Part shown: one piece after another, positions 1-64,000 of the stretch
How the letters are laid out: each line of letters opens with the position of its first letter
Position numbering within the stretch: position 1 is the first letter of the stretch
NCBI GenBank assembly: GCA_018653605.1
Contig: JABHYY010000021.1
Span: 4,329 to 68,328 of the forward strand
Direction of reading: 5' to 3'
Origin: an archaeon
GTDB taxonomy: Archaea > Nanobdellota > Nanobdellia > SCGC-AAA011-G17 > GW2011-AR17
DNA: 64,000 bases
Notes under the pieces: generated by a model
Told to the model about the DNA's origin: nothing
The model's input: only the letters and a program-made list of their open reading frames with translations
The model's database searches: none
Made by a program: the position numbers and the translations under genes

Positions 1-729
1 GAAGCTTGGTCAAGAGTGATTAATAGTGCTTATATGGAAGCTAATGGAGAAAGTCTTGAAAATGAAGCATATCAAAATTTGATTTTAACAATCATGTATC
101 AAGAAGCTGGTTTGAGAAGTGAAAGAAGAGCAACACCTTTCTTGTTTGTTACTGAAGATATGATTCCAGGTATGGATAACTCATCTTTTGGTCCAATGCA
201 AGTTAAGTTGTTGAGTGATTTTGAAGGTGATCCAGAAAGCATGGAAGATATTTTAGTTTATTCAATGCAAAGATTGGACAAAGTTGTTGAAGCTTATGGT
301 GGAGAAGTTACTAATGATAATTTGCAATTCCTTTTTGGAGATTGGGTTGCAGGTGATTATGCTTGTAGAGCTGCTGCTGTACAGAACATGTTGAATAAAG
401 AATTAAGTAGAGGACTTAGCTTAGATGGAGACTTAGGTCCAATGTCCAAAGGCGCTTTGAAACAATTAAATGACCAATATAATCTAGGCATGGATAGAGA
501 AGAAATTGATAGTTTTGAAATTGGAGATAATGGTGAATTTTTTGAGAGTGAAGTTTATAGAACTTTAGTTGAAAATTTTGCTTATGTTGAAAATCCTGTT
601 TTGGTTGAAGCCCATATGACAGGAATTGAAGGAGAATTAGCTCCAGTTAGAGGAGTTCCTGGAAATTCACAAGAATATGTTTCAAGAGCTCTTGAAGCTT
701 ATGATAATATAGGAGGATTGCAAAAATGA
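1..729 (+). CDS. DUF1615/YaiW-like lysozyme-fold protein (5' truncated by window edge)
   Basis: Frame is open from base 1. Motifs QEAG, GPMQV and FGDWVAGDYACRAAAVQN..LSLDGDL parallel the YaiW motifs QES, GGPMQV and FADFNAGWYASRNAAFQN..LALDGDL as I recall them. Confidence 0.75.
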   Translation, partial: EAWSRVINSAYMEANGESLENEAYQNLILTIMYQEAGLRSERRATPFLFVTEDMIPGMDNSSFGPMQVKLLSDFEGDPESMEDILVYSMQRLDKVVEAYGGEVTNDNLQFLFGDWVAGDYACRAAAVQNMLNKELSRGLSLDGDLGPMSKGALKQLNDQYNLGMDREEIDSFEIGDNGEFFESEVYRTLVENFAYVENPVLVEAHMTGIEGELAPVRGVPGNSQEYVSRALEAYDNIGGLQK

Positions 730-1088
730 AAAGGAAAATAATTGGAAGTGTAGCAGGCATAGGATTAGCAACAGCTTTAGGTTGTAGCGAAGAATCAGGA
801 ATTGGATACCATGGATTTCCTGAATTAGAAAGTGGAAATTGGGAAGTTACAGATATAAGAATCCCAACTAGAGGTAGTATCAATAATGTTTGGAGATTGG
901 AAGATAAAACATATTCTGTTACATTAAAACAAAATGGAGACCTGAATATTTCTGGACAGTATAAATATGAAATTAGAGAGAGTTATGACTTGATTCCTGA
1001 TGGCCGAGTGTTAGAAGGTGAAGAAAAACAAAGTTTTTGGGTTGATGAAAGACATGGAACTGTTACTCTAAGAGAGGTTGAAGAATGA
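726..1088 (+). CDS. putative lipoprotein
   Basis: MKRK plus hydrophobic stretch plus ALGC lipobox-like Cys; ATGA overlap with the upstream gene. Confidence 0.6.
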   Translation: MKRKIIGSVAGIGLATALGCSEESGIGYHGFPELESGNWEVTDIRIPTRGSINNVWRLEDKTYSVTLKQNGDLNISGQYKYEIRESYDLIPDGRVLEGEEKQSFWVDERHGTVTLREVEE

Positions 1089-1828
1089 AAGGGAGATATA
1101 TTTTAGGATTAGCAACTGTAGGTTTAGTTGGTTTAATTGGTGCTTTAAGTACACCTGTTTATAGAGACCATAACCCTAGTTATTATGCTATCACTGATAA
1201 TAGAGAAGAAGGAAGTAATTTACAAGCTGGTGAAAAAGATTATGATGTTTGGATACAGCAAGGTACTGTTGATGAAATTAGATCTCAATTTAAGTTTGAT
1301 TATAGATTAAAAAATGGTGAATCAGCGTTAAAACCTAATCGAAGAAGAGAATCAAATGTTACTGAAGAAGACATTATTAATTTTACTGTTGATTATATTG
1401 GAGACAAATTAAACTTTAGATGGCCAGTTTTATTTCCACAACCTATTGTTGATGGAATTAGAAAAGCCCCATTTGGTATGAGTGTAATGCCTAAGAAACA
1501 AAATGAATATTTTCAAAACACAACTCAAATTGATGTTGAAGGCGAGTGGGATATTCTAACTGATTGTTGGGATTATAGTCAGTTGTTCAAAAATGCGTTT
1601 AATGTTTTAGCACAGGATTATGGTGTTGAAGCTGAGGCTTTCAGAGTGACTGGTGACACTTATTTTAATTTGTTTGGTTTGGACAAAAAAGTAGGAGATC
1701 ATGATTTTAATTTAGTTATTGATTCTGAAGGGAATCATATCTATATTGATACAAATGGTCCAGATACACTTTGGATTACTAATCCACCAAATATTACTGA
1801 TAAAGTTGTTGTGAGGGAAGAAAAATGA
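1085..1828 (+). CDS. exported transglutaminase-like (Cys-His-Asp) protein
   Basis: N-terminal signal/anchor; DCWDYS...GDHDFN...YIDT matches the spacing of the transglutaminase-like triad. Confidence 0.6.
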   Translation: MKGRYILGLATVGLVGLIGALSTPVYRDHNPSYYAITDNREEGSNLQAGEKDYDVWIQQGTVDEIRSQFKFDYRLKNGESALKPNRRRESNVTEEDIINFTVDYIGDKLNFRWPVLFPQPIVDGIRKAPFGMSVMPKKQNEYFQNTTQIDVEGEWDILTDCWDYSQLFKNAFNVLAQDYGVEAEAFRVTGDTYFNLFGLDKKVGDHDFNLVIDSEGNHIYIDTNGPDTLWITNPPNITDKVVVREEK

Positions 1829-2181
1829 AAGCAATTGCAACAGGATTAGTTGGTGCTGTTTTAAGTTTGAGTAATGTTTGTGAACAACCAGAAACAATTG
1901 AAGAAACTGTAGAAGAATGTCCAAGAATTGAAGGACCAAGAGTTTTACAAGTTGGTCAAATTGGGGACTATTCTTTTGTTAATGAGAATTGTGAAACCCC
2001 TTTTGCTGAAGAAGGAGAGATCCCAGCAGGAGTTTGGTTACTTTATACACCAAATTTTTTATCACCTGAAGACAAAGACAATAACCAATATACAATAAGT
2101 TTAGGTTTTAATGAACCTGGAAGTTATGAATTAACATTCAAAGGTGATTTTACTACAATAACAATTGAGGTTGAAGAATGA
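1825..2181 (+). CDS. exported hypothetical protein (beta-rich)
   Basis: Hydrophobic N-terminus; acidic beta-rich body; ATGA overlaps on both sides. Confidence 0.6.
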   Translation: MKAIATGLVGAVLSLSNVCEQPETIEETVEECPRIEGPRVLQVGQIGDYSFVNENCETPFAEEGEIPAGVWLLYTPNFLSPEDKDNNQYTISLGFNEPGSYELTFKGDFTTITIEVEE

Positions 2182-2504
2182 GCAAAGATATAATTTATAT
2201 GACTTGTTTGTTGGCAACCACTGTAGCAACTTTAGGTCTTTTTGCTTGGAATTCAAGAGGTTATGTTGGTGAAGTTGCAGAAGATTTAGTTCCATTTGAA
2301 GAAGAGTTTAGCCAAGAGTGTGAACAAAAAACTGTGAATACTCTTTATGATGGTTCTTTAGATGCAATTGTTGATAGAAGAGATGAGTTTTTAGAGAGTC
2401 GAAATGTTCGAACTAATTGTGAAAAATGGGTTTGTTCAAAAAATTATCCTGATGGCTATAAAATGCTTATTACAAATAGTAGGAGTTGTCGAGGAGAAAA
2501 ATAA
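2178..2504 (+). CDS. membrane-anchored hypothetical protein
   Basis: One N-terminal hydrophobic helix, several Cys, ATGA-coupled start. Confidence 0.6.
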   Translation: MSKDIIYMTCLLATTVATLGLFAWNSRGYVGEVAEDLVPFEEEFSQECEQKTVNTLYDGSLDAIVDRRDEFLESRNVRTNCEKWVCSKNYPDGYKMLITNSRSCRGEK

Positions 2505-2506
2505 AA

Positions 2507-3139
2507 ATGAATCAATATTTCGAAAGAGCAGATGATTTTTTGACTAAACATTTACTTCCTGGTATCAAAAGAAGAAGAGAATACTTAGAAAGAGTGTTGG
2601 ACAGACATAGAGAATATTTGTCTTATGCTATATTTGCTGAAGATGCTGATGGAGTAAAGAAAATTAATGAAAAATATGTTGATTTTAATTTTCCATTAAG
2701 ATGTTATGTTGAAGCTAAGCAAGGAGAGATTGAATATTCTTTTCCTGTTAATCAAGAAAATATTACAACCCCAGAACAACAAAGGTTTGTTGATGAAGCT
2801 CAAGCAAGTGCCAATAGCAAATATTGTACAAATTGGACTAAAAATGCTAAAAGATGTGAAGAAACAGATGATTTGGTTTTAAGATTTTTAGCTGGTCATT
2901 TACTATCAGAAGTTGCTGCTAGATCTCTTTCTGGAGAAAACCTTATTGGGGATTTTAAAGTTCCTAGTTTAGAAGATCTGCAAAGTACTGAATCTTTAGA
3001 TGAATTGTTTGACCCAGCTAATAGCTTTCTAAGAATTTCTCAGAAATTAAGAGCTCGTTACATTGACTTAGCTAGTAGAGATAATCTGTTTGGTGCTTGG
3101 AAATTAAATGAAGCTATTCATGAGAAATATTCTCAATAA
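2507..3139 (+). CDS. hypothetical protein
   Basis: Long ORF; ATG at 2507, 2 nt after the upstream stop, preferred over the ORF-track start at 2486. Confidence 0.6.
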   Translation: MNQYFERADDFLTKHLLPGIKRRREYLERVLDRHREYLSYAIFAEDADGVKKINEKYVDFNFPLRCYVEAKQGEIEYSFPVNQENITTPEQQRFVDEAQASANSKYCTNWTKNAKRCEETDDLVLRFLAGHLLSEVAARSLSGENLIGDFKVPSLEDLQSTESLDELFDPANSFLRISQKLRARYIDLASRDNLFGAWKLNEAIHEKYSQ

Positions 3140-4277
3140 GATAGACCTTATCATTCTCTCTTACTTTTTTTTCTGTTTTTATTCCTACTAAGCATTTAGA
3201 AGCTTTATCCACCTGTTTGTGATTAATTTGTAATTCTTTAACTTCTTGTTTTATTACACCTGTTTTGTTTCCAACAAACATTATTTGATCTTTTAATTTG
3301 AGATCTTTGTATAATTGAATTGCTGCAACACCGTGTTCTTTGTAGAAGTTTATTACTTTACCAATTTGGATTTTTTTTGTTTTTGAAATATTGCCTTCAG
3401 ATTCAGTAAACTCATTGAATGGTTTTCCTAGGTAAAAGCCTGAATGGAAGCCTCTGTTGTATGCTGTTTTTAGTTCTTCTAATAGTGCATTCTTATTCTC
3501 TTCTGTAAATTCATTATTTTTTATTAGTGTAAGTGCTTTTTTGTATGTTCTGACTACAGTGTCAACATACTCAGGAGTTTTTGCTCTACCTTCGATCTTT
3601 ATACAGTCTACAAACTGTAGTTGGTCTAGGAAAGGTAGTGTGCACAGATCTTTTGGTGACATTATGTAACCTTGTCCTAACTTTAATTCTTTGTTTTCTT
3701 CTGTGTCTGTAATTTTGTATTCTCTTCTACAAGGTTGTATGCATTTTCCTCTGTTTGCACTTCTTTGAAATAAGTGTTGTGATAGGAAACATCTGCCTGA
3801 ATATGAAACACACATTGCACCATGGCAAAAAACTTCTATCTCTATGTTAGAATCTTTTATTTTTTTTATCTGGTTTATGTTGAGTTCTCTTGCAAGGATT
3901 ACTCTTTCAACACCTAGTTCTTTGTATTGTTCTATTGCCTTTAAATTAGCAACTGAAGCTTGTGTTGATAAGTGAACTGGGATTTCTAATTCTTTTGCAA
4001 TTTTTATAACTGCTAAGTCCCAACATATTACTGCGTCAATGTGGTCTTTTAGTTCTGTTAAAACTTCTTTTACCCTGTCCAACTCTTCATCATAAATTAT
4101 TGTGTTGATTGTTAGGTATTTTTTTATTTCTGGAAATGCTTTTACTTCTTCTATTGTAAAGTTTTTTGCAGAATCTCGCATGTTAAATTCTTTGATTCCA
4201 AAATATATTGAATCTGCTCCTGCATTGATTGCAGCTTGAAGCATTGCTTGATCTCCTACTGGTGCTAGTATTTCCAT
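3114..4277 (-). CDS. U32 family protein (TrhP/RlhA-like RNA hydroxylase family)
   Basis: MEILAPVG start; AGADSIYFG, HLSTQASV and FCHGAMCVSYSGRC..SANRGKCIQPCRR Fe-S cysteines; KIEGR. Confidence 0.9.
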   Translation of the reverse strand: MEILAPVGDQAMLQAAINAGADSIYFGIKEFNMRDSAKNFTIEEVKAFPEIKKYLTINTIIYDEELDRVKEVLTELKDHIDAVICWDLAVIKIAKELEIPVHLSTQASVANLKAIEQYKELGVERVILARELNINQIKKIKDSNIEIEVFCHGAMCVSYSGRCFLSQHLFQRSANRGKCIQPCRREYKITDTEENKELKLGQGYIMSPKDLCTLPFLDQLQFVDCIKIEGRAKTPEYVDTVVRTYKKALTLIKNNEFTEENKNALLEELKTAYNRGFHSGFYLGKPFNEFTESEGNISKTKKIQIGKVINFYKEHGVAAIQLYKDLKLKDQIMFVGNKTGVIKQEVKELQINHKQVDKASKCLVGIKTEKKVRENDKVYLIENISHE

Positions 4278-4329
4278 AGTTAAAATTTTATAGATAAAAC
4301 TTATAAACCTGTTGTTTTGTGGTGAATTT

Positions 4330-5562
4330 ATGGATGGGAGATTAGAAGAGTTAGTTCGAAAACAGTATAGATACATAGTTCCAGATTTAGCTGAAGAAAC
4401 ATACGATAGGTTAATTGAGTTTATGAATTCTAATACTGAACTGAATAGTGTGAGTATTGTAACACTTAAAGCCCTAACAAAAGTAGGAAAACAGCTCTGT
4501 AGGTCTTATGGAGAAAAAGTTGAAGATGCTTTTTGGGAGAACTTATATGACTATAATGCTTATGGTGCAAGAGTTCTTACTGATAAAAGTATGCCCGAAC
4601 ACGAATCTAAAATAAAACAAGTTAAAGGCGTAAAACCCAATTATCTTGCTTCTCATTTTTGGATGAATGCTTCAGATTCTGCATTTGAACTCTATAGAAA
4701 AGCAAACAAAAGAAGAGATACAAAAAAGAAAGAAAAGCATAGGACTATATTTATGAGTGCTGGATTAAATGCATTGAGTCTATTGCTCAATGCAGATGAT
4801 GATAATTACTTTGACCCAATATTGAGAAACTGCAAGGAACTTCGGAGAAGGGCTTTATATTGTTTTAATTTTGGAGGAGACATAAGGGGTGCAGAGATGG
4901 ATTATCAACTTGTTCTTGCTGAAGCTGAAGTTTATGACCATATGGGAGAGTTTGAATCAACCAGAACAAATCCAAGTTCAGAAAAAATAAGAGAATTAGA
5001 GTTAACTAGACTTGAGGCACTTGAAGCTGCAGCAAAAAAAGCCTATGTTGTGTATTCTTCTACAAAAAGATCTGAAAAAGGGAAATGGTTTGATAGAGTT
5101 GTAGATTCTGTTACTGAAGCTTCTTTAGAATATCTTGAATTAGAAAAAGTAGATGAAGCTTTTGCTGTTGCTGGAAAATTAGGTATGGGGAATGAGTTTG
5201 CTGCAACCTCTGATCCATACCCTAATGAAAAAGCTGCAGACCTTTGGTTGAAAATGGCAGAGAAGCTTGAAGATATTGATCTGGAAAAAATGGTTGAAGC
5301 TACTGAAAAGGCTGCTATCACTACTACCATTATGTATTTCTCTCCAGTGATTGCAAAAAGAAAAAAAATAAATTATATTGAAAAAGCTATAGGGTTAAGA
5401 AAAATAGCTTTACAGCAAGCTTTAGATTTGGGATTAGATCCTAAACCAAGAATAAATTCACTTTTAGTTCATTACCAGCATGCTTGCGATGATAAACCAA
5501 GGAATGCTAGAAAGTACCAAGGAGAAATTGCAAAATATCAAGCAATGATGGCTGAACTTTAA
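4330..5562 (+). CDS. hypothetical all-helical protein
   Basis: ORF of about 410 aa; GGTGA Shine-Dalgarno before ATG 4330; Ala/Leu/Glu-rich helical pattern. Confidence 0.65.
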   Translation: MDGRLEELVRKQYRYIVPDLAEETYDRLIEFMNSNTELNSVSIVTLKALTKVGKQLCRSYGEKVEDAFWENLYDYNAYGARVLTDKSMPEHESKIKQVKGVKPNYLASHFWMNASDSAFELYRKANKRRDTKKKEKHRTIFMSAGLNALSLLLNADDDNYFDPILRNCKELRRRALYCFNFGGDIRGAEMDYQLVLAEAEVYDHMGEFESTRTNPSSEKIRELELTRLEALEAAAKKAYVVYSSTKRSEKGKWFDRVVDSVTEASLEYLELEKVDEAFAVAGKLGMGNEFAATSDPYPNEKAADLWLKMAEKLEDIDLEKMVEATEKAAITTTIMYFSPVIAKRKKINYIEKAIGLRKIALQQALDLGLDPKPRINSLLVHYQHACDDKPRNARKYQGEIAKYQAMMAEL

Positions 5563-5563
5563 A

Positions 5564-6712
5564 TTATTCTTCTTTTTTTACCTTGCCAAAAGCCAGTGCA
5601 GCATAAACTAATATAGAGTGACCACCAGTTTGTAAAGTGTTTCCTTCTTTATCAACACGAGGAGATGTTGGTGACCAACCATACCTTATTCCAAAAGGGA
5701 CTAACCCACCTATTTTTGAATTAAAAGAAAGGCCTACATTAGGTAACACATTTGTATCAAATGTTTGTGAACCTTCAACTTGATTATCGCCAAGAAGAGT
5801 TAAAACTCCAACTTCTGGCCTTAAGTGATAATGTTTTGCTATTAGAAAGCCTAATGAAAGGTTGGCTTGAGCCCATGTAGAGTGTCTAAATTCATCATAA
5901 TATGTCCCAGGTGCAGCTCCTTGACTATTCATAAAACCTCCTTGGTACAATGCATTAAAAATATCAACACTTTGTTGTGTTCCAAACCTGCCTTGAAGAT
6001 GTAAGTTTAAAACTTTTCCTTGAAAATAAACTCCTGCCATCATTAGCAATTTTAAAGAATGTTCCTTATCATCAAATCCATCAATGTTTGATTTAAATCC
6101 AGGTCTGTGTGCATATTCTCCAAATCCACTAATTTCAAAACCCTCTTTTCTTTGTAATAGAACATCTTGTTCAAGATCTGAAATATCTGCTTCTAAAGTT
6201 AATTGTTGTTCAAAATGATTACTAGGAAAATTTGTTTCTGGTTTTGAAGGAAAACCATACACTTTTGCATAAGGTGAGTACATTAAACTTAACTCCAAAT
6301 GTTCTGCTGGTGCTATTGAAGAGAATACTTCTACTCCTAATTCATTTGCTTGGACTTCTCTTTCTTCTGCACTAGATCCATCTTGATTAAAGTCTAAGTA
6401 ATTTCCTTGAATAATATATCTCACAAAAGGTCTAACTCCAAAATCAACTTCTCCTCTTCTTAAAAATTCAACTGATAAACCTGAAGTACTTATTGACCCT
6501 AAAAAATCCCAAGAAGGATCAGCAGGAAATCTACTATATACTTGAACCTGAGCAAGAGGTATTGTACTTCCTTGACCAACTAAAGATGTTTCCATACCAC
6601 CAAAAATGCTTACATGATATTCATTTCTGGGTTCTGGATTTTCTTCAGCCTTTGCAACAGACCCTAATAATAATGTTGCTAGGGCTGCTCCACCTAATAA
6701 ATTACGAATCAT
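5564..6712 (-). CDS. signal-peptide protein with predicted outer-membrane-type beta-barrel (Omp85/TamA-like, tentative)
   Basis: Signal peptide ending AKA; about 15-16 amphipathic beta-strand segments; last strand VYAALAF. CDS is secure, fold is inferred. Confidence 0.55.
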   Translation of the reverse strand: MIRNLLGGAALATLLLGSVAKAEENPEPRNEYHVSIFGGMETSLVGQGSTIPLAQVQVYSRFPADPSWDFLGSISTSGLSVEFLRRGEVDFGVRPFVRYIIQGNYLDFNQDGSSAEEREVQANELGVEVFSSIAPAEHLELSLMYSPYAKVYGFPSKPETNFPSNHFEQQLTLEADISDLEQDVLLQRKEGFEISGFGEYAHRPGFKSNIDGFDDKEHSLKLLMMAGVYFQGKVLNLHLQGRFGTQQSVDIFNALYQGGFMNSQGAAPGTYYDEFRHSTWAQANLSLGFLIAKHYHLRPEVGVLTLLGDNQVEGSQTFDTNVLPNVGLSFNSKIGGLVPFGIRYGWSPTSPRVDKEGNTLQTGGHSILVYAALAFGKVKKEE

Positions 6713-6748
6713 ATAAAAAAAGAATAAAAGTTAAGTTTAAAACAATTT

Positions 6749-7843
6749 CTATGATAAAATCTGTTTGAAAACCATACCTTTCATGTTTTTTACCATGTAC
6801 TCTTGTGCTTTTTTTGTGGTCTCACCATTTGTTAAGAAAATCAGAGGTAATTTTTCATTTTGTGCTTCTGTGAATGCTAGCAAAAGTTCACCTTCGTTTA
6901 ATTTTTTCTTGTTTTTTGCTTTAACCATGTAAGCTAAGTTTCCAATATCTGTTGGAATTTTTACTAAGAAATTAATTTCTCTGTTCTTTCTTATTACTAC
7001 TATATTTTCTATGTTAACATTGTTTTTATTCAAATAAGCAATTACTGTTTTTGCAAAATCATCTTGTACTTGTTGAGGAGGTAGTGTTACTTGTTTTGGT
7101 TCTTCTTTAGGTTCTTCCTTAGGTTCTTCCTTAGGTTCTTCCTTAGGTTCTTCCTTAGGTTCTTCCTTAGGTTCTTCCTTAGGTTCTTCCTTAGGTTCTT
7201 CCTTAGGTTCTTCCTTAGGTTCTTCTTTAGGTTCTTCCTTAGGTTCTTCTTTAGGTTCTTCCTTTGGTTCTTCCTTAGGTTCTTCCTTAGGTTCTTCCTT
7301 AGCTGGCTGAGGCAGTTCTTGTTGTTTTGGTTCCTCAGCCTTTGGTTCCTCTGTAACAGGAGTCACTGGTTTATCTTCACCATACAATCTTTGTAAAATT
7401 TCTTCAATTAATTCTTTTGCTTCATCATCGTCAACTAAGTACCATTTCCAAAAAGTTTCAAGATTACCCTTTATTTGTAAAGGAAGAGGTTTTGCAAAGT
7501 CAGGTATTTCTTTTAGTGCTACTCTTATTGCTGGTTCTTGATCTCTTTCCCTTAAAACTTTATTCTCTTGTAACAAGTCAAATGCTCTCTTTGGAAATTC
7601 TTTCAAATGGTCCCTTAACATTGTTGCTAGCTTAGGTTCTTGGCCAGCTGCATAGTACAAAGGTGATCCACCAACTTTTGCCTTTGAAATTTTGAGTTGT
7701 TTTCCAGAAGTTAGTTCTGATAGTAGAGCTGAAATGAAAAGTGTGCTAGTTCCAACATTTTGTTTAACTTTAACTGGCAAAATGGGGCCTGCTCTCTTTA
7801 CATAACTCAATACTTGCTCTTTTAATTGGAGAACTTTGTTCAT
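6749..7843 (-). CDS. hypothetical protein: N-terminal wHTH-like region, EEPK linker, C-terminal PD-(D/E)xK-like domain
   Basis: 364-aa ORF; the C-terminal EINFLV..YMVKAK segment resembles a degenerate restriction-endonuclease-like fold. Confidence 0.6.
   Translation of the reverse strand: MNKVLQLKEQVLSYVKRAGPILPVKVKQNVGTSTLFISALLSELTSGKQLKISKAKVGGSPLYYAAGQEPKLATMLRDHLKEFPKRAFDLLQENKVLRERDQEPAIRVALKEIPDFAKPLPLQIKGNLETFWKWYLVDDDEAKELIEEILQRLYGEDKPVTPVTEEPKAEEPKQQELPQPAKEEPKEEPKEEPKEEPKEEPKEEPKEEPKEEPKEEPKEEPKEEPKEEPKEEPKEEPKEEPKEEPKEEPKQVTLPPQQVQDDFAKTVIAYLNKNNVNIENIVVIRKNREINFLVKIPTDIGNLAYMVKAKNKKKLNEGELLLAFTEAQNEKLPLIFLTNGETTKKAQEYMVKNMKGMVFKQILS
7094..7297 (-). repeat. 12-bp coding tandem repeat x17 (EEPK)
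   Basis: Unit cttaggttcttc on + strand, 17 consecutive units with only synonymous variants. Confidence 0.97.
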
Positions 7844-7897
7844 TAGAAGTTTGTTGTTTTTTAGATTTTTAAGCTTTTAGATAGAAAAAGATAGGGT

Positions 7898-8458
7898 TTA
7901 AGGTTTAGTCCAAGAGACGCTGTAGTAAGTCACATCTCCTTCGTCGTCAACAACACCAATAAGTAATTTTTTTCTTGTAGAATGAGCTACTCTGTTTTTT
8001 GCTGAGAAATTGTACCAAGTTTCCATTTCTGTTTCTAATACAGGATATAAAATCCATTTTGCATGATCTTCTCCAGGCTTGACTCCTCTGTCATACACTC
8101 TAAAATCTGCTCCAAACTTAAGTGCTGTTTTTACAATATAACCCCTGTTTCTCATGTCTTTGTAAACATTATATCTTGTCCAGAAGTTAGGTTCTAATTT
8201 TCTTGCTTTTTTTAGATATTTGTCAAGATTAAGGATTGTTCTGCCTGAAATAACTTGCATTTTTCCTCTTTCAATCAGGTAAAGTGCTTCAACTAAAGAG
8301 TATTGGAACTTGTCCTTGTGGAATGGTTCGCCCAATCTTGACTTTTCATAAAGTTCTCTAGCTAGATCGCAAGATCCTGCAATAACTTTCTCATTTGAAA
8401 AGATACCTTGAATTGGTTCTCTCACTTCTTCATGGACTTGTTTTTTCTTCTTTACCAT
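7898..8458 (-). CDS. endA: tRNA-intron endonuclease, catalytic subunit
   Basis: YSLVEALYL, YKDMRNRGYIVKTALKFGADFRVY and HAKW..RVAHSTRK carry the Tyr/His/Lys catalytic motifs. Confidence 0.93.
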   Translation of the reverse strand: MVKKKKQVHEEVREPIQGIFSNEKVIAGSCDLARELYEKSRLGEPFHKDKFQYSLVEALYLIERGKMQVISGRTILNLDKYLKKARKLEPNFWTRYNVYKDMRNRGYIVKTALKFGADFRVYDRGVKPGEDHAKWILYPVLETEMETWYNFSAKNRVAHSTRKKLLIGVVDDEGDVTYYSVSWTKP

Positions 8459-8509
8459 AAACTATAGATTCCAAAAGCTATATAAAAAGCTTTTCCTTTC
8501 TAAAATTCT

Positions 8510-9403
8510 ATGGAAATCACATTTTTGGGTACAACTTCAATGGTGCCAACAAAAGACAGGAACCATAGTGCAATCCTGTTGGCATTTAAGGATGAAAAGA
8601 TCTTGATAGACTGTGGAGAAGGTACTCAAAGACAGCTTAGGATGGCTAAGATTGCAGCTCCTAGGATCACTAAGATCTTGATTACTCATTGGCATGGTGA
8701 TCATGTGTTAGGTTTGCCTGGGTTGATGCAGACTTTGATTGCAAATGATTATAATAAAGATTTGGAGATTTATGTGCCTGAAGGTACTAAAGATAATTTC
8801 AAGAAAATGTTTGGGTTTTTTGTTTTAAGAGGCGATACAATTAGGCACAAAGTTATTGAAGTTCCTGAAGGTAAGTTTTTTGAAAGTGAGGATTTTGAGT
8901 TGCATGCTTTCAAAGTTGATCATACCTCAAGCAGTGTGGGTTATGTGTTTAAGGAAAAGGATAGGAAAAGGATTAATCTGCAGTACTTGAAAAAGTTTGG
9001 TTTGAAACAGAATCCTATTTTGAAAAAGTTGCAACAAGGTAAAGATATTGTTTGGGAAGGTAAGAAGATTAAAGTTAAAGATGCAACTGTTCCTGTTAAA
9101 GGGAAGAAGATTAGTTTTGTTTTGGATACTAAATATTTTGCAGGGTTAGTTAAGCCAGTTAAAGATTCTGATATCTTGATTGCTGAGTCTACTTATTTAG
9201 ATGATATGAAAAAGGTTGCTGTTGAAAGGAAGCATATGACTGCTCAGCAAGCTGGTTCTTTGGCTAAAAAGGCTAAGGTTTCAGAGTTGTACTTGACTCA
9301 TTTTTCTCAAAGGTATCAAGATTTGAAACTGTTTTTGGATGAAGCTAGAAAAGAGTTTAAGAATGTTAAAGTTGCTAGAGATTTTCTAAAAGTTCGTGTT
9401 TGA
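8510..9403 (+). CDS. rnz: ribonuclease Z
   Basis: FLGT..P, DCGEGTQRQ, THWHGDH, ESTY and HFSQRY motifs. Confidence 0.95.
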   Translation: MEITFLGTTSMVPTKDRNHSAILLAFKDEKILIDCGEGTQRQLRMAKIAAPRITKILITHWHGDHVLGLPGLMQTLIANDYNKDLEIYVPEGTKDNFKKMFGFFVLRGDTIRHKVIEVPEGKFFESEDFELHAFKVDHTSSSVGYVFKEKDRKRINLQYLKKFGLKQNPILKKLQQGKDIVWEGKKIKVKDATVPVKGKKISFVLDTKYFAGLVKPVKDSDILIAESTYLDDMKKVAVERKHMTAQQAGSLAKKAKVSELYLTHFSQRYQDLKLFLDEARKEFKNVKVARDFLKVRV

Positions 9404-9686
9404 TTTCCATATAAGTTGCAAAAGCTTGTTCATATAAACCATTTTGTGCATACAAAGGTTCTAATTGTTCTTTTTTGACTTCATGTGCTTTGTCATGCAA
9501 GCCATGATCACATAATAAATCTGCTCTATATAACAGAGAAATAATTTTTATCTTCCTTACAATCCTATCTGCTAAAAGTTCTTTTGAGGCTACTAAATTA
9601 TCTGAAGGCATAAGTACCCTTTTAATCTTAGGTTCTGCATTTTTTAGAGCCATTTCAATACCTTCTAATATTGCTTCTTCTCTCAT
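9375..9686 (-). CDS. hypothetical protein
   Basis: 103-aa ORF with AT-rich upstream region. Confidence 0.55.
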   Translation of the reverse strand: MREEAILEGIEMALKNAEPKIKRVLMPSDNLVASKELLADRIVRKIKIISLLYRADLLCDHGLHDKAHEVKKEQLEPLYAQNGLYEQAFATYMEIKHELLENL

Positions 9687-9718
9687 AAAAAAAAGAATTA
9701 AGTGTGATTTTATAAGGC

Positions 9719-10570
9719 TTACTGTTTCATATCAAACAAGTAAATTTGTTGCCAAAGTTTTGGTACTAAGTTGAATAGAGTGAATGCTATTGTCCAAGCC
9801 ACACCAATTGCTGTTGCTAGTACTCCTTCTGATATAGAACCTGTTAATCCGGAGTAGATTGCACTTAATAAAATCCCAGTTAAAATGAAAATTACACTTA
9901 CACAAAGGATGATTAGCCAAGAAACTATTACATGGCCTGGTTTTGCTCTGAAATATTTCATACAGTTTTTTAGAACCTTAACTGGATCTGGTTGTCTTGA
10001 CAAGTACATTAAAGGGTATCTGAAAAGTAAAACCCATTTTAGTAATAGTAATATTGACAATGCTAATACAATTGCAACTAAGAATGAAAAGTATGTTGCG
10101 AAAACTGGATTGAATGGATTGATTAGTAAATATAATAATGATGATGATGCTAGTATGAATAATATTGCTAGGATTGAGATTAGGTATATGATAACTCTTA
10201 GGATTATAATCTTGTAATAGAAATGGTTTCTTTTGTGCCATGCTCTCATTATTGAAGGTTTTTTCTTATTTATGATGTCTGTGATTAAACTGAATTTTAA
10301 AGCCATTGCACCAACACCAATTAAAAAGGTTACAATTATAAATAAGGATCCTGAGATTAATACTTGTCCTAAGTTTGTTGAAAAGAAAACTGTCAATACT
10401 TCAATTATGCCTTCTTTGTCTGCTGGTAATTCTGCTAGAATTTGGTTGAATCCTGTGTAAGAGTATAATAAGTAAACTAATAGAAAGTTAATTCCTGCGT
10501 AAACTGCATCTGGTAAAAATACTATTGGATTTTTGAAAAGTTTTCTGAATGCATCTGTAACAACTATCAT
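9719..10570 (-). CDS. polytopic membrane protein
   Basis: About 6-7 hydrophobic helices. Confidence 0.75.
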   Translation of the reverse strand: MIVVTDAFRKLFKNPIVFLPDAVYAGINFLLVYLLYSYTGFNQILAELPADKEGIIEVLTVFFSTNLGQVLISGSLFIIVTFLIGVGAMALKFSLITDIINKKKPSIMRAWHKRNHFYYKIIILRVIIYLISILAILFILASSSLLYLLINPFNPVFATYFSFLVAIVLALSILLLLKWVLLFRYPLMYLSRQPDPVKVLKNCMKYFRAKPGHVIVSWLIILCVSVIFILTGILLSAIYSGLTGSISEGVLATAIGVAWTIAFTLFNLVPKLWQQIYLFDMKQ

Positions 10571-10679
10571 CTAAATGTTTTGTATTGTTTGGTGTTTATA
10601 AAATTTTTGCTTACAATCCTTTGTTTTGAATACTGTTTTAGAAACACTTATAAACTTATATATTATATATACTTATACT

Positions 10680-10946
10680 ATGAGAACAAAAGTATTACAC
10701 TATCCTCGTTTGGACACTATTTTGAATGTTGAAAGAATAATTAGAAAAGCAAAAGATCCTCTTTCTAAAAATGAAATTGATAGAAGGTTGAGTAAAAAAA
10801 TTATGAGACCCACTTTGAATGTAATCCTAGGTTATTTACAGGACAGTGGGAAGGTTGCAATGTTGAAAGAGGGAATTATTTGGATTTATTACAAAGATAC
10901 TAGTGAAACTCTTCGAAAGAGAATTAGTAAGAGTGTTAGACACTGA
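10680..10946 (+). CDS. small HTH protein, putative antitoxin/regulator
   Basis: Start at ATG 10680; LSKNEIDRRLSKKIMRPTLNVILGYLQDSGKV winged-HTH pattern. Confidence 0.6.
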   Translation: MRTKVLHYPRLDTILNVERIIRKAKDPLSKNEIDRRLSKKIMRPTLNVILGYLQDSGKVAMLKEGIIWIYYKDTSETLRKRISKSVRH

Positions 10947-11315
10947 TTATCTTTTCTTGTATTGGAATATTTTATTGTAATCTTTATGATCTGTAAACTC
11001 TAAAACAAAAATGAGGATTTTTATTTCATCTCCTTCAAGTGTGTATAACAATCTCCAAAAACCCACAAGTTCAACTCTAAATATTTTATCTGTGCCATAT
11101 TTTTCTATTGTTTTTTTAGGAATGTATCTTCTTGGGATTAAATCCCCATAAAAAGGATTAAATCTAAGATTTTCTAAAACCAAATCTATTGAATTTAATA
11201 ATTGTGAATAAGTTGGTTTTTTCTTTGATACCTTTCCTTGGATTATTAAATTTTTTAATTGTTGGTATTTGTCTTCTGCTTCTTCATCAAAGCTAATTAC
11301 AACTTCTTTTTTCAT
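10947..11315 (-). CDS. RelE/ParE-like toxin
   Basis: NPFYGD..IFRVELVGFWRLLYTL..IFVLEFTDHKDY is a RelE-type pattern. Confidence 0.65.
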   Translation of the reverse strand: MKKEVVISFDEEAEDKYQQLKNLIIQGKVSKKKPTYSQLLNSIDLVLENLRFNPFYGDLIPRRYIPKKTIEKYGTDKIFRVELVGFWRLLYTLEGDEIKILIFVLEFTDHKDYNKIFQYKKR

Positions 11316-11360
11316 AATCCTTCTTTTTGATTGATTATTAATAAACTTAAGGCAAAAATT

Positions 11361-11395
11361 CTGAAAATCTTTCAGGTTTTATGAAAATATTTCAG
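11361..11395. promoter_or_regulatory. tandem palindromic operator (CTGAAA-ATC-TTTCAG x2), copy 1
   Basis: CTGAAAATCTTTCAG GTTTT ATGAAAATATTTCAG, 46 nt upstream of the RelE-like ATG; a second copy lies at 38819. Confidence 0.6.
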
Positions 11396-11406
11396 AAATA
11401 TAAATA

Positions 11407-11490
11407 CGCCGAGACTGGGATTTGAACCCAGATATCCCGAAGGAAACAAGATTAGCAATCTTGCGCAGTACCAGATTGTGCCATCTCAGC
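11407..11490 (-). tRNA. tRNA-Ser(GCT)
   Basis: Acceptor GCTGAGA/TCTCGGC; anticodon arm CAAGA-TTGCTAA-TCTTG; long variable arm; T-loop TTCAAAT; G73. Confidence 0.95.
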
Positions 11491-11532
11491 TTAAGTGTTT
11501 TAGAAAATTAAAGAATTTATAAGGTTTTTGGG

Positions 11533-12282
11533 TTACTTTTTCTTAGCAATGCTTTCAAAAGCCCTTAGAACCTCTAGTGGCAATGCTAAAATTACTGTAT
11601 TACTCTTATCAGAACTCATATCATTAATACTTTGTAATGTTCTCAAATGTAGTGCACCTGGAGCAGTAGATAATGTTTTTGCAGCTTTTGCCATGTTATC
11701 TGCAGCCTTTACTTCACCTTCTGCCTTAATAATAACTGCTCTTTTTTCTCTTTCTGCTTCTGCTTGTTTACCAATAACTCTTTTCATTTCGCCTGGCATC
11801 ACAATGTCTTTTAACTCTACTGCTTCAACTTTTACACCCCAAGGATCTGTTGCTTTGTCTACAATATCCTTAATTTTCAAAGAAACTTTATCTCTGTTTG
11901 CTAAAAGTTCATCAAGTTCAACTTCACCAACAACATTTCTCATTGTTGTTTGTGCTAATTGAGATATTGCATAATTATAATGTTCAACTTCTAGGATTGC
12001 TTTTTTTGCTTCTGCAATCTTGTAATAAATAACAGCATTAATTGTTGTTGAAATGTTATCTCCTGTCATTGCTTCTTGATCAGGCACATCAACTGCTTTA
12101 ACTCTCATGTCAACTTTTTGATAATTTTGTATTACTGGTACTACAATCCTCAAACCAGGTTGCATCACACCAGAAAATTTACCTAAAGTGAATTTAACTC
12201 CTCTTTCATATTCTTGAATTATCTTTAAAGACATTAACAGAAACAATACAAGAACTCCAGCTAAGGGATATAACCATACCAT
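11533..12282 (-). CDS. SPFH/band-7 (stomatin-like) protein
   Basis: N-terminal TM helix; YERGVKFTLG, AQTTMRNVVG, DPWGVKVEAVELKD, AEAERE motifs. Confidence 0.93.
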   Translation of the reverse strand: MVWLYPLAGVLVLFLLMSLKIIQEYERGVKFTLGKFSGVMQPGLRIVVPVIQNYQKVDMRVKAVDVPDQEAMTGDNISTTINAVIYYKIAEAKKAILEVEHYNYAISQLAQTTMRNVVGEVELDELLANRDKVSLKIKDIVDKATDPWGVKVEAVELKDIVMPGEMKRVIGKQAEAEREKRAVIIKAEGEVKAADNMAKAAKTLSTAPGALHLRTLQSINDMSSDKSNTVILALPLEVLRAFESIAKKK

Positions 12283-12325
12283 ATTACTTTAGAATGTAGT
12301 GTTGTTAATAAAGTTTATGGTTGAT

Positions 12326-12340
12326 CGAAAAGTATAAATA
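12326..12340 (+). promoter_or_regulatory. archaeal BRE+TATA promoter upstream of tRNA-Trp
   Basis: CGAAAA followed by GTATAAATA. Confidence 0.55.
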
Positions 12341-12462
12341 CTCCAAAATATTTCTTTTATGTATGACAAGAGTTGATTTTGCGTGGCAATATTGAAAAGA
12401 TTCTGTTAGTTAGTTTTCTATTAAAAATTTGGCGTTGGAGTTAGATATTTCTCTTTTTTTAA

Positions 12463-12535
12463 GGGGCTGTAGCTTAATTGGCTAGAGTCTCTGGCTCCAG
12501 ACCAGAGTATCTGGGTTCGAATCCCAGCAGCCCCA
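12463..12535 (+). tRNA. tRNA-Trp(CCA), intronless
   Basis: Acceptor GGGGCTG/CAGCCCC; anticodon arm TCTGG-CTCCAGA-CCAGA; T arm CTGGG-TTCGAAT-CCCAG. Confidence 0.9.
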
Positions 12536-12555
12536 TATTAATATGGAGGCAAAAA

Positions 12556-12945
12556 ATGAAATTAAATAAAATATGGGACATAATTGTTAGGCCAAAAAGG
12601 TACCTAACACTATTAGATGTAGTAATAGCTGAAGAAGAAACAGAGATTGTTTATCTTGATGCTGTAATTGATTCTAGTGGATGGACATACACTGGAAGTT
12701 ATGATAGATTGAAGACTTTGGGAAGAAAAGGATATTTATTAGTCAGTGATCAAGAAAGGACAATACAAGTTAATTTCTATCTCACTAAAAATAAAAATGT
12801 AAATCTAGTACACAATCCTGAATTTTTAAGGGATGAAGAGTTGGAAAATCTAATAGAAAAAGACGAACCTACAGTTGCAGTACGATACAAAAAAATAACT
12901 GCAAGAGGATTAGTAAATAAGATTTTGTATCAGGAGAAAAAATGA
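12556..12945 (+). CDS. hypothetical protein
   Basis: GGAGG SD before ATG 12556; the ORF-track extension lies inside the tRNA. Confidence 0.7.
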   Translation: MKLNKIWDIIVRPKRYLTLLDVVIAEEETEIVYLDAVIDSSGWTYTGSYDRLKTLGRKGYLLVSDQERTIQVNFYLTKNKNVNLVHNPEFLRDEELENLIEKDEPTVAVRYKKITARGLVNKILYQEKK

Positions 12946-13860
12946 AAGAATACAGGAGGTGCCCCTGGCACTGAAAAGAAAAAAGTCGTATATATTGGTC
13001 ATGGAGCATGTGGAATGCTTGGTTTAGAAACTATCAAAAGAGACTTCTTAAGACATATTGATTTGTTATGTGTTGTAAATCATAGAGAAACTAGTGATAA
13101 CCCTGATCTCGTACCAGGATTATCTGAAGAGTTAGGTGTTAAATGTTATGAAGGTAGAACAGAAAAACCTGAATTTTTAAAGTATATCCAAAGAGAAAAA
13201 CCTGATTTTGCAGTTATTATGAGGCACCCACACAAGATTCAACCAGAGTTTTTTGAAAGTTTTAGAGAAGGAGTTTTTAATACACATCCTTCAGCTTTAC
13301 CAAAACACAGAGGTATTGCTCCATTAGAATATTCTGTTATTGAAGGTGGGCCTTTGGTTGCAACAGCTTTTAAGATCTCTGCTGGGTTTGATACTGGACC
13401 AATCCTCTGTAGAACTCAAGGGACAGATATTAGAAATAAATATTTAGAAGATGTATTTCCTTTGGCTGTAAATGAAACAAATGAAGTTCTAGGATTAGCT
13501 TTTGAACATCTTTTATTAGAGGGTTATGTTTTAGAAGAACAAGATGATTCACAAGCTACATTTGCTAGAAGAAAAAATCTCCCACAAGTTTTGAGTTTTG
13601 ATATTGCTAATGAAAGGATTGGTCAAATTTATAGGAAAATATTAGCTAGAGGAAGAGAAGGGACAAAATTGTTGTTTGATAGTGGGGCAAAGGAGATTAG
13701 GATAAAGAATGTTGATTCTAGGATTATTGGAGATATTGGTGAAGTGATTGATGAACAGTTTCTTCAAGGAGTTAATGGGTGTTTAGTTTTTGAAAATAAA
13801 ATTAAAGCAAAAAAATTAATTGAATTGGAGGTGCCTTATGAATTTAAACAACAATATTGA
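12942..13860 (+). CDS. Fmt/ArnA-like formyltransferase; start unresolved (possible frameshift)
   Basis: NTHPSALPKHRGIAP and FDTGPI motifs; the expected first strand KKVVYIGHG is in frame upstream of ATG 13015 but has no in-frame start codon. Confidence 0.8.
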
Positions 13861-14539
13861 AAGAGTGGGTAAGGGTCAGAAGAAGATTGCAATTGTAAGT
13901 CTTGTTCATGGAGATGAAATTGAAGGGTTAGAGATTTCAAGGAAAGTTAGAAAAAGAATTGATGGAAGAGAGATTTTTTCTCTCTATTTCATTAAAGCAA
14001 ACTATCGAGCTTACCAAGAAAGAAAAAGATTTATTGATAAGGACTTAAATAGAGTGTTTCCTGGAAACAAAGAAGGATGTTATGAAGAAAGGCTAGCCTA
14101 TGACTTGGTTAAAATTCTTCAACAAATGGATTTAGTTATAGATCTGCATTCAACTAAAGCCAAGAGTGATCCTTTTTTTATCCTAACTAGGAAAGATGAG
14201 AGTTTATTGAATTTAATCTCTGGGAGAGGAATAAATAAAGTTTGTTTGATGAACTCTGATGTAGCAAATGGAAAGGCACTTATTGATTTCTGTAGAGGGT
14301 TTTCTTTAGAAATCCCAGAAGGAAGTAAAATAGATAGAATTGTTGATTTTATAATAAGCTTACTGGGATGTCACTTAGAAGTATTTTCTGTTTATAGAAT
14401 TATTAATAAAAACATTCTTTTTGCTGAAAACTTTAAGGAACTGAGTTTATTTGAAGAAACATTTTATCCTGTTTTGTTTGGTGAAGATGATTATGAGTTT
14501 ACTTGTCTGGCTGCAAAAAAAGGAATCTATTATGGTTGA
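13838..14539 (+). CDS. succinylglutamate desuccinylase/aspartoacylase family Zn-deacylase
   Basis: HGDE, DLNRVFPG and IDLHST motifs; GGAGGTG SD before ATG 13838. Confidence 0.88.
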   Translation: MNLNNNIERVGKGQKKIAIVSLVHGDEIEGLEISRKVRKRIDGREIFSLYFIKANYRAYQERKRFIDKDLNRVFPGNKEGCYEERLAYDLVKILQQMDLVIDLHSTKAKSDPFFILTRKDESLLNLISGRGINKVCLMNSDVANGKALIDFCRGFSLEIPEGSKIDRIVDFIISLLGCHLEVFSVYRIINKNILFAENFKELSLFEETFYPVLFGEDDYEFTCLAAKKGIYYG

Positions 14540-14654
14540 TGATAGTGTTAAGATGAGGTATCTTTTGGGGTTGCAAGCTTGGTTGAAAAAGCCTTTTGTT
14601 GAAGCTTTGCATTCTGATGATTAATTTAGGTTTAGGGATAATTATGGAATAGAG

Positions 14655-15308
14655 TTGGATGATGCTAGAGAAAGGTTAAAAGTGTTTAGTCAAATGTTTA
14701 AAGATGTTATGCCTTGTGAAGTTAATCATTCTGATTACTTTTCTGTTGCTAGAGGTGATGTTGATAGGTTGAGGAAGTCTAGGTTAGCGTTGTTGGTTTC
14801 TGAAGGAAATGTTTTGTCTGTGGGTAGGAGTAGGTTTGCTTGGTTTGCTAATAATAATCTTTATACTCAATGTATTAATGTTTATAGCAAAAGAAGGTAC
14901 AGGACAAATTATGAAAGAAGATTGTTTGCTTCTGTTATGGAAGAGATTCTTTTGCGAGGTAATCCTGAAAGAGCTAGGCATGTTTATGAAGAATGGTTAA
15001 AGGGTTTAAGAGATGTTCATAAGGTTGATTTGGTTATTGCTCGTAAACAAATGGTTAAAGATTATTTTGAATATTCTTCTATTGCTGCAAGGATTGGTTT
15101 TATTAAGCAAGCAATTTTGCATGGTGTTGAAAAAGGAGAAAGTTTGGGATATGGTTTTTCTCTGCAAGGTGAGACTGAGGTTAGTAAGTTCATGGGTGCC
15201 GAGGTTGCTTTGGAAGTTTATGAGCACAGGTTAAGAGAATTTTTGTGGCCAATTGTTAATGCTGGGTTGAGAAGTCCTGGTTTGAGCAAACAAAGGAGCT
15301 TATTTTAA
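14655..15308 (+). CDS. hypothetical protein
   Basis: 217-aa ORF with genome-typical codon usage. Confidence 0.6.
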   Translation: MDDARERLKVFSQMFKDVMPCEVNHSDYFSVARGDVDRLRKSRLALLVSEGNVLSVGRSRFAWFANNNLYTQCINVYSKRRYRTNYERRLFASVMEEILLRGNPERARHVYEEWLKGLRDVHKVDLVIARKQMVKDYFEYSSIAARIGFIKQAILHGVEKGESLGYGFSLQGETEVSKFMGAEVALEVYEHRLREFLWPIVNAGLRSPGLSKQRSLF

Positions 15309-15365
15309 TTACTGGTTGGTAATTAAAAAGGTTAGCTTTTTAAAGGATGAGTTTTCTAGAAAAAC

Positions 15366-17027
15366 ATGAAAATGAGTCCATTAACTGATGATGAAAAGGC
15401 TGAAAGATTAGAAAAATTTGAGAGAGAAAGAAGAAAGCTTGACTCTTATCATCTTTTTAAAAAGTTTCTTGTCCAAAGTAATAAATCTTCACAATTAGGT
15501 GGACTTGTTGCTATTATCAAGCTTATTGAACACGACCCACAATATTTTCATGAAATTTTTGCACCTCCTAGAGACAGATATGATGGACTAAGTTCTTCAT
15601 TTGAATCTTTCATGTGGACAGGCCTTCCTGAAAATAAACCTGAACCAGAAGACCCAAATAGATTTGGTGATGATCTTGAAGAACTAGTTACAAGATATTT
15701 AGGTGAAGGTACTAAAGTTGTTGATGAAATAAAAAAATTACAAAGATCAAATAGATTTCTATATAAGGATATTGGGGAAAAAGCCCAAGAAACTTTACAA
15801 GAGGATTTAGAATGGGATTATTCAAAGACATTTGACACTAATTTAGGAACTACTTTTAAATTTCTTAATAAATTTTTAGAAAAATCTTTTGGTGCAATTC
15901 CAGGAGAACTTTTATTCAAATTTTTTCTAAGTGCTTTTGAAGAACCACTAGTTCCTATTGAAGATGATTGTTATAAATTTGTACAAGAAGTTTTGGATTC
16001 TAAGTATCAGCGAGCAAATCTTGTAGATGTTCCTTCTATGAGAAGAGAAACTTCTTATCTTTTAGAAAAAAAATTCCTTTCAGGAAAACAATCATGCTTC
16101 CTTGGTGTATATCATCTTTTTGATCTTGTTAAAGCTAGAAGAATATTGGCTCATGGAGAAGCTGAAGATTTAGATGAAATATTACATTTTTCTAGGTTAA
16201 ATATTCCTGATTATGATGTTATTGCAAGGCTTGGTGAAGGTAAGGGTGGTCAAACCTATAAGGTTGTATTAAGAGTTTTTGATCAAGTAAGAGTTTTGAA
16301 AGTTCTTGAAAATGAAGATCATGCACAAAAAGAATTTGAAGCATATAAAAGAATTGCTAGAGTTGGTTCTCTTCCTCATGTTGTTACTGTTTTTCATGCT
16401 GGTTATGAACTAGGAGGAGAAAGAAATATTGTTATGGAATATATGCAGGATGGTACCCTTGCTGATCAACTTTATGAATTTCTTCCTTTGGAAACTATTA
16501 TAGATTGGAATACACAAATTCTAAAAGGAATTGAGGGTTTAGAAAAATTAAACATTGTTCATGGAGACCTTAGACCACACAATATAGGATTATCAAATGG
16601 AGTTTTAAAAATTTTTGACTTTGGTAAAGCAAGAAAAGTTGGTGAAGAAGGAGAAGGATCTAGATCTTATGCAGCACCTTCTGTTATAAAACAAAATGAT
16701 TATTTTTCTTTAGGTTTAATTTTGTATGAAATGTTAACTGCTGAACATCTTTTTGATTTTCAATCTCGAGTAATAAGAAAAGGGTTTGTTCCACTTATGA
16801 GAAAAAAAGGAGTTAATAAATTAAACTTTAGTAGAAAAGATTTTAGAGAAAATGCAAAATCTCTTTATTATACAAGCCAAGAAGCACAAAGAGAGTATAA
16901 TGATCAAATAAATACAAATCTTCCAGAAAGATTAAGTGGAGCAGTTATTGCATGTTTAGATCCAGAACCTGATCCTATTCAAATAGAATCTTATCTTAAC
17001 TCTGCTCAAAGTTCTCTATCAAAATAA
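15366..17027 (+). CDS. Hanks-type Ser/Thr protein kinase with unknown N-terminal domain
   Basis: LGEGKGGQTY, VLKV, HGDLRPHN, DFG and DYFSLGLILYEMLT motifs. Confidence 0.9.
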   Translation: MKMSPLTDDEKAERLEKFERERRKLDSYHLFKKFLVQSNKSSQLGGLVAIIKLIEHDPQYFHEIFAPPRDRYDGLSSSFESFMWTGLPENKPEPEDPNRFGDDLEELVTRYLGEGTKVVDEIKKLQRSNRFLYKDIGEKAQETLQEDLEWDYSKTFDTNLGTTFKFLNKFLEKSFGAIPGELLFKFFLSAFEEPLVPIEDDCYKFVQEVLDSKYQRANLVDVPSMRRETSYLLEKKFLSGKQSCFLGVYHLFDLVKARRILAHGEAEDLDEILHFSRLNIPDYDVIARLGEGKGGQTYKVVLRVFDQVRVLKVLENEDHAQKEFEAYKRIARVGSLPHVVTVFHAGYELGGERNIVMEYMQDGTLADQLYEFLPLETIIDWNTQILKGIEGLEKLNIVHGDLRPHNIGLSNGVLKIFDFGKARKVGEEGEGSRSYAAPSVIKQNDYFSLGLILYEMLTAEHLFDFQSRVIRKGFVPLMRKKGVNKLNFSRKDFRENAKSLYYTSQEAQREYNDQINTNLPERLSGAVIACLDPEPDPIQIESYLNSAQSSLSK

Positions 17028-17928
17028 CTCGCATAAAATCCTTTAGTATATCTAAAATTGATGCAACTGTTGACATTACTGCAAACTCTTTATGTGTGTA
17101 ATCAGAGGATTCTATTTTTCTTTCTAATTTGTATCTCTCTTTGATAATGTCTTCTTCTATTTTTCCTTTTTCTAAAGAAACAATTAATTTTTTTAAAAAA
17201 TCAAAAAATGGAACAATATCTTTTTTTGCTTTCCTGGTGATCCCTTTTTTTTCAATAACATCTGCTACATGAACAATCTTATCAACCATTCTATCTATTG
17301 CCATGTAAAAAGAAAATAATTGTAATTTCTTTTCATCACTTATTTCACTATTATTCAAAACTCTAAGATAATATGCAATAAATTTTGCAATATTATCATG
17401 CTGATCTATCATTGGACTTAAAATTTTCTTTTCTTTTTCATCTAAACAAGAAATAATTTCATCCATCATGTCATTCATTAAAACAAAAATTCTTCTTTCT
17501 ATTTTTTTTAGATTTTGATCTTTTTCATTTAGGAAACATTTGATCTCACAAGAATTTGATGTTTGTGAAATTATTTCCATTCCAATAAACCTGTGTGTTA
17601 ATTCTTTAATTCTTTTTCTTCTACTCTCCATTTTTTTATATCTATGATTATATTCTATGTCTGTATTATAATGTAATTTGATTTTTGTATAATTATTAAT
17701 ATAGAGTAATTCTATGTATCTAACAATCATCTTTCTGTCAAAAGAACTAATATCAAGAGAAATTTCTTTCTTTTTTTGACTGGTTTTATCTAATGAAAAG
17801 GTAATATCTTTGCTACTTGTTACTAAATTCAATTCATCTCCTTTCTTAATATTATTTGTTCTTACCCATCTTGCTGGTAAAGATACCATTAATGTTGTTG
17901 GACCTATTTTTGATACTTTTCTTTTCAT
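16996..17928 (-). CDS. AbrB/SpoVT-PhoU family regulator
   Basis: N-terminal RKVSKIGPTTLMVSLPARWV AbrB fold followed by PhoU-like helical repeats. Confidence 0.85.
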   Translation of the reverse strand: MKRKVSKIGPTTLMVSLPARWVRTNNIKKGDELNLVTSSKDITFSLDKTSQKKKEISLDISSFDRKMIVRYIELLYINNYTKIKLHYNTDIEYNHRYKKMESRRKRIKELTHRFIGMEIISQTSNSCEIKCFLNEKDQNLKKIERRIFVLMNDMMDEIISCLDEKEKKILSPMIDQHDNIAKFIAYYLRVLNNSEISDEKKLQLFSFYMAIDRMVDKIVHVADVIEKKGITRKAKKDIVPFFDFLKKLIVSLEKGKIEEDIIKERYKLERKIESSDYTHKEFAVMSTVASILDILKDFMRVILIENFEQS

Positions 17929-18061
17929 GTATTTCTAGTGGAAGAGGTTATATTTAAATTTTTGGGTTAATTATAATATTATAATAGATTATTATAATAT
18001 AATGATAATATTTATATATCAATTTTTGTATTTTGTATATTGGGAGGAGGAGGAAATAAAA

Positions 18062-19591
18062 ATGGTTGAAAAAAGAACAATCGAGGAAAAGGAACAAAAA
18101 TTAATAGGAATGATTGAACAAGCCTATGTTGAAGAAAGAGGAGATAGATTAAGACAAATACAGAGCTTTTTAGCTAAGTTTTATAGAAAAAGGCCAGGCG
18201 ATTTGTTTGATTTTATGGAGCATGAGAATGCAAAATTTGCAGGATTGGCGACAACTGTACACTATACAATTAATGGAGATATTGAAGTTTTGCAGAGTGT
18301 TGGGTATGGAGGCCTAGGAGCAGTTATCACAGAAAGTGAAGAAGGTTTGAAGTTTAGAAGAAAACAATTACATTTTGCTAAATTGAGTGGAGATGCCCTT
18401 AGTTTATCTGAAAATTCAGGAGAAGCATTAAAATATTCTGAAAATTCTGGACATGCATTGTGGAAATCTAAAAACTTTAGAAAAGCATTACAACGTTCTA
18501 AAAATTCAGAGTCTGCATTGGATGATTCTGAAAATTCTGGAGAAGCATTGCAGAATTCTGAAAATCATGATGCATTAAGTAATTCTAAAAATTCTGGAGA
18601 TGCATTGCAGGAGTCAAGAAATTCTGGAGAAGCATTGCAAGAGTCAAGAAATTCTGAATATGCATTAAATAGTTCTAAAAATTTAGAGTATGCACTTAAG
18701 TTTTCTGAAAATGAAGGAGATTCATTAGAATGGAGTAAAAATTCAGAGAGAGCATTATTTGGAGCTAAAAACTCAGAAGAAGCATTACAATATTCTAGTA
18801 ATTCAGGAAGATCATTAGAAAGATCTAAAAATTCTGGAAAAGCATTGAAAGAATCTAATAATTCTGGAGAAACAATGCATAGATCTGTAAATTTTGAATT
18901 TGCTTTAGAACATTCTGTAAATTCAGATTATGCCTTAAGGAAATCTCTAAATAATATGCAAACATTAGAGAGATCTGAAAACTCAGGTAATTCATTAGAA
19001 AATTCCCAAAATGAAAATTATGCATTAAAAAACTCAGAGAATAGTGATGAAGCATTAAGATTTTCCAAAAACTCTGGAAAAGCATTGAGACAGTCTAGAA
19101 ATAGTAATAGAGCATTAGAAAGAAGTGTTAATTCAGGACAGACTTTAGAAGAATCAGTAAACACAGGACAAACATTAAAAGACTCTTATAACTCAGAAGA
19201 AGCTTTAAGGTTTTCTCAAAACTCTGGAGAAGCATTAGAATATTCTGTTAACTCAGATAATGTATTGAAAAGAACAAAGAACTCTAAACAGGCATTGCAA
19301 AGATCAGTTAATACAGGATCAACTTTAGATTATAGTGAAAACTCAGAAGAAGCTATTGCTTATTCTCAAAATTCAGGAGAGAGTTTAAAGTATTCAAAGA
19401 ATAGAGATGAAGCTGTTAGTAGATCAGTTAACACAGAAGAGGCTTTACATTATTCTAGGAATGAAGGAAGAGCTTTGCATACTTCTGAGAATAGTGGAAA
19501 TGTTTTGAGAGGATCTAAAAATATAGACTCTGCATTGCAAGATGCAATCAATGATGAAGAAGTTGGAAAAAATGCAGCATTAGCTGCATAA
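18062..19591 (+). CDS. decapeptide-repeat protein
   Basis: GGAGG SD before ATG 18062; N-terminal domain of about 115 aa, then tandem SxNSxxALxx repeats. Confidence 0.85.
   Translation: MVEKRTIEEKEQKLIGMIEQAYVEERGDRLRQIQSFLAKFYRKRPGDLFDFMEHENAKFAGLATTVHYTINGDIEVLQSVGYGGLGAVITESEEGLKFRRKQLHFAKLSGDALSLSENSGEALKYSENSGHALWKSKNFRKALQRSKNSESALDDSENSGEALQNSENHDALSNSKNSGDALQESRNSGEALQESRNSEYALNSSKNLEYALKFSENEGDSLEWSKNSERALFGAKNSEEALQYSSNSGRSLERSKNSGKALKESNNSGETMHRSVNFEFALEHSVNSDYALRKSLNNMQTLERSENSGNSLENSQNENYALKNSENSDEALRFSKNSGKALRQSRNSNRALERSVNSGQTLEESVNTGQTLKDSYNSEEALRFSQNSGEALEYSVNSDNVLKRTKNSKQALQRSVNTGSTLDYSENSEEAIAYSQNSGESLKYSKNRDEAVSRSVNTEEALHYSRNEGRALHTSENSGNVLRGSKNIDSALQDAINDEEVGKNAALAA
18407..19543 (+). 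repeat. about 38 x 10-aa coding repeat (SxNSxxALxx)
   Basis: Period of 30 nt with conserved S, N and L; one unit is 9 aa. Confidence 0.92.
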
Positions 19592-19614
19592 CTTTTCACC
19601 TTTAGAAGGAAAAA

Positions 19615-20061
19615 TTAATTTTTTATTTTTTTAATTAGAATTGAGGTTAATGCACCTATAGCAACACTTGTAAAATTGTAATTTATTAATAATAGTAAGA
19701 AAGGCAGTGCAAACAATACTATGTTTTTCTTTAACTCTGGTTTCAGTGTTCCTCTAGGCAAGCCATATATGAAGATTAGTACTGCTGTTAAAGGATTTAA
19801 TGTTGTTAGTGCAATTCCAAAGTATAAGTAATTGTAAGATAATAACCAACCCAAACCCAATCCTGCAATTATTAGTAGGTAAAAGTAAATGTCATTTGTG
19901 TAATTGAAATGGAATATTGAAATTATTATTATTGCTAAGATTATTTTTTCTAAAATTTTGAAGTAAGGTTTTCCTGGCTTTATCTCTTCTTTGCAGGTTT
20001 TTTTTAAGAGTATTCCTGCTGCTAAACCTAAGAATGCTACTATTGGGATTAAATATTGCAT
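19615..20061 (-). CDS. small polytopic membrane protein
   Basis: About 5 hydrophobic segments. Confidence 0.7.
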   Translation of the reverse strand: MQYLIPIVAFLGLAAGILLKKTCKEEIKPGKPYFKILEKIILAIIIISIFHFNYTNDIYFYLLIIAGLGLGWLLSYNYLYFGIALTTLNPLTAVLIFIYGLPRGTLKPELKKNIVLFALPFLLLLINYNFTSVAIGALTSILIKKIKN

Positions 20062-20110
20062 ACTATTTCTTAGGGGAAGTTATTTAAATATATTTTCTAT
20101 TTGTTTTGGT

Positions 20111-20659
20111 ATGTTAAGTTTAACTGAGATTTTGAGTTTGGCTGTAATGACTGTTGCATTAGGTTATATTTTCTCTGGATTTATTAAAAAGCCTCGTGGT
20201 CCTTTTGAGATTGAGAAGAGGTTTTCACTTGATGATCTTTGGTTTGCTGCTATTGTTTCTGCACCTGCAGTAATATTGCATGAGTTTGGGCACAAGTTTG
20301 TTGCAATGGCTATGGGTTACACTGCAACCTTTCATGTTTATTGGTTTGGTTTAGGTCTGGGTGTGGTGTTGAAGTTGATCAGTTCACCTTTTTTGATCTT
20401 AGCTCCTGCTTTTGTTTCAATTCCTGCTGGGGTTAGTGCTTTTGAAGGATTTTTTATTGCTTTTGCTGGACCTTTAGTTAATTTGTTATTGTTTTTTGCT
20501 AGTTGGTATGTTTTGAAGTATCACAAAGTGAGTCATAAGGTTGCTGTAGGTTTGGCAATTTCAAAAAAATTGAACTTGTTTTTGTTTATCTTTAACATGA
20601 TTCCATTCCCACCTTTAGATGGTTATCATGTGTTTACTAATTTGTTGGGGATGTTTTAG
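20111..20659 (+). CDS. M50 (site-2) intramembrane metalloprotease
   Basis: HEFGH, AGPLVN and NMIPFPPLDG motifs. Confidence 0.92.
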   Translation: MLSLTEILSLAVMTVALGYIFSGFIKKPRGPFEIEKRFSLDDLWFAAIVSAPAVILHEFGHKFVAMAMGYTATFHVYWFGLGLGVVLKLISSPFLILAPAFVSIPAGVSAFEGFFIAFAGPLVNLLLFFASWYVLKYHKVSHKVAVGLAISKKLNLFLFIFNMIPFPPLDGYHVFTNLLGMF

Positions 20660-21172
20660 ATGAAATTAATAATATGTGCTGGGTTGCCTGGATCTGGAAA
20701 AAGTTATCTTGCTAGGAGGTTGGTTAAGAGGTTAAGAAAATGTTTGTATTTTGATTCTGATTTGTTTGCAAAGAATTATATGAAAGGTAAGGACTGGAGT
20801 GATCCTAAAGCAAGATTAGGTTGTCATAGTGCTAAGTTGGAACAAATTTTGAGAGAGTTTAGGAAGCACGATTATGTTATATTAGATACTTGTTTTGATA
20901 TGCCTAAATCAAGGTCAATGATTTACAAGTTTTGTAGAGATAATGATATTGAGATTGTTATCATTGAAGTGTTTTGTTCTTTGGAAACTGCTAAAGCTAG
21001 GATTTTGAAAGGTGGTGATGAACATAGAATGCCTGGAACAATTAGATCTCGTTGGAAAGCTCATCTTCAAATGCGAAAAAATTGGAGAAAGATTGCAAGA
21101 GTTGCTTTGAGAGTTGATTCTGAGAAGGATATTGAAAAATCTATTTCTTCTTCCCTCGAATTAATCGAGTAA
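20660..21172 (+). CDS. P-loop kinase (AAA_33/gluconate-kinase-like)
   Basis: GLPGSGKS Walker A, VILD Walker B, and a lid Arg region. Confidence 0.85.
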   Translation: MKLIICAGLPGSGKSYLARRLVKRLRKCLYFDSDLFAKNYMKGKDWSDPKARLGCHSAKLEQILREFRKHDYVILDTCFDMPKSRSMIYKFCRDNDIEIVIIEVFCSLETAKARILKGGDEHRMPGTIRSRWKAHLQMRKNWRKIARVALRVDSEKDIEKSISSSLELIE

Positions 21173-22010
21173 CTTTTTTTAGAAATTTTTTCTTAGGTGC
21201 TTTTTTTACTTTTTTCTTAACTGTTTTCTTTTTGACAACTTTCTTTTTTACTGCTTTTCGCTTAACTTTCTTTTTTACTGTTTTCTTAGCTGTCTTTTTC
21301 TTAACTTTTCTCTTCACTACTTTCTTTTTTACTTTCTTTTTTACTGTTTTCTTCTTAACTACTTTTTTCTTAACAGCTTTCTTTTTTACAACTTTAACTT
21401 CTTTTACAGGCTCTTCTTTTACAACTTTCTTTTTTACAACTTTTTTCTTTTTAACTTCTCTTCTTTTTCTTAGAACATTCTTTAGTGCACCTTCAAGTTG
21501 TAATGGTTCACTCAACTCAACCTCAATCTCTTTAATCATTTTTTGAATATTCTCAACAGTTCTAGCATTATTCTGATCTTTTAACAAAGTCCCACACTCT
21601 TGACATTTGAAATCAACTTCCATTGCTTGGTCCATCTTTAATCGCATACATCCAACAGGGCAAACAAAAAAACCACCTACTTCTTCTCTTTTCAATCTAA
21701 TTTTTAAATCTATTAATTGTTTTCTTTTGTACTCTTTTAACAATCCAAAAGTGTTTTTCTTATTTAGAGTCCAGTAGTATATATACCAACCTTTTCTTTT
21801 ATCTTTCTTCCTCATAAAATCAACTAAGTTGTATTCTTGTAATCTGTACAACATACTACGCACTTGATTCACAGTAACATTAAGTTGTTCAGCTATTTTA
21901 AATTCAGAAATGTTAGCTTTACCTTTAAGTAAGATATTAAGCAATGGGGGCAAATCTTCACCAACAAGGTCAACGATTGTCTCCTCTATAATTTGATTAT
22001 TAATCTTCAT
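21141..22010 (-). CDS. tfe: transcription factor E alpha with Lys-rich C-terminal tail
   Basis: wHTH (SEFKIAEQL..VRSMLY..GWYIYYW), zinc ribbon CPVGC..CQECG, then a tail of about 105 aa of KKV repeats. Confidence 0.92.
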   Translation of the reverse strand: MKINNQIIEETIVDLVGEDLPPLLNILLKGKANISEFKIAEQLNVTVNQVRSMLYRLQEYNLVDFMRKKDKRKGWYIYYWTLNKKNTFGLLKEYKRKQLIDLKIRLKREEVGGFFVCPVGCMRLKMDQAMEVDFKCQECGTLLKDQNNARTVENIQKMIKEIEVELSEPLQLEGALKNVLRKRREVKKKKVVKKKVVKEEPVKEVKVVKKKAVKKKVVKKKTVKKKVKKKVVKRKVKKKTAKKTVKKKVKRKAVKKKVVKKKTVKKKVKKAPKKKFLKKVTRLIRGKKK

Positions 22011-22140
22011 AGTGTTACAGTAAGCTTTACTTAGGAATTAACCCCTATATAAAGGTTTTGTTCGAGAATATTTAATGGAAAAGTTTTTAAATAAGCAAGC
22101 CCATTAAAATTAAAAAGTATAATCTTGGAGGTGTACTATA

Positions 22141-22545
22141 ATGGGACTATTCGGTTCTAAGAAAAAAGAAGGTAATCTACCACCACTCGAGTTTCCTGAA
22201 TTACCAAAATCAATTCCTACTTTTGAGGGTCAAAAACAAGAAATGCCTGCAGAGGCTGCTGAAATTAAACAAGCTGTTTCTCAACAACCAGTAATGGATG
22301 CTGCACCACAGATGCCAACAACTAGTGCTGGCCCTGAACAACCTTTATTTGTTAAGATAGACAAGTATAGAGATGTTATGAATAATCTGGGGAAATTAAA
22401 GAAAAGGCTTAGTGATGCTGAAGGTGTGCTTGCAAAAATGAATAAGTTAAAGGAAGAAGAAGACAGAGAACTTGAAGCATGGCATGGTGATCTTGAAAAA
22501 ATAAGAACTCAACTGTTAAGTATTGATCGAAACCTATTTGAATAA
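22141..22545 (+). CDS. hypothetical protein, Pro-rich N-terminus and coiled-coil C-terminus
   Basis: GGAGG SD; PLFVKIDKY followed by heptad repeats. Confidence 0.75.
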   Translation: MGLFGSKKKEGNLPPLEFPELPKSIPTFEGQKQEMPAEAAEIKQAVSQQPVMDAAPQMPTTSAGPEQPLFVKIDKYRDVMNNLGKLKKRLSDAEGVLAKMNKLKEEEDRELEAWHGDLEKIRTQLLSIDRNLFE

Positions 22546-22547
22546 AA

Positions 22548-22940
22548 ATGGCTACAAAAAAAAGAAGTGAAAGTGTTGTACATGTGAGGATAGACAATCC
22601 TATTAGTAAAAGGAAAGAATTGCTTTCTTCTACCATTACTGTTGTTGAACTTCTTAAGAGATATGAAAGGATTAAAGAGATCCAAAAAGAAAAAGTTAAG
22701 ACTTTTGCCTTGTTTAAAACAAAGATGAGAAGTTTGAGTAGGTTAAGTAAATTAGTCGGGTTAAAAGATATGCCTATGCAAATGAGAGAAGTCAAGAAAG
22801 TAAAATCTGTGAAAGGCAAAAAAGTGTTCAAAGCTGTTAAGAAAGTCAAAGTAAAAAAGGTTAAGAAAAAAGAATTAACTGGTAATGAGAAACTTGAAGT
22901 ACAGTTAGATGAGCTTCGTAGAAAGCTTGGCAGTTTGTAA
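22548..22940 (+). CDS. hypothetical basic protein
   Basis: Starts 2 nt after the upstream stop. Confidence 0.7.
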   Translation: MATKKRSESVVHVRIDNPISKRKELLSSTITVVELLKRYERIKEIQKEKVKTFALFKTKMRSLSRLSKLVGLKDMPMQMREVKKVKSVKGKKVFKAVKKVKVKKVKKKELTGNEKLEVQLDELRRKLGSL

Positions 22941-22974
22941 AAGTTTATAAATTCTTATTCTTTTTATTTTTAAT

Positions 22975-25422
22975 ATGTTACCTGATAAGGTTATCAAAGA
23001 AAAGTACAAACCTACTTTTTGGAAGAACCCTGAAAAGTATTATGCGGTTGAAACTCTAAAGCAAGAAGGGTTTAAAAGATTCAAATGTTCTAAGTGTGGA
23101 AAGCCTTTTTGGAGTGTTAAAGATAGAGATGTTTGTGGTGATCCTGCTTGTTCTGGTGAACAGTATAGTTTTATTGGAAAGAAAGGAAAAAATCTAAGTT
23201 ATACTGATGTTTGGTTAAAGTATAAAAAGATGTTTGAGAAGTTTGGGTACACTGCAATTAAAAGATATCCTGTTGTTTCTCGTTGGAATCCAACAATGGA
23301 ATACACTAATGCTTCTATTGCTGCTTTTCAACCTTACATTGTTTCTGGTGAAGTTGAACCACCTGCGAATCCTTTAGTAATTCCACAGTTATGTTTGAGA
23401 TTTTCTGACACTGATAATGTTGGAGTTACAATGAGTCACTTAGATTTATTTTCAATGATTGGGCAGCATCAGTTTGTGCAAGAAAAAGATTGGGATCAGA
23501 ACAAAGCTTTCCAACACATGTTAGAGTGGAACAAGAAAGGTTTAGGACTTGATAACAAAGAGGTTACTTTTCATGAAGATGCTTGGGCTGGTGGAGGTAA
23601 TGTTGGGTGTTGTATGGAAATGTTTTCTGGTGGTGCTGAAATTTGGAACCAAGTTTACATGTTGTATGAGCAAACCCCTAATGGTGTACAAAGTTTGAAC
23701 AAAAAAGTTTTAGATATGGGGATGGGTCATGAGAGGTGTAGCTGGTTTTCGCAAGGTGCTAATACAATATATGATGCAACTTTCCCTGATGTTTTAAACA
23801 GGATATTGAAAAAAACAGGTTTTAAAGTTGATAAAAAATTATTAAAAAAGTTTGCACCTTATGGTGGATTGTTGAATAATGATGAAGTTGAAGATATGGA
23901 TAAGGCTTGGAAGTCTGTTGCTAGAAAGATTGGTGTTCCTGTTAAAGAGTTGAAAGAAAAGATTTTGCCACTTTCTGGAATTTATTCTGTTGCTGAACAC
24001 ACTCGAGCTCTTTTGGTTGCAATTGGTGATGGTGGTTTGCCATCTAATGTTGGTGGAGGTTATAATCTTCGAATGTTAACAAGGAGATGTTTTGGTTTTA
24101 TTGAAAAGAATGATTGGAATATTTATTTGCCTGAAGTTTGTGAGTGGCATGCTCAAGAATTAAAAAAATTGTTTCCTGAATTGAAAGAAAATCTAGAAAC
24201 TGTTAAAAAAATACTTGATGTAGAGAAAACTAAGTACTTGAACACACAAAAGAGGGCCAAGAGCGTAGTTTCTAAACTTGGGAAGGTTTCTGAGTCAGAG
24301 TTATTAAAGTTGTACGATTCGCAAGGGATTTCGCCTGAGATGGCTGGTGTTAAGGTGCCTGAGAATTTTTATACAAAGATTGCAGAGTTGCATGAGCAAA
24401 GAGAGTTTAAAGGCATGAGTTGTAAACAACAAGTTCCTATGCCTGAGTTACCTGAGACTGAAGCTTTGTATTTTGATGATTACCTTAAGTTAGATTTTAC
24501 TGCTAGGGTTTTATTTTCTAAAGGTGGTTTTGTTGTTTTAGATAAAACTGCATTTTATCCAACATCTGGTGGACAGTTGCATGATATTGGTGAGTTGAAT
24601 GGAAAAAAAGTTGTTGATGTGTTTAAACAGTGTGGGATTATTGTTCACAAAGTTAAAGGTTTGAAAACTGGTGACAAAGTTAAAGGTAAAATTGATAAGA
24701 AAAGAAGAAAACAGTTAGCTCTTCATCATACTGCGACACACATTATTAACTTGGCTGCACGAAGAGTGCTTGGTAAACATATAAATCAAGCTGGTGCTTT
24801 CAAAGATGTTGACAAAGCTAGGTTGGATATTACTCATTATGATTCACTTTCTGAAAAAGAGGTTGAGTTGATTGAGAAAGAGGCTAACAAAATTGTTAAA
24901 CAGAGGTTAGATGTTGTTAGTAAGTTTATGATTAGAGATAAAGCTGAGAAAAAGTATGGGATGGGTTTGTATCAAGGTGGTGCTGTTCCTGGTAAGGAGA
25001 TTAGGATTATTGACATTGCTGGTATTGATGTTGAAGCTTGTGGTGGAACTCATCTTAGGAATACTGCTGAGGTTAAAGAGATTAAGATTATTAAGACTGT
25101 TAAAGTTCAGGATGGAGTTATTCGTTTAGTGTTTGTTGCTGGTGATGCTGCTAAGCAAGTTGAAGAAGAGGCTGGTTCTGTTCTTGTTTCTTTAGCTAAA
25201 GAGTTGGACTGTAAAGTTTATGAAGTGCCTGGTCGTGCTCAAGAATTGTTTGTACTTTGGAAGAAAGTTGTTAAGAAGAAAAAGAAGGATCTTTTGGTGC
25301 AGCTTGAATCTAAGGAGAAGTTTGACGGCGATGTTTTGTTGGAGACTTGTCGTGTTTTAAAAACGCAGCCTGAGCATGTGTTGAATACTGTTCGAAGGTT
25401 CAAGAAAGAGTTAGGCCTCTAA
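22975..25422 (+). CDS. alaS: alanine--tRNA ligase, archaeal type
   Basis: RYPVVSRW, ASIAAFQP, DMGMGHER; editing-domain HTATH and EACGGTH motifs. Confidence 0.97.
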   Translation: MLPDKVIKEKYKPTFWKNPEKYYAVETLKQEGFKRFKCSKCGKPFWSVKDRDVCGDPACSGEQYSFIGKKGKNLSYTDVWLKYKKMFEKFGYTAIKRYPVVSRWNPTMEYTNASIAAFQPYIVSGEVEPPANPLVIPQLCLRFSDTDNVGVTMSHLDLFSMIGQHQFVQEKDWDQNKAFQHMLEWNKKGLGLDNKEVTFHEDAWAGGGNVGCCMEMFSGGAEIWNQVYMLYEQTPNGVQSLNKKVLDMGMGHERCSWFSQGANTIYDATFPDVLNRILKKTGFKVDKKLLKKFAPYGGLLNNDEVEDMDKAWKSVARKIGVPVKELKEKILPLSGIYSVAEHTRALLVAIGDGGLPSNVGGGYNLRMLTRRCFGFIEKNDWNIYLPEVCEWHAQELKKLFPELKENLETVKKILDVEKTKYLNTQKRAKSVVSKLGKVSESELLKLYDSQGISPEMAGVKVPENFYTKIAELHEQREFKGMSCKQQVPMPELPETEALYFDDYLKLDFTARVLFSKGGFVVLDKTAFYPTSGGQLHDIGELNGKKVVDVFKQCGIIVHKVKGLKTGDKVKGKIDKKRRKQLALHHTATHIINLAARRVLGKHINQAGAFKDVDKARLDITHYDSLSEKEVELIEKEANKIVKQRLDVVSKFMIRDKAEKKYGMGLYQGGAVPGKEIRIIDIAGIDVEACGGTHLRNTAEVKEIKIIKTVKVQDGVIRLVFVAGDAAKQVEEEAGSVLVSLAKELDCKVYEVPGRAQELFVLWKKVVKKKKKDLLVQLESKEKFDGDVLLETCRVLKTQPEHVLNTVRRFKKELGL

Positions 25423-25938
25423 TGATTGTTGAGTTATTGCTTGTGTTGTGTATTTTTTGAACAAAGAGACCACATAATCTATTGTTTGTTCTGCTGTTTG
25501 GAGATGTCTTTGTGCAGCTTCTGCTGCACCATTACTAAAGAGCAATGAGGATAAAAGTTCTTCTCGATTAGGTTGATCAAGCACTATACTCTTTACCTCT
25601 AGAGTGTTTTCATCATAAATATAGATAAAAACATCACTTCTACCAGTTTTGTCAAGATATAAAGAATGGTAACCACGATAAGTTCCATCAACCTCATCAA
25701 CAATATAGAAAAGATAAATTTCTGCATCACCTTTTCCAATTCCAAGACTACTTACATATACAGGATCATAATTTGCTATTTGTTCTACATCCATACTTCC
25801 TTCAAATGCTTTTCTTTCTTCTGGATTCCAAGGCATTGTTTGTTCTGGTTTTTGACCAGTTTCATCAAATCTTAGTTCATCCAAAGAAGAGATTACTCCT
25901 GCTGAAAGCATTTTTCTCTTGAAAAGGTCTTCTATCAT
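25411..25938 (-). CDS. hypothetical protein
   Basis: 175-aa ORF. Confidence 0.6.
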   Translation of the reverse strand: MIEDLFKRKMLSAGVISSLDELRFDETGQKPEQTMPWNPEERKAFEGSMDVEQIANYDPVYVSSLGIGKGDAEIYLFYIVDEVDGTYRGYHSLYLDKTGRSDVFIYIYDENTLEVKSIVLDQPNREELLSSLLFSNGAAEAAQRHLQTAEQTIDYVVSLFKKYTTQAITQQSLEA

Positions 25939-26021
25939 ATGTTTTGTGTGAAAAGTTAGGATTTATAAGTTTTGTTAAGTGAATAAATTTATAAGTTTAG
26001 ATATGTTTAACTTTAGGAACT

Positions 26022-27248
26022 ATGGCATTTGGTTGGTTTAAGAAAAGAAAAAAAGAGAAATTTTTAGAGAATTCTAAAGCACAATCTGCAGAGATTGAAG
26101 CAAAGCTAAAAAATTTGAAAGAAAGGATTAATGCTTTAAAAATACAAGTTCAGGATATTAAAGATGAACAAATTGCAAAATTTATTTCTAATAATGATCT
26201 CAGAGAAGAATTAGATGCTTATTCAAATGCAATTACACAAAGTAAAGAGTTAACAACAGAAGATAAAGATAGATTATTAGATCTTTCATTTAGTTTAAGA
26301 GATTCATTAGCTAATTTTAAGTATCTCCTTAAACAAGAACAATATAGAAGAGAAGAAAAAGTTAGAGATGAAGGTACTCAAGTTCTAACTTGGGTAGAAC
26401 AAGAACTTAAAAAAATTCCTTATACTGAACCATTCAGAAATATTAGTGTAGTAGGAAAATCAATAAAAGAAATTAAAGAAGTTTTATCATCTCTTAAAAA
26501 AGATTTATCAAAAATAGAAGAGATCAGAAAAAAATCTAAACTTGAAACTCTAAAGCATAATAGAGAGAGGATTTTAAATAAAATAGAATCTGCTAAAAAA
26601 AGGATTAGTGAACTCATTACAAAAGTTGAGAATGGTTTAAATGAAAAAGAGGATTTTAAAAAAGCTATTTTTAAAAGAGATCATGAAACAGTTAGGAAAT
26701 TGGGTGCTAATCAAGGGAATGTTAAATTAGAAAGAAATCCTCCTAAAGTACTAATACATGGTGTCCATACCATCAGGCCAGGTTATAATGGCTCTTGGGA
26801 CTCAGGCAGAGAAGTATATTCAGTTAGAGATTATGTTGATATAATTGAGGATATACTTAAAAGGGGATTAAAAGCCTCAACAAGACATCATGGTCCATCA
26901 AATCCAGATAGACCAGGATTATATTTTTTTGATTATAATACTAAAGAAACAGGATATGGAGGAGTTAAAATTGTTCTAAATACAGAAGAAATAGAACATC
27001 CTATTTTTGATGGAGGTTCTGATGCTATGGCTAGTTCAAATACACAACATATTATTTTTGATCCTTGCTTGAAAGCAAATTTTAGAATAGAACTAAGGTT
27101 TAATGAGTCAAGAAATGAAAGAGAATATATGGGACATAGTGAAAGCAAAGTTGCAAAATTCTATTTAGAAGTTAAAGCTGAATTAGATAGAAGAGGTATT
27201 CCTTATACACTTCATGATTCTTTTCACCAGTTTGAAAATGCAGCTTGA
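26022..27248 (+). CDS. coiled-coil protein with putative C-terminal ADP-ribosyltransferase-like domain
   Basis: LIHG...ILKRGLKAS...PGLYF...GYG resembles the H-Y-Y signature of PARP/DT-type ARTs. CDS is secure, domain is tentative. Confidence 0.55.
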   Translation: MAFGWFKKRKKEKFLENSKAQSAEIEAKLKNLKERINALKIQVQDIKDEQIAKFISNNDLREELDAYSNAITQSKELTTEDKDRLLDLSFSLRDSLANFKYLLKQEQYRREEKVRDEGTQVLTWVEQELKKIPYTEPFRNISVVGKSIKEIKEVLSSLKKDLSKIEEIRKKSKLETLKHNRERILNKIESAKKRISELITKVENGLNEKEDFKKAIFKRDHETVRKLGANQGNVKLERNPPKVLIHGVHTIRPGYNGSWDSGREVYSVRDYVDIIEDILKRGLKASTRHHGPSNPDRPGLYFFDYNTKETGYGGVKIVLNTEEIEHPIFDGGSDAMASSNTQHIIFDPCLKANFRIELRFNESRNEREYMGHSESKVAKFYLEVKAELDRRGIPYTLHDSFHQFENAA

Positions 27249-27258
27249 GTATATAAAC

Positions 27259-27325
27259 TGTATATACACTTTATATATTTATTTTTAGTAAGCTTTATAT
27301 AGCTGTTGTATATACACTGTATATA
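27259..27325 (+). promoter_or_regulatory. TGTATATACA palindromes, putative RHH autoregulatory operator
   Basis: Perfect copies at 27259-27268 and 27307-27316, partial copy at 27318, directly before the RHH gene. Confidence 0.5.
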
Positions 27326-27528
27326 TGAAACTAATGACTTTTAAAATATCTGAAAGTTTACTTGAAGAGATGGATAAGATTAGCAAAGAACATCATTTCT
27401 CAAATAGAACAGAATTTATTAGAAATGCTATTCGAGAAAAGATTGAAAGGTGTAAAACTGTTAATTACATTTCAAAGCATAAACCAAAGATAAAAAAGAA
27501 AAAAGAAATAATAGATTATACAGGTTAA
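27325..27528 (+). CDS. CopG/NikR-like ribbon-helix-helix protein
   Basis: MKLMTFKISESLLEEMD...NRTEFIRNAIRE pattern. Confidence 0.85.
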   Translation: MKLMTFKISESLLEEMDKISKEHHFSNRTEFIRNAIREKIERCKTVNYISKHKPKIKKKKEIIDYTG

Positions 27529-27872
27529 TCTTCCCAGTCAACAAAGTCGAAGATAAATGGCCTACAACTTCCAAGGCTTCTAATCTGGAATTGAATTAAT
27601 TGTTCTTGTCCAACTTCATAGCCAGTAAGTCCTGTATCGTGTGTAAAATTCATGTCACTATACATTTCATATACAGCTAATTGGTTTTCATCTCCAATTA
27701 AACTTTCCTTTTCAAAAGTAAAATGGACTTCTGTTCCATCAACTTCAGTGACTGTTATTGTTGCAGTGTAAATATCTGGATAGTATTCGCAAGGTCCACC
27801 TATTGTACCACTATCACAACCAGAGACTAATACTGCGATTAGTAGTCCAAGTATTAAAATTGTGTATTTCAT
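27525..27872 (-). CDS. lipoprotein
   Basis: MKY plus hydrophobic stretch plus LVSGC lipobox. Confidence 0.75.
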   Translation of the reverse strand: MKYTILILGLLIAVLVSGCDSGTIGGPCEYYPDIYTATITVTEVDGTEVHFTFEKESLIGDENQLAVYEMYSDMNFTHDTGLTGYEVGQEQLIQFQIRSLGSCRPFIFDFVDWED

Positions 27873-27955
27873 ACAAAAAAAGAAGATTAAATATTATATA
27901 AAGTGTTTTATAGGTTTAAATCAAATTGAAGTTTAAATTAAAAAAAGAAAAAAGA

Positions 27956-29023
27956 CTAAACAAAGTCTATTCCAAAGTTTCTGCTCATGTTTTGAGTTTT
28001 TTTAGCATCGATTTCTCCACCAAGAACATAAGGTGAATTTACTCCAGTTACAATTGTCATAACTCTGATTCTGCCCTTCATGTCACCTGCAATTCTTGCA
28101 CCCCAAATAACATTTGCATCAGCGTCAAGTGCTTCTGTAATAATGTCACCAACTTGGTTAACTTCATCTAAAGTCAAGTCATCTCCACCAGCTACATGGA
28201 TCAATGCTCCTGTTGCACCATCGTAAGAAACTTCTAGCAAGGGATTGCTTAGTGCTCTCTTTACTGCTTCTTCAACTCTGTTTTGTGAGTCAGATTCGCC
28301 TATTCCAATAACTGAAACATCGCCATTTGTCATGATTGCTTTTACATCTGCGTAGTCCAAGTTAACTAATGATGGAACTGCAATAATTTCTACAATACCT
28401 TTAATCATTGTTGAGATAAGTTCGTTTGCAACTGCAAATGCTTGTTGGATTGGTAAGTTTCCTGCAATTTCAACTAATCTGTTGTTGTCAATAACAATTA
28501 CTGTGTCACAAACTGTTCTTAATTGTTCTAGGCCAAATTCAGCTTTTTCAATTCTTGCCCTTTCAATTTCAAAAGGCATTGTTACTGCGCCGATTACAAT
28601 TGCGCCTGATTCTTTTGCCATTTGTGCGATAACTGGTGCTGCACCTGTACCTGTTCCACCACCCATACCAGCTGTTACAAATACCATGTCAGTATTTCTT
28701 AAGAATTCTTTAATTTCGCCAATCTGTTCTTTTGCTGCTTCCCTTCCTTTTTCTGGGAATCCTCCACAGCCAAGACCTCTTGTCAAATCTCTTCCAATCA
28801 AAGCTTTTTTGTCAGCTTCGATAAGATCTAAGTGTTGTTTATCAGTGTTAACAGCTACAATTTCTGCACCCTGTACACCTTTTTTGAATAACCAGTTGAT
28901 AGCATTACCTCCGCCACCACCTACACCGATTACTTTAATATTAGCTTGTCCTACTTGGACTTCTTCTGTCTGTTGTTCTGTATTTTTTAACGCATCCTCA
29001 ATTAGTGATCCAAAAACATTCAT
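27956..29023 (-). CDS. ftsZ: cell division protein FtsZ (probably FtsZ2 type)
   Basis: GVGGGGGN, NTDKQHL, GMGGGTGTG and NLDYAD motifs. Confidence 0.97.
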   Translation of the reverse strand: MNVFGSLIEDALKNTEQQTEEVQVGQANIKVIGVGGGGGNAINWLFKKGVQGAEIVAVNTDKQHLDLIEADKKALIGRDLTRGLGCGGFPEKGREAAKEQIGEIKEFLRNTDMVFVTAGMGGGTGTGAAPVIAQMAKESGAIVIGAVTMPFEIERARIEKAEFGLEQLRTVCDTVIVIDNNRLVEIAGNLPIQQAFAVANELISTMIKGIVEIIAVPSLVNLDYADVKAIMTNGDVSVIGIGESDSQNRVEEAVKRALSNPLLEVSYDGATGALIHVAGGDDLTLDEVNQVGDIITEALDADANVIWGARIAGDMKGRIRVMTIVTGVNSPYVLGGEIDAKKTQNMSRNFGIDFV

Positions 29024-29296
29024 TTTTTTATTTCCTCCATTTTATTAGAATACTACATAGTATTAATTAACTAATTTATAAGAATTATTGTTTGGTAAAA
29101 GTGATTACATGGCAATGTTGATGTTTTCTAGGTGTTCCAGTTCATCACTTTCTTCTTCTCTTTGCAACTGTTGGTTAATTAAATACCTCTTTAATTTTTT
29201 ACTCATTGGCTTTTAGAGAGGTGTTTGGTTTTTAAATATTTGTGTTTTTTGAAGTTTGTTTTAGAAGGTTTATTATTTTTTTAGAAGGGTGTTTTG

Positions 29297-29677
29297 TTAA
29301 GCTGACTGCTGTGTTAGCTGTTGTTTTTCTGCTTGTGAGTAAAGCTGTTCTACTTTTGTTCTGTAAGGTGTTAAGGCTTCTTCAGTGTCTGCCATTAAAA
29401 CTGTAATTAAGGTTCCATTTACTAAAGCTAGAGGACCTCTCTTAAGCACCTTAGAACTTGAAACTGCTGTTACACCACCTGTTAAATGATATATTCTATT
29501 TATACTGTCCAACACACTTCCTTGAATTCCTGTTATTTCAGACAAATCTGCTGAAGTTTGAATTTCTAAAGGACTCTCTCTAGAATTATGTTCACAGAAG
29601 TAATCATATAATGCACCCTCTAATTCTGCATAAACAGGAGGGATTAATTCTTCTACTTTGAAAATTTTTTCTGCCAT
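29297..29677 (-). CDS. hypothetical protein
   Basis: 126-aa ORF. Confidence 0.6.
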   Translation of the reverse strand: MAEKIFKVEELIPPVYAELEGALYDYFCEHNSRESPLEIQTSADLSEITGIQGSVLDSINRIYHLTGGVTAVSSSKVLKRGPLALVNGTLITVLMADTEEALTPYRTKVEQLYSQAEKQQLTQQSA

Positions 29678-29765
29678 AGTTTTGAATTTTTAGTTTGTAT
29701 TTATAAAGTTTGTGTAGGGTGTTTTTTGCACATATTTTAAATAATATTAAACTTCTAAGTTCTTT

Positions 29766-30800
29766 ATGAAAAATTTAAGAGTTATTGAAGCCTCTGGTAG
29801 CAATTATGAAATTGGCTTTAAAATAGGTAAAGAAACTAAAGAAGAAATTAAAAAAGTTTTAGAAACTACTGGATATGTTAATTTGTCTGAAACATATGAG
29901 ATTAAGATAGCTTATAAAAATTTCTTATCTATTCTCAAAAAAAAATTCCCAAAATATATCGAAGAATTGCAAGGGATGGCTGATGGTGCTGAAGTAGAGT
30001 TTAGAACACTGATGAAACTAAACCTTCCTGAATTAAAAAAAATATTTAAAACATCTGATTCAGAACATGATCAATGTACAACTTTTGTTTTAAAGGACAA
30101 AGATAGAGTTTTTATTGCTCATAATGAAGATGGACCTTTTACTGCTGATATTTTTTTACTTAAAGTTAAACTTCCTTCAGAAATTCAAGTTCTAACTGTT
30201 TGTTATTATGGAGTTTTAATGGGATTTTCTGCAACAATGACCTCAAAAGGCCTTTTTTATGTTTGTAATGCTTTAACTTGTAATGATTTTAAAAATGAAG
30301 GAATCCCAAAAAGATTTATTACAAGATCAGCAGTAGAATCAACAAGCTTTGAAAGTTTTGTTAAAACAGTTACAACAGTGGAAAGATCAGCAGGACAAAA
30401 TTATATTGTTTATCATAAAGAGAAAGTTTATGATGTTGAAGTTTCTGGAACAAACTATCTTATAAAAGAAATCCAGGATAAATTTTGTCATGCAAACCAT
30501 TTTATCCTTAGTGAAATGGAAAAGTATGAAGGGAAAAAAGAGAAAAATGTTGGGAGTTTTTTAAGATATAAGGTTGCTACTGAAGGATTAAATTTGTCAA
30601 AAAATGAAAAAGATTTTATACAAATTCTTTCATCTCATCAGAACAGACCCTCTTGTTTATGTTCACATGGAAAAGAAACTGGAGATTTAAATAAAACTTT
30701 GGGACTAGTTCTTTTTGATAGTTCAAAGAAAAACCAAATAAGTATTAGTAAAGGATTTACTTGTAATGCAAAAATAAAGGATTATTTATTAAATAACTAG
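29766..30800 (+). CDS. peptidase C45 family Ntn-hydrolase/acyltransferase
   Basis: YIEELQGMADGA, QCTTF (nucleophile Cys), AHNED and HANHF motifs. Confidence 0.88.
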   Translation: MKNLRVIEASGSNYEIGFKIGKETKEEIKKVLETTGYVNLSETYEIKIAYKNFLSILKKKFPKYIEELQGMADGAEVEFRTLMKLNLPELKKIFKTSDSEHDQCTTFVLKDKDRVFIAHNEDGPFTADIFLLKVKLPSEIQVLTVCYYGVLMGFSATMTSKGLFYVCNALTCNDFKNEGIPKRFITRSAVESTSFESFVKTVTTVERSAGQNYIVYHKEKVYDVEVSGTNYLIKEIQDKFCHANHFILSEMEKYEGKKEKNVGSFLRYKVATEGLNLSKNEKDFIQILSSHQNRPSCLCSHGKETGDLNKTLGLVLFDSSKKNQISISKGFTCNAKIKDYLLNN

Positions 30801-32111
30801 AGAATCAACTATACCTTCTAATTCTTGAACTTGTCTATCTCTTTCTTTTGCACTTTCTGCAACTGCAACAAATTTTCCTAAAGCTTCACCCTTCTTAACT
30901 TCAGATCCATCTTCAACCATTCCAACAAAAGATCCTTGCTTTCTCTGAAACAAATCTGTTTCATCAGGAATTAAAATTTGAGGATGATTTATTCTACCTG
31001 AACATTGTGCATAAAGTTCTCTTCTTAAAACAAAAATTCCTTGAGGTTCTTCCCAAAGTTTGAAACCGTTAAAGGTTCCATCAAAAATAGCCATTCTCTC
31101 TAAGTCTAAAATAGTAGGATATCTTTCAGGCCTTGTCTGTTCCATTAATAACATTCTTTCTGCTGATGATCCTGCATATCTAGCATTTATCTCACCAAAA
31201 AGAACTCTTTCTTTAGAGTCAATATTGAAATCAAGACTAACATATCCCTTAACCCCTTGTTCTGCTAGAACTCTTCCTGCAACTAAAGCTTGCTTAACAA
31301 CCTCCTCCATTAAATCTTCTGGAACTGAAGAAGGATATACATTTCCTCTACATCCCAAAGGATTTTTTTTATCAAAAATTTGATCCATAATCCCATATGC
31401 AATAACTTCATCTGGGTTTGCTATTATTATATCAATACTAGGAGTAAATGCTAAATCTAGAGATTCTGCTAGAATTAATTTAGTAGTTGGATCGAGAGTT
31501 GCCAAGTAAACTTCAAGTTCTTCTTTACTATTTGATAAATGAGATCTGTGTCCTCCTCCACCAACATCTTGATTTACAAAAACCCCTTTTGATGAAGCAA
31601 CAGTTTCAAAGTGACTTCCTGCTTCTTCAGCAGTGGTTGCAACATATCTTGGTAAAGATAATTGCCCATTAAATAATCTATATTGATTAACTTTGCTATT
31701 GTAGGTTTCTGCTTGTTCAGGAGTTAAACCAAAACACCTCATTCTAGGATCTTCAAATTGAGAAGCAAATGAGGGATGGTTTCTAAATGTTTTAATATCA
31801 AGATGTCCTTGTTCTCTTACAAGAGATTGAAATAATTTTTGTATTCTCTCTGAATTAACAATAGCTTGATAAAATTCTTCATAACTCAAATCTCTTCCTC
31901 TTTTTCTTCTTCCAAGTATTTCTCCAGCTAAATACATAAAATTATCTGGAACCTTGCCAGGTAATTCTCCACAAATGAAAATTGGTTCAAACCCTTCAAG
32001 TAATTGAGGAATTGGTTGTGAATTTGAAAAACCAGCTGATAAGTAAACAAAATACTCTTTATTAGGACTTAATTCTCTTATCCCATCATAAAAAATTTTT
32101 GTCTTATCCAT
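30789..32111 (-). CDS. ATP-grasp ligase (PGM1/L-amino-acid-ligase-like)
   Basis: GGGG loop, GYVSLDF and GEINAR motifs; carboxylase-like C-terminal domain. Confidence 0.8.
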   Translation of the reverse strand: MDKTKIFYDGIRELSPNKEYFVYLSAGFSNSQPIPQLLEGFEPIFICGELPGKVPDNFMYLAGEILGRRKRGRDLSYEEFYQAIVNSERIQKLFQSLVREQGHLDIKTFRNHPSFASQFEDPRMRCFGLTPEQAETYNSKVNQYRLFNGQLSLPRYVATTAEEAGSHFETVASSKGVFVNQDVGGGGHRSHLSNSKEELEVYLATLDPTTKLILAESLDLAFTPSIDIIIANPDEVIAYGIMDQIFDKKNPLGCRGNVYPSSVPEDLMEEVVKQALVAGRVLAEQGVKGYVSLDFNIDSKERVLFGEINARYAGSSAERMLLMEQTRPERYPTILDLERMAIFDGTFNGFKLWEEPQGIFVLRRELYAQCSGRINHPQILIPDETDLFQRKQGSFVGMVEDGSEVKKGEALGKFVAVAESAKERDRQVQELEGIVDSLVI

Positions 32112-33057
32112 TTAAGTGTGTCTCCAATAAATAATTGTATAAATTCTTTGCAAATAAAGAACCTATTCCTTCTAACCTCTCGTAAATTGCAGGATTTATT
32201 AATTCTACTTCAATAATTTGAGGCTTACCCTCTTGGTGAATTAAATCTAATCTCATAACATCAATAGGTGTTTCCCAAACTGCACGAATTTCTCTTCCTA
32301 AAGCAACCTCTTCATCTGTAGGAACATAATGCTCATATTCTTTTCCAGGAAAATAATTTACTCGAATATCGCCACTTAAGGGTTTTTTAACAGCATGAGA
32401 AAAAGTATCTCCTAAAAAAACTAAACTTACTTCTCCATTCTGAACCCCTTTAAGATAAGGTTGTACTAGTAAAGAACCATACCTTTCAAAAGTATCTAGA
32501 AAAATTTGAACTGGCCTGGATTCTACTTTTTCCACACCTCTTCCACTTTCTCCTCCATCCAAGGGTTTAATAACTTCTTCTAACCCATCTCTAATTTGTT
32601 CACCACAAAAAGACCTTATTTCTTTTTCTGATAATAAACTAACAGATTTTGGAATAGGAAAACCCTTTTCTTGTAAAAATAATAAGTATTTTTTAGAAAC
32701 ATTTTCAAGCATTGTTTGAGGACCATTTACAGTAGGAACATCTAAAGTTTGAAGATAATAAAATAATCTTTTTAGAGTACCTAAATTTTCGTTTATACTT
32801 CCAGAACCTAATTGCCTTAAAACAACCAAATCTATCCCTTCTAAAGGAGTGGGCCTAAATAATTTTGTTTCTGAATCATAGGCCATTATTGGTTGGCTAG
32901 AATCCAAAGGAATATCTTCCCAAGGAACAACACTAACTGCAACACCATTAGTAGAAAAATAGTTTGTTATATCTCTTACATCTTCAGCATTTTCTGAGAA
33001 AACATTAGGTAAATTTTCATAGGCTTGTCCAATAAGTAAAATTCTTTTTTGAGACAT
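32104..33057 (-). CDS. ATP-grasp ligase (GshB/DcsG-like, ExE variant)
   Basis: VIKP..GESGRGV, LVQPYL, RLDL and IEVELINP motifs; start at ATG 33057. Confidence 0.83.
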   Translation of the reverse strand: MSQKRILLIGQAYENLPNVFSENAEDVRDITNYFSTNGVAVSVVPWEDIPLDSSQPIMAYDSETKLFRPTPLEGIDLVVLRQLGSGSINENLGTLKRLFYYLQTLDVPTVNGPQTMLENVSKKYLLFLQEKGFPIPKSVSLLSEKEIRSFCGEQIRDGLEEVIKPLDGGESGRGVEKVESRPVQIFLDTFERYGSLLVQPYLKGVQNGEVSLVFLGDTFSHAVKKPLSGDIRVNYFPGKEYEHYVPTDEEVALGREIRAVWETPIDVMRLDLIHQEGKPQIIEVELINPAIYERLEGIGSLFAKNLYNYLLETHLNG

Positions 33058-33058
33058 C

Positions 33059-34012
33059 CTAATGTATAAACCTCTTAACAATTAACTCTGTGGCCATGCT
33101 AATTCTGTCCACCTCTGTTTCATCATAGCTAGGAGAAGGGTTATTTTCAATAATAGCTGGTCCATCTGAAGTGTAAGTTATATCAACTTCATTAAACATT
33201 GCGCCAATGGCTTCAGTTGCTTTTCTAGCTACTTCTATATCATCTGCTTCAGGAGTATATTCTGTCATCTCTGATCCCCGAGCAACACTAGCTAACCAAA
33301 TGTCATCTGAACTTCCACTTGAAATTAATGTTCTTTTATAAGAGAAAGCAAATTCTCCATCAACAATAGCAATTCTGCAATCATGATCTCTTACACTATG
33401 TAAAAACTGCTGAACTACTAATCCAGCATCATAACTTCGTTTATATGTGGGGCTCAACATATGCTGTAAAACATGCTCTAGTTCTCCTTCATCATTTACT
33501 CTTGCTAAGTCCTTTCCTCTACCACCCATATCCCTCTTAACAACAAGAGGGTAACCTACTTCAGCAACAAAAGGAATTACAGCTTTATCATACTCATCTA
33601 AATCTGTTACAAGTAATGATCTTGGATTGAGAACACCAGCTTCATGCATTGTCTCTGAAGCATAAGACTTACTATAATCTGATAAAGTTGTATGAAGAGA
33701 ATTTAAACAAGTCATTCCTAAAGCTTCTAATGATCCTAACATCATTAAAGCTCTCATATTATCTTGCCAATTTCTATTTGCCACACTTGCATAAACTCTG
33801 TTTAAAACTAAACCATAATCTCTCAAAGCTGGAACATCTTTACAAATAAGACCCATTCTTCTTGGATCACTGTGAACTGTAGGAAGAGGTAAACTATCAT
33901 CAATCAAATCTCTAACATCATACAAATCTGCTTTTATTCCTCTGTCTTTGAACTGCCTCTGAAATTCTTCTTCAGCCCATTCTAAATCTTGATGTAAAAT
34001 TGCAATTTTCAT
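33059..34012 (-). CDS. ATP-grasp ligase (RimK/LysX-like)
   Basis: GYPLVVK..GGRGKD, VVQQFL, DCRIAIVDG and IIENNPSP motifs. Confidence 0.88.
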   Translation of the reverse strand: MKIAILHQDLEWAEEEFQRQFKDRGIKADLYDVRDLIDDSLPLPTVHSDPRRMGLICKDVPALRDYGLVLNRVYASVANRNWQDNMRALMMLGSLEALGMTCLNSLHTTLSDYSKSYASETMHEAGVLNPRSLLVTDLDEYDKAVIPFVAEVGYPLVVKRDMGGRGKDLARVNDEGELEHVLQHMLSPTYKRSYDAGLVVQQFLHSVRDHDCRIAIVDGEFAFSYKRTLISSGSSDDIWLASVARGSEMTEYTPEADDIEVARKATEAIGAMFNEVDITYTSDGPAIIENNPSPSYDETEVDRISMATELIVKRFIH

Positions 34013-34046
34013 AATAAAAAATGTTTAAAGTCTCTATTTTTAAAGC

Positions 34047-34874
34047 TTATGCTTCTAATAGATCTAAAGTTTTATCTTTGATATAATAGAAAGGTTCGAT
34101 TGCTGTTCTCTTGATAAAAAGATAGGGTTCTACAATCACTTCGAATAAGAAATTTTCTGTTGTTGTTCTTCTTATTGATGCTCTCTCTACTGCTACTTCT
34201 GCCAAAATTCTTGAAGAATCAATAATAATAAAAGGGGGTTTGTTTAGAACAATTCCAATCTCAGTACATCCCGCAATCACAACTTGTGCTCCCCTTTCTA
34301 ATAATTTTTGTGCTGCATTCTCTAAGAGTAAGTAAGGATAATCATGAAAACCTGCTTTCAAACCTTTCTCTCCATAAATTGATTCCATTATTAGTCCTTC
34401 TTGCTCTTCATCAGAAGGTGTTACTGCAGATAAACCATATTTTTCTAATGCTTTTTCATAAAGGCCTGTGTACATTGTTCCAGTTGTTGCTAAAATACCA
34501 ACACTTGTTACTTCAGGATGATTTTTTACAATATGTTTCACTGTTTCCTCAACCATATTTATTATTGGAATGTCTACTCCTCTCTGAATGGATCTTAAAT
34601 AATAATGAGATGTGTTACAGGGCAAAAGGATGAAATCAGCACCAGCATTTTGTAATGCCCTCGCTGTCCTCTGCAATTCTCGAACAGGACTTTTATCTTG
34701 ACCTAGAATTGCTTTTGTTCTATCAGGAACTTTTGGATTGTTAAAAGTGATCACTCTAAGATGTTCTTGATCTTTTTTAGCTGGAGTTAAGGCTGTTATT
34801 TCAGAACACAATTTATTTGTTGCTTCAGGCCCAAGCCCTCCTAATATTCCAATAACTCTTTCTCTTTTCTTCAT
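34047..34874 (-). CDS. PLP-independent aspartate/glutamate racemase
   Basis: GILGGLGPEAT; two catalytic Cys in PCNTSH and AGCTEI. Confidence 0.93.
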   Translation of the reverse strand: MKKRERVIGILGGLGPEATNKLCSEITALTPAKKDQEHLRVITFNNPKVPDRTKAILGQDKSPVRELQRTARALQNAGADFILLPCNTSHYYLRSIQRGVDIPIINMVEETVKHIVKNHPEVTSVGILATTGTMYTGLYEKALEKYGLSAVTPSDEEQEGLIMESIYGEKGLKAGFHDYPYLLLENAAQKLLERGAQVVIAGCTEIGIVLNKPPFIIIDSSRILAEVAVERASIRRTTTENFLFEVIVEPYLFIKRTAIEPFYYIKDKTLDLLEA

Positions 34875-35022
34875 TTTTACTCAATTAACTCAATTTTAAA
34901 CTTCAAAGAAGTTAATCCACATACCAACCCAACTAGTATTTAAAGTTTATGGAATTACAAGAGATAAATAACAGTAATCAATACAAAAATTACAAAAAAT
35001 AGCAAACAAGAACCCTAAACAA

Positions 35023-35298
35023 TTATGAAGACCTGTGTAATTCTTCTAATTGATCACCATAATTGTGATTAAGAGAAGTGCAAATCTTTTCAACTAGATC
35101 AGAATCATCTCCCTCAATTCTAACCCATACTTGTCCAGGATCACTTAACACACAAATAGATGCATCACATAATCTATAAACTGCACGAGAAGAAGGTCCT
35201 TCAGTAGGATTCAGAACCTTAGCTATACCTCTTATCTGAGAGGCCCATGTGTGTAATGCTCTTCCTTCTAATTCCTTGCAATCATAAAGTATTTCCAT
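35023..35298 (-). CDS. hypothetical protein
   Basis: 91-aa ORF. Confidence 0.55.
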   Translation of the reverse strand: MEILYDCKELEGRALHTWASQIRGIAKVLNPTEGPSSRAVYRLCDASICVLSDPGQVWVRIEGDDSDLVEKICTSLNHNYGDQLEELHRSS

Positions 35299-35334
35299 AA
35301 AAAATAGAATTAAATCTCTCTTTATAAGTTTTAC

Positions 35335-35742
35335 TTAACAACAAACTTCTCTAAGAGTTCTTCTCTCAGGCATGCCAGATTCAGTCCCATACATTACATC
35401 CAAATTTTCAATAGAAGGAGGTATGGAATACCAAAGTCTAGAACGTAAAAGCATATCCTCTTCTGACCTACTAAGCATCTTTCTTAAAACCCAGGGTAAT
35501 CTATAATTACATTCAACTTGTTTGGGACCTTTTGGAAAATTTATCTCTGTCCTACATCTCACCCTATATCCTAATGTATCTCCTGCCCACATCAACCTAT
35601 CTGCCCACATTCTATCATCAGCTGTTTTAGGAGATTCAAGAATTTTCAAATAACTTACTTCAACATCTCCTATAGCACCATGATCTCTAATATAATTAAA
35701 AAAAATACACATATCTTTAATTTTCTTCACCATAAAAAACAA
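35335..35742 (-). CDS. hypothetical protein
   Basis: 135-aa ORF; start may be ATG 35733. Confidence 0.55.
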   Translation of the reverse strand: MFFMVKKIKDMCIFFNYIRDHGAIGDVEVSYLKILESPKTADDRMWADRLMWAGDTLGYRVRCRTEINFPKGPKQVECNYRLPWVLRKMLSRSEEDMLLRSRLWYSIPPSIENLDVMYGTESGMPERRTLREVCC

Positions 35743-35765
35743 AATTAACTCACTCTTTATAAATT

Positions 35766-36281
35766 TTACTTAACAGTTACAACTGCACATTTACAAGGCA
35801 ACTTATGAACAGCTCTTCTCAAAGAATCTCTAACATGAGGAATAGCTGATTTCTCACAGTGTACTGTGAACAATGGTTGTTTAACTTTAACTTGCGCTGC
35901 AATACCTATAGCTTTACCAAAAGCCTTCTGCATACCTGTCTGCATCCTGTCAGCTCCTGCACCTGTAAGCATCTTGTTCTCTCTTAAAACATGGTGAGGG
36001 TAAACTCTAATATGAAAATGATAATTTCTTCCTAAAACTTTGGTTAATTTTCTAACAACTGAAACCCTTGCTGATTCAATTGCATTGTGACGAATTTGAA
36101 TTGCTTGTTTAGAAACTAGATCAACTTGATTTGGAAATTCTTTTTTATGGCTACCTAAGTGATACTTGATAACTTTAGAAACAGGAACTGCTTTAATGTA
36201 ACCTTTTGTCCTGTATTTAGATTTTCTAGTGTAAGCTCTTTTTATTTTTCTATAACATGAAAAAGCTCTTAGATTTGCCAT
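35766..36281 (-). CDS. rpl10e: 50S ribosomal protein uL16 (L10e)
   Basis: QIRHNAIESAR, YPHHVLRENKM..AGADRMQTGM motifs. Confidence 0.96.
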   Translation of the reverse strand: MANLRAFSCYRKIKRAYTRKSKYRTKGYIKAVPVSKVIKYHLGSHKKEFPNQVDLVSKQAIQIRHNAIESARVSVVRKLTKVLGRNYHFHIRVYPHHVLRENKMLTGAGADRMQTGMQKAFGKAIGIAAQVKVKQPLFTVHCEKSAIPHVRDSLRRAVHKLPCKCAVVTVK

Positions 36282-36539
36282 TTATTCCACCTTCACCATT
36301 GTTGCTACTGATTGGCCTGGTAATCCTCTTTCAAAAATTGCTCTTACTGCACCTTTGTTACCATGAACTGCTTTGATTTCACCCTTAATTTCTTTTCCAG
36401 ATGGTGAGGTCCACATAACTTTTTTGCCTAACAATTCTTTAGATTTTTCTCTACTGTCATAACCTTCAACAGTGATAATCATATGATTACCTTTTGTATG
36501 ATGTCTTGCTCTTCTAAAGTTGTTTACCAATCCTTCCAT
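36282..36539 (-). CDS. rpl35ae: 50S ribosomal protein eL33 (L35Ae)
   Basis: NFRRARH, GKKVMW..GEIKAVHGNKGAVRAIF..GLPGQ motifs. Confidence 0.92.
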   Translation of the reverse strand: MEGLVNNFRRARHHTKGNHMIITVEGYDSREKSKELLGKKVMWTSPSGKEIKGEIKAVHGNKGAVRAIFERGLPGQSVATMVKVE

Positions 36540-36543
36540 TTTT

Positions 36544-38334
36544 TTAGTACCACACTATTTCTATTTCTTTGCCAACAGTATCTTTTAATGTTTCAAGTGT
36601 TCTTGGCTTAAGCATCACTCGTTCAGGTTTATCAATGCTTGAGATAAACTTTTCATATTCACTCAAATCTGCTTTTTTAACACTTGTTATGCTACCATCT
36701 TTATCAATTTGCCCTTTAAATAGATTTTCCTTTTTAGAAAGGTCTTTTAGAATAAAGATTTTGTTCTTATGAATCAAACATTCGCCTGATTTGTCCTTAA
36801 CTTTGAACTTAACCTTCAATTTTTCAAGTTCCATGTACTTTTTCCTTTCAACGATATCAACAATGCTTCTGATGAATGCTGCTGCTGATTTTCTTGCTAG
36901 GTTTAGTTCTTGTTTGGACAATTTCTTTGCATCGTAATCTTTTTTTGCTTTGATTACATTTTCTAAATTTGTTGCAATCTTAGCTGGTAATTTGTCTTCT
37001 TTTAATTTAGCTTTGAATTCTTTTGATAAGTTTGTTTTTGTAACCTTTTTACCAATGTAATCTTGTACAACTGTCATACTTTGATTGTACATTTCAACAA
37101 CTGCAGATTTCTCATTTCTTAACTCAATCTCGTCGAACAGTTTGTTAATTCTTTTCAAATAATCTTCTGAATCTTTTAATAATTTGTCAACTTTTGTACC
37201 TGTAACTTCTTTTACATGGCCATGTTCAATATCTTTAAAGTATGCTCTCATACTTTCTAAAATGTCAACATACTTTTTTTCTAATAATTTTTCTTTTTTA
37301 ACAAAAATATCTTCCATTAACTTAACTGTTTCTTTTGGAGTTGGTGGTGGAATACCATAAAGCATAAGTGCTGCTTGTGCTGGATTCATTAAAGCGTAAA
37401 ACAAGTCTTCACCAACAATACTTAGTAATTTTTGTCTTGTTCTCTTTAATAATTTTTCACCAATTTCCATGTTCATGTCAATTGCTTCTGGTGAAGGTTT
37501 GATTCTTCCCATCTGCAATAACAATTTCCAAGGCATGAATACTCCTCTGTCATACAAAGGAACACCATCTCTAAGCATGGTAAAGATAACTGGGTTTGCT
37601 TCTTTCAAAGAGTCCCAAAAGTCTGTTAAAATGTAAGTTTGAATGTGGAACTGTGCGCCTTTAACACCTGTAATCATTGATGCTTCTTGGCCCATTGATA
37701 AGATAATTGCTCTTAGTTTGTCTTTTAGTTCTAACCTTGACATTCTTTTAACATCAGTGTCATCAATAACAATTGCTACATCAATGTCATTAGGGTTTGC
37801 ATCTCCTCTGAATAAGGATCCAACTGCAATGTAACTCACAACATACTTTTCAAATTTCTTAACTGCCATGTTTTTGTGGAACTCTGAAACTTTTAATGCT
37901 GAGAGTAAACCTTTATCATGGATAATTGCTGAAGTTGCAATCATTGCAATAAGGTCATGCTTTGCATCAAAACAAGCTTCTTTTAGTTCAGAAATCAACA
38001 TAACTTGTGGTTTGAAATTTTTGTCAATATCTTTTGCAAGATCTGCTGTTTGTTTTGTTAAGTCATTGATCAAAGGCATTCTTTTGAACTTGTCTACCTC
38101 TGCATCATCTATAAGAATGAATATGTGAACTTCGTCTTTGTTTACTTTTTCACCAGGTCTTGCTTTTGGTGGTGGTAACAAAGAAATAGATGTTAATTTT
38201 TTTACATCTTTGATTAATTTAGCTTTATATTTGTCTAATTTTCCCTTAAGATCTTTCATCTTTTTTTCTAATTCAGGGGTCATTTGAGGTTGTTGCGCAC
38301 CCATTGGTGGCATACTAAGATTAGTTGCATCCAT
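36544..38334 (-). CDS. nucleotidyltransferase-HEPN fusion protein
   Basis: GSLFRG..NDIDV Pol-beta motif; an apparently degenerate N-terminal copy; HEPN-like LFYALMNPAQAALMLYG. Confidence 0.75.
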   Translation of the reverse strand: MDATNLSMPPMGAQQPQMTPELEKKMKDLKGKLDKYKAKLIKDVKKLTSISLLPPPKARPGEKVNKDEVHIFILIDDAEVDKFKRMPLINDLTKQTADLAKDIDKNFKPQVMLISELKEACFDAKHDLIAMIATSAIIHDKGLLSALKVSEFHKNMAVKKFEKYVVSYIAVGSLFRGDANPNDIDVAIVIDDTDVKRMSRLELKDKLRAIILSMGQEASMITGVKGAQFHIQTYILTDFWDSLKEANPVIFTMLRDGVPLYDRGVFMPWKLLLQMGRIKPSPEAIDMNMEIGEKLLKRTRQKLLSIVGEDLFYALMNPAQAALMLYGIPPPTPKETVKLMEDIFVKKEKLLEKKYVDILESMRAYFKDIEHGHVKEVTGTKVDKLLKDSEDYLKRINKLFDEIELRNEKSAVVEMYNQSMTVVQDYIGKKVTKTNLSKEFKAKLKEDKLPAKIATNLENVIKAKKDYDAKKLSKQELNLARKSAAAFIRSIVDIVERKKYMELEKLKVKFKVKDKSGECLIHKNKIFILKDLSKKENLFKGQIDKDGSITSVKKADLSEYEKFISSIDKPERVMLKPRTLETLKDTVGKEIEIVWY

Positions 38335-38340
38335 TTTATG

Positions 38341-38772
38341 TTAATTGATTAAATTACTGTTTATAAAGGTTTCGGAGAGTTTTTTTATAATTTTTTTGAA
38401 TTTAACTTCGTTTTGGATAAGGAAACCATTACTAATATTCTCTCCCCTATAACTAATATCATTTCTTAATTTTCTTAGGTTATTAATTACTCTTATTTCT
38501 TCTTTAAAGAAATCAAACCTTATTTTGCTATAAGCTATTAAACAAATATGATTACTACAATTATAGCCTTCTCTGTATAAATTGGCAAATATTAATTCTT
38601 TGATAATATCATAATAAGCTTCTATTTTAAGAGAAGTATATTTTTCTTCCATATCTCTATCCAAAAATTCCAGCCTTAAGCTTGCCATAGCAAACATTTT
38701 ATTAGCTATTTCAGGATTTGATCCTATTTTTTGAATAATTCCCCTTTCAACACATTCTTCCCAAGTTATCAT
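38341..38772 (-). CDS. HEPN domain protein
   Basis: AYYDIIKEL..EGY..NH..LRKLRNDISYRG pattern. Confidence 0.75.
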   Translation of the reverse strand: MITWEECVERGIIQKIGSNPEIANKMFAMASLRLEFLDRDMEEKYTSLKIEAYYDIIKELIFANLYREGYNCSNHICLIAYSKIRFDFFKEEIRVINNLRKLRNDISYRGENISNGFLIQNEVKFKKIIKKLSETFINSNLIN

Positions 38773-38818
38773 AAATAGATTATTTATTGTATTTTTTATA
38801 AAAACTGCTTAGAATTTT

Positions 38819-38853
38819 CCGGAAATCTTTCAGGTTTTCTGAAAATCTTACAT
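38819..38853. promoter_or_regulatory. tandem palindromic operator (CTGAAA-ATC-TTTCAG x2), copy 2
   Basis: CCGGAAATCTTTCAG GTTTT CTGAAAATCTTACAT, 47 nt upstream of the HEPN ATG. Confidence 0.6.
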
Positions 38854-39378
38854 AACATTTATATGGCCATACAAAAGAGTGCCCAATACAATATTAATCC
38901 TTAATTCTCTAGAAAGATCATTTATATTTGGTTCAAAGAGAACATGTATTTTTTTTCCAAGCTTTTTTTCAAACTGATAAAGATCCAGATCTATATCTTT
39001 TGCTTCTACAAAAATATCAATATCACTTCTTTCTGTGTAATAACCATCTCCACAACTTCCATATAAAACCATACAATTTGGCCAAGATTTTTTTTCTATG
39101 TATTTAACTAATCCTGATTTCCTTATTTTATATAACATGTATTGTTTTTTGTAAAATCTAAAAATTTTATCTTCTCTATTTGCATAATATGTGGGATATA
39201 ATGTAGATAGCTCTTTTCTTATTAGTTTAAGTTTGCATAATTGTTGAACATATTTTGCAACTGTAGCATGGTTTAAATTAAGTTTTCTAGCTATCTCTCT
39301 AATATGATAATGTTTTAATGAGTGTTCCATAAACAATTCTAATATCTTATATGCTTTATTTTGAAATATCTTATCCAT
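38848..39378 (-). CDS. HTH-minimal nucleotidyltransferase (MNT antitoxin)
   Basis: HIREIARKLNLNHATV HTH; LYGS..G..SDIDIF motif. Confidence 0.88.
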   Translation of the reverse strand: MDKIFQNKAYKILELFMEHSLKHYHIREIARKLNLNHATVAKYVQQLCKLKLIRKELSTLYPTYYANREDKIFRFYKKQYMLYKIRKSGLVKYIEKKSWPNCMVLYGSCGDGYYTERSDIDIFVEAKDIDLDLYQFEKKLGKKIHVLFEPNINDLSRELRINIVLGTLLYGHINVM

Positions 39379-39384
39379 TTTTTA

Positions 39385-39424
39385 TTGGTTAAAAAAATAA
39401 CCAGCTGGTTAAATAAATAACCAA
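39385..39424. promoter_or_regulatory. tandem inverted-repeat operator (TGGTTA-N6-TAACCA x2)
   Basis: TTGGTTA-aaaaaa-TAACCAG-CTGGTTA-aataaa-TAACCAA between the TATA-like box and the HTH-MNT start. Confidence 0.7.
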
Positions 39425-39480
39425 GAAACATATAAAGCTTTCGGAGGAAAACTTGTTTGAGATGGCTACAATGGCCAGCT

Positions 39481-40074
39481 CTATCGTGAAGCATCTGCTT
39501 GTCTTTCTAACTCTTGTTTCTTTGACAAGGAATTACTTGCAGTATCTTTGTTGTAAGCTTTTAGAATTTCATCAGCTAAAGCTTGTTCAATTTTTTTCTT
39601 TTTTCCAAAGGAAGCACCATATGCACCTTGTGTCATTAACCTTAATACTAAGTCAACTCTTCTCTGTGGTGCGCACTCTACTGCTTTGGGATATCTTGCA
39701 CCACCATATTCAATTGTTGTGATTTCTTCTCTTGGTGCTGCATTTTCAATTGCTTTAACTAAAACCTTTACTGGGTTTTCTTTTGTTTTACTTTCAATAA
39801 TCATGAATGTTTTTTCAACAGTTGCATAAGCTTTTGTACCTTTTCCTGTATTGTGACCAGATGTAATTTTGTGTTTTTTACCTTTGTGGCCTGAACACAT
39901 TAACTTGTTTGCTAGTCTTTCAACAATGTGGTATTTTGATTTCCAGAATTGGTTTGAAGCACTTCTTCCACAACTAATTGGTATGATAACTGGTTCTAAG
40001 TTAATGTACCTAATTAATCCAGGGTCTTCGACCTTGATACCAGTTGTATCCCATTTGTTGAATAGTTTTATCAT
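39481..40074 (-). CDS. rps7: 30S ribosomal protein uS7
   Basis: [20 protein letters not shown] and PQRRVD motifs. Confidence 0.97.
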
Positions 40075-40508
40075 CTTCTACCTTTCTCTATCTTACCTTT
40101 TACTAAAGCTCTTAATGACTGATCATTAACTTTGATTACTTGCCATCGAACACATGGAATGTCTCCCTTAGCCCTACCCATTTTTCCACCAATACATTCA
40201 ATCATAATTTCGTCGTGCTCGTCTACAAGTTTGATTGCACCCATTCCAGGAACAAATGCTGTAACTTTTTTACCATTTTTAATTAACTGGCATCTTACTG
40301 CTTTTCTCATTGCAGAGTTTGGTTGTTTTGCTTCTAATTGAACTTTTTCTAAAACAATTGCTTTTGCTTGAGAACTTCCTTTCAAAGGATCTGCCTTTTC
40401 TCTTAACTTTAGAACTCTTGTTTTATAGATCTTTTTAGCCCATCTAGCTTTCTGCCTTTTTTCTTTTAGCTTCTTTCCAGCGCCTAAACCTTTACTTTTG
40501 TTTGCCAT
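40071..40508 (-). CDS. rps12: 30S ribosomal protein uS12
   Basis: [17 protein letters not shown] and GDIP motifs. Confidence 0.97.
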
Positions 40509-40565
40509 TGGTGATTTTGGTTTTTTTAGGTATTTTTAAATGTTTCTATGTCTGAAAATAAAAAA

Positions 40566-41180
40566 TTAAGATCCCCTTTCAAGGATCTCTGAAAAATCTT
40601 CTGAGAAGATTACTCTTTCCCTTTGACAAGGTTCAAGTGAAGCAATCACATTTCTTAATTGCCCTTCATCCCTATTTACCATTCCATCCAAAAAAATGGG
40701 ATTAGTTAATAAGGTTATTGAAATTCTATCTGAATATCCACCAATACTTTCTATCCAAGACTTTAATTGTTGATATCCCCCAATATTACTTGCAAGGCTG
40801 TGTTGTTCCATTAAGACTGGACCTGAAATCTGCATACTCATACCTGCTGACTCTAATGTATTTATTAAATTTGTATCATCAGGATGAGGATCTTCCATAT
40901 ATTGAGCAAACATTTCTTCATCAAAAGGTTGACTAGGAGCTCCACCTACAAACAAATTTAAACGACCACCATCTCTTCTTATTCTAGAGAGGTAAGAGGA
41001 AAAGGGTATCAAACCAGATTGATAAACTTCCAAATCCCAACAAGAGGCACCATATGAAACTTCTGGTACTACATTCTGTCTTAATATGTCAACATGATCA
41101 TTTGGGCTAAGCAAAGGAAATCTTCTAATGCCTTCTGAGTAAAAACCTATTCTTATTCTTTGATCTGTTTGCCTTCTCAT
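40566..41180 (-). CDS. hypothetical protein
   Basis: 204-aa ORF starting 1 nt after the upstream stop. Confidence 0.65.
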   Translation of the reverse strand: MRRQTDQRIRIGFYSEGIRRFPLLSPNDHVDILRQNVVPEVSYGASCWDLEVYQSGLIPFSSYLSRIRRDGGRLNLFVGGAPSQPFDEEMFAQYMEDPHPDDTNLINTLESAGMSMQISGPVLMEQHSLASNIGGYQQLKSWIESIGGYSDRISITLLTNPIFLDGMVNRDEGQLRNVIASLEPCQRERVIFSEDFSEILERGS

Positions 41181-41181
41181 T

Positions 41182-41607
41182 TTACTCTTCCCCTATAATC
41201 ACTGCTTCAATTGTATCAACCATTGAGCTCACTCCCCTATGTCTAAACTCATAACAATCTTCCCAACCTGCTACATATCCAAGGTTTTCAAACTCTGAAG
41301 TTCTATAAATTACTAACATAGGGCTATAGACATTATTGAGTGCATCACCAAGATTCAAGTCATCCTCTTCATGAATGTAACCTCCTCGTTCTGTGCTCTC
41401 AGGGAATCTAAATGAAGTGAACCCTTTGATGAAATCCTGGTTCCCAACATTACCTCTTGATTCTAACTCAGGCAGAGCGCTTGATCCTGCCACACGATAG
41501 ATGTAACTATGGTTAGAGCTAATTCCATTTTGTGTCAATAGGCCTTCTAATATTGCGTCTGTTAATCCCTGTGAAGGGTCTAATGTTTCTGTTCTAATTA
41601 TTTGCAT
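41182..41607 (-). CDS. hypothetical protein
   Basis: 141-aa ORF with AGGAG SD. Confidence 0.65.
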   Translation of the reverse strand: MQIIRTETLDPSQGLTDAILEGLLTQNGISSNHSYIYRVAGSSALPELESRGNVGNQDFIKGFTSFRFPESTERGGYIHEEDDLNLGDALNNVYSPMLVIYRTSEFENLGYVAGWEDCYEFRHRGVSSMVDTIEAVIIGEE

Positions 41608-41616
41608 TTTTTTCTC

Positions 41617-41943
41617 CTATATTTCTATTAAAAATATTGAAAAGGCAATTAGCACCATCCCTACAGTTCCTCTGAGATTCAAACTCTCTCCAAAAAACAA
41701 AAAGCCTGCAAAGGCAACAGCAAAAATGTTTAACCCTAAGAATGCAGCAGTTGCAACTCCTACACTTTCAAACCTTAAAGTCTGTGCATAAAAAAAGATA
41801 CCTACAAGATTCAAAGATAGACCTAACACTAAGTAAGACATGTAATTTGATCTTGCCCACTGGAACAAAACCAAATCTCCACTTGTTACAAACACACCTG
41901 CCCCTAAAAGCAAAAGTGCCATTGTTAATCTTGTATTTTCCAT
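41617..41943 (-). CDS. SMR/DMT family small transporter
   Basis: Four TM helices, GVATA..FFGESLN..GMVLI; GGAGG SD before ATG 41943. Confidence 0.8.
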   Translation of the reverse strand: MENTRLTMALLLLGAGVFVTSGDLVLFQWARSNYMSYLVLGLSLNLVGIFFYAQTLRFESVGVATAAFLGLNIFAVAFAGFLFFGESLNLRGTVGMVLIAFSIFLIEI

Positions 41944-42058
41944 TTTTACCTCCAATATTTCTTATTTATTTAGGTGAAAACCATAGTCTATTAAAGAATC
42001 TAATAAAAAGTGCTTAAAATACGAAAGATATATAAATCTGTTTAGTATATTAAGAAAT

Positions 42059-42529
42059 ATGGAAACTATACTCGACGAGAAAGATAAAAAGATATTACAG
42101 ACCATAGATACAAAAGCAAGATTATCTATTGCAAATATTAGTAGAAAGACTGGAATTCAGAGAGATAGTGTTCTTTATAGGATCAATAAGATGAAAAAAT
42201 CTGGAGTGATTAGATTTTTTAGTACCACATTAAGCCCAGAAAAAATGGGCTATCCTATCAGTAGCTTTGTTAATTTCGAATTGTATAATTTAACAAAACA
42301 AGAAGAGAAAAAATTTATTGCTTTTTTGAAAGGCCACCCTTATGTTGTCTATGTTGCTAAAACAACAGGAAGATGGGATACAACTACACAAATAGTTGCA
42401 AAAAATCTAAAACAGTTTGATTCAGTAATTAGTGAAATCAGAATGAAGTTTCCCAGGATAATAAAAGACTACAACACAGCATCAATAATAAAAGAAATTA
42501 AGTATGACAATATGGTGGATTTGATATGA
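42059..42529 (+). CDS. Lrp/AsnC transcriptional regulator
   Basis: LDEKDKKIL..ARLSIANISRKTG..RINKMKKSGVI; RAM domain with TTGRWD. Confidence 0.92.
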   Translation: METILDEKDKKILQTIDTKARLSIANISRKTGIQRDSVLYRINKMKKSGVIRFFSTTLSPEKMGYPISSFVNFELYNLTKQEEKKFIAFLKGHPYVVYVAKTTGRWDTTTQIVAKNLKQFDSVISEIRMKFPRIIKDYNTASIIKEIKYDNMVDLI

Positions 42530-42855
42530 GGTTTCTTAGAAGAGCAATAAATAGAAGTGAATTAAGGCAGTTACTCGAGTTAAATGGGATCCAATTAAAA
42601 GATCTGAAAAAAAAGAGTTATAATTTTAGAATAAATGTAGGGACATTATGGGCTGATAAAAATAGTGGGTATGATCTTTCATCTATTGCAGAGAATGAAA
42701 GAGAAAAATGTGGCATCATTCTAAGAATACTTGTTTCGCGACCAAAAGAATTTTTTGAAAACCCTAACAACAGAGGGAAATTTGAGTGTAGAAAAACACA
42801 TATAAGAAGAGTTAATTTATTTATAATTAATAGAGATAAATTATTTCATAACTAA
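42526..42855 (+). CDS. hypothetical protein
   Basis: ATGA overlap with the lrp gene. Confidence 0.45.
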   Translation: MRFLRRAINRSELRQLLELNGIQLKDLKKKSYNFRINVGTLWADKNSGYDLSSIAENEREKCGIILRILVSRPKEFFENPNNRGKFECRKTHIRRVNLFIINRDKLFHN

Positions 42856-43242
42856 TTCTAGTTTAAAATATTTTTTAACAAGTTTACTAAGCCTTTTGAA
42901 ATTTTCTCTTTCTCGACCATAAATCTGTCCTTTTTCTCTAGAATTTGCTGTCATTATAACTAATTTCCCATCTCTAACTTCTACTTCAGATTTCAAAGGA
43001 TATATTAAATTTAATAAGAATTTTTCTGGAGAAGGATTGAATTCAATAATTTTGATATCTTTTCTAAACTTTAATTTAACTTTTTTAATTGTAGAACCTT
43101 GTTTGCCAATTGCTTTGCCAACCTCTCCAGGTTGTACAATGAAAACTAAACTTGTTCCTTCTTCAAGGCAATCTTTAACTTTAGCTCTTGTTAATCTTTC
43201 AAAAAGGTTGATGTAACCCATAATCTTTTGGTCAAAAATCAT
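42841..43242 (-). CDS. nusA: archaeal NusA
   Basis: KH motif GKAIGKQG; position after eL30. Confidence 0.9.
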   Translation of the reverse strand: MIFDQKIMGYINLFERLTRAKVKDCLEEGTSLVFIVQPGEVGKAIGKQGSTIKKVKLKFRKDIKIIEFNPSPEKFLLNLIYPLKSEVEVRDGKLVIMTANSREKGQIYGRERENFKRLSKLVKKYFKLELVMK

Positions 43243-43243
43243 T

Positions 43244-43492
43244 TTAGAAACATAGAACATTTATTGAAAATGCTTTTTTACAGATTGCACCAATTTCGTG
43301 ACCTGTGATTTCTTCTTCTGAAACTTCTACACCTGCCATTTTTGCAAATCTCAAAACATCCACCCTGAGCTCTTCGGGACAATCTCTTGCAATAAATATT
43401 TGTTTAAGTTCACCTGTTTTTATTTTTTTGATAGTTTGTTTTGCGCCAAAAGTAAGTTCTTGATCTTTAACTGCATCTTTTAGTGTTTTCAT
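43244..43492 (-). CDS. rpl30e: 50S ribosomal protein eL30
   Basis: GAKQTIK..IFIARDCP..EIGAICKK; operon position. Confidence 0.85.
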   Translation of the reverse strand: MKTLKDAVKDQELTFGAKQTIKKIKTGELKQIFIARDCPEELRVDVLRFAKMAGVEVSEEEITGHEIGAICKKAFSINVLCF

Positions 43493-44643
43493 TTTTTGTC
43501 ACCATCCTTTCCCATTTTTGTAACTAAACCTGGTAATCCAGTACCTACTGGAACTGGTTGGTTAAGCATTACATTTTCTACAACTGAGTTTAAGTAATCA
43601 ATTTCACCTTGAAGACTTGCATTGATCAGGTGTTTGATTGGAGTTTCAAAAGAGGCTCTTGCTAGAACACTTTCTTTTTCACTTGTGATACCACTTCTGG
43701 TTACACCCTTAATTACTCCTGAGCTTGTCATAAGGTCTGATATAAGCATGATGTGTCTGTGATCAATAGGTAAACCTTGTTCTTTAATAACATGGCTTGC
43801 TTCGCCCATAATGACTTGTCTCGCAGCTTCTATTCCAAGAACTCTGCCTACTTCGAAAAGATCGTTTGAAACAGTTCTATCTTTGTCAACTTCTGGAAGT
43901 ATAATAACTTCTGCAAGATTTGTACCTGAAGAAAGTAATACAATTTCTTTACCTTCTTTTTTTGGTAAAACTTCATGAATACCTTTAATTCCTTTTACTC
44001 TCAAATCTTTAACTTTTTCTTTCAAAGAGAATACAACAGGTAGTCCTGCTTCTTGATTTTTAGGTTTTACTATGAAACTGCTATCTTTTTGTGTAATATC
44101 TGCAACTTTTGCAAAATCTTTTAGACCTTTTAGGATATCATCTTCATTAATTCCTAATTCTCTCATTCTTTTTTTGTTTGGTCTAAACTCAACTTGAGTT
44201 CTTAAAATATTAATTGAAATTTCTGCTAGAACATCTCCTAGCTTTACACCTTTAATTTTACCAATGATTTTTTCTAAATGTTTTTCATCTTTATTGTAAG
44301 GTTTGTTTAAGTAGATCTGCATTGATGGTGTTGAAGGTGCTTTTCTTGCGTCGAAGATTTCAATTAAACGAGGTAAACCCAGTGTAACGTTCATCTCTGC
44401 AACACCTGCGAAGTGGAAAGTTCTTAATGTCATCTGTGTTGATGGTTCACCAAAACTTTCTGCTGTAATTATTCCAATTGCTTCACCTGGTTGGATTGCT
44501 GCATATTGATATTTTTCATAGAGCTTTTCAAATGCTTTTTTTAGCTGTTTGTCTGTTAATTTCTTTTTCTTTCCTTCTGTTAGTAGTTCATTAAATAAAC
44601 CTTCTGGAAGTTTATCCTTGTATTGTTCAGCTATTTTTGACAT
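43489..44643 (-). CDS. rpoA2: RNA polymerase subunit A''
   Basis: GEPSTQMTLRTFH, GLPRLIE and ARASFE motifs. Confidence 0.96.
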   Translation of the reverse strand: MSKIAEQYKDKLPEGLFNELLTEGKKKKLTDKQLKKAFEKLYEKYQYAAIQPGEAIGIITAESFGEPSTQMTLRTFHFAGVAEMNVTLGLPRLIEIFDARKAPSTPSMQIYLNKPYNKDEKHLEKIIGKIKGVKLGDVLAEISINILRTQVEFRPNKKRMRELGINEDDILKGLKDFAKVADITQKDSSFIVKPKNQEAGLPVVFSLKEKVKDLRVKGIKGIHEVLPKKEGKEIVLLSSGTNLAEVIILPEVDKDRTVSNDLFEVGRVLGIEAARQVIMGEASHVIKEQGLPIDHRHIMLISDLMTSSGVIKGVTRSGITSEKESVLARASFETPIKHLINASLQGEIDYLNSVVENVMLNQPVPVGTGLPGLVTKMGKDGDKK

Positions 44644-44644
44644 T

Positions 44645-47263
44645 TTATGCTCCTTCCTGTACTTCGTTTATTATTTTTTTAACATCAATAGTACCATTTT
44701 CTGATTTTGAAACATCAATATTATCATCACCATATGTGAATTGGATGATTGTTTTGTTTGCATCTCTTACTGTTTGATCATATTCAACTTTTAAGTCTTG
44801 TAATGCATTAGCAAGTCTTCTGTAAAGATAACCGGATTTTGGAGTTCTTAAAGCTGTATCCATCAGTGAGTCTCGACCTGTCATAGCGTGGAAGAAAAAC
44901 TCTACTGGATTTAAACCTTGTTTGTAACTGTGTCTTACAAATCCTCTTGCTTCTGCTGATTTATCATGCTCTTGGAATAGTGAAAGTGTTCTGTTTCTAT
45001 ATCCTTTTTCAATTCTTTTTCCTCTTAAAGCTTGCTGTCCAACTAAAACACCTGTTTGTGCTAAGTTTAGAATGTTACCTCTACCACCACTCCTGGCCAT
45101 TATAATCATGTTATTGTCACTAGTAGTACTTTTACTTACCATTTCACCAATCTTGTTTCTGGCTTCGTTAAGTTTTTGTAAAATCATTAATTCTAATGTT
45201 TCTTCAATTGTTTTTCCAGAGAAAGGTTTTATCTTATTTTTCTTACTCTGTGCAACAAGTTCATCAACATCTACCATTGATTTTTTAATTGCGCTCTTTG
45301 CTTTTGTTAAAATTGCATCAGGAATATCTGCATCAGATGTTGTAACTGTGAATCCTCTCTTTTCTAGAGATGCTAAACCTAGCTTGAAAATTTTCCCAAA
45401 GTAATCCATTGTTATTTCTGCTGAGTTTAATCTGTGAATATCTCTTAACAAGGAACCATTACTTTCACCAATTGTACCTTTGTCAATTTTTCCAGTCAAT
45501 AAATTCCCTTTTTCTATGAAAACATAAGCATCATAGTCACATTTTCTTTTTTTACATTCATTACATTTTAAGCATGTTTTTGAAAATCCTACAAAGTTAA
45601 AATCATCTGGAAGCAAAGCTGAAAATACTTCTTTTCCTGTAACTTCTTTTTTGAATTTTGCCATTTTAGGATAATTATCAACACCAACTTTCAAAAGCAT
45701 CTGAATTGCTTCTTCTTTTGGCATTCTTGTTTTCTTCCTTGTTAACAAGAAATTTCCAGTAATTGCATCTTGAGTACAACCAATAACATTTAATCCATCT
45801 TTTGGACCGATGATTTGTGTTCCAACTTCCATAAGCATTTCTGCTTCTGCTCTTGCTTCTTCAGTTTGTGGAACATGAAGGTTCATCTCGTCACCATCAA
45901 AATCTGCGTTGTAAGGATTACAAACAGCAGGGTTTAATCTAAATGATTTTCCAGGTAAAACTTTAACTTTGTGACACATTATACTCATTCTGTGCAAAGA
46001 AGGTTGCCTGTTAAATATACAAACATCACCATTGATTAAGTGTCTCTCAACTACTTGACCAGGTAATAATTCATCCAAAATAACTTCTTGAGTTTCGGGA
46101 GTAATTTTTTTCTTTTTACTACCTTCAACAATAACATAATTTGCACCAGGATAATCTTTAGGGCCTCTTTTTATGAATTCTTTTAACCATTCAATGTTCC
46201 ATTCTGTTATTCTTTCTGGAACTGTTAGTTCCATACAGATTTCTTTTGGTACACCAACTTCGTTAAATCCAATTTTTGGATCTCCAGAAATAACTGTCCT
46301 TCCTGCATAGTTTACTCTTTTACCTGCTAAGTTGTGCCTAAATCTTCCTTCTTTACTTTTTATTCTTTCTGTGATTGTTTTCAAAGGTTGACCTGATCTG
46401 TGCCTTGCAGGTGGAACTTGTGCAATTCCATTGTCAAAGAATGTTGTAACATGATATTGTAATAGGTCCCAAAGGTCTTCAATAATAATTTCTGGTGCTC
46501 CTGCATTAATGTTTTCAAATAATCTTTGGTTAATTCTAACAATGTCACCTAACTTGTGTGTTAAGTCATCTTCTGACCTTTCACCAGATTCTAAGGTGAT
46601 TGATGGTCTCATTGTTACAGGTGGAATTGCGAAAAGTGAAAGAATCATCCATTCTGGTCTTGCAAATTCTGGATTAACACCAATTAGTCTACAATCATCA
46701 TCACTAATTTTTTCTAACCTTGCTCTTACCTCAATAGGACTTAATCTTTTATTATCATGTAAGAATGTTGAAGGTTTCTCAATTTTAATTGCTGGTTGTG
46801 GTGCTTTACAATGAGGACATTTCTTAGCTGTTTTTGCCTTTTTTCTAATCAAAGCAGACAATGCTTTTGCTGAATTGTATTTTCCTTCGCTAATAAATTT
46901 ATCATATTTTGTTTTCTGTTCTAAATATAATTCGTCATCTAGTAATAACCTGCTACATTCATCGCAAGTGTGTTGTAAGAAAATTTGAACTGCTTTAAGA
47001 TATTTAATATGAATAACTGGTCTTGCAAGATCAATGTAACCAAAATGACCAATACACTCTTTTAGTTTTCCACTACAAGTTTTACATCTTAGACCTGGAT
47101 CAATAACACCTAACCTTGTATCCATTAAACCACCATCAACAGGGTAACCTTCTTTATCATAAATTTCAGCTGTAACTATCTTTGCAGCTGCATACTTCTT
47201 AATTTGCTGTGGTGACATTAAGCTAAACTTAATTGTCTTTATGTTTTTGTATACCCCTCTCAT
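44645..47263 (-). CDS. rpoA1: RNA polymerase subunit A'
   Basis: NADFDGD and NRQPSLH motifs. Confidence 0.98.
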   Translation of the reverse strand: MRGVYKNIKTIKFSLMSPQQIKKYAAAKIVTAEIYDKEGYPVDGGLMDTRLGVIDPGLRCKTCSGKLKECIGHFGYIDLARPVIHIKYLKAVQIFLQHTCDECSRLLLDDELYLEQKTKYDKFISEGKYNSAKALSALIRKKAKTAKKCPHCKAPQPAIKIEKPSTFLHDNKRLSPIEVRARLEKISDDDCRLIGVNPEFARPEWMILSLFAIPPVTMRPSITLESGERSEDDLTHKLGDIVRINQRLFENINAGAPEIIIEDLWDLLQYHVTTFFDNGIAQVPPARHRSGQPLKTITERIKSKEGRFRHNLAGKRVNYAGRTVISGDPKIGFNEVGVPKEICMELTVPERITEWNIEWLKEFIKRGPKDYPGANYVIVEGSKKKKITPETQEVILDELLPGQVVERHLINGDVCIFNRQPSLHRMSIMCHKVKVLPGKSFRLNPAVCNPYNADFDGDEMNLHVPQTEEARAEAEMLMEVGTQIIGPKDGLNVIGCTQDAITGNFLLTRKKTRMPKEEAIQMLLKVGVDNYPKMAKFKKEVTGKEVFSALLPDDFNFVGFSKTCLKCNECKKRKCDYDAYVFIEKGNLLTGKIDKGTIGESNGSLLRDIHRLNSAEITMDYFGKIFKLGLASLEKRGFTVTTSDADIPDAILTKAKSAIKKSMVDVDELVAQSKKNKIKPFSGKTIEETLELMILQKLNEARNKIGEMVSKSTTSDNNMIIMARSGGRGNILNLAQTGVLVGQQALRGKRIEKGYRNRTLSLFQEHDKSAEARGFVRHSYKQGLNPVEFFFHAMTGRDSLMDTALRTPKSGYLYRRLANALQDLKVEYDQTVRDANKTIIQFTYGDDNIDVSKSENGTIDVKKIINEVQEGA

Positions 47264-47264
47264 C

Positions 47265-49067
47265 TTAATATTTACTCCCTAATCCAATTCTTGTAAAGAT
47301 TCCTAATGATTTTAATTCGTCTAATAATAATTTGAAAGCATAACTTATCTCAATTTTGCTTACTTTTGCACTAGCTCCACATTTTGAACATGATGCTCTG
47401 CCTTTAATTCTATCAAAGACTGCTAGTAAGCCACAGTTTTCACATACATGTAAGATTGTTTTGTCTGAGTCAAATCTTTCTTTTAATAATAGAGATGCAC
47501 CATGAGCTACAAGACAATCTTTCTCCATCTCTCCTAACCTAAGACCTCCACCTTTACTTCTACCTTCAATAGGTTGTCTTGTTAGTAATTGGATTCTTCC
47601 AGATGCTCTTGCGTGCATTTTGTTTGCAACCATGTATTTTAATTTTAAGTAGTACATATTTCCAACAAAGATTTTTGCTTTGAATTCTTCACCTGTAACA
47701 CCATTGTACATTTTTTCTGTACCATCTTCTCTAAAGCCAAGTTTGGATAACATTTTTCTTAAATCTTTTTCTGATGTTGCACTAAATGTAGTTCCATCAA
47801 TAAGTGTTCCACCTAATGCGCCAGTTTTACCAGCAATAACTTCAATTAAGTGTGAAATAGTCATCCTTGATGGGATACTGTGTGGTGAAAAAATTATGTC
47901 AGGTGTAACTCCACCAGATGTGAAAGGCATGTCAGCTTGTGGGATAATTCTTCCTACAACTCCTTTTTGCCCATATCTTGAAGAAAACTTGTCACCAATT
48001 TCTGGAATTCTTTGGTCTCTTAGTCTTACTTGTACTAATTTGTTACCTTCTGCATTTTCTGTAATAAGAACTGTATCAATAACACCTTTTTCACCTTGTC
48101 TTACTGCAGCTGAACTTTCTCTTCTTGTGTTTGCTGCAATTGAAAATTCTTCCATTTCACCAAGGAATCTTGGTGGTGAAGTTTTACCAATAATAACATC
48201 TTCTTCTGTTAACTTTGCTTCTGGATAAACAATACCATCATCTTCAAGGAACTTGTAGTCATCTTCGGAACGATATCCCTTTACTTCTTTATCAGGAATT
48301 CCTATCTCGTCAATCAAACCACCTTGGTATCTAATCTCTGAAACTGAGTAAGGTCTAAAGAAATATGATCTTCCAAAGCCTCTTTCAATTGAACCTTTGT
48401 TTATAATTAAGGAATCTTCCATGTTATAACCATCGTAACTCATTAGAGCGATTGTTATGTTTTGGCCTGATGGGTGTTTGTCAAAATTAACCAATTTGTG
48501 CATGAAAGTTCCAACAATTGGTCTTTGTGGATATTGTAAAATATTAATGTCAGTATCTAATCTTAGCAAGTAGTTCATTGCATATAATCCTAAGGATTGT
48601 TTCTGAGTTTTAGATCCTCTGTTAAGCCTTGAACTCTGACCGAAGTTTGCATAAGGTACTAGTGATGTTGTTAAACCTAAAATTGAAACTGGACTTATTT
48701 CCAGGTGAGTGTGTTCTTTGTTAACATATTTTCGTGCTAAAGAAACAAATGCATTTTCTTCTTCATTTGCATCTAAGTATTCAATAATTCCTTGGTCAAC
48801 AAGATCTTTCCAAGTAAGTTCATTTGATTCTAATTTTTTAAGGTGGTCTTCTGTTAGTAAAGGTTGACCATTTTCTACTACAATTAAAGGTCTTCTAACT
48901 CTACCTGTAGAAGTGTGGATACCAATTTCATTGAATTCTGGATCGTAATTAATGTTAAGTGCTAAAGGTAATTTCTGTTTTCTTCTTTCCTCTTTTATAT
49001 TCTTAAGAAAACTAGTTGGATTGTCAACAGTTCCTACATATTTTTCATCTAAGTATACATTGGTCAT
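47265..49067 (-). CDS. rpoB1: RNA polymerase subunit B' (C-terminal half)
   Basis: GDKFSSRYGQKG and GGLRLGEME motifs. Confidence 0.97.
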   Translation of the reverse strand: MTNVYLDEKYVGTVDNPTSFLKNIKEERRKQKLPLALNINYDPEFNEIGIHTSTGRVRRPLIVVENGQPLLTEDHLKKLESNELTWKDLVDQGIIEYLDANEEENAFVSLARKYVNKEHTHLEISPVSILGLTTSLVPYANFGQSSRLNRGSKTQKQSLGLYAMNYLLRLDTDINILQYPQRPIVGTFMHKLVNFDKHPSGQNITIALMSYDGYNMEDSLIINKGSIERGFGRSYFFRPYSVSEIRYQGGLIDEIGIPDKEVKGYRSEDDYKFLEDDGIVYPEAKLTEEDVIIGKTSPPRFLGEMEEFSIAANTRRESSAAVRQGEKGVIDTVLITENAEGNKLVQVRLRDQRIPEIGDKFSSRYGQKGVVGRIIPQADMPFTSGGVTPDIIFSPHSIPSRMTISHLIEVIAGKTGALGGTLIDGTTFSATSEKDLRKMLSKLGFREDGTEKMYNGVTGEEFKAKIFVGNMYYLKLKYMVANKMHARASGRIQLLTRQPIEGRSKGGGLRLGEMEKDCLVAHGASLLLKERFDSDKTILHVCENCGLLAVFDRIKGRASCSKCGASAKVSKIEISYAFKLLLDELKSLGIFTRIGLGSKY

Positions 49068-50548
49068 TTTATCAAGTTAACTCCTAAGTTTTCTATTGTT
49101 TTTTTAATTTGACTTTCATCAAGCTCATCTTGTGTTACTTGTGCAAGCATTGCTAGGTTTTTTCTTAAACCAATTGGAGTACCTTCAGGTGTTTCAATTG
49201 GACATAATCTTCCAAAGTGTGTAGAGTGAATCTCTCTTGCTTCGAAATTTTCTTGAGTTGCTGATAATAATGAAACAACTCTTGTTAAGTGGGACATTGT
49301 TGAAAGGAAGTTTACTCTGTCAATGTTTTGGCTGATACCTTTTCTTCCACCAACCCATGAACCTGTTGCAACTGCACTTTGAATTCTTGAAGTTAATAAT
49401 TTGTCTCTAATAATTATTTTTACTGATTGGAACTTTCCTCTCTTAACTAATCTTTGGAAGTTGTATAAAATATCGTTAACTAAAACTCTCATGTTTACTC
49501 TGAATAAGTCAGACATAAGGTCTCCTGCTAATTTTAATTTTTTGTTTTTGTAATGATCTTTATCAGTGATTGATTTGTTATCTTTTGTAATCTCTAAGAA
49601 TTTTTTAATCATCTTACACATATGGTATGCTTTTAATTTTCTCTCTTTTGCAGTAATTCCTAAGTGAGGCATTAAGTAATGATCAAGCTGATCTTGAGTT
49701 TTTTCTAATTTGATTTCTCTTGGTTGTGTTAAACCAATCTTCTTTGCAATAATTTCCATTGCGTCTTCACTAGTTTTAATTTCAGCTGAGTTGTATAAGT
49801 TAATATAAACATCATCGTAATCTTTGTCATCACAAATCTGTTCCATGATCTCTTGATCTTTTGTTAAGCCTAAAGCTTTAATGATTGTTATGATTGGAAC
49901 TCTTTTCAATTTTGTAAATGATATGTAAATTATTCCATCTTTCATATGTTCTATTACATGAGGGATACTGTAAGCTCCTCTTTGTGAAAATATTTTAGCA
50001 GTGTTTTTACTTGGGCCAATAAGATTCTTTTGGTAGAAAACTTTGTTTGGAAGTAAATCTTCAACTGTAATAATTACTCTTTCATTTCCATTGATAATAA
50101 AGTAACCACCTGTATCAAAAGCATCTTCACCATGTTCAACTAATTCATCTCTTGAAAGTTTGTGTAGGTGACAGTATTTTGATTTAAGCATGATTGGGAT
50201 TCTTCCTATCTCTGAAACAAAACTTTCTCTTTGAATGCCATCAACATAAGCTGAGACTTCTAAGAAAATAGGAGCTGCGTAAGTTAACTTCCTTAATCTT
50301 GCTTCAACAGGGTAGATGTTTCTCTTTGAACCATCTGCTTCTGTGATTTGTGGTTTTTCAATCCAAATCTTTTCTAATTTAATTTTGAATTCCTGTACAT
50401 CTGCAGGAAGAATTGTTGGAATAATATCTCCAATTTCATCAATTGTTTTTTGTAATTCATATTCTATAAACTTGTTAAAAGAAGCAATGCTAGACTCTAT
50501 AAAAGAGTGCTCTTCAAAGTATTTTTTTATTAGTAAATTTTTTGACAT
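49064..50548 (-). CDS. rpoB2: RNA polymerase subunit B'' (N-terminal half)
   Basis: GGYFIING and CPIETPEG motifs. Confidence 0.97.
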   Translation of the reverse strand: MSKNLLIKKYFEEHSFIESSIASFNKFIEYELQKTIDEIGDIIPTILPADVQEFKIKLEKIWIEKPQITEADGSKRNIYPVEARLRKLTYAAPIFLEVSAYVDGIQRESFVSEIGRIPIMLKSKYCHLHKLSRDELVEHGEDAFDTGGYFIINGNERVIITVEDLLPNKVFYQKNLIGPSKNTAKIFSQRGAYSIPHVIEHMKDGIIYISFTKLKRVPIITIIKALGLTKDQEIMEQICDDKDYDDVYINLYNSAEIKTSEDAMEIIAKKIGLTQPREIKLEKTQDQLDHYLMPHLGITAKERKLKAYHMCKMIKKFLEITKDNKSITDKDHYKNKKLKLAGDLMSDLFRVNMRVLVNDILYNFQRLVKRGKFQSVKIIIRDKLLTSRIQSAVATGSWVGGRKGISQNIDRVNFLSTMSHLTRVVSLLSATQENFEAREIHSTHFGRLCPIETPEGTPIGLRKNLAMLAQVTQDELDESQIKKTIENLGVNLIK

Positions 50549-50549
50549 A

Positions 50550-50801
50550 TTATATTACAACCCTAAAATAATCAACTTCACCTCTTGCAACACTTGGTCT
50601 TATGATTTTGATTATGTCTCCTGGATTGATTTCCATTTCAAATAAAGCTGGATCAGCTCTTGAGATTCTTGGTAATTGTGATAATGCTATATTATATTTA
50701 TCTAGAACTACTTTTTTCTCATCATCAGTAAGTCTGATGTGTTTGGGTACTAAGCGGTGTGATGAAACATCCACTTGTGGAATAATTATCTTTTTTGCCA
50801 T
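50550..50801 (-). CDS. rpoH: RNA polymerase subunit H
   Basis: HRLVPKH, LPRISRADP and GDIIKIIR motifs; true start at ATG 50801. Confidence 0.95.
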   Translation of the reverse strand: MAKKIIIPQVDVSSHRLVPKHIRLTDDEKKVVLDKYNIALSQLPRISRADPALFEMEINPGDIIKIIRPSVARGEVDYFRVVI

Positions 50802-50812
50802 TTTTTTTTGGA

Positions 50813-50886
50813 AGGACCGGACGGGATTTGAACCCGCGACCACTTGATTAAAAGTCAAGTGCTCTACCAGACTGAGCTACCAGTCC
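50813..50886 (-). tRNA. tRNA-Lys(TTT)
   Basis: Acceptor GGACTGG/CCGGTCC; anticodon arm CTTGA-CTTTTAA-TCAAG; T-loop TTCAAAT. Confidence 0.93.
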
Positions 50887-50889
50887 ATA

Positions 50890-50992
50890 CGCCCTGACCG
50901 GGACTTTCACTCAGCTTCTTTTTCCACCGATTTTGAACCCGGGTCGTCGCCTCGACAGGGCGACATGATCAACCGAACTACACTATCAGGGC
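50890..50992 (-). tRNA. tRNA-Asp(GTC) with 28-nt intron at 59/60 (50904-50931)
   Basis: Acceptor GCCCTGA/TCAGGGC; anticodon arm TCGCC-CTGTCGA-GGCGA; BHB-like cleavage restores CCGGG-TTCAAAT-CCCGG. Confidence 0.9.
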
Positions 50993-51138
50993 ATAACATT
51001 CTACAGTCTATTTTAATAATTAGGGGTTTACTCCTTTTTATTATTAAGACTATAGAATTTTTTGACCATGTGATGTTCCAGAAAAATCGGGTATTTATAA
51101 ATGTTTTGGTTTTTTAGTTAATAGAGAGTCATCAAAGC

Positions 51139-51603
51139 TTAGTGAAATTCTAATTGTTGTTTTAATTTAGTCATAATTTCTGGATTTGGCTTTTTCTTTA
51201 AATCGTAGGAATCACTCCTAATATTACTACCATCCTCTAGCATTTTTGTGGAATAAGACATCACTCCAGGTTCAGTAGGGCTTAAAGTCATATTGTGAGC
51301 AAGATTATTTATATCATCAAAATGTTTTCCAATATTATCTAAATTTCTGTTTACAATCCTAAAAATATAATTTTTACATAAATTTTGAAGCTCATTTGCT
51401 AAAGCTACTACCCTATCCTTTCCAGGCTTTAGATGTTTTGAAAAATCTTTCCTTAATTGAGTAATTACTTTATCTATTTCATATGATAACTCTTCTAAAT
51501 AATCTAAGTATGCTTCACCTTCTAACTTTAATACTTCCTCAACAGGCTTTAATTCCAATTCATTAAACTTGGTTGGTACCTTGTTATAGTTAAATAGAGA
51601 CAT
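51139..51603 (-). CDS. hypothetical helical protein
   Basis: 154-aa ORF. Confidence 0.6.
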   Translation of the reverse strand: MSLFNYNKVPTKFNELELKPVEEVLKLEGEAYLDYLEELSYEIDKVITQLRKDFSKHLKPGKDRVVALANELQNLCKNYIFRIVNRNLDNIGKHFDDINNLAHNMTLSPTEPGVMSYSTKMLEDGSNIRSDSYDLKKKPNPEIMTKLKQQLEFH

Positions 51604-51691
51604 ATCTTTTCTATAGGTCCTTTAACTTTTAAACTTTTCTGTGTTTGAGCTCTATACACTTGTTATCGTCTAGAATAAAGAGATTAAAAAT

Positions 51692-53029
51692 TTATTTCAA
51701 TTCTATACACTGGCCATCACCCATAATAAATACATCTTTTCCCAGCTTGTAACCCATCTCTTGGGCTAAAGATGCCATTGCAGTTAGCTTAGAAGTTTCT
51801 CCATGTGCAGGAATAATGTTTTTTGGTTTTAGCAAATTGAATAAATCTCTGTGATCTTCCCTTGCTGCATGACCAGAACAATGAATGTCTTTGAATAATC
51901 TTAGTTTCTTTTGTTTTAACTTTGCTTCTAACAATGTTCTGTTTGCAATGTTTTCTGGTGTTGGAATTGTTCTACAAGAGAAAACAATGTGATCACCAGG
52001 TTTGAATTGATAAGGAAGCTCATTTAATGCTAATCTTGTTAAAATTGCTCTTGGTTCACCTTGGTTACCTGTACAAACAACAAGATATTTTCCTGGATTT
52101 TTTTGAATTTCTTTTAACTTTCTTTTTATATGTGCTGCATATCCAATGATTTCAACATCTTTTGAAAAATTAATAATACCTACTTTCTCTGCTGCAGTAG
52201 TATATTTATGCAATGATCTGCCTAAGAAAACAATCTTTCTGTTCATTTTCTTACCAAACTCAACTATACTTTTCAGTCGAGCAATCTGTGATGCAAATGT
52301 TGTAACAATAACTAGATTACCTTTGTTGTCAGTTCCTAAGAGAACATCTTTTAACATTTCTCTTGCAACTTTTTCTGAAGGTGTTTTCATGTCAACATCA
52401 GAATATAAAGCATCTCCTATGAATGCAAGTACACCTTTCTTTTCTATTTCCTTTAATCTTTTATAATTAGGCTTTGTTCCAACAACAGGATGATTGTCTA
52501 ACTTGAAATCATTACCATAAACTATTGCACCTTCTGGTGTATGTATTACTATGAATGCTGTTTGTGGTGTTGAGTGTGTTACATTTACTAGTTCTAGTGT
52601 TAAATTTTTGCTTATGACGACTGAAGAATTAGGTTTCATTGCTTTTATTGGATTTTTTATTCTAACTCTTTCATCTTTTAGTATTGTTTTTAGAACTTCT
52701 AGACTGTAAGGTGTTCCATAAACAGGACAATTATATGCTTCTGCTAAATAGGGAATTGCTCCAATGTGATCTAGGTGACAGTGGCTTACTACAATTGCTT
52801 TAACTTTACTTCTCCATTCTTTGATTATTGAATCATCAGGAACAGCACCCAGTTTAATCATCTGTTCTCTTGTTAACTCTGTTTTTACAATCTCTTCTTC
52901 TTGTATTCGAATTATTTCAGGGAGATAAAAACCCATATCACAGATTATAACTTCTTCTCCAATTTTAATTGCAGTCATGTTCTTACCAACTTCAGAATAG
53001 CCACCAATTGTGCATACTTCTACTTTCAT
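51692..53029 (-). CDS. rnj: ribonuclease J (beta-CASP)
   Basis: GGYSEVGKNM, SHCHLDH, GNQGEP, HCSGH and PAHGE motifs. Confidence 0.95.
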   Translation of the reverse strand: MKVEVCTIGGYSEVGKNMTAIKIGEEVIICDMGFYLPEIIRIQEEEIVKTELTREQMIKLGAVPDDSIIKEWRSKVKAIVVSHCHLDHIGAIPYLAEAYNCPVYGTPYSLEVLKTILKDERVRIKNPIKAMKPNSSVVISKNLTLELVNVTHSTPQTAFIVIHTPEGAIVYGNDFKLDNHPVVGTKPNYKRLKEIEKKGVLAFIGDALYSDVDMKTPSEKVAREMLKDVLLGTDNKGNLVIVTTFASQIARLKSIVEFGKKMNRKIVFLGRSLHKYTTAAEKVGIINFSKDVEIIGYAAHIKRKLKEIQKNPGKYLVVCTGNQGEPRAILTRLALNELPYQFKPGDHIVFSCRTIPTPENIANRTLLEAKLKQKKLRLFKDIHCSGHAAREDHRDLFNLLKPKNIIPAHGETSKLTAMASLAQEMGYKLGKDVFIMGDGQCIELK

Positions 53030-53064
53030 CTTTGTTATTTAGGTCCTAGAATATATATAGCTTT

Positions 53065-53397
53065 CTATTTGAAATCCAACTTATCTCCAGCTTTAAGTGA
53101 GTGAGCATAGCCTTCTGGTAGTTCTAAAACATATTTTGCTTGTTCTGGTGGAACTACTAAAGGTGTGAAAGGTTTTAATTTTCTTCTGATGTAAACAATT
53201 TCTAGATTTTTGTTTAGCCAAACTGCATCTATTGCTCCAAAAACAAAGAACATGTGTATTGAAATGACAAACTCGTGTTTGTTTGCCATTAGAATAGGTT
53301 TAATCTTGGAAAACATCAAGCCTCTGGCTTTTGAATAAAAAGATTCGCAAAGTTTTACCTTTTTTGCTATTAATGCATCATTATGGTAGATTTCCAT
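53065..53397 (-). CDS. DUF192 family protein
   Basis: KARGLMF, IHMFFV..IDAVWLN and YVLELP motifs. Confidence 0.88.
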   Translation of the reverse strand: MEIYHNDALIAKKVKLCESFYSKARGLMFSKIKPILMANKHEFVISIHMFFVFGAIDAVWLNKNLEIVYIRRKLKPFTPLVVPPEQAKYVLELPEGYAHSLKAGDKLDFK

Positions 53398-53498
53398 AAG
53401 ATTATTTTGTTCTTTTTGGTTTAAGAAGATTATTGTGGGCTGGCATAAGGATACTGTGTTATAAGAAAATATTTAAGCTTTGAAGGCATGGATTGATT

Positions 53499-54176
53499 AT
53501 GAGAAATTTCAAGAATGCTGTGAAAAGGTTAGAGGATTTGTTTATTAGAAAAGAGTACTATAAAGATAATCCTCAAAGATTTAGGAATTATGATGCACAG
53601 ATTGGTATGGGATTAAAACATGTAGAGAAACAAGTGTGGGATTTGATGCCAAATATTGTTGGAAAAGATTCTGTTTATGCTTTGTTTTCTTTGTTAAGAG
53701 ATTTGAAAGAAGATAGTGCTGTTGGATCAAGGTTGTTGGTTTTGAGTAAAATGAAAAAGTTGGATTTTAGGGTTAAGGAAGTTAGAGGCATTAAGATCCC
53801 TAAGGTTGGTGTTCACCCTGATATTAGTGCTGATTTGGGTGAGTTGAAAAAGTGTTATGATTCTGGTTGTTATCGAAGTTGTGTTGTTCTTTGTGGTCGA
53901 GTGCTGGAGGTTGGTTTGCATAAAAAGTTTTATGATGTGACTGGTCGTGATGTGTTGGAGAAAAGTCCTGGGATTGGATTGGGAAAGTTGGTTGCTAAGA
54001 TGTGTGAGAAAGAGATTGCATTAGATCCAGGATTGACTCAACAGATTCATCTAATTAACCAAGTTCGAGTTTTTTCTGTGCATAAAAAGTCTAGAGTGTT
54101 TAATCCTTCTAAAAGTCAAGCACATGCAATGGTCTTGTATACTGTTGATATTTTAGAAAAATTATTTAAAGCTTAA
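53499..54176 (+). CDS. protein with C-terminal DUF4145/HEPN-like domain
   Basis: ELKKCYDSGCYRSCVVLCGRVLE...RVFSVH (RxxxxH). Confidence 0.7.
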   Translation: MRNFKNAVKRLEDLFIRKEYYKDNPQRFRNYDAQIGMGLKHVEKQVWDLMPNIVGKDSVYALFSLLRDLKEDSAVGSRLLVLSKMKKLDFRVKEVRGIKIPKVGVHPDISADLGELKKCYDSGCYRSCVVLCGRVLEVGLHKKFYDVTGRDVLEKSPGIGLGKLVAKMCEKEIALDPGLTQQIHLINQVRVFSVHKKSRVFNPSKSQAHAMVLYTVDILEKLFKA

Positions 54177-54191
54177 AGGTATTGATTTAAT

Positions 54192-54686
54192 ATGCCTAAT
54201 GCTGTTACACATGTTTTGATTGCAATTATTTTAATTGATTTTTTTAGGGATTATGTTCTTAAGAAAAAGTTTTTCCCTTTGTATTTAGTTTTGATTGGAG
54301 GGATTGCTGGAATTTTGCCTGATATTGATGTTTTGTTGATTTGGTTGTTTGAGTTGGATGTGCATCGGTTGTATACTCACAGTTTGATTATTCCTCTTGG
54401 TTTGCTTTTGGTAGGTTTGTTATTTTTATTCTATAAGCAGAAGCATTATATGGTGTCTAAGGTGTTCTTTGTAATTTGTGCTGGATGGTTTATACACATT
54501 TTGTTAGATGGGTTGTTGAATGGTACTGTTATTCCTTTCTGGCCTTTGAGTTCTTTTGAATTTGGATTGAATCTTTTGCCTGGTACTCTTTTCAGTGGAA
54601 CACTTTATGCTGGGATTGATGCCATACTTCTTGTGGTTTGGTTTGTGCATGAATATTTTAGGCACAATATTCGTGATTATATATAA
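54192..54686 (+). CDS. membrane metal-dependent hydrolase (YdjM/DUF457-like)
   Basis: TH, LPDID, HRLYTHS and HILLD motifs; TM helices. Confidence 0.88.
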   Translation: MPNAVTHVLIAIILIDFFRDYVLKKKFFPLYLVLIGGIAGILPDIDVLLIWLFELDVHRLYTHSLIIPLGLLLVGLLFLFYKQKHYMVSKVFFVICAGWFIHILLDGLLNGTVIPFWPLSSFEFGLNLLPGTLFSGTLYAGIDAILLVVWFVHEYFRHNIRDYI

Positions 54687-54722
54687 TAAGCTTTAAATAG
54701 TTAAATGACTAGGATATAGTGT

Positions 54723-55016
54723 ATGGTTCAAACAAAGGAATTTAAGGAAATCGTAAAAAAATCTAAATTAATTCTTAAGAAAAATGATGTTGTTAAAGCT
54801 GGGATTTTTGGCTCTTTTGCTAAAGGTAAAGCAAAAAAAACAAGTGATATTGATTTTTTGGTACAGTTTAAAGCTGGAAAGGGATTATTTGATTTAGTTA
54901 GGTTGAAATATCAACTTGAAGATAAATTAAATAAAAAAGTTGACATTGTTACATACAGATCAGTTCATCCTTTATTAAAAAAAGAAATAATGAGTGAGGA
55001 GATTAAAATATTATGA
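54723..55016 (+). CDS. MntA-type nucleotidyltransferase antitoxin
   Basis: FGSFAKG..SDIDFLV motif. Confidence 0.92.
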   Translation: MVQTKEFKEIVKKSKLILKKNDVVKAGIFGSFAKGKAKKTSDIDFLVQFKAGKGLFDLVRLKYQLEDKLNKKVDIVTYRSVHPLLKKEIMSEEIKIL

Positions 55017-55351
55017 AAGATAGTAAAATTTATTTGAAACATATTCTAGAATCTATTGAAATGATTGAATATTTTACTAAAGGTTTGAATAAAAAGGAAT
55101 TCTTAGATAAGCCTGAAAAACAAGATGCTGTTGTTAGGAGGATTGAAATAATTGGTGAAGCTGTCAAAAATATTCCTATCTCTTTAAAACATAAGCATTC
55201 AGAAATCTCATGGAGAGAAATTGCTGGAACAAGAGATGTTCTTATTCATTCTTATTTTAGTGTAGATTATGATTTAGTTTGGAATATTGTTAGAAAAGAT
55301 CTTCCTAGATTAAAAAAAGCGATACAGAGAATATTAGATAATTCTAACTAA
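55013..55351 (+). CDS. HepT/DUF86 HEPN RNase toxin
   Basis: DAVVRRIEIIGEA and RDVLIHSY motifs; ATGA overlap with the MNT gene. Confidence 0.92.
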   Translation: MKDSKIYLKHILESIEMIEYFTKGLNKKEFLDKPEKQDAVVRRIEIIGEAVKNIPISLKHKHSEISWREIAGTRDVLIHSYFSVDYDLVWNIVRKDLPRLKKAIQRILDNSN

Positions 55352-55393
55352 ATAACAGAAATCTTTTTTAATGATTAATGCTGTGGTATCAAG

Positions 55394-55783
55394 ATGCAAG
55401 TGAATTTTAGCTTTGATAGTGAAAAAGAAGATGTTGATGAATTAAAGAAATTATATTCTTGGTTAGGTGAGTTAATTGCAAAAAGAGATAGTGCTCCTGT
55501 TCCTCAACCTGTGCAACAAAGTGTACCTCAGCCTGTGCAACAAAGTGCTCCAGTTAGTACTAAGTTGAATCCAAATGAGGGTGGTGCAAGTGGTGGATGG
55601 CCTCCAAGGTATTCTGAACCTAATATTGGCAAGCCTATAGAACCTGTGCAAGAAAGTGCTCCTACCCCAGAGAATAAAGAAGAAAAGAAAAAACCTTCTA
55701 GAACTGCTGGTGGTTGTCGAGTTATTGAGTATGATAAAGAAGTAGAGAATGTTGTTTCTAATCTTTTTGGTCGAAGAAGATAG
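55394..55783 (+). CDS. hypothetical protein with Pro/Gln-rich linker
   Basis: Duplicated PQPVQQS segment. Confidence 0.65.
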   Translation: MQVNFSFDSEKEDVDELKKLYSWLGELIAKRDSAPVPQPVQQSVPQPVQQSAPVSTKLNPNEGGASGGWPPRYSEPNIGKPIEPVQESAPTPENKEEKKKPSRTAGGCRVIEYDKEVENVVSNLFGRRR

Positions 55784-55815
55784 TTTTATAAAAGATCTAT
55801 TTTTTCCCTAAACGA

Positions 55816-56451
55816 ATGGTTACTAATCTAAACTCTGATTCAGGGTTATCAGGTGAACAAGCTATTGCTTTGATCCATGTTAGAAGGCATGGTAAAAGGT
55901 TAGTTGATACTCGTACTGATATTGCTGAAATGTACCCTAATAAAGGATATCAAGAGATTGCAGAGGAAGTTTTGCCATATCTTTTTTCTAAATACCCTGA
56001 TGTTGCACAAAGAGCTGTTGCTTATGCTATGAGACAACTAGTTCCAAGAGAAGAATTAAAAGAAAGAACTAAAACTTTTTTAGGAAATCGTCTTGAAAAA
56101 ATGGTGGAAACCAAATATGGGAAAGAAGGATTTAAAAGTGAAGGTTTTAGTAAACAATGTCAAATGGCTGCTACAAGAAGGCATGAGTTACATGGTGTAG
56201 ATACTGATGCTATGATTCTAGCAAGAGGAAGAGTTCCTTGGAAAACTGAAGAAAAAATGTATGGAGCAGAAATTGCTGTACAAGATGCATATGTTCGTCA
56301 ATCAGGCAGATGGGAAGGGTGTACAAATTATGAATTAGTAGCAGAAGATTTGAATAGAGTTTGGCATGATGGCAAACCTGTTAGGTCGGAAATATCTGCA
56401 AAGGGTACAATTAGACCATACTTGTTGAGTCTTAGAAGAGAAGGATTATAA
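55816..56451 (+). CDS. hypothetical protein
   Basis: 211-aa ORF. Confidence 0.6.
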   Translation: MVTNLNSDSGLSGEQAIALIHVRRHGKRLVDTRTDIAEMYPNKGYQEIAEEVLPYLFSKYPDVAQRAVAYAMRQLVPREELKERTKTFLGNRLEKMVETKYGKEGFKSEGFSKQCQMAATRRHELHGVDTDAMILARGRVPWKTEEKMYGAEIAVQDAYVRQSGRWEGCTNYELVAEDLNRVWHDGKPVRSEISAKGTIRPYLLSLRREGL

Positions 56452-57459
56452 TTCTTGACTTTCAATTTCAAACTCATCATATGTAGCAAGATCTTCAACA
56501 ATCTCTGGTCTTAGATTCATTTTTTTAAGATGTTTTGCAAATTTTTTAATATCGTGCCTTTTGCATAGAAGTCTAGGTTTTACTTTGTCTTTGTAGGTTT
56601 TGAACTTTAGTTTTTTTACCTGTTCTAGATTATCTCCATAAATTGCTCCTCTGATTAAAGTTCCTTCACCAGTCAAAATATCATACTCTTGCCTTACATT
56701 TTTTGCTCTTAGTTTTATTCTGTTCATCATTTGAACTGAATCTTTTAGTTTGGTTGTACAGTAGTGCATTTTCTTTTCAGGGAATGCTTCTAAAAGTTCT
56801 AGTGCAAACTCTTCTGAACCTTTGATACCATAAGAAAGTTCATCTCTTGTTTCATAGCCTAATTCTGCTAACTTGTTATGTTTTGCATCTGCATATTCAA
56901 GTTCATTTAGGTTGATGAAATCTACTTCTATGCTTTTGATTAATTTTTTAATATCTTTTTTTGGAATTACTGGAATTTCTATTCCTTTTGACATTGTTGT
57001 TTTAATGTTAACTTTTTTCCAGAGTTTGTTATCATCTAAGTCAGGGTGAAATCTGATTTCATCCAAACCTGCCTGTTCTAATTTTTTTATTGTTTTTTCA
57101 TCAACCAGGTCTAATGGTGTGTATAAGTGAATGTGAAAATGTGTTCCAAATTCTTTTTTTAGAAGTTTAATTATTTGTATTGTTCTGTCAAGTTTAGTTA
57201 AAGGATCTCCTCCTGTTAAACCTACACCTTTAGATGAGCAGAGTTTTGCTTCTGTTACAATATCTTTGAGGTCTTCAATTGGTCTTTCATTTGCATAGAT
57301 CACATCCTTGTGAAACTTTTTTTCTGATAAAGGACAGAAGTAGCAGGATTTAGTGCAAACACCTGTTACGAAGACCACTGTTTTCTTTCCCTTTACACAG
57401 AGTTCGCATCCTCTTGGAAGTTTGCCATTTGAATAGGATTTAAATTTTGTTTTTTCCAT
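56446..57459 (-). CDS. radical SAM protein (COG2108-like)
   Basis: CTKSCYFC cluster motif, GGDP, DEIRFH and NLNELE. Confidence 0.9.
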   Translation of the reverse strand: MEKTKFKSYSNGKLPRGCELCVKGKKTVVFVTGVCTKSCYFCPLSEKKFHKDVIYANERPIEDLKDIVTEAKLCSSKGVGLTGGDPLTKLDRTIQIIKLLKKEFGTHFHIHLYTPLDLVDEKTIKKLEQAGLDEIRFHPDLDDNKLWKKVNIKTTMSKGIEIPVIPKKDIKKLIKSIEVDFINLNELEYADAKHNKLAELGYETRDELSYGIKGSEEFALELLEAFPEKKMHYCTTKLKDSVQMMNRIKLRAKNVRQEYDILTGEGTLIRGAIYGDNLEQVKKLKFKTYKDKVKPRLLCKRHDIKKFAKHLKKMNLRPEIVEDLATYDEFEIESQEL

Positions 57460-58839
57460 TTACTTTTTCTTCCATCTTGGACCTGAAGCAGTATCCTCAA
57501 CAATATAACCTTTTTTTAGAAGTTTGTCTCTTATTTGGTCAGACTTTTTCCAATCTTTCTTAAACCTTGCATCTTCCCTTTGTGTGATTAACTCTTCAAT
57601 CTCTCTAGGTAATTTTTCAAGTTGGATTAGATCCAAGTTTAGTCCTAAAACTCTGTCAAATTCTAAAATGATCTGGTATTTTTTTAAGTTTGATATTTTT
57701 TCATTCTTTAACATCTCCCAGACTGCAGCTAATGCTTTGGGCATGTTTAAGTCATCATTGATTGCTGTTTGAAAATCTTCAATATATTTCTCTACATTTT
57801 CTTCTTTGCCTTCTTTAGGTTGCTCTAGCATTTCTAGGATTTTATTTTGTAATTTTTTTAGTGCATTTGCAGCACCATCTAAAGATTCAAATGAAAATGT
57901 TAAAGGTTTTCTGTATTGTGTTGTTAAACAAAGGTATCTGAAAGCTAATGGATCATAACCTTTCTTTATTAACTTGTTCAAAGTTAAAAAACCACCTTTT
58001 GATTTTGACATTTTTTCTTTGTCCAGGATTAAAAATTCTCCATGTAACCAATACTTAACCCAAGGAGTTTTTCCAAAACAAGCTTCTGATTGTGCAATTT
58101 CATTTGTGTGATGTACAGGGATATGGTCGATACCACCTGTATGAATGTCAAATTGTTTTCCTAAATACTTTGAGGACATTGCTGAACACTCCAAGTGCCA
58201 GCCAGGGTATCCTTCACCATAATCTGATTTCCATTTCATCTCTTGATCTTTAAATTTTGATTTTGTAAACCATAGTACAAAGTCATGTTTATTTTTCTTG
58301 TTTGGATCTTTTTCAACTCTTGACTTTGTTTCTGCATTAAGATCTAATCTTGCAAGCTTTCCATAATCTTTTAATTTTGAAGTGTTAAAGTAAACATTTC
58401 CTCCTGCTTGATATGTGAAACCTTTTTTTTCTAAAGTTTTAATCATGTCAATTTGTTCTTTGATATGATCAGTTGCTTTAGGCCATTCATCAGGTTCAAT
58501 TATTGCTAAGTTTTTTAGATCTTTTTTGAACTCTTCTGTGTAGAATTCTGCAATTTCCCAAACTGTCTTTTTTTCTCTTTTTGCTCCTTTAAGCATTTTG
58601 TCTTCACCTTCATCTTGATCTGAAGTTAGGTGTCCGACATCTGTTATGTTCATTACATGTTTAACTTTGTAATTATTGAATAAAAGAACTCTTTTTAGAA
58701 TATCATTGAATATGTAAGTTCTAAGATTACCAATATGAGCATAGTTGTATACAGTTAATCCACAAGCATAGAATCCAACTGTTTTTTTGATAGGAGCAAA
58801 AGTTTCCTTTTTCTTGCTCATGGTATTGTATAATTGCAT
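57460..58839 (-). CDS. cysS: cysteine--tRNA ligase
   Basis: CGLTVY..HIGN, GWHLEC, GGIDH..HH and KMSKS motifs. Confidence 0.97.
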   Translation of the reverse strand: MQLYNTMSKKKETFAPIKKTVGFYACGLTVYNYAHIGNLRTYIFNDILKRVLLFNNYKVKHVMNITDVGHLTSDQDEGEDKMLKGAKREKKTVWEIAEFYTEEFKKDLKNLAIIEPDEWPKATDHIKEQIDMIKTLEKKGFTYQAGGNVYFNTSKLKDYGKLARLDLNAETKSRVEKDPNKKNKHDFVLWFTKSKFKDQEMKWKSDYGEGYPGWHLECSAMSSKYLGKQFDIHTGGIDHIPVHHTNEIAQSEACFGKTPWVKYWLHGEFLILDKEKMSKSKGGFLTLNKLIKKGYDPLAFRYLCLTTQYRKPLTFSFESLDGAANALKKLQNKILEMLEQPKEGKEENVEKYIEDFQTAINDDLNMPKALAAVWEMLKNEKISNLKKYQIILEFDRVLGLNLDLIQLEKLPREIEELITQREDARFKKDWKKSDQIRDKLLKKGYIVEDTASGPRWKKK

Positions 58840-58892
58840 ATTATTAATTTAGAAGTTGAGATATATAAAATTAACTAAAAAAAATAAAAAAA

Positions 58893-59420
58893 TTATTCGA
58901 TCTGTACGATCAAAGTTTTTGTTTGTTGTCCTTCTTCTAGACCACTAATGTCAATCTTACAACCATAGTTACCTAAAGATGAACCTTGATCTTCAACAAT
59001 AACACCAATTTCTACACCATTTCCAGAATTTAATGTGTATGAAGCTGATTCTCCTTCAAAAGTATCTTGAAACACACAAACTAATTTACTTGTATCAGCA
59101 CCACTCATACCAATTGGAGCAACACTGGCCTGTACTATGAGCCCATCACTCTGCCCCAGATTATTTATTATCAAACTGGCTGTTTCAGAATCTCCTTGCT
59201 CTAAACCTATTTGACTTGGTGAAAGCCCAACAATTTCATCTGTTCCACCAAAAATCTCTGCAATTTCACCTTCACCTCTTTCAAATGCGCCTTCAGTTAA
59301 ACTTCCTACATCAGTAAATACACTTCTAATCCACACTAAACCAAGTGAAAGAATAGTAATACCTATTACAATAATAATAATTGTAGTCATAGAAAGTTCT
59401 ACTGCACCTTTTTTATCCAT
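58893..59420 (-). CDS. type IV pilin-like protein (class III signal peptide)
   Basis: MDKKG-AVELS plus hydrophobic helix; GAGGTGA SD. Confidence 0.8.
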   Translation of the reverse strand: MDKKGAVELSMTTIIIIVIGITILSLGLVWIRSVFTDVGSLTEGAFERGEGEIAEIFGGTDEIVGLSPSQIGLEQGDSETASLIINNLGQSDGLIVQASVAPIGMSGADTSKLVCVFQDTFEGESASYTLNSGNGVEIGVIVEDQGSSLGNYGCKIDISGLEEGQQTKTLIVQIE

Positions 59421-59555
59421 TTTATTATCACCTCTTGAATATTATTGATTATTATAGGGTTGTTTTGTTTTAAATAGTTTTTCATAATTTCAAAAGAAAG
59501 CTTTATAAAGAGAAGATGTCCCGCTCTGTTAAAAATTAAAAGGAGATTAATATAA

Positions 59556-59939
59556 ATGGGATATGTAGGAAAAGCACTAGTTGTTGATGATGATATAACA
59601 TTGGCAAACACTATTGGAGACCAAATAGGGTTCATGGGAATTGAACCAAATGTAAGACTTTCTGCTAGAGAAGGTTTAGAGTATTGGGCACAGGATGGAG
59701 AGACTGGATATGTAGTAACAGATCTTCAAATGCCTGGAATGGATGGTTTAGATTTTATTAGAGAATTAAGAGCACAAGGCTATGAAGGAAAAGCAATTCT
59801 TATTAGTGGATCAATTGATCTTAGAGAGATTGTTGAAAGAAGAGTTAGATTACAACCATCATGTAAGCCTGATGCAGTTGTTGAAAAACCTTTTAGATTT
59901 GGTGATCTACAACGAACATTAGTAGATGTTAGTAAATAA
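59556..59939 (+). CDS. stand-alone response-regulator receiver
   Basis: VVDDD, TDLQMPGMDG, ISG and KPF motifs. Confidence 0.9.
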   Translation: MGYVGKALVVDDDITLANTIGDQIGFMGIEPNVRLSAREGLEYWAQDGETGYVVTDLQMPGMDGLDFIRELRAQGYEGKAILISGSIDLREIVERRVRLQPSCKPDAVVEKPFRFGDLQRTLVDVSK

Positions 59940-60030
59940 ATTTTTATTATTTTTCTTTATAATTTTTTTCTTAAAATAAAAAACTTTAAAAAGCATGTAA
60001 TCTAAAAACTTTAGTGGAGGGACTTTTTAA

Positions 60031-63000
60031 ATGACATTAATTAAGAGCTTAACATGCAAAGGATTCAAATCATTTGCAAAAAGAACAGAGATTCCTCTAT
60101 TAGAAGGCTATAATTGTGTTATTGGTTCTAATGGTTCTGGTAAGTCCAATCTTTCTGATGCTATTTGTTTTGTTCTGGGTAAAATGTCTGCAAAAGGACT
60201 TAGAGCTGAAAAGTCTGCAAACTTAATCTTTCATGGTGGGAAAAAAGGAAGTCCTGCTAAAGAAGCTGAAGTTAGTATTGTATTTGATAATAATAAAAAA
60301 ATCTTTCCTACGGATGCAAAGGATGTTGAAATTAAAAGGACTGTTAAGAAAACAGGTCAAAGCACATATAGAATTAATGGTAAAGTTCATTCAAGACAGC
60401 AAGTTGTTGATCTTCTAGCACATGCCAAAATTAACCCTGATGGACATAACATTGTTTTGCAAGGTGACATTATTAGATTCACTGATATGAAAACTGTTGA
60501 AAGAAGAGAGATTATTGAAGACATTGCTGGGATTTCAATGTTTGAGGATAAAAAACATAAATCTATGAACGAACTGAACAAAGTTCAAGAAAAATTAAAT
60601 GAAGCTGATATTATTCTTACTGAAAGAGAAAAAACTTTACAGGATTTGAAAAAGGATAGAGACCAGGCTTTGAATTATAAAAGGTTTGAAAAAGATATCA
60701 AAAGAAATAAAGCTACTAGAGTTAATTTGGTTCTAAAAGATAAATCATCTAAATTAGATGAGGTTAAGAAAAAGTTTGATTCTTATGAAACTGAGATTTC
60801 TAAATTTAACAAAGAGATTGATTCAATTAAAGCTGAGATTAATGAGAAGAAAAAAAGAATTACTGATATTAATCATGAGTTAAGAGATAAAGGTGATAAG
60901 AGACAAAGGGAATTGGCTAAAGAGATTGAGGGTATTAAAACTGAAGTTATTAAATCTAATTCTAGGAAAGATGTTCTTGAGAATGAGTTGAGGAAGTTAA
61001 AAGAAAGGAAGTTTAGTTTGATTAAGGATGTTAAGGAGTTGGGAAGGAATGTTGAGAAATTTGCAAAGGAGAAGGAAATCCTTACTAAAGAGAATAAAAT
61101 CTTGATTAGTAAAGAAAATGTTTTAGAGAGTGATATTTCTAATTATAAGAAAGATAATGGTATTGAAGATAAAGAAGACTTGTCTAAAGGTGTTGAAGAG
61201 TTAGAAGTTAGGATTGATGATAAACAAAGACAGTTACATGATGCTGACAATAAAAGGATGGAGTTGCTTAGGGAAAAGGATAAGTTGAGTTTTAAAGTTG
61301 ATGATGCTTCTGAAAGGTTGAAAAAAATAAAAGATCAAAACAAAGAAGAGGTTGTTAAGCTTAAGAAGAATAGAGATGAGTTTGTTGAAGTTACAAAGAA
61401 ATTAAGTCAATCTTTGAATGAGAGTAGTGTTTTTGCTGTACAATTGTCAACTGCGAGAGAAAAGTTGATGGATTCTGGAGATGAGATGGCTAAGTTGAAA
61501 GCTCGTAGTATTGGAATCAGAGAGATGAATGCTGGTGATAGAGGTGTACAAAAAATTAAATCAATGAATCTTGAAGGTGTGCATGGTACTGTTGCTGAGT
61601 TAGCTGAAGTTCCAAGTGAGTATGCTATGGCACTTGAGGTTGCTGCTGGTTCAAGAATTAGAAGTGTTGTTGTATCATCTGATTTGGTTGGTTCTCAATG
61701 TATTAAGGCTTTGAAAGAGAGCAAGCAAGGAGTTGCTACATTTTTACCTTTGAATAAATTAAGAGAAAGAAAGATTGATAGAGCTTTCTTAAAAAGACCA
61801 GGTGTACATGGTTTGGCAATGGATCTTGTTAAACACCAAACAAAGTTTAAGAAAGTGTTTAATTATGTTTTTGGTGGAACTGTTGTTGTTGATGATTTGA
61901 GTGTTGCTCGAAAGTTGGGTATTGGTAGTGTTAGGATGGTTACACTTGATGGTGATGTTGTTGAAGTTTCTGGTGCAATGGTTGGTGGTCATAGAAGGAA
62001 GACTGGTTATGGGTTTAAAGAGAAAGAAGTTAATTCTGGAATGGTTAGGTTGGAGAAAGATATTGTTAGACTAGAAGATACTGTTAACCTTCTTGAGAAA
62101 AAGAAGATGGATAATGATAGAGAGATTATTTCTTTGAGGGAAAGGAAAGCTGTTCTTGAAGCTGAGATAAAAGTTTCTAAGGTGTCTGAAGAAGAGTTGG
62201 ATGGATTGGAAGGGAGTAAAAAAGATTCTTCTGGAAGATTAAAAGAAGTTAGTAAGGAATTGAATGATTTTGAACAGGATGTTGGTGATATTAATATTGA
62301 GATGGAACAATTGAAGAAAGATAGACAAGAATTAAGAGAAAAGTTGATTAAGTTTACTAGTTCTGAATTTAATAATGAGTTGGAGAAGTTTGAAAATAAA
62401 AGGATTGGTGTAAAAGAGAATATAATTAAAAATGAATCTGAGATTGGTGCTTTAGGTAATCAAATTGCATTGTATGATAAAGAAAAAGATAAAGCTGAAA
62501 CAATTTTGAAAGGAAATGAAAAAGATTTTGTAGATTTTACAGAAGAGTTGGAACAATTGAAAGCTGACTTGTCTTCTAATAAAGAAGTTTTGAAATTGAA
62601 AGAGCAAAATCAAAGGAAATTCTATGCTGAGTATAAAGGTATGTTTAATGAAAGGACAAAGATGGAGAAAGGTGTGACTAGGTTGGATGGTTCTTTTGTA
62701 AGGAATCAAGAAAGAGTGAGATCTGTTGAAGGAAGGAAGAATGATGTTTCTATTAGGAAGGCTGTACTTGCTGGTGAGGTTGAAGGGTTGAATAAGGAAA
62801 TGGAGCAGTATGAAGGTGTACAGTTTAGAAGAGGTGTTGGGTTGGATCAGTTGAATGTTGAGATAAGGAATTTTGAAAATAGTTTGCGTAGCATGGGTAA
62901 TGTTAATCTTCGTGCTTTGGAAATTTATGAAAATGTTCATGAAGAGTATCAGAAATTGTTAGATAGGTATGAACAGTTGAAAGTTGAGAAGGAAGATGTG

Positions 63001-63480
63001 CTTGGTTTGATTTATGAAATTGATTCTAAAAAGAAGGATTGTTTTATGAAAACTTTTAAGTTGCTTGAAAGAAATTTTAAGGAGATCTTTTCTACATTAA
63101 CTAAGGTTGGTGAGGCAGAGTTGGTTATTGAAAATCCTGATGATATCTTTGATGGAGGAATTGGAGTTAGAGTTAAAATTTCTGGTTCAAAGTATGTTGA
63201 CATGAAAAGTTTGTCTGGTGGTGAGAAATCATTAACTGCACTTTCATTTATTTTTGCAATCCAAGAGTTTGAACCTTCATGGTTCTATTTGCTTGATGAG
63301 GTTGATGCTGCACTTGATAAAAGAAATTCTGAGTTGTTGTCTAAACTGATTGCAAAGTATTCAAATGGTTCACAGTATTTGGTTATTTCGCATAATGATG
63401 CTGTAATCTCTGAAGCAAATGCAATTTATGGTATGTCAATGCAGAATGGTGTTTCTAAAGTTGTTAGTTTGAAGATTTAG
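60031..63480 (+). CDS. smc: chromosome segregation protein SMC
   Basis: GSNGSGKSN, hinge region, LSGGE and LLDEVD motifs; long coiled coils. Confidence 0.97.
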   Translation: MTLIKSLTCKGFKSFAKRTEIPLLEGYNCVIGSNGSGKSNLSDAICFVLGKMSAKGLRAEKSANLIFHGGKKGSPAKEAEVSIVFDNNKKIFPTDAKDVEIKRTVKKTGQSTYRINGKVHSRQQVVDLLAHAKINPDGHNIVLQGDIIRFTDMKTVERREIIEDIAGISMFEDKKHKSMNELNKVQEKLNEADIILTEREKTLQDLKKDRDQALNYKRFEKDIKRNKATRVNLVLKDKSSKLDEVKKKFDSYETEISKFNKEIDSIKAEINEKKKRITDINHELRDKGDKRQRELAKEIEGIKTEVIKSNSRKDVLENELRKLKERKFSLIKDVKELGRNVEKFAKEKEILTKENKILISKENVLESDISNYKKDNGIEDKEDLSKGVEELEVRIDDKQRQLHDADNKRMELLREKDKLSFKVDDASERLKKIKDQNKEEVVKLKKNRDEFVEVTKKLSQSLNESSVFAVQLSTAREKLMDSGDEMAKLKARSIGIREMNAGDRGVQKIKSMNLEGVHGTVAELAEVPSEYAMALEVAAGSRIRSVVVSSDLVGSQCIKALKESKQGVATFLPLNKLRERKIDRAFLKRPGVHGLAMDLVKHQTKFKKVFNYVFGGTVVVDDLSVARKLGIGSVRMVTLDGDVVEVSGAMVGGHRRKTGYGFKEKEVNSGMVRLEKDIVRLEDTVNLLEKKKMDNDREIISLRERKAVLEAEIKVSKVSEEELDGLEGSKKDSSGRLKEVSKELNDFEQDVGDINIEMEQLKKDRQELREKLIKFTSSEFNNELEKFENKRIGVKENIIKNESEIGALGNQIALYDKEKDKAETILKGNEKDFVDFTEELEQLKADLSSNKEVLKLKEQNQRKFYAEYKGMFNERTKMEKGVTRLDGSFVRNQERVRSVEGRKNDVSIRKAVLAGEVEGLNKEMEQYEGVQFRRGVGLDQLNVEIRNFENSLRSMGNVNLRALEIYENVHEEYQKLLDRYEQLKVEKEDVLGLIYEIDSKKKDCFMKTFKLLERNFKEIFSTLTKVGEAELVIENPDDIFDGGIGVRVKISGSKYVDMKSLSGGEKSLTALSFIFAIQEFEPSWFYLLDEVDAALDKRNSELLSKLIAKYSNGSQYLVISHNDAVISEANAIYGMSMQNGVSKVVSLKI

Positions 63481-64000
63481 AATTTATTCCAATTAAAATG
63501 TCACCTAAATTTTCTATTATCTTTTTTTGCTCTTGTTCATCAGAAGTTGTCCAGTTAATGAACCTGTGAGCATTGCTCCTGCTTGCTAGTACATGTCTCT
63601 GGTACATTGGTATCACTGTTGTTCTAATTTGTCTTTCTACATCTTCAGGAGATCTTCCTCTTTCTTCAACATCTCTCATTCTTCTTCTAGCTAAAGCAAC
63701 ATTCTCTAGAGTTGAGACAAAAAGTCTAGAAGTGTAATATCTCAAAAGATCTTGGTTTACACCTGGACCAGAAAAGAGTGCGTAAAGACCTTCTACAAAA
63801 ACAACATCTAAATCTGCTTCAACAGGGATTTTATCACCTGGATGGCTGTGTGTTTCAAAATCATATCTTTCATAATCAAAAGCCCTACCTGACCTTAAAT
63901 TTGCTAGGATTCCTCTCATCTCTGAGAAATTAAGACAGTCAGGATGGTCATAGTTTTTGATGGGATCAAAACAAAGCTCTCTCCTTTGTTCTTCTGAAAG
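63464..64000 (-). CDS. udk: uridine kinase (5' truncated by window edge)
   Basis: Frame is open to the window end (NYDHPD); YDFETHS, VEGLYAL and VIPMYQRHV motifs. Confidence 0.85.
   Translation of the reverse strand, partial: LSEEQRRELCFDPIKNYDHPDCLNFSEMRGILANLRSGRAFDYERYDFETHSHPGDKIPVEADLDVVFVEGLYALFSGPGVNQDLLRYYTSRLFVSTLENVALARRRMRDVEERGRSPEDVERQIRTTVIPMYQRHVLASRSNAHRFINWTTSDEQEQKKIIENLGDILIGINSKSSN

Follow-up and report, generated by a model that had tools for sequence, protein, structure and literature searches.

The 64,000-nt stretch of DNA analysed here (the window, C31:4329-68328 of the host genome) begins inside a gene which a preliminary description had assigned to the DUF1615 family, whose type member is YaiW of Escherichia coli, and for which it had proposed a lysozyme-like, murein-acting product in an archaeon that has no peptidoglycan of its own. 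The locus raises the question of what such a gene is doing there: whether it belongs to this family and to the lysozyme-like enzymes at all, whether it is truly part of an archaeal genome, and on what its product is likely to act.

Family membership and a lysozyme-like core

The gene, here designated P0001, is open in frame +1 from the first base of the window and ends with a stop codon at 727-729. The truncation is due solely to the window edge. Reading the parent contig upstream recovers the 5' end, and the full gene extends over C31:4113-5057 and encodes 314 aa, with codons 1-72 occupying the 216 nt before the window (C31:4113-4328). The protein begins MNRRQFLGIAGGAALALVAANE, a longer stretch of the same start being MNRRQFLGIAGGAALALVAANEIAKSY. 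The motifs to which attention had been drawn (QEAG, GPMQV, GDWVAGDYACRAAAVQN and LDGDLG) are all present and in the order given, and the Glu of the first, Glu107, is specified by a GAA codon at 103-105 (the features are collected in Table 1). The dN/dS ratio is 0.26 relative to P0002, an 82%-identical homologue, and ~0.30 relative to P0003, which is 56% identical, values that indicate a gene under purifying selection. No transcripts of P0001 were found in the metatranscriptomes searched.

Table 1. Features of the DUF1615 gene and of the genes that follow it, in window coordinates.
Feature	Position	Strand	Basis or remarks
P0001 (DUF1615/YaiW-family gene), codons 73-314 and stop	1..729	+	ORF, Pfam, hhalign, AF2
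SLT/goose-lysozyme-like core of P0001: helix ending in Glu107 (QEAG), GPMQ (190-201), helix with invariant Tyr171, DWVAG (340-354)	64..354	+	hhalign, column conservation, Foldseek
PG-binding-domain-like helix-loop-helix of P0001, residues ~191-231	355..477	+	Profile matches
120-aa exported protein, lipobox-like signal MKRKIIGSVAGIGLATALG followed by C (ALGC)	726..1088	+	ATGA overlap with DUF1615 stop
247-aa membrane-anchored protein	1085..1828	+	71% identity to L008 copy; best conserved operon gene
118-aa exported protein, beginning MKAIATGLVGAVLSLSNVC	1825..2181	+	ATGA overlap at both ends; 65% identity to L008 copy
108-aa protein, one N-terminal hydrophobic segment	2178..2504	+	ATGA overlap upstream; 49% identity to L008 copy
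217-aa protein without signal sequence, last of conserved run	2486..3139	+	35% identity to L008 212-aa gene

The assignment to DUF1615 holds. The Pfam model (PF07759) matches P0001 with 33.3-33.7 bits (E 3.8e-8; gathering cut-off 25 bits), aligning residues 178-263 only, to profile positions 177-271 of 319. A family profile built from a 25-sequence alignment of relatives, which is also the source of the conservation counts given below, matches E. coli YaiW (sequence from MG1655) by hhalign at 99.2% (E 1e-19, 192 columns); the match spans YaiW residues 50-317, and places QQES on YQEA and GGPMQV on FGPMQV. Among 1.84 billion cluster representatives just 28 relatives of P0001 were found at E <= 1e-3, so that the family appears to be rare and divergent, and 20 of the 25 aligned relatives match the DUF1615 model themselves (best E 1.6e-29). 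Conservation is strong at Glu107 (24/25), Gly136 (25/25), Met138 (23/25), Asp186 (24/25), Gly190 (24/25), Gln200 (24/25) and Asp214/Gly215 (22-24/25), and Gly109, Arg111, Tyr171 and Ala197 are also near-invariant; judged by this alignment, the motifs are more than chance. NCBIfam, PHROGs and PADLOC gave no match for P0001, and a phmmer search of the PDB returned a lone match to Cas13a (E 0.07), which was discarded as spurious.

YaiW (b0378) and P0001 share a Q-E-S/A helix, GPMQV, [A/G]D[F/W]NAG-Y, an AxQ..LN...L.LDGDL segment and the helical region after it, at an overall identity of about 25-35%, a likeness that BLAST detects only locally. Both are extracytoplasmic, by prediction in the case of P0001. 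They differ in that YaiW carries an insert of ~65 residues between the Glu helix and GPMQ, which P0001 lacks, and has Ser rather than Ala after the Glu. YaiW is an outer-membrane lipoprotein of Gram-negative bacteria, encoded next to sbmA, whereas P0001 is archaeal and lies in an unrelated operon; its N-terminus (MNRRQFLGIAGGAALALVAANE) has no lipobox Cys of the YaiW kind. The lipobox and outer-membrane location are probably a property of the enterobacterial members rather than of DUF1615 as a whole. The annotation of YaiW does not go beyond a surface-exposed outer-membrane lipoprotein. The literature found on YaiW and DUF1615 deals with peptide uptake and resistance screens, with no glycosidase, muramidase or lytic transglycosylase (LT) activity demonstrated, and a text search for DUF1615 returned few papers, none of them on archaea.

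A lysozyme-like relationship with the catalytic Glu retained, as had been proposed, is borne out at the level of profiles. Compared with a profile of the catalytic domains of five family-1 LTs of E. coli (Slt70, MltC, MltD, MltE and MltF), the family profile scores 92.1% in hhalign (E 6.3e-7, 109 columns), in a register that places Glu107 on the catalytic Glu, GPMQ on GLMQ and DWVAG on AYNAG. The match to the MltE sequence taken singly is weak (6%) and yet in the same register. In motif I, Glu107 stands at the end of a predicted helix (residues 94-108). It is followed by Ala in the three operon-type archaeal proteins and by Ser or Thr in the other 22 relatives. Motif II, GPMQ, corresponds to residues 136-139. 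In motif III, GDWVAG falls on AAYNAG with its Asp186 and Gly190 conserved, while the Asn column is variable (N in 14, V in 4 and C in 4 of 25), and Val takes its place in the same three operon-type proteins. Although the three motifs of P0001 fall in register with those of the family-1 LTs (GH23), P0001 has EA and DWV where the family-1 LTs have ES and AYN, and it has in addition a PG_binding-like segment and a helical C-terminal half. Pfam SLT (PF01464) does not match P0001 at E <= 1; it is matched weakly by 3 of the 25 relatives (best 1.3e-4) and by one giant archaeal relative (16.9 bits). A 5-sequence SLT HMM found no match anywhere in the host genome, and no second DUF1615 or SLT-like gene was found there besides P0001.

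The additional segment runs from YACRAAAVQNMLNKEL to LSLDGDLGPMSKGALKQL (also given as AAAVQNMLNKEL to LSLDGDLGPMSKGALKQL). Over this stretch the family profile finds its matches in PG-binding repeats, those of the endolysin 7rum (E 1.1e-3) and of 1lbu and 4xxt, and the giant-protein relative matches PG_binding_1 at the corresponding place. Conservation within DUF1615 is highest in this segment, and the Pfam model aligns no other part of P0001. An AF2 model of P0001, computed with the 25-sequence alignment as input, has a pLDDT of 85 and a pTM of 0.84. The expected resemblance to SLT and lysozyme folds stood as to ranking: the top Foldseek matches in the PDB are MltF (prob 0.91), MltE and g-type lysozymes, and those in a viral library are phage transglycosylase, SLT, tail-lysozyme and tape-measure proteins. 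It did not stand as to significance (E >= 0.14-0.19, TM 0.3-0.46). The structural matches are consistent with a lysozyme-like fold, though not significant alone. On the profile evidence, DUF1615 belongs to the SLT/lysozyme-like superfamily as a divergent branch, extended by a PG_binding-like segment.

The reading favoured here, with a probability of roughly 55%, is that P0001 is a surface-anchored cutter or binder of murein glycan strands, used at contact with bacteria. The Ala after the Glu, the Val in motif III and the missing Pfam SLT match would leave some doubt as to catalysis. The same two substitutions in the subclade would fit a non-catalytic adhesin or scaffold derived from the LT fold, which binds glycan or murein and attaches the archaeon to another cell as its partner, or organises the co-encoded lipoproteins, with no cutting involved. 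Such a role would also suit the fact that conservation is best in the PG-binding-like segment and not in the catalytic lobe, and that YaiW is known as a surface lipoprotein linked to peptide uptake and not as an enzyme. This alternative is nevertheless considered somewhat unlikely. Glu107, Gly136, Met138, Asp186 and Gly190 are almost invariant, as expected of an active site, and we know of no case in which a change from Ser to Ala beside the catalytic Glu abolishes LT activity.

Export, operon and envelope setting

The N-terminus of P0001 is predicted to be a hydrophobic signal or anchor containing an RR pair (RRQFLG). Export by the Tat pathway is not supported. The Pfam TAT_signal score (15.6 bits) stays below the cut-off of 22.7, no TatC was found in the host genome (93% complete), and P0002 has YPRV in place of RRQF. 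For these reasons the sequence is more likely to be a Sec signal or a signal-anchor.

P0001 is the fourth gene in a co-directional run on C31. It is preceded by genes for a 113-aa lipobox protein (LLAGC), a 401-aa helical-repeat protein and a 264/283-aa protein in which a class-I methyltransferase-like motif (VLEVGAGYAG) was recognised by eye and for which Pfam gave no match; it is followed by the 120-, 247-, 118-, 108- and 217-aa genes. An AbrB/MazE-domain regulator lies upstream of the run and is transcribed divergently. Five successive junctions in the operon are 4-nt ATGA overlaps, with a GGAG/GAGG-like site upstream of each, which indicates that the genes are co-translated. Scans for sigma-70 promoters and terminators gave background levels at the locus, and such models are not applicable to archaea. 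In a second archaeal lineage, L008-L011, a core consisting of the regulator, the methyltransferase-like gene, DUF1615 and the 120-, 247-, 118-, 108- and 217-aa genes is conserved at 35-71% identity. The 120-aa gene is kept after the DUF1615 gene both in L008 (37% identity) and in L040, and the flanks of the operon are also conserved on the contig carrying P0002. The operon partners of P0001 have no match in Pfam, NCBIfam, PHROGs or PADLOC. A pilin-like reading of the small neighbours was set aside, as their N-termini look like lipobox or signal-anchor sequences.

The 247-aa protein has an invariant Cys161 (LTDCWDYSQL), His206 (HDFNL) and Asp222. In its AF2 model (pLDDT 61, core 78-89) the Cys lies at the N-terminus of a helix, which is followed by strands bearing the His and the Asp, and Foldseek gives weak matches of the NTAQ1/Josephin type, none of them significant. 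It may tentatively be regarded as a papain/transglutaminase-like thiol hydrolase. In murein-degrading sets an enzyme that cuts glycan is usually accompanied by one that cuts peptides or amides, and should the 247-aa protein be a thiol hydrolase, the operon would contain such a pair.

Elsewhere in the host genome there is a full-length bacterial-type Lgt (211 bits), adjoining deoxyhypusine synthase, and a fragment of Peptidase_A8 (Lsp) at a contig end. Among 201 high-quality genomes of the archaeal phylum, 183 have Lgt (PF01790), whereas 4 control archaea all lack it. According to a 2025 paper, no archaeal homologues of Lgt or Lsp have been identified, and a literature search found no link of Lgt to Woesearchaeota. 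Given the bacterial-type Lgt and Lsp of the host, real lipidation of the lipobox proteins of the operon is plausible. An LGT gene beside P0006, a further relative of P0001, had been considered as a marker of bacterial DNA, and was dropped in view of the frequency of Lgt in this phylum and its presence in the host.

The lipobox proteins, the envelope-type surroundings and the presence of Lgt and Lsp would also fit an enzyme that acts on a glycan other than murein and remodels the envelope for the insertion of the co-encoded surface proteins. Lysozyme-fold enzymes include chitinases and chitosanases, and the candidate substrates would be a GlcNAc polymer, belonging to the archaeon's own envelope or to an archaeal host, and material resembling chitin. 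This is judged improbable. No Mur_ligase_M was found in the host genome, in agreement with the earlier statement that the host has no peptidoglycan, while the same search was positive in 13 of 14 control genomes, including 3 archaea; it is therefore unlikely that the host builds itself a wall of murein or of a pseudomurein-like kind. P0001 was not found in any of the 40 nearest relative genomes, a distribution that does not suit a housekeeping wall function, and the PG_binding-like segment points to murein.

Distribution and place in the archaeal genome

A DUF1615-family match occurs in 11 of 401 genomes of the archaeal phylum, mostly within giant ORFs (1181-3034 aa), where the DUF1615-type domain lies close to the C-terminus. 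In the maximum-likelihood tree P0001-P0003 form one clade (support 100/99), with P0006 as sister, followed by P0005/P0007, while the domains of the giant proteins branch apart, together with YaiW, on long branches. The contig of P0006 is likewise from this archaeal class, as it carries a PPDK that is 60-72% identical to those of many of the genomes in it; L008 and L027 were assigned to a domain of life from the identity of IleRS and PPDK, respectively, to that class. Among more distant relatives, P0013 lies in a bacterial context (bL21, sortase), as do P0008 and P0012 (SpoIIE/dCache), and a Peptidase_M23 gene is found two genes after P0007. Given the separate clade of small forms, their patchy spread and the relatives in bacterial contexts, the small stand-alone DUF1615 proteins are, as far as these sequences tell, a second, patchy lineage in these archaea, held in common with uncultured bacteria. 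A bacterial origin of the superfamily is a reasonable default, since the substrate is bacterial.

Patchiness of this degree (1 of 41 genomes, counting the host with its relatives), and the recurrence of the operon, differently flanked, in another order of the class, could suggest cargo of a mobile element or provirus, for example an entry or lysis enzyme, and tape-measure and tail-lysozyme proteins are indeed among the viral matches in Foldseek. This is very unlikely, however. None of the 9 operon proteins matches PHROGs or PADLOC; there is no integrase, capsid or terminase within the 8 kb examined; GC content and read depth at the locus equal those of the surroundings; and no flanking tRNA or repeats were noted. 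The missing matches to PHROGs, PADLOC and NCBIfam thus give no support to a phage or defence-system origin.

The assignment to an archaeal genome, as had been stated for this DNA, is well founded. The genome of the host, a marine archaeon of DPANN type (0.96 Mb in 42 contigs, 32% GC), has an estimated completeness of 93% and contamination of 0.32%. For the SSU rRNA on another of its contigs, C22, the archaeal Rfam model wins (869.8 bits), and a tRNA-intron endonuclease of archaeal type is located at 7898-8458 of the window, ~7 kb downstream of P0001 on the same contig. Near-identical sequence occurs in marine or seawater metagenomes from at least 17 studies. In an independent run, a contig of 10,793 nt covers positions 1-7127 of the window with zero differences and with equal depth on either side. 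The break of the Logan contig at 7.1-7.3 kb coincides with a 17-copy, 12-nt coding repeat, (EEPK)n, and is no junction between organisms. P0003 lies mid-way on a 172-kb contig, adjoining an IleRS that is 67-73% identical to those in genomes from a different family within this archaeal class. The suspicion that the contig might be chimeric at this point does not survive the identical independent contig, the equal depth and the homologous operon on a contig of the archaeal class. Mis-assembly or mis-binning of bacterial DNA into an archaeal MAG, to which the bacterial nature of the DUF1615 and SLT families and the location of P0001 4 kb from a contig end might have pointed, is on all of this evidence, together with the archaeal-class PPDK beside P0006 and the low contamination estimate, extremely improbable, and both chimerism and contamination are rejected.

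A proposed role at contact with bacteria

The favoured reading, of a surface-anchored protein that cuts or binds murein glycan strands, can be laid out as follows. P0001 would be extracytoplasmic, either secreted or held by its N-terminal hydrophobic anchor, and would be produced along with five small proteins, exported or bearing a lipobox, that are encoded in the same translationally coupled operon. Residues ~70-190 would form a divergent domain of the family-1 LT or goose-lysozyme type, in which Glu107, at the C-terminal end of its helix, would serve as general acid, with GPMQ and DWxAG lining the glycan groove. Residues ~191-231 would form the PG-binding-like helix pair, and the remainder the helical C-terminus specific to DUF1615. 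The substrate would be the murein of bacteria that serve as partner or prey, and MurNAc-GlcNAc bonds in it would be cut locally at the contact site. Bacterial murein would be the likeliest substrate because the host shows no genes for the synthesis of murein or pseudomurein. Export, catalysis, a murein substrate and a bacterial target are all features that we infer from sequence.

A wider proposal, held with considerable doubt, is that a conserved seven-gene module forms a surface complex, anchored by lipids and hitherto undescribed, with which some DPANN archaea break through the walls of bacteria. It may comprise the methyltransferase-like gene, the DUF1615 glycan cutter, the thiol-hydrolase-like protein with its Cys, His and Asp, and three or four small lipobox or anchored proteins, and it may depend on the bacterial-type Lgt/Lsp lipoprotein pathway.

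The concept of murein-directed enzymes in DPANN archaea is already published. Large proteins with a murein-like LT domain were described in Pacearchaeota and Woesearchaeota, and proposed to mediate attachment to bacterial walls (Castelle et al. 2021, PMC8204110, which cites the prior sightings of Rinke 2013 and Castelle 2015). The finding of murein LTs in DPANN was repeated, with predation proposed (Zhang et al. 2024, mBio; Vigneron et al. 2022, PMC9723730). These giant proteins (fam00969) have in common with P0001 the archaeal class and a proposed role in binding or degrading murein, but they are extracellular multidomain proteins of up to ~3000 aa with an LT-like module, whereas P0001 is a single module of 314 aa. 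The giant ORFs with a DUF1615 domain in class relatives (1181-3034 aa), which the P0001 family profile and Pfam both detect, are presumably the same as fam00969. The small operon-type clade is separate from their domains in the tree, and P0001 has a conserved operon of its own. Peptidoglycan hydrolases of the haloarchaeon Halogranum salarium kill a bacterium (Strock et al. 2025, PMC12352652; the terms SLT, GH23 and lytic transglycosylase were not found in the main text). Like P0001, these are homologues of peptidoglycan-directed enzymes in archaea that themselves lack peptidoglycan, and their presumed targets are bacteria; in contrast to P0001, they belong to a free-living organism and their killing was shown by experiment.

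What is added here is modest: a small, stand-alone, anchored form of DUF1615 in its own conserved operon with lipobox proteins, and an explicit link, drawn from profile comparisons, between YaiW/DUF1615 and the family-1 lytic transglycosylases. As the concept is already in the literature, the gain consists of a tractable test case and of the link between YaiW and the LTs, rather than a new principle. If active, P0001 would be a compact and easily expressed murein-directed enzyme of DPANN archaea, the published giants being hard to study. It could allow a first biochemical test of whether DUF1615/YaiW is a family of enzymes in the first place, and of whether these archaea cut bacterial walls, proof of which would bear on the identity of their hosts or prey in the ocean.

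Lipoprotein-processing genes in the host and its phylum

The archaeal host genome (GCA_018653605.1, G000) carries a full-length prolipoprotein diacylglyceryl transferase (Lgt) gene of the bacterial type, and a fragment of a signal peptidase II gene (see table). According to a 2025 Nat Commun paper (PMC12462473), no archaeal homologues of Lgt or Lsp have been identified so far. In the survey of the host's archaeal phylum, PF01790 was found in 183 of 201 high-quality genomes (145 of 158 genera), and was absent from all four control archaea. The Lgt gene of the host adjoins a gene for deoxyhypusine synthase.

Features in and around the DUF1615 locus, elsewhere in the host genome, and in the second lineage (L008)
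Feature	Location	Strand	Remarks
Lgt gene, bacterial-type, full-length	G000:C42:37201-37902 (L038:2181-2951)		Pfam LGT, 211 bits, E 1.8e-62
Signal-peptidase-II (Peptidase_A8) fragment	G000:C20:4-162 (L039)		at contig end
296-aa protein, AbrB/MazE-type N-terminal domain	L003:749-1639	minus	divergently transcribed
Methyltransferase-like gene	L003:3322-4116 (C31, immediately upstream of window)		ATGA overlap with DUF1615 start
N-terminus of DUF1615 gene	L003:4113-4180		twin-arginine-like motif ahead of hydrophobic segment
247-aa anchored protein	window 1085-1828		strongest conservation among operon genes
17 tandem copies of 12-nt unit	window 7098-7302	minus	inside ORF 6749-7843
IleRS gene adjoining homologous operon	L008:1-2470		

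The DUF1615 protein, its relatives and its operon

Most of the DUF1615-family members compared share a twin-arginine-like RRxF[LI] motif before the hydrophobic segment, while the closest homologue of the host protein is without the RR. Despite the motif in its DUF1615 protein, TatC was not found in the host genome. The overlapping upstream gene is 65% identical to its counterpart in the second archaeal lineage, and its product, which has no signal peptide and no Pfam match, contains the class-I SAM-methyltransferase-like motif VLEVGAGYAG. In the 247-aa neighbour, Cys161, His206 and Asp222 are invariant, in the same order and secondary-structure setting as in papain/transglutaminase-like thiol hydrolases; there was no family match, and Foldseek gave no significant match. 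One of its homologues is labeled at NCBI as ‘MAG: hypothetical protein [archaeon]’.

In the region L034:8001-11350, the DUF1615 relative P0007 is positioned downstream of a BatA/VWA/MoxR/DUF58 cluster, and is followed by an uncharacterised 393-aa gene and then by a Peptidase_M23 gene, a second peptidoglycan-type hydrolase near a DUF1615-family member.

Flanking families, a tandem repeat and IleRS types

Paralogues of the 296-aa AbrB/MazE-type protein occur in the window (~17104-17928) and on contigs C14 and C28 of the host, and two copies of this family flank the homologous operon of the second lineage (L008). The 12-nt repeat units code for (EEPK)n within a 364-aa protein that has no family match; in metagenomes, k-mer depth is very high at this repeat and short-k contigs break there.

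With the IleRS of L008 as query, close matches (E <= 1e-84; 30–73% identity) were limited to roughly half of the phylum genomes sampled, while the remainder, including the host, gave only weak, paralogue-level matches (E 1e-10 or weaker). Because of this division, the sequence comparison suggests that the archaeal phylum harbours two different types of IleRS.

What the first reader, a model, noticed from the sequence alone, without database searches (positions are those of the whole stretch)
5564..6712. Bacterial outer-membrane-type beta-barrel candidate in an archaeon
Seen: cleavable signal peptide, then about 15-16 short alternating hydrophobic/polar strands (EYHVSIFGG, LAQVQVYSRF, VDFGVRPFVRY, LGVEVFSSI, FEISGFGEYAH, LNLHLQGRFG, WAQANLSLGF, PFGIRYGW, SILVYAALAF). 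A late loop GAAPGTYYDEFR recalls the Omp85 loop-6 RGY/F region. Known: such barrels normally need an outer membrane and BAM. Inference: a horizontally acquired barrel that is repurposed, inserted into a bacterial partner's membrane, or a sign of an unusual envelope. Flanking genes are archaeal.
Basis: partly seen in the sequence, partly recalled or inferred. Interest (0 to 1): 0.8.

Follow-up and report, generated by a model that had tools for sequence, protein, structure and literature searches.

The report
Outer-membrane-type beta-barrel in marine archaeon
A small marine archaeon natively encodes an exported protein that is confidently predicted to fold into a 16-stranded membrane barrel of the kind known only from the outer membranes of Gram-negative bacteria and organelles. 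Several other archaea carry relatives, so it is unclear which membrane the protein sits in and how it gets there.

Summary
Window 5564-6712 (minus strand) is a 382-aa ORF with a signal peptide. AlphaFold2 (pLDDT 87.6, pTM 0.84) predicts 16 antiparallel strands with short turns on one side and long loops on the other.

**Fold.** The best matches are all Omp85-type 16-strand barrels (BamA, TamA, CdiB, Sam50; Foldseek E about 1e-10, TM about 0.57). There is no POTRA domain, no VRGF/Y motif and no detectable sequence homology to Omp85 or to any Pfam, NCBIfam or PDB entry.

**Not contamination.**
- Contigs from independent metagenomes are identical across the gene and its neighbours.
- Codon usage is native.
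- The promoter looks archaeal.

**Family.** It is small: 31 clusters among 1.84 billion representative proteins. It splits cleanly (support 100/100) into two clades:
- a bacterial clade, mostly Spirochaetota;
- a 12-member archaeal-context clade. Three of its lineages lie on contigs with archaeal marker genes.

This points to one old inter-domain transfer.

The longest and most conserved loop sits where Omp85 loop 6 sits.

**Open.** The membrane it occupies (the archaeon's own outer layer or a partner's) and its function (channel or insertase) are untested. I could not search the genome for BAM-type genes.

The parts
5564..6712 (-). Complete ORF (382 aa plus stop) for the exported barrel protein
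   Evidence: Family HMM score 419 bits; it is the only hit in the window.
6647..6712 (-). Signal peptide, residues 1-22 (MIRNLLGGAALATLLLGSVAKA); predicted cleavage after AKA
   Evidence: Read from the sequence. pLDDT is below 50 only for residues 1-22. Homologs have equivalent N-termini.
5582..6619 (-). Predicted 16-stranded beta-barrel, residues 32-377
   Evidence: AlphaFold2 pLDDT 87.6, pTM 0.84, 16 strands. Foldseek finds BamA/TamA barrels at E about 1e-10, TM 0.56-0.58. Strand faces differ in hydrophobicity. Turns are 2-6 aa and loops reach 31 aa.
5879..5971 (-). Loop between b11 and b12 (residues 248-278, 'L6'): longest and most conserved loop. D250, G258 and G269 are invariant; N253, A254, P268 and E274 are nearly invariant.
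   Evidence: pLDDT is 89-97 over this block.
5582..5623 (-). Last strand GHSILVYAALAFGK (beta-signal-like, aromatic F375), followed by the charged tail VKKEE
   Evidence: Several homologs end exactly at the equivalent Phe.
6735..6742 (-). TATA-like box TTTTAAAC, 23-30 nt upstream of the ATG; no Shine-Dalgarno sequence. Suggests an archaeal-type promoter with a leaderless or short-leader mRNA.
   Evidence: All archaeal-clade loci examined except L034 have an A/T box at the same distance, whereas most bacterial members show GGAGG-type sites. This is inference from sequence.

Best explanation
The gene encodes a Sec-exported, monomeric 16-stranded transmembrane beta-barrel of bacterial outer-membrane type. 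It belongs to a small, unannotated family whose barrel geometry is closest to the Omp85 superfamily (BamA, TamA, TpsB, Sam50). It has no POTRA domains and no detectable Omp85 sequence signature.

The family has two deep clades. One is in diderm bacteria, mostly Spirochaetota. The other is in archaea. The archaeal clade most likely stems from one ancient inter-domain transfer followed by inheritance within archaea. In this genome the gene is native and has archaeal expression signals.

Inferred mechanism:
1. The signal peptide takes the protein across the cytoplasmic membrane.
2. The barrel folds into a lipid layer outside that membrane, with its termini and short turns facing the cell and its long loops facing outward.
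3. The structured, invariant loop between b11 and b12, together with conserved b13/L7, forms the functional core. This would be a gated or partly plugged channel, or a lateral-gate or translocase function like that of Omp85.

Which membrane receives the barrel is not shown. It could be an unrecognised outer layer of the archaeon or the outer membrane of a bacterial partner.
For: **Real ORF in a real archaeal genome**
- EndA, split RpoB and RpoA' lie on the same window.
- A 10.8-kb Logan contig from another study covers 3000-7127 with 0 differences. Depth is equal on both sides of the only assembly break, which is a KEEP repeat inside the neighbouring gene.
- The gene is identical in contigs from 8 runs.
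- Codon usage and GC3 are like the core genes.
- A TATA-like box lies at -23 to -30 and there is no Shine-Dalgarno sequence.

**Fold**
- The window protein models at pLDDT 87.6, pTM 0.84 with 16 strands.
- An independent model of the Desulfobotulus homolog, from a bacteria-only alignment, gives pLDDT 88.0 and 16 strands.
- For the window model the top 50 PDB fold matches are all Omp85-type barrels. For the bacterial model nearly all are, with lower-TM FadL, TodX and Wzi hits among them.
- Strand faces differ in hydrophobicity, weakly in four strands. Turns are 2-6 aa on one side and loops are up to 31 aa on the other.

**Family**
- An exhaustive phmmer search found 31 clusters.
- The scan found 22 loci in named bacterial genome records, 20 of them Spirochaetota.
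- Archaeal markers lie on the same contigs as homologs: an archaeal CCA-adding enzyme and RqcH on a 1.47-Mb contig, and L44e, aIF2-alpha, Nop10 and Cdc6 on a 126-kb contig.
- The tree splits the archaeal-context clade from the bacterial clade with 100/100 support.
Against: - There is no experimental or transcript evidence. RNA runs from the same study hold none of the gene's words.
- I could not inspect model coordinates. Barrel closure and the thickness of the hydrophobic belt are inferred from the alignments to solved barrels and from pTM.
- The alignments used for folding are shallow (24 and 21 sequences).
- Archaea are not known to have BAM or a lipid outer membrane that carries beta-barrels. 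I could not search the genome for such genes because the genome search was shut.
- The last aromatic residue is followed by 7 residues, so the C-terminus is not a canonical terminal-Phe beta-signal.
- Four of the 12 members of the archaeal-context clade have no taxonomic evidence.
- For the window's sister group (L002-L005) the archaeal origin rests only on promoter-like boxes, synteny with an archaeal contig and an NcsA-type gene.
Confidence: 0.75

Rival explanations
1. The barrel sits in an outer lipid layer of the archaeon itself. The cell would be a diderm-type DPANN, and the barrel would be its porin or channel.
For: The gene is native and expressed from an archaeal-type promoter. It has been kept in several archaeal lineages with all family invariants. 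It has the canonical outer-membrane-protein topology, with termini on the cell side. Earlier unchecked notes of this scan report other barrel types in related archaea. Double membranes exist in some archaea such as Ignicoccus (PMC6349945).
Against: No beta-barrel protein is known from any archaeal outer membrane. No lipid-transport or insertase genes were seen in the 64-kb window. The family is rare (about 12 archaeal clusters), so it cannot be a general envelope component of the group.
Confidence: 0.3
2. The barrel is exported and inserted into the outer membrane of a bacterial partner or prey, acting as a conduit for nutrients or cell-wall fragments.
For: The window begins with a DUF1615/lysozyme-like gene and an operon of small secreted proteins and lipoproteins. 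Earlier unchecked notes describe peptidoglycan-cutting surface enzymes in the same genome. Bacterial relatives sit beside murein genes: DipM/NlpD-like, NagZ and MltG.
Against: Monomeric 16-strand barrels are normally inserted from the periplasmic side by BAM. No delivery device is linked to the gene. No bacterial host is known for this archaeon.
Confidence: 0.2
3. It is a true, highly diverged POTRA-less Omp85 homolog that acts as an insertase or translocase for other beta-barrel or secreted proteins.
For: The best fold matches are Omp85 barrels in two independent models. It has 16 strands. The conserved core is the b11-b12 loop plus b13/L7, the same elements that are conserved in Omp85. One family member gave a weak ShlB hit (E = 0.12).
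Against: There is no POTRA domain. There is no VRGF/Y motif. Pfam Omp85 and ShlB gave no significant hit in 24 members. The profile against PDB sequences gave no hit. hhalign against BamA and TamA gave probability below 1% (the templates were shallow). TM of about 0.57 is what any 16-strand barrel might reach. The family is too rare to be an essential machine.
Confidence: 0.12
4. It is a soluble secreted beta-rich protein (sandwich, propeller or lipocalin-like) that AlphaFold mis-models as a barrel.
For: The alignments are shallow. There is no experimental data. Hydrophobicity of the lipid-facing strand positions is moderate (mean Wimley-White 0.20).
Against: Two independent high-confidence models agree. 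All significant fold matches in the PDB and viral libraries are membrane barrels. A 16-strand barrel lumen cannot be a hydrophobic core. Loop and turn lengths are asymmetric.
Confidence: 0.06
5. It is a bacterial fragment mis-assembled or mis-binned into an archaeal contig.
For: The family also occurs in bacteria.
Against: Identical contiguous sequence is found in independent runs. The only break is at a repeat inside an in-frame gene, with equal depth on both sides. Codon usage is native. Homologs lie on other contigs that carry archaeal markers.
Confidence: 0.02

Closest known systems
Omp85 superfamily barrels (BamA, TamA, TpsB/CdiB/FhaC, Sam50)
   Same: A 16-stranded barrel. These are the best structural matches for both the archaeal and the bacterial family member (E 1e-10 to 1e-7, TM 0.52-0.59). 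The longest and most conserved loop lies between b11 and b12, the position of Omp85 L6, and the next conserved element is b13/L7.
   Different: No POTRA domain: only about 9 residues separate the signal-peptide cleavage site from b1. No VRGF/Y motif. No Pfam PF01103 or PF03865 match. No profile-profile signal to E. coli BamA or TamA. Sequence identity in the structural alignments is 10-13%.
General 16-stranded porins (OmpF/OmpC/PhoE type)
   Same: Same strand number, a signal peptide, short turns and long loops, and no cysteines.
   Different: No Porin_1 or Porin_4 Pfam match. Porins do not appear among the top 50 PDB fold matches. The conserved loop is L6, not the L3 constriction loop.
FadL/TodX hydrophobic-substrate channels
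   Same: They are outer-membrane barrels that appear among the fold matches of the bacterial homolog. In archaeal relatives the barrel gene keeps company with an adenylate-forming ligase and an alpha/beta-hydrolase, which recalls FadL-FadD logic.
   Different: FadL has 14 strands and an N-terminal hatch domain. TM is only 0.36-0.41. There is no hatch here. The ligase and hydrolase genes are absent from this window.

Membership tests
Bacterial-type outer-membrane beta-barrel (OMP) architecture | N-terminal Sec signal peptide | tested here: met
   Sequence read. Residues 1-22 are disordered in the model. The feature is conserved in the family. No dedicated signal-peptide predictor was available.
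Bacterial-type outer-membrane beta-barrel (OMP) architecture | Even number of antiparallel amphipathic strands forming a closed barrel | tested here: met
   16 strands in two independent AlphaFold2 models. Strand faces differ in hydrophobicity. Closure is inferred from alignments of about 400 columns to solved barrels; coordinates were not inspected.
Bacterial-type outer-membrane beta-barrel (OMP) architecture | Short turns on one side, long loops on the other | tested here: met
   Turns T1-T7 are 2-6 aa. Loops L3-L8 are 12-31 aa.
Bacterial-type outer-membrane beta-barrel (OMP) architecture | C-terminal beta-signal ending in an aromatic residue | tested here: inconclusive
   The last strand is ...LVYAALAF, but 7 more residues (GKVKKEE) follow. 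Some homologs end exactly at the Phe; others have similar short tails.
Bacterial-type outer-membrane beta-barrel (OMP) architecture | Host has an outer membrane and BAM-type insertion machinery | not testable with these tools
   The genome search and the fetch from genomes were shut. Nothing of the kind was seen among the window's ORFs.
Omp85 superfamily | 16-stranded C-terminal barrel | tested here: met
Omp85 superfamily | One or more N-terminal POTRA domains | tested here: not met
   The mature protein starts about 9 residues before b1. No POTRA Pfam hit.
Omp85 superfamily | Loop 6 with the VRGF/Y motif | tested here: not met
   The loop at the same position carries a different invariant pattern: D250, N253, A254, G258, P268, G269, E274.
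Omp85 superfamily | Sequence-profile match (Pfam PF01103 Omp85 or PF03865 ShlB; profile-profile match to BamA/TamA) | tested here: not met
   No hit at E <= 10 in 23 of 24 members; one ShlB hit at E = 0.12. hhalign probability is below 1%. The profile against PDB sequences gave 0 hits.
General porins (Porin_1/Porin_4) | Pfam porin profile match | tested here: not met
FadL family | 14 strands with an N-terminal hatch domain | tested here: not met
   16 strands and no N-terminal domain. TM is 0.36-0.41.

The most novel reading that the evidence does not exclude
A set of DPANN-type archaea, including this marine lineage, possess a second lipid membrane, either their own or one shared with a host. 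This membrane would be populated by bacterial-type beta-barrels. The 16-stranded, POTRA-less, Omp85-shaped protein would be the barrel-only insertase or translocase of that system, that is, an archaeal counterpart of BamA or Sam50 derived from an ancient exchange with spirochaete-like bacteria.
Probability: 0.1. Interest if true: 0.95.

Novelty: new variant of a known kind. Interest (0 to 1): 0.72.

Why it matters
Transmembrane beta-barrels of this type are treated as a hallmark of the outer membranes of diderm bacteria, mitochondria and plastids. Their assembly is thought to need an Omp85 machine.

This is a conserved archaeal clade of such barrels, on contigs with archaeal markers and archaeal-type promoters. 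That implies one of three things:
- an unrecognised outer membrane in some small archaea;
- a barrel that inserts without known machinery;
- a pore delivered into another organism's membrane.

Each possibility would change how the envelopes and host interactions of DPANN archaea are viewed. The protein is small, lacks cysteines and can be expressed, so the question can be tested directly. My full-text searches found no paper describing this family, and none describing Omp85-like barrels in archaea. The only related published remark I found is a possible distant PopA relative in Altiarchaeales (PMC12228718).

Tried and rejected
**Family and homolog searches that found nothing useful**
- Pfam, NCBIfam and PHROGs on the protein: no hit.
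- Pfam on all 24 aligned members at E <= 10: nothing significant.
- phmmer and profile hmmsearch against PDB sequences: nothing.
- The word-indexed homolog search found no relatives with the single sequence. With the profile it found one, which was already in the query alignment. Only the exhaustive search worked.
With the close-relative alignment it found nothing.
- The metagenome-contig scan gave only a 110-aa fragment, L037.

**Omp85 test**
- I fetched E. coli BamA and TamA and ran hhalign: no signal.
- My last homolog search returned only enterobacterial BamA, so the Omp85 profile stayed shallow.

**Other dead ends**
- Transcript evidence: RNA runs from the same study hold none of the gene's words.
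- Population variation for a selection test: the gene is identical in all runs laid, so there was nothing to count.
- The viral fold library gave only generic phage-encoded porin-like barrels.
- I could not search the archaeal genomes for BAM, Lol, Lpt or Tam genes (tools shut).
- Accession numbers of the two archaeal assemblies appear in no paper of the library, so I did not establish their phyla.

**Readings rejected**
- Misassembly, recent island and soluble-protein readings are rejected for the reasons given under the rival explanations.

Full report
**1. The observation**

Window 5564-6712 holds, on the minus strand, a 382-aa ORF.
- The N-terminus MIRNLLGGAALATLLLGSVAKA/EENPEP reads as a Sec signal peptide with an A-x-A cleavage site.
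- The protein has no cysteine and is rich in Gly, Ser, Leu and aromatic residues.
- The flanking genes are archaeal: tRNA-splicing endonuclease EndA at 7898-8458 and RNase Z at 8510-9403, and further along a split RpoB, RpoA', AlaRS, CysRS and SMC.

**2. Not an artefact, not a recent island**

*Assembly.* The region is present in at least 20 marine or seawater metagenome runs from many studies.
- A 10.8-kb contig from one run covers 3000-7127 without a single difference. This span takes in the U32 peptidase gene, the 416-aa neighbour, the barrel gene and the 3' half of the upstream gene.
- Other runs give the same result in pieces.
- The only break in all runs is at 7127-7273. That is the roughly 20-fold KEEP repeat inside the in-frame upstream gene. 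Assembler depth is equal on both sides of it.
- Four more runs again show zero differences in the gene.

*Composition and signals.*
- GC (0.346), GC3 (0.138) and synonymous codon choice match the core genes of the window. Composition along the window is flat.
- The 36-nt spacer upstream holds TTTTAAAC at -30 to -23 from the ATG and no Shine-Dalgarno sequence. From general knowledge of archaeal promoters, this fits a TATA box and a leaderless or short-leader mRNA.

**3. The family**

No Pfam, NCBIfam, PHROG or PDB-sequence match exists. The exhaustive phmmer search of 1.84 billion representatives found 31 clusters, 26 of them at E <= 1e-10. The full-length hits (about 22 of them) are 370-430 aa and 23-39% identical; the rest are fragments or truncated. 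All aligned members have signal peptides.

*Bacterial branch.* A pattern scan of species-representative genomes with the distal branch returned 22 loci in named genome records: 20 Spirochaetota (several of them Leptospirales), one Desulfobotulus alkaliphilus and one Bacteroidales MAG.

*Archaeal branch.* The closer relatives lie elsewhere.
- P0007 and P0012 lie on syntenic contigs. One contig is 1.47 Mb and also carries an archaeal-type CCA-adding enzyme and archaeal RqcH.
- P0010 lies on a 126-kb contig with L44e, aIF2-alpha, Nop10 and Orc1/Cdc6.
- The window's nearest relatives (P0003-P0006, 35-39% identity) are on low-GC contigs that are syntenic with each other. These contigs share two neighbouring genes with the P0010 archaeal contig.

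*Tree.* A maximum-likelihood tree of 48 sequences separates a 12-member clade from a 36-member clade with 100/100 support.
- The 12-member clade holds every archaeal-context sequence and four sequences of unknown context.
- The 36-member clade holds all the sequences from the named bacterial records.

*Expression signals.* Upstream regions agree with the split. All archaeal-clade loci examined except L034 have an A/T box at about -24 to -33 and no Shine-Dalgarno sequence. Most bacterial members show GGAGG-type sites.

*Reading.* One old inter-domain transfer was followed by inheritance among archaea. The direction is most plausibly bacteria to archaea, because the bacterial clade is larger, has tandem paralogs and belongs to diderm cells. 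The tree is unrooted, so the direction is inference.

**4. Structure**

*Window protein.* AlphaFold2 with the 24-sequence alignment gives pLDDT 87.6 and pTM 0.84. Only the signal peptide is disordered. There are 16 strands.

*Bacterial homolog.* An independent model of the Desulfobotulus homolog, made from a bacteria-only alignment, gives pLDDT 88.0, pTM 0.83 and again 16 strands.

*Fold matches.*
- Against the PDB, the top 50 matches for the window model are all Omp85-superfamily barrels: BamA, TamA, CdiB and Sam50 (E down to 1.6e-10, TM 0.48-0.58, 10-13% identity).
- For the bacterial model nearly all the top matches are Omp85 barrels too, at TM 0.49-0.59. FadL, TodX and Wzi appear among them only at TM 0.33-0.41.
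- The viral structure library returns only porin-like barrels.

*Outer-membrane-protein features.*
- Averaged over the family, every strand has one more hydrophobic and one more polar face. The contrast is weak in b2, b8, b10 and b16.
- Connections on one side are 2-6 residues. On the other side they are up to 31 residues. This is the classic asymmetry of outer-membrane proteins.
- The longest loop (residues 248-278, between b11 and b12) is also the most conserved element. It holds 8 of the 31 family positions that are at least 80% conserved, including invariant D250, G258 and G269 and nearly invariant N253, A254, P268 and E274. It is modelled with pLDDT 89-97, so it is structured.
- The next most conserved elements are b13 and L7.

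I could not obtain coordinates. Barrel closure and the position of this loop in the lumen are therefore inferred.

**5. Comparison with known families**

The protein works like, and looks like, an Omp85-type barrel: 16 strands, best fold matches, and a conserved core at the L6 position plus b13. Membership is not supported, for four reasons:
- there is no POTRA domain;
- there is no VRGF/Y motif;
- Pfam Omp85 and ShlB give no significant hit in 24 members, the best being one ShlB hit at E = 0.12;
- profile-profile alignment to E. coli BamA and TamA gives no signal (the templates were shallow because one search returned only enterobacterial BamA).

The family is also not a Porin_1, Porin_4 or FadL member. 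I file it as an unannotated outer-membrane beta-barrel family with Omp85-like geometry.

**6. Context and function**

*In bacteria.* The gene sits among envelope genes.
- In 10 Spirochaetota loci a LysM-M23 protein of DipM/NlpD type and a TPR protein lie downstream.
- In Desulfobotulus, NagZ and MltG lie beside it.

*In archaea.* Two archaeal subclades keep the barrel next to a cytoplasmic alpha/beta-hydrolase and a PaaK/F390-synthetase-like ligase. This window does not.

*In this window.*
- The barrel gene follows a 364-aa repeat protein on the same strand and converges on a 416-aa helical protein. Neither is informative.
- The window starts with a DUF1615/lysozyme-like ORF followed by five overlapping small ORFs with signal or lipobox N-termini.
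- Earlier unchecked notes of this scan report peptidoglycan-acting surface enzymes elsewhere in this genome, and other kinds of outer-membrane-type barrels in other Woesearchaeota-like genomes. I treat these as leads only.

**7. Mechanism and rival readings**

*Shown by computation:* an exported 16-strand barrel with outer-membrane-protein topology, native to an archaeon, and a member of a family shared between bacteria and archaea.

*Inferred:*
1. After Sec export, the barrel folds into a lipid layer outside the cytoplasmic membrane, with both termini on the cell side.
2. The structured b11-b12 loop, with b13/L7, forms the functional core. This would be a gated or partly plugged channel, or an Omp85-like gate.

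*Unknown:* the receiving membrane. My rough odds are:

| Reading | Odds |
|---|---|
| Own outer layer | 0.3 |
| Bacterial partner's outer membrane | 0.2 |
| Omp85-like insertase or translocase role | 0.12 |
| Soluble protein mis-modelled as a barrel | 0.06 |
| Misassembly | 0.02 |

The first three readings are not mutually exclusive. The rarity of the family argues against an essential, general envelope role.

**8. Novelty**

My full-text searches found no paper describing this family or Omp85-like barrels in DPANN archaea. The only related published remark I found is a possible distant PopA relative in Altiarchaeales (PMC12228718). I rate this as a new variant of a known kind: the known kind is the bacterial outer-membrane barrel, and the variant is a deep archaeal clade in cells not known to have the membrane or the machinery.

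**9. Limits**

- There is no transcript or protein evidence.
- There was no whole-genome search for assembly machinery (tools shut).
- I did not establish the phylum of the window or of the other archaeal contigs.
- The alignments used for folding are shallow.

Noticed in passing
window 1-3139 (+): A DUF1615-like ORF (Pfam E 2.9e-8, runs off the window start) is followed by five small ORFs that overlap by a few bases. Four of them have signal-peptide, lipobox or membrane-anchor N-termini (for example LATALGC at 726-1088). It looks like an operon of secreted envelope-acting proteins in an archaeon.
   Followed up: partly
window 6749-7843 (-): A 364-aa protein directly upstream of the barrel gene, on the same strand. 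It contains about 20 tandem (K/P)EEP repeats and a weak C-terminal Mrr_cat-like match (E 0.077). The repeat is the only place where independent assemblies break (7127-7273).
   Followed up: partly
L002:840-4669, L003:4015-7765, L005:6719-11242, L032:8687-12743: In two archaeal subclades the barrel gene stays adjacent to a cytoplasmic alpha/beta-hydrolase (about 42% identical between the subclades) and a PaaK/F390-synthetase-like adenylate-forming enzyme (about 30% identical), although orientations differ. This may be a functional module, for example uptake and activation of an acid or lipid. The two neighbours have no counterpart in this window.
   Followed up: partly
L013-L026 (Spirochaetota loci) and L019:7267-9754: Bacterial family members are followed by a LysM-M23 (DipM/NlpD-like) gene and a TPR gene in 10 loci. 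Tandem paralogs of the barrel occur in L013, L015 and L017. In Desulfobotulus alkaliphilus the neighbours are NagZ and MltG.
   Followed up: partly
window 27525-27872 (-): A 115-aa ORF with a textbook lipobox N-terminus (LLIAVLVSGC). It is one more putative lipoprotein in this archaeal window.
   Followed up: no
window 3000-9500: Contigs from eight metagenome runs of different studies match this stretch with essentially no differences. The only difference (C>T at 7142) lies inside the repeat. This suggests a very uniform and widely distributed marine population.
   Followed up: partly

What the first reader, a model, noticed from the sequence alone, without database searches (positions are those of the whole stretch)
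12942..13017. prfB-like +1 frameshift architecture with a Trp codon at the start of the formyltransferase
Seen: the formyltransferase's first strand (KKKVVYIGHG) has no in-frame start. An ATGA-coupled AUG at 12942 reads ATG AAA GAA TAC AGG AGG TGC CCC TGG CAC TGA. Known: prfB uses AGG GGG UAU CUU UGA, that is an SD, a 3-nt spacer, a slippery P-site codon and a slow A-site codon. Here AGG AGG TGC CCC TGG has the same geometry, and a CCC to CCT slip gives MKEYRRCP-GTEKKKVVYIGHG. Inference: Trp-tRNA-responsive recoding in a locus headed by tRNA-Trp. Alternatives: CUG start at 12965 plus -1 shift at A AAA AAG (12979-12985), UGA readthrough from the in-frame upstream gene, or an indel/assembly error.
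Basis: partly seen in the sequence, partly recalled or inferred. Interest (0 to 1): 0.7.

Follow-up and report, generated by a model that had tools for sequence, protein, structure and literature searches.

The report
Conserved frame break starting archaeal formyltransferase
A formyltransferase-like gene of a small marine archaeon can only be made whole if the ribosome changes frame near its start, most likely by slipping one base forward at a proline codon followed by a tryptophan codon; no cellular +1 frameshift has been shown in archaea.

Summary
The formyltransferase-like frame is open from 12946 but has no ATG/GTG/TTG before 13015. Its essential first beta-strand (12979-12999) lies upstream of that ATG.

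An ATGA-coupled ATG at 12942, with its own Shine-Dalgarno (SD), opens a 10-codon frame: ATG AAA GAA TAC AGG AGG TGC CCC TGG CAC TGA. The enzyme frame is +1 to it.

- The break is not an assembly error. Nine independent marine metagenome runs give identical sequence.
- It is not recent decay. A relative with 75% protein identity (synonymous divergence about 1, dN/dS 0.15) has the same architecture, including the identical 18-mer AGGAGGTGCCCCTGGCAC.
- The 16 codons upstream of 13015 evolve as coding sequence in the enzyme frame.
- More distant family members start with a plain ATG.

Best explanation (about 0.55): a prfB-like +1 ribosomal frameshift at CCC_UGG, helped by AGGAGG three bases upstream.

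Rivals not excluded:
- CUG start plus a -1 slip at A_AAA_AAG
- UGA readthrough from the upstream gene
- a tolerated lesion

A tryptophan-sensing role is inference. The family's linkage to tRNA-Trp and TrpRS genes makes it plausible. Only two lineages carry the break, and there are no RNA or protein data.

The parts
12463..12535 (+). tRNA-Trp (anticodon CCA) at the head of the gene cluster
   Evidence: ARAGORN and Rfam RF00005 at 65 bits. The same gene sits in the same place in relative L001 at 3453-3525.
12556..12945 (+). Upstream 129-codon ORF of unknown function. Its TGA stop (12943-12945) is in frame with the enzyme.
   Evidence: It is 56% identical to the L001 counterpart. It has no Pfam or NCBIfam family and no other homologue.
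12932..12936 (+). SD-like AGGAG, 5 nt before ATG 12942
   Evidence: L001 has GGAGGAGG-aaaa-ATGA at the same place, despite a 3-nt indel and substitutions just upstream. Seven other ATGA gene junctions in the window have similar purine-rich SDs.
12942..12974 (+). 10-codon mini-ORF MKEYRRCPWH*, the proposed 0 frame and true start of the enzyme
   Evidence: L001 has MREYRRCPWHQ*. The substitutions before CCCC are one synonymous change and one K-to-R change in this frame.
12954..12961 (+). Internal SD-like AGGAGGTG, the proposed frameshift stimulator. AGGAGG ends 3 nt before the CCC codon.
   Evidence: GGAGGTG is used as a genuine SD at 13827 and 22127. The sequence is identical in L001.
12963..12968 (+). 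Proposed shift site CCC_TGG. Peptidyl-tRNA-Pro would re-pair from CCC to CCT (12964-12966), and the next codon read would be GGC 12967.
   Evidence: CCC is 4% of Pro codons and in-frame CCC_TGG is otherwise absent. The site is identical in L001.
12958..12972 (+). Small hairpin GGUGCC-CCU-GGCAC(U). Its role is unknown and it would mask part of the SD-like element.
   Evidence: The U-to-C change at 12972 in L001 turns a G-U pair into G-C. There is no double compensatory change.
12964..13860 (+). Formyltransferase-like coding frame after the proposed shift (stop TGA 13858-13860). The first in-frame ATG is at 13015.
   Evidence: Pfam PF00551 at 46.9 bits. The AF2 model has pLDDT 80, with its top PDB matches Fmt and ArnA. 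N112/H114/D149 are invariant. dN/dS is 0.147 against L001, and 0.11 for 12967-13014.
12979..12999 (+). First beta-strand KKVVYIG of the Rossmann-like core, lying upstream of the first ATG
   Evidence: AF2 strand at residues 12-18, with block pLDDT 95. It aligns with the first beta-strand of all 22 relatives and bacterial Fmt. The ArnA profile matches from residue 14.
12979..12985 (+). A_AAA_AAG heptamer, the -1 slip site of the rival model. It is in phase with CTG 12965 and GTG 12959.
   Evidence: and conserved in L001. AAAAAAG is common, with 103 copies in the window.
13827..14539 (+). GGAGGTG SD (13827-13833) and AstE/AspA-like deacylase gene (ATG 13838), overlapping the enzyme's 3' end
   Evidence: PF24827 at 73.5 bits. 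The same gene pair is found in L001 and in the P0003 locus.

Best explanation
The formyltransferase-like protein starts at the ATGA-coupled ATG at 12942. It is completed by a +1 ribosomal frameshift at CCC_UGG (12963-12968).

Proposed steps (all inferred):
1. After MKEYRRCP, peptidyl-tRNA-Pro sits on the rare CCC codon while the A site waits for Trp-tRNA at UGG.
2. The AGGAGG(UG) element, three bases upstream, pairs with the 16S rRNA tail at a spacing shorter than any initiation spacing used in this genome.
3. That strained pairing favours re-pairing of tRNA-Pro on CCU.
4. Reading continues GGC ACU GAA AAG..., giving MKEYRRCP-GTEKKKVVYIGHG... and a complete enzyme.
5. Ribosomes that decode UGG normally terminate two codons later at UGA.

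Shown:
- The frame break is real and conserved.
- Purifying selection acts on the enzyme frame, including the part upstream of the first ATG.
- The SD-N3-CCC-UGG geometry is present and conserved.
- ATG 12942 looks like a standard coupled start.

Inferred:
- That ribosomes shift, and where they shift.
- That the yield rises when charged tRNA-Trp is scarce, which would make the site a Trp-tRNA sensor. I give that about half of the probability of the main claim.
For: 1. The break is real. Nine runs from several studies give identical contigs across 12909-13303 or more.

2. The break is old and the gene is functional.
- L001/L002 have 75% protein identity and 77% DNA identity to the window. They have the same ATGA, the same 73-nt offset, and the identical AGGAGGTGCCCCTGGCAC.
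- dN/dS is 0.147 with dS about 1.05 over 281 codons.

3. Translation must enter the enzyme frame before 12979.
- Positions 12967-13014 show 4 synonymous changes and 1 changed codon in that frame (dN/dS 0.11). The third frame shows 1 synonymous and 5 non-synonymous changes.
- The first beta-strand is predicted at pLDDT 95 and is present in all relatives.

4. No ATG/GTG/TTG lies in that frame.

5. ATG 12942 matches the genome's usual coupling signal. Seven other ATGA junctions have an SD. Both the SD and the ATG are kept in L001 although the flanks changed.

6. The geometry is not chance.
- AGGAGG-N3-CCC occurs once, against 0.02 expected.
- The 18-mer is built of rare codons in either frame: CCC 4%, TGC 13%, GCC 3%, GGC 7%.
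- None of its synonymous sites changed, although 57% of synonymous sites changed gene-wide.

7. Before CCCC the two substitutions are synonymous or conservative in the mini-ORF frame, but K-to-E and T-to-I in the enzyme frame.

8. CCC_U/CCC_UGA is a known +1 site, used in low-GC Listeria phages where CCC is about 5% of Pro codons (PMC5009743).

9. Tryptophan context.
- tRNA-Trp lies directly upstream here, in L001, and in the L004 lineage, where it carries an intron.
- TrpRS lies downstream in L004. A class-Ib synthetase lies downstream in the P0003 locus.
Against: - Only two lineages carry the break, so there is no real covariation test.
- The 18-nt identity is only the eighth-longest identical run in 2 kb of alignment.
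- There is no RNA or protein evidence. No transcript contigs were found.
- AGGAGGTG could instead be an initiation SD. CUG 12965 lies at an initiation-like spacing, and A_AAA_AAG is in phase and conserved.
- UGG might simply be what the enzyme frame (CCU GGC) imposes.
- SD-stimulated +1 shifting has never been shown on an archaeal ribosome (PMC8211752).
- cysS and alaS in this window have plain starts, so this is not a general device of the genome.
Confidence: 0.55

Rival explanations
1. Initiation in the third frame, followed by a dnaX-like -1 frameshift. AGGAGGUG would serve as an ordinary initiation SD for CUG 12965 (or GUG 12959). After MALKRKK the ribosome would slip -1 on A_AAA_AAG (12979-12985) into the enzyme frame.
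For: - CUG lies 5 nt after the GGAGG core. Real starts here lie 6-9 nt after it.
- The heptamer is in the correct phase and is conserved in L001, as are CTG and GTG.
- A_AAA_AAN-type heptamers are used in dnaX and in the only proven archaeal case, fucA1 (PMC8211752).
- The product MALKRKK-VVYIGHG has an N-terminal length typical of the family.
Against: - It needs two exceptions: a non-canonical CUG start (GUG has zero spacing to GGAG), and a frameshift.
- AAAAAAG is common (103 copies, 0.8 per kb) and encodes the family's usual Lys-rich N-terminus.
- The SD lies 17 nt before the heptamer, not about 10 nt.
- There is no convincing downstream stimulator. The nearest helix starts 12 nt downstream, shows no compensatory changes, and the fold z-score is 0.53.
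- Third-frame substitutions are radical: L-to-P and K-to-I, 1 synonymous against 5 non-synonymous.
- It does not explain the conserved SD plus ATGA at 12942.
Confidence: 0.12
2. Readthrough of the UGA at 12943-12945. The enzyme would be made as a C-terminal extension of the upstream 129-residue protein, joined by a flexible KNTGGAPGTEKKK linker.
For: - The two ORFs are in frame across a single TGA, both here and in L001.
- GGAPGT looks linker-like, and residues 1-10 are disordered in the model.
- An ENA gene call read with TGA=Trp gives exactly this fusion (P0005).
Against: - TGA is a working stop here. It ends 14 of 70 long ORFs, many of them at ATGA junctions.
- P0005 also reads through the enzyme's own terminal TGA, so it is a gene-caller artefact.
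- tRNA-Trp has anticodon CCA.
- All other family members are stand-alone proteins with their own ATG, and the upstream ORF is absent from their loci.
- The two substitutions after the TGA are both non-synonymous in this frame.
- In-frame status follows trivially from the lack of indels between the TGA and the enzyme.
Confidence: 0.08
3. No dedicated recoding. An old one-base insertion (CCC to CCCC), or a lost start, would be merely tolerated. The cell would live on rare spontaneous frameshift errors or on an N-terminally truncated protein from ATG 13015, or the gene would be on its way out.
For: - All gene callers annotate a 281-residue protein from 13015.
- The L004-lineage homologue is itself shortened, to 232 residues, so the family tolerates remodelling.
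- C-runs are indel-prone.
Against: - A start at 13015 removes the first beta-strand and the start of the glycine loop of the Rossmann-like core, which are predicted at pLDDT 95 and universal in the family.
- The segment upstream of 13015 is itself under purifying selection in the enzyme frame.
- Whole-gene dN/dS is 0.147 over dS of about 1 since the break.
- The rare-codon, GC-rich 18-mer is kept intact in a genome of 32% GC.
Confidence: 0.12
4. Correction at the RNA level. Polymerase slippage, editing or a small intron would remove one base, or a stretch of 3n+1 bases, from the transcript.
For: No direct evidence. It cannot be excluded because no transcript data exist.
Against: - A run of four C or six A is too short for efficient transcriptional slippage (established knowledge).
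- The six-A run lies after the mini-ORF's stop.
- By inspection, no bulge-helix-bulge motif can be drawn. The sequences flanking the 12958-12972 hairpin are purine-rich on both sides.
Confidence: 0.03

Closest known systems
Bacterial prfB (release factor 2) programmed +1 frameshift: AGG GGG UAU CUU UGA C
   Same: - A short 0-frame ORF.
- An internal SD exactly 3 nt before the P-site codon.
- A P-site codon that re-pairs in the +1 frame (CUU to UUU there, CCC to CCU here).
- A possibly slowly decoded A-site codon.
- A 0-frame stop at or just after the site.
- The main body of the protein lies in the +1 frame.
- The break is conserved in relatives.
   Different: - The A-site codon is a sense codon (UGG, Trp), not a stop, so the signal sensed would be Trp-tRNA and not a release factor.
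- The host is an archaeon.
- The shift occurs at codon 8-9.
- The gene product is a formyltransferase-like enzyme, so any feedback loop is indirect and unproven.
- Only two lineages are known.
Hungry-codon +1 sites with a rare sense codon in the A site (yeast Ty1 CUU_AGG_C; CCC_UGA / CCC_U sites of low-GC Listeria phages; pheL CCC_UGA)
   Same: - A P-site tRNA-Pro on the rare CCC slips to CCU or CCN while the A site is empty.
- The genomic setting is the same: low GC, with CCC about 4-5% of Pro codons (PMC5009743).
   Different: - Those sites lack the prfB-type SD (Ty1) or use a stop codon (the phages, pheL).
- None is archaeal, and none uses UGG.
Sulfolobus (Saccharolobus) solfataricus fucA1, the only proven archaeal cellular frameshift
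   Same: An archaeal enzyme gene split into two frames and expressed by recoding, while relatives have uninterrupted genes (PMC8211752).
   Different: fucA1 uses -1 on A_AAA_AAU in the middle of the gene. The direction proposed here is +1, near the start. The -1 model is only the rival.
Methionyl-tRNA formyltransferase (Fmt) and the ArnA N-terminal formyltransferase domain
   Same: - The fold matches, with TM 0.62-0.69 to 4iqf, 1fmt and 4wkg.
- PF00551 is hit, and the catalytic Asn/His/Asp are invariant.
- The first beta-strand and glycine loop are at the very N-terminus.
   Different: - Scores are far below the equivalog cut-offs (TIGR00460: 61.6 against 201.5 bits).
- No PF02911 C-terminal domain is detected.
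- Archaea do not formylate initiator Met-tRNA (established knowledge).
- The family is confined to DPANN-type archaea and is linked to tRNA-Trp and TrpRS.

Membership tests
prfB-type programmed +1 ribosomal frameshift site | A 0-frame ORF with a credible start that ends shortly after the site, with the body of the protein in the +1 frame | tested here: met
   ATG 12942 has AGGAG-N5 before it and an ATGA junction like seven others in the window. The stop is at 12972. The enzyme frame is +1.
prfB-type programmed +1 ribosomal frameshift site | A P-site codon whose tRNA can re-pair in the +1 frame | tested here: met
   CCC_U: CCC to CCU, both proline codons. CCC is rare, at 4% of Pro codons.
prfB-type programmed +1 ribosomal frameshift site | An internal Shine-Dalgarno 3 nt upstream of the shift codon | tested here: met
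   AGGAGG 12954-12959, then UGC, then CCC. GGAGGTG is a genuine SD elsewhere in the window. The pattern occurs once, against 0.02 expected.
prfB-type programmed +1 ribosomal frameshift site | The A-site codon is a stop (UGA) read by the factor the gene encodes, giving autoregulation | tested here: not met
   The A-site codon is the sense codon UGG, and the gene encodes a formyltransferase-like enzyme. So this works like prfB but is not a prfB site.
prfB-type programmed +1 ribosomal frameshift site | Conservation of the frame break and its signals among relatives under purifying selection | tested here: met
   L001/L002 have the same architecture. dS is about 1 and dN/dS is 0.147. The limit is that only two lineages are available.
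prfB-type programmed +1 ribosomal frameshift site | A demonstrated trans-frame protein product | not testable with these tools
   No proteome data exist, and no RNA contigs were found.
dnaX / fucA1-type -1 frameshift site | An X_XXY_YYZ heptamer in phase with an upstream ORF | tested here: met
   A_AAA_AAG 12979-12985 is in phase with CTG 12965 and GTG 12959, and is conserved in L001.
dnaX / fucA1-type -1 frameshift site | An upstream ORF with a canonical, SD-served start | tested here: not met
   There is only CUG, or a GUG with no spacer after GGAG. L001 has a TAG in this frame immediately before GAG GTG.
dnaX / fucA1-type -1 frameshift site | Stimulators: an SD about 10 nt upstream and/or a stable structure 5-9 nt downstream | tested here: inconclusive
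   The SD is 17 nt upstream. A weak helix starts 12 nt downstream and shows only one-sided changes. The fold z-score is 0.53.
Stop-codon reassignment or readthrough of UGA | UGA is not used as a stop, or a UGA-reading tRNA is present | tested here: not met
   14 of 70 long ORFs end in TGA. tRNA-Trp has anticodon CCA. The rest of the genome could not be searched.
Formyl_trans_N (PF00551) / Fmt-ArnA type formyltransferases | A Pfam hit above the gathering score, the catalytic Asn-His-Asp, and a Rossmann-like N-domain beginning with the first beta-strand | tested here: met
   46.9 bits against a cut-off of 26.1. N112, H114 and D149 are invariant. The AF2 model has pLDDT 80, with Fmt and ArnA as its top PDB hits.
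Methionyl-tRNA formyltransferase (TIGR00460 equivalog) | A score above the equivalog cut-off and a C-terminal PF02911 domain | tested here: not met
   61.6 bits against a cut-off of 201.5. No PF02911 is detected. The C-terminal 60 residues are poorly modelled.

The most novel reading that the evidence does not exclude
The site is a translational sensor of charged tRNA-Trp. When Trp-tRNA is scarce, ribosomes waiting at UGG with peptidyl-tRNA-Pro on CCC are pushed +1 by the SD-like AGGAGG. They then make an Fmt-like enzyme, and through coupling the AstE-like deacylase, that act in tryptophan or tRNA-Trp metabolism.

This would be the first cellular +1 programmed frameshift in Archaea. It would also be an aminoacyl-tRNA-sensing counterpart of prfB.
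Probability: 0.28. Interest if true: 0.8.

Novelty: new variant of a known kind. Interest (0 to 1): 0.62.

Why it matters
- **Recoding in Archaea.** Experimentally established archaeal recoding is limited to Sec/Pyl readthrough and one -1 frameshift, fucA1 (PMC8211752). A conserved, SD-assisted +1 site would show that archaeal ribosomes respond to internal SD elements as bacterial ones do.
- **A new regulatory principle.** With a sense Trp codon in the A site, it would sense tRNA charging through frame choice. It would do so in genome-reduced DPANN archaea, which lack the usual attenuation machinery.
- **Annotation.** Every public annotation of this gene (NCBI, JGI, ENA, Logan) calls a 281-residue protein that lacks its first beta-strand, or a false TGA=Trp fusion.
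- **An enzyme family worth study.** The work exposes an uncharacterised Fmt-like family linked to tRNA-Trp and TrpRS in organisms that do not formylate initiator tRNA.

Tried and rejected
- **Assembly or sequencing error:** rejected. Nine runs give identical sequence, and a diverged relative keeps the break.
- **TGA recoded genome-wide:** rejected. The 438-residue ENA protein P0005 is a code-4 gene-calling artefact.
- **Start at 13015:** rejected as the functional start.
- **Near-cognate start in the enzyme frame after the SD:** none found. The codons there are GGC, ACU, GAA, AAG. ATA occurs only in L001.
- **Bulge-helix-bulge mini-intron or transcriptional slippage:** no motif can be drawn and the runs are too short.
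- **More lineages:**
  - Two scans of metagenome contigs found nothing.
  - The genome-contig scan gave only an unrelated Saccharibacteria Fmt.
  - The 1.84-billion-protein search found only relatives with normal starts.
  - The upstream ORF has no other homologue.
  - DNA of the P0003 locus was not available.
- **Strain variants:** low-share runs gave the same strain at low coverage, with no variants.
- **RNA evidence:** none.
- **Whole-genome checks:** There is no rRNA in the window.
- **First AF2 run:** with 3 sequences it was too poor to use (pLDDT 42).
- **Same device at this window's cysS and alaS:** not present.
Full report
**1. What is in the sequence**

The window is AT-rich (32% GC) and archaeal. 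It carries a split rpoB and rpoA'/rpoA'', and relatives of the gene studied include a Woesearchaeota record.

At 12463-12535 lies tRNA-Trp(CCA). Twenty bases later a 129-codon orphan ORF starts at 12556. It ends at the TGA of an ATGA at 12942-12945.

The frame of that ORF continues open after the TGA as KNTGGAPGTEKKKVVYIGHGACG, followed by M at 13015 and a PF00551 formyltransferase domain, down to 13860. There is no ATG, GTG or TTG in this frame between 12946 and 13015.

The ATG of the ATGA opens ATG AAA GAA TAC AGG AGG TGC CCC TGG CAC TGA. The enzyme frame is +1 relative to it.

**2. The segment upstream of ATG 13015 is part of the protein**

- With a 24-sequence alignment, AlphaFold gives pLDDT 80, and above 85 for residues 11-240. 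The first beta-strand is at residues 12-18, KKVVYIG, which is 12979-12999. The first ten residues are disordered.
- The best PDB matches are Met-tRNA formyltransferases and the ArnA formyltransferase domain, with TM 0.62-0.69.
- All 22 aligned relatives, archaeal and bacterial, begin with M, then 0-20 residues (mostly 1-8), then this strand and the glycine-rich loop. The catalytic Asn/His/Asp (N112, H114, D149) are invariant.
- A protein started at 13015 would lack the central strand of the Rossmann-like core.

**3. The break is not an artefact**

Logan contigs of runs X1, X2, X3, X4, X6, X8, X9 and X12 cover the junction with 0 differences and 0 gaps. A 151-nt contig of X17 does the same. These runs are marine or seawater metagenomes from several studies. 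Contigs hide rare variants, but the majority genotype is the broken one everywhere.

**4. The break is old and selected**

The protein search found only three close clusters among 5.8 billion proteins: the window's own, P0002 (75% identity) and P0003 (47%).

The P0002 locus has the same layout: tRNA-Trp, a 127-codon ORF, ATGA, then the enzyme. It was recovered from an NCBI assembly and an independent Logan assembly (L001, L002). The junction reads ATG AGA GAA TAT AGG AGG TGC CCC TGG CAC CAA TAA, and the enzyme is again 73 nt downstream, in the +1 frame.

Divergence between the two lineages:

| Region | Frame | Synonymous | Non-synonymous | dN/dS |
|---|---|---|---|---|
| 281 codons from ATG 13015 | enzyme | dS about 1.05 | dN 0.154 | 0.147 |
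| 12967-13014 (16 codons) | enzyme | 4 | 2 changes in 1 codon | 0.11 |
| 12968-13012 | third frame | 1 | 5 | 1.4 |
| 12945-12965 | mini-ORF | 1 (TAC/TAT) | 1 (K to R) | 0.19 |
| 12946-12963 | enzyme | 0 | 2 (K to E, T to I) | not computable |

The break was therefore inherited from the common ancestor. The enzyme frame, including the part that has no start codon, has been under purifying selection since. The numbers for the short segments are small, but they point to a frame change between 12945 and 12967.

**5. The signals**

- AGGAGGTGCCCCTGGCAC is identical in the two lineages. At 77% overall DNA identity this is only the eighth-longest identical run in 2 kb, so identity alone is weak evidence.
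- The 18-mer is 72% GC in a 32% GC genome and is made of disfavoured codons in either frame: CCC 4%, TGC 13%, AGG 20%, GCC 3%, GGC 7%. None of its five four-fold sites in the enzyme frame changed, although 57% of synonymous sites changed gene-wide. This suggests selection on the nucleotides themselves.
- GGAGGTG is a genuine SD in this genome. It lies 4 nt before the AstE-like ATG at 13838 and 7 nt before an ATG at 22141.
- AGGAGG-N3-CCC occurs once in the window, against 0.02 in shuffles. In-frame CCC_TGG occurs nowhere else in 16,462 codons.
- ATG 12942 with AGGAG-N5 looks like the seven other ATGA gene junctions of the window. The SD and ATG are kept in L001 (GGAGGAGG-N4-ATGA), although the sequence just upstream has a 3-nt indel and several substitutions.
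- A six-pair hairpin GGUGCC-CCU-GGCAC(U/C) covers 12958-12972. The one difference turns a G-U pair into G-C. Its role is unexplained. It would be melted by a ribosome translating from 12942.

**6. Mechanism**

The simplest route to a full-length enzyme needs one exception. Translation starts at the coupled ATG 12942, and a +1 slip of peptidyl-tRNA-Pro moves it from CCC to CCU while UGG is in the A site.

The geometry is that of prfB: AGGAGG, three bases, then the shift codon. The 3-nt spacing to the GGAGG core is shorter than the 6-9 nt seen at real starts here.

CCC_U-type +1 shifts are documented, notably in low-GC Listeria phages where CCC is about 5% of proline codons (PMC5009743). Shifting at Trp codons under Trp shortage is known in human cells (PMC13751296 abstract).

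Ribosomes that do not shift stop two codons later here, or three codons later in L001. I put this model at 0.55.

**7. Rivals**

- **CUG 12965 (or GUG 12959) plus -1 at A_AAA_AAG, 0.12.** The phase is right and the elements are conserved. But it needs a non-canonical start as well as a shift. The heptamer is a very common word here (103 copies) that simply encodes Lys-Lys. The stimulators are missing or misplaced. Third-frame substitutions are radical. It also leaves the SD and ATGA at 12942 unexplained.
- **UGA readthrough giving a fusion, 0.08.** TGA is a normal stop here. Other family members are stand-alone proteins. The only 'fusion protein' on record is a TGA=Trp gene-calling artefact that also runs through the enzyme's own stop.
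- **Tolerated lesion or truncated protein, 0.12.** This is contradicted by selection on the start-less segment and by the fold.
- **RNA-level correction, 0.03.** No suitable motif exists, but no RNA data are available to exclude it.

**8. Tryptophan context**

More distant members of the family have ordinary starts, but they sit in the same neighbourhood.

- In the P0007 lineage (L004-L007), a tRNA-Trp(CCA) with a 133-nt intron ends 19 nt before the enzyme's GAGGTG-N4-ATG. It was found with ARAGORN's intron mode. A bona fide TrpRS follows two genes later (TIGR00233, 234 bits against a cut-off of 177).
- In the P0003 locus the order is enzyme, AstE-like gene, then a class-Ib synthetase of 360 residues.

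The enzyme is therefore linked to tRNA-Trp in three lineages, and to TrpRS or a TrpRS/TyrRS-class synthetase in two. The upstream ORF and the frame break are derived features of one sub-lineage.

This makes a Trp-related function likely for the enzyme. It also gives a rationale for a UGG 'hungry codon' switch. It does not prove one, because UGG could be a by-product of CCU GGC in the enzyme frame.

This window's cysS and alaS have plain starts, so the device is not general in this genome.

**9. Comparison with what is known**

According to a 2021 review, archaeal recoding is established only for Sec/Pyl and for the -1 shift of fucA1. A +1 event is merely suspected in one haloarchaeal virus (PMC8211752).

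The present site works like prfB but fails the defining prfB feature: a stop codon in the A site, read by the gene's own product. It is a new variant (sense-codon, archaeal), not a member.

Earlier unverified notes of this scan describe similar CCC or Trp-codon mini-ORFs before trpS, trpE, trpB, a racemase and synthetase genes in other archaea. I treat them as leads that agree with this reading, not as evidence.

**10. Verdict**

The main limits are that only two lineages carry the break, there are no RNA or protein data, and there was no access to the rest of the genome.

Noticed in passing
L004 2776-2981 (also L005-L007); window 12463-12535; L001 3453-3525: This Fmt-like family is genomically tied to tryptophan decoding. 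tRNA-Trp(CCA) lies directly upstream in three lineages; in L004 it carries a 133-nt intron that default ARAGORN and Rfam miss. TrpRS lies downstream in L004 (4175-5269), and a class-Ib synthetase lies downstream in the P0003 locus. This suggests an unknown enzyme acting on Trp or Trp-tRNA in DPANN archaea.
   Followed up: partly
window 13827-14539; L001 4824-5534: An AstE/AspA-type (succinylglutamate desuccinylase / aspartoacylase) gene overlaps the 3' end of the formyltransferase-like gene by 23 nt, with its own GGAGGTG SD. The pair is conserved in three lineages, so the two probably work together. The substrate is unknown.
   Followed up: no
window 12958-12972: A conserved 6-bp hairpin GGUGCC-CCU-GGCAC(U/C) contains the proposed shift site and half of the SD-like element. 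It is a palindrome at the DNA level, and the one substitution in the relative strengthens it. None of the models explains it.
   Followed up: partly
P0005 (ENA gene call covering window 12556-13872): Public ENA annotation holds a 438-residue 'fusion' of the upstream ORF and the enzyme, made by reading TGA as Trp on short contigs. It also runs through the enzyme's own stop. It is a gene-calling artefact and could mislead homology searches.
   Followed up: yes
L004 669-2658 and 3001-4106: In the P0007 lineage the neighbours are a Trm5b/Taw22-like tRNA methyltransferase and a free-standing LAGLIDADG endonuclease just upstream of the intron-bearing tRNA-Trp. The Fmt-like protein is shortened to 232 residues and is followed by an orphan 120-codon ORF where the AstE-like gene sits elsewhere.
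   Followed up: no
window 726, 1085, 1825, 2178, 42526 (+); 40074, 49067 (-): ATGA start/stop overlaps with purine-rich SDs are the standard operon junction here. They account for half of the TGA stops among the long ORFs. By contrast, cysS (58839, - strand) and alaS (22975) look leaderless behind TATA-like boxes.
   Followed up: partly
window 12556-12942: The 129-codon ORF between tRNA-Trp and the enzyme is an orphan. It has no family hit, and its only homologue is the L001 counterpart (56% identity). It is absent from the loci of family members that have normal starts, so its insertion and the frame break may be connected.
   Followed up: partly
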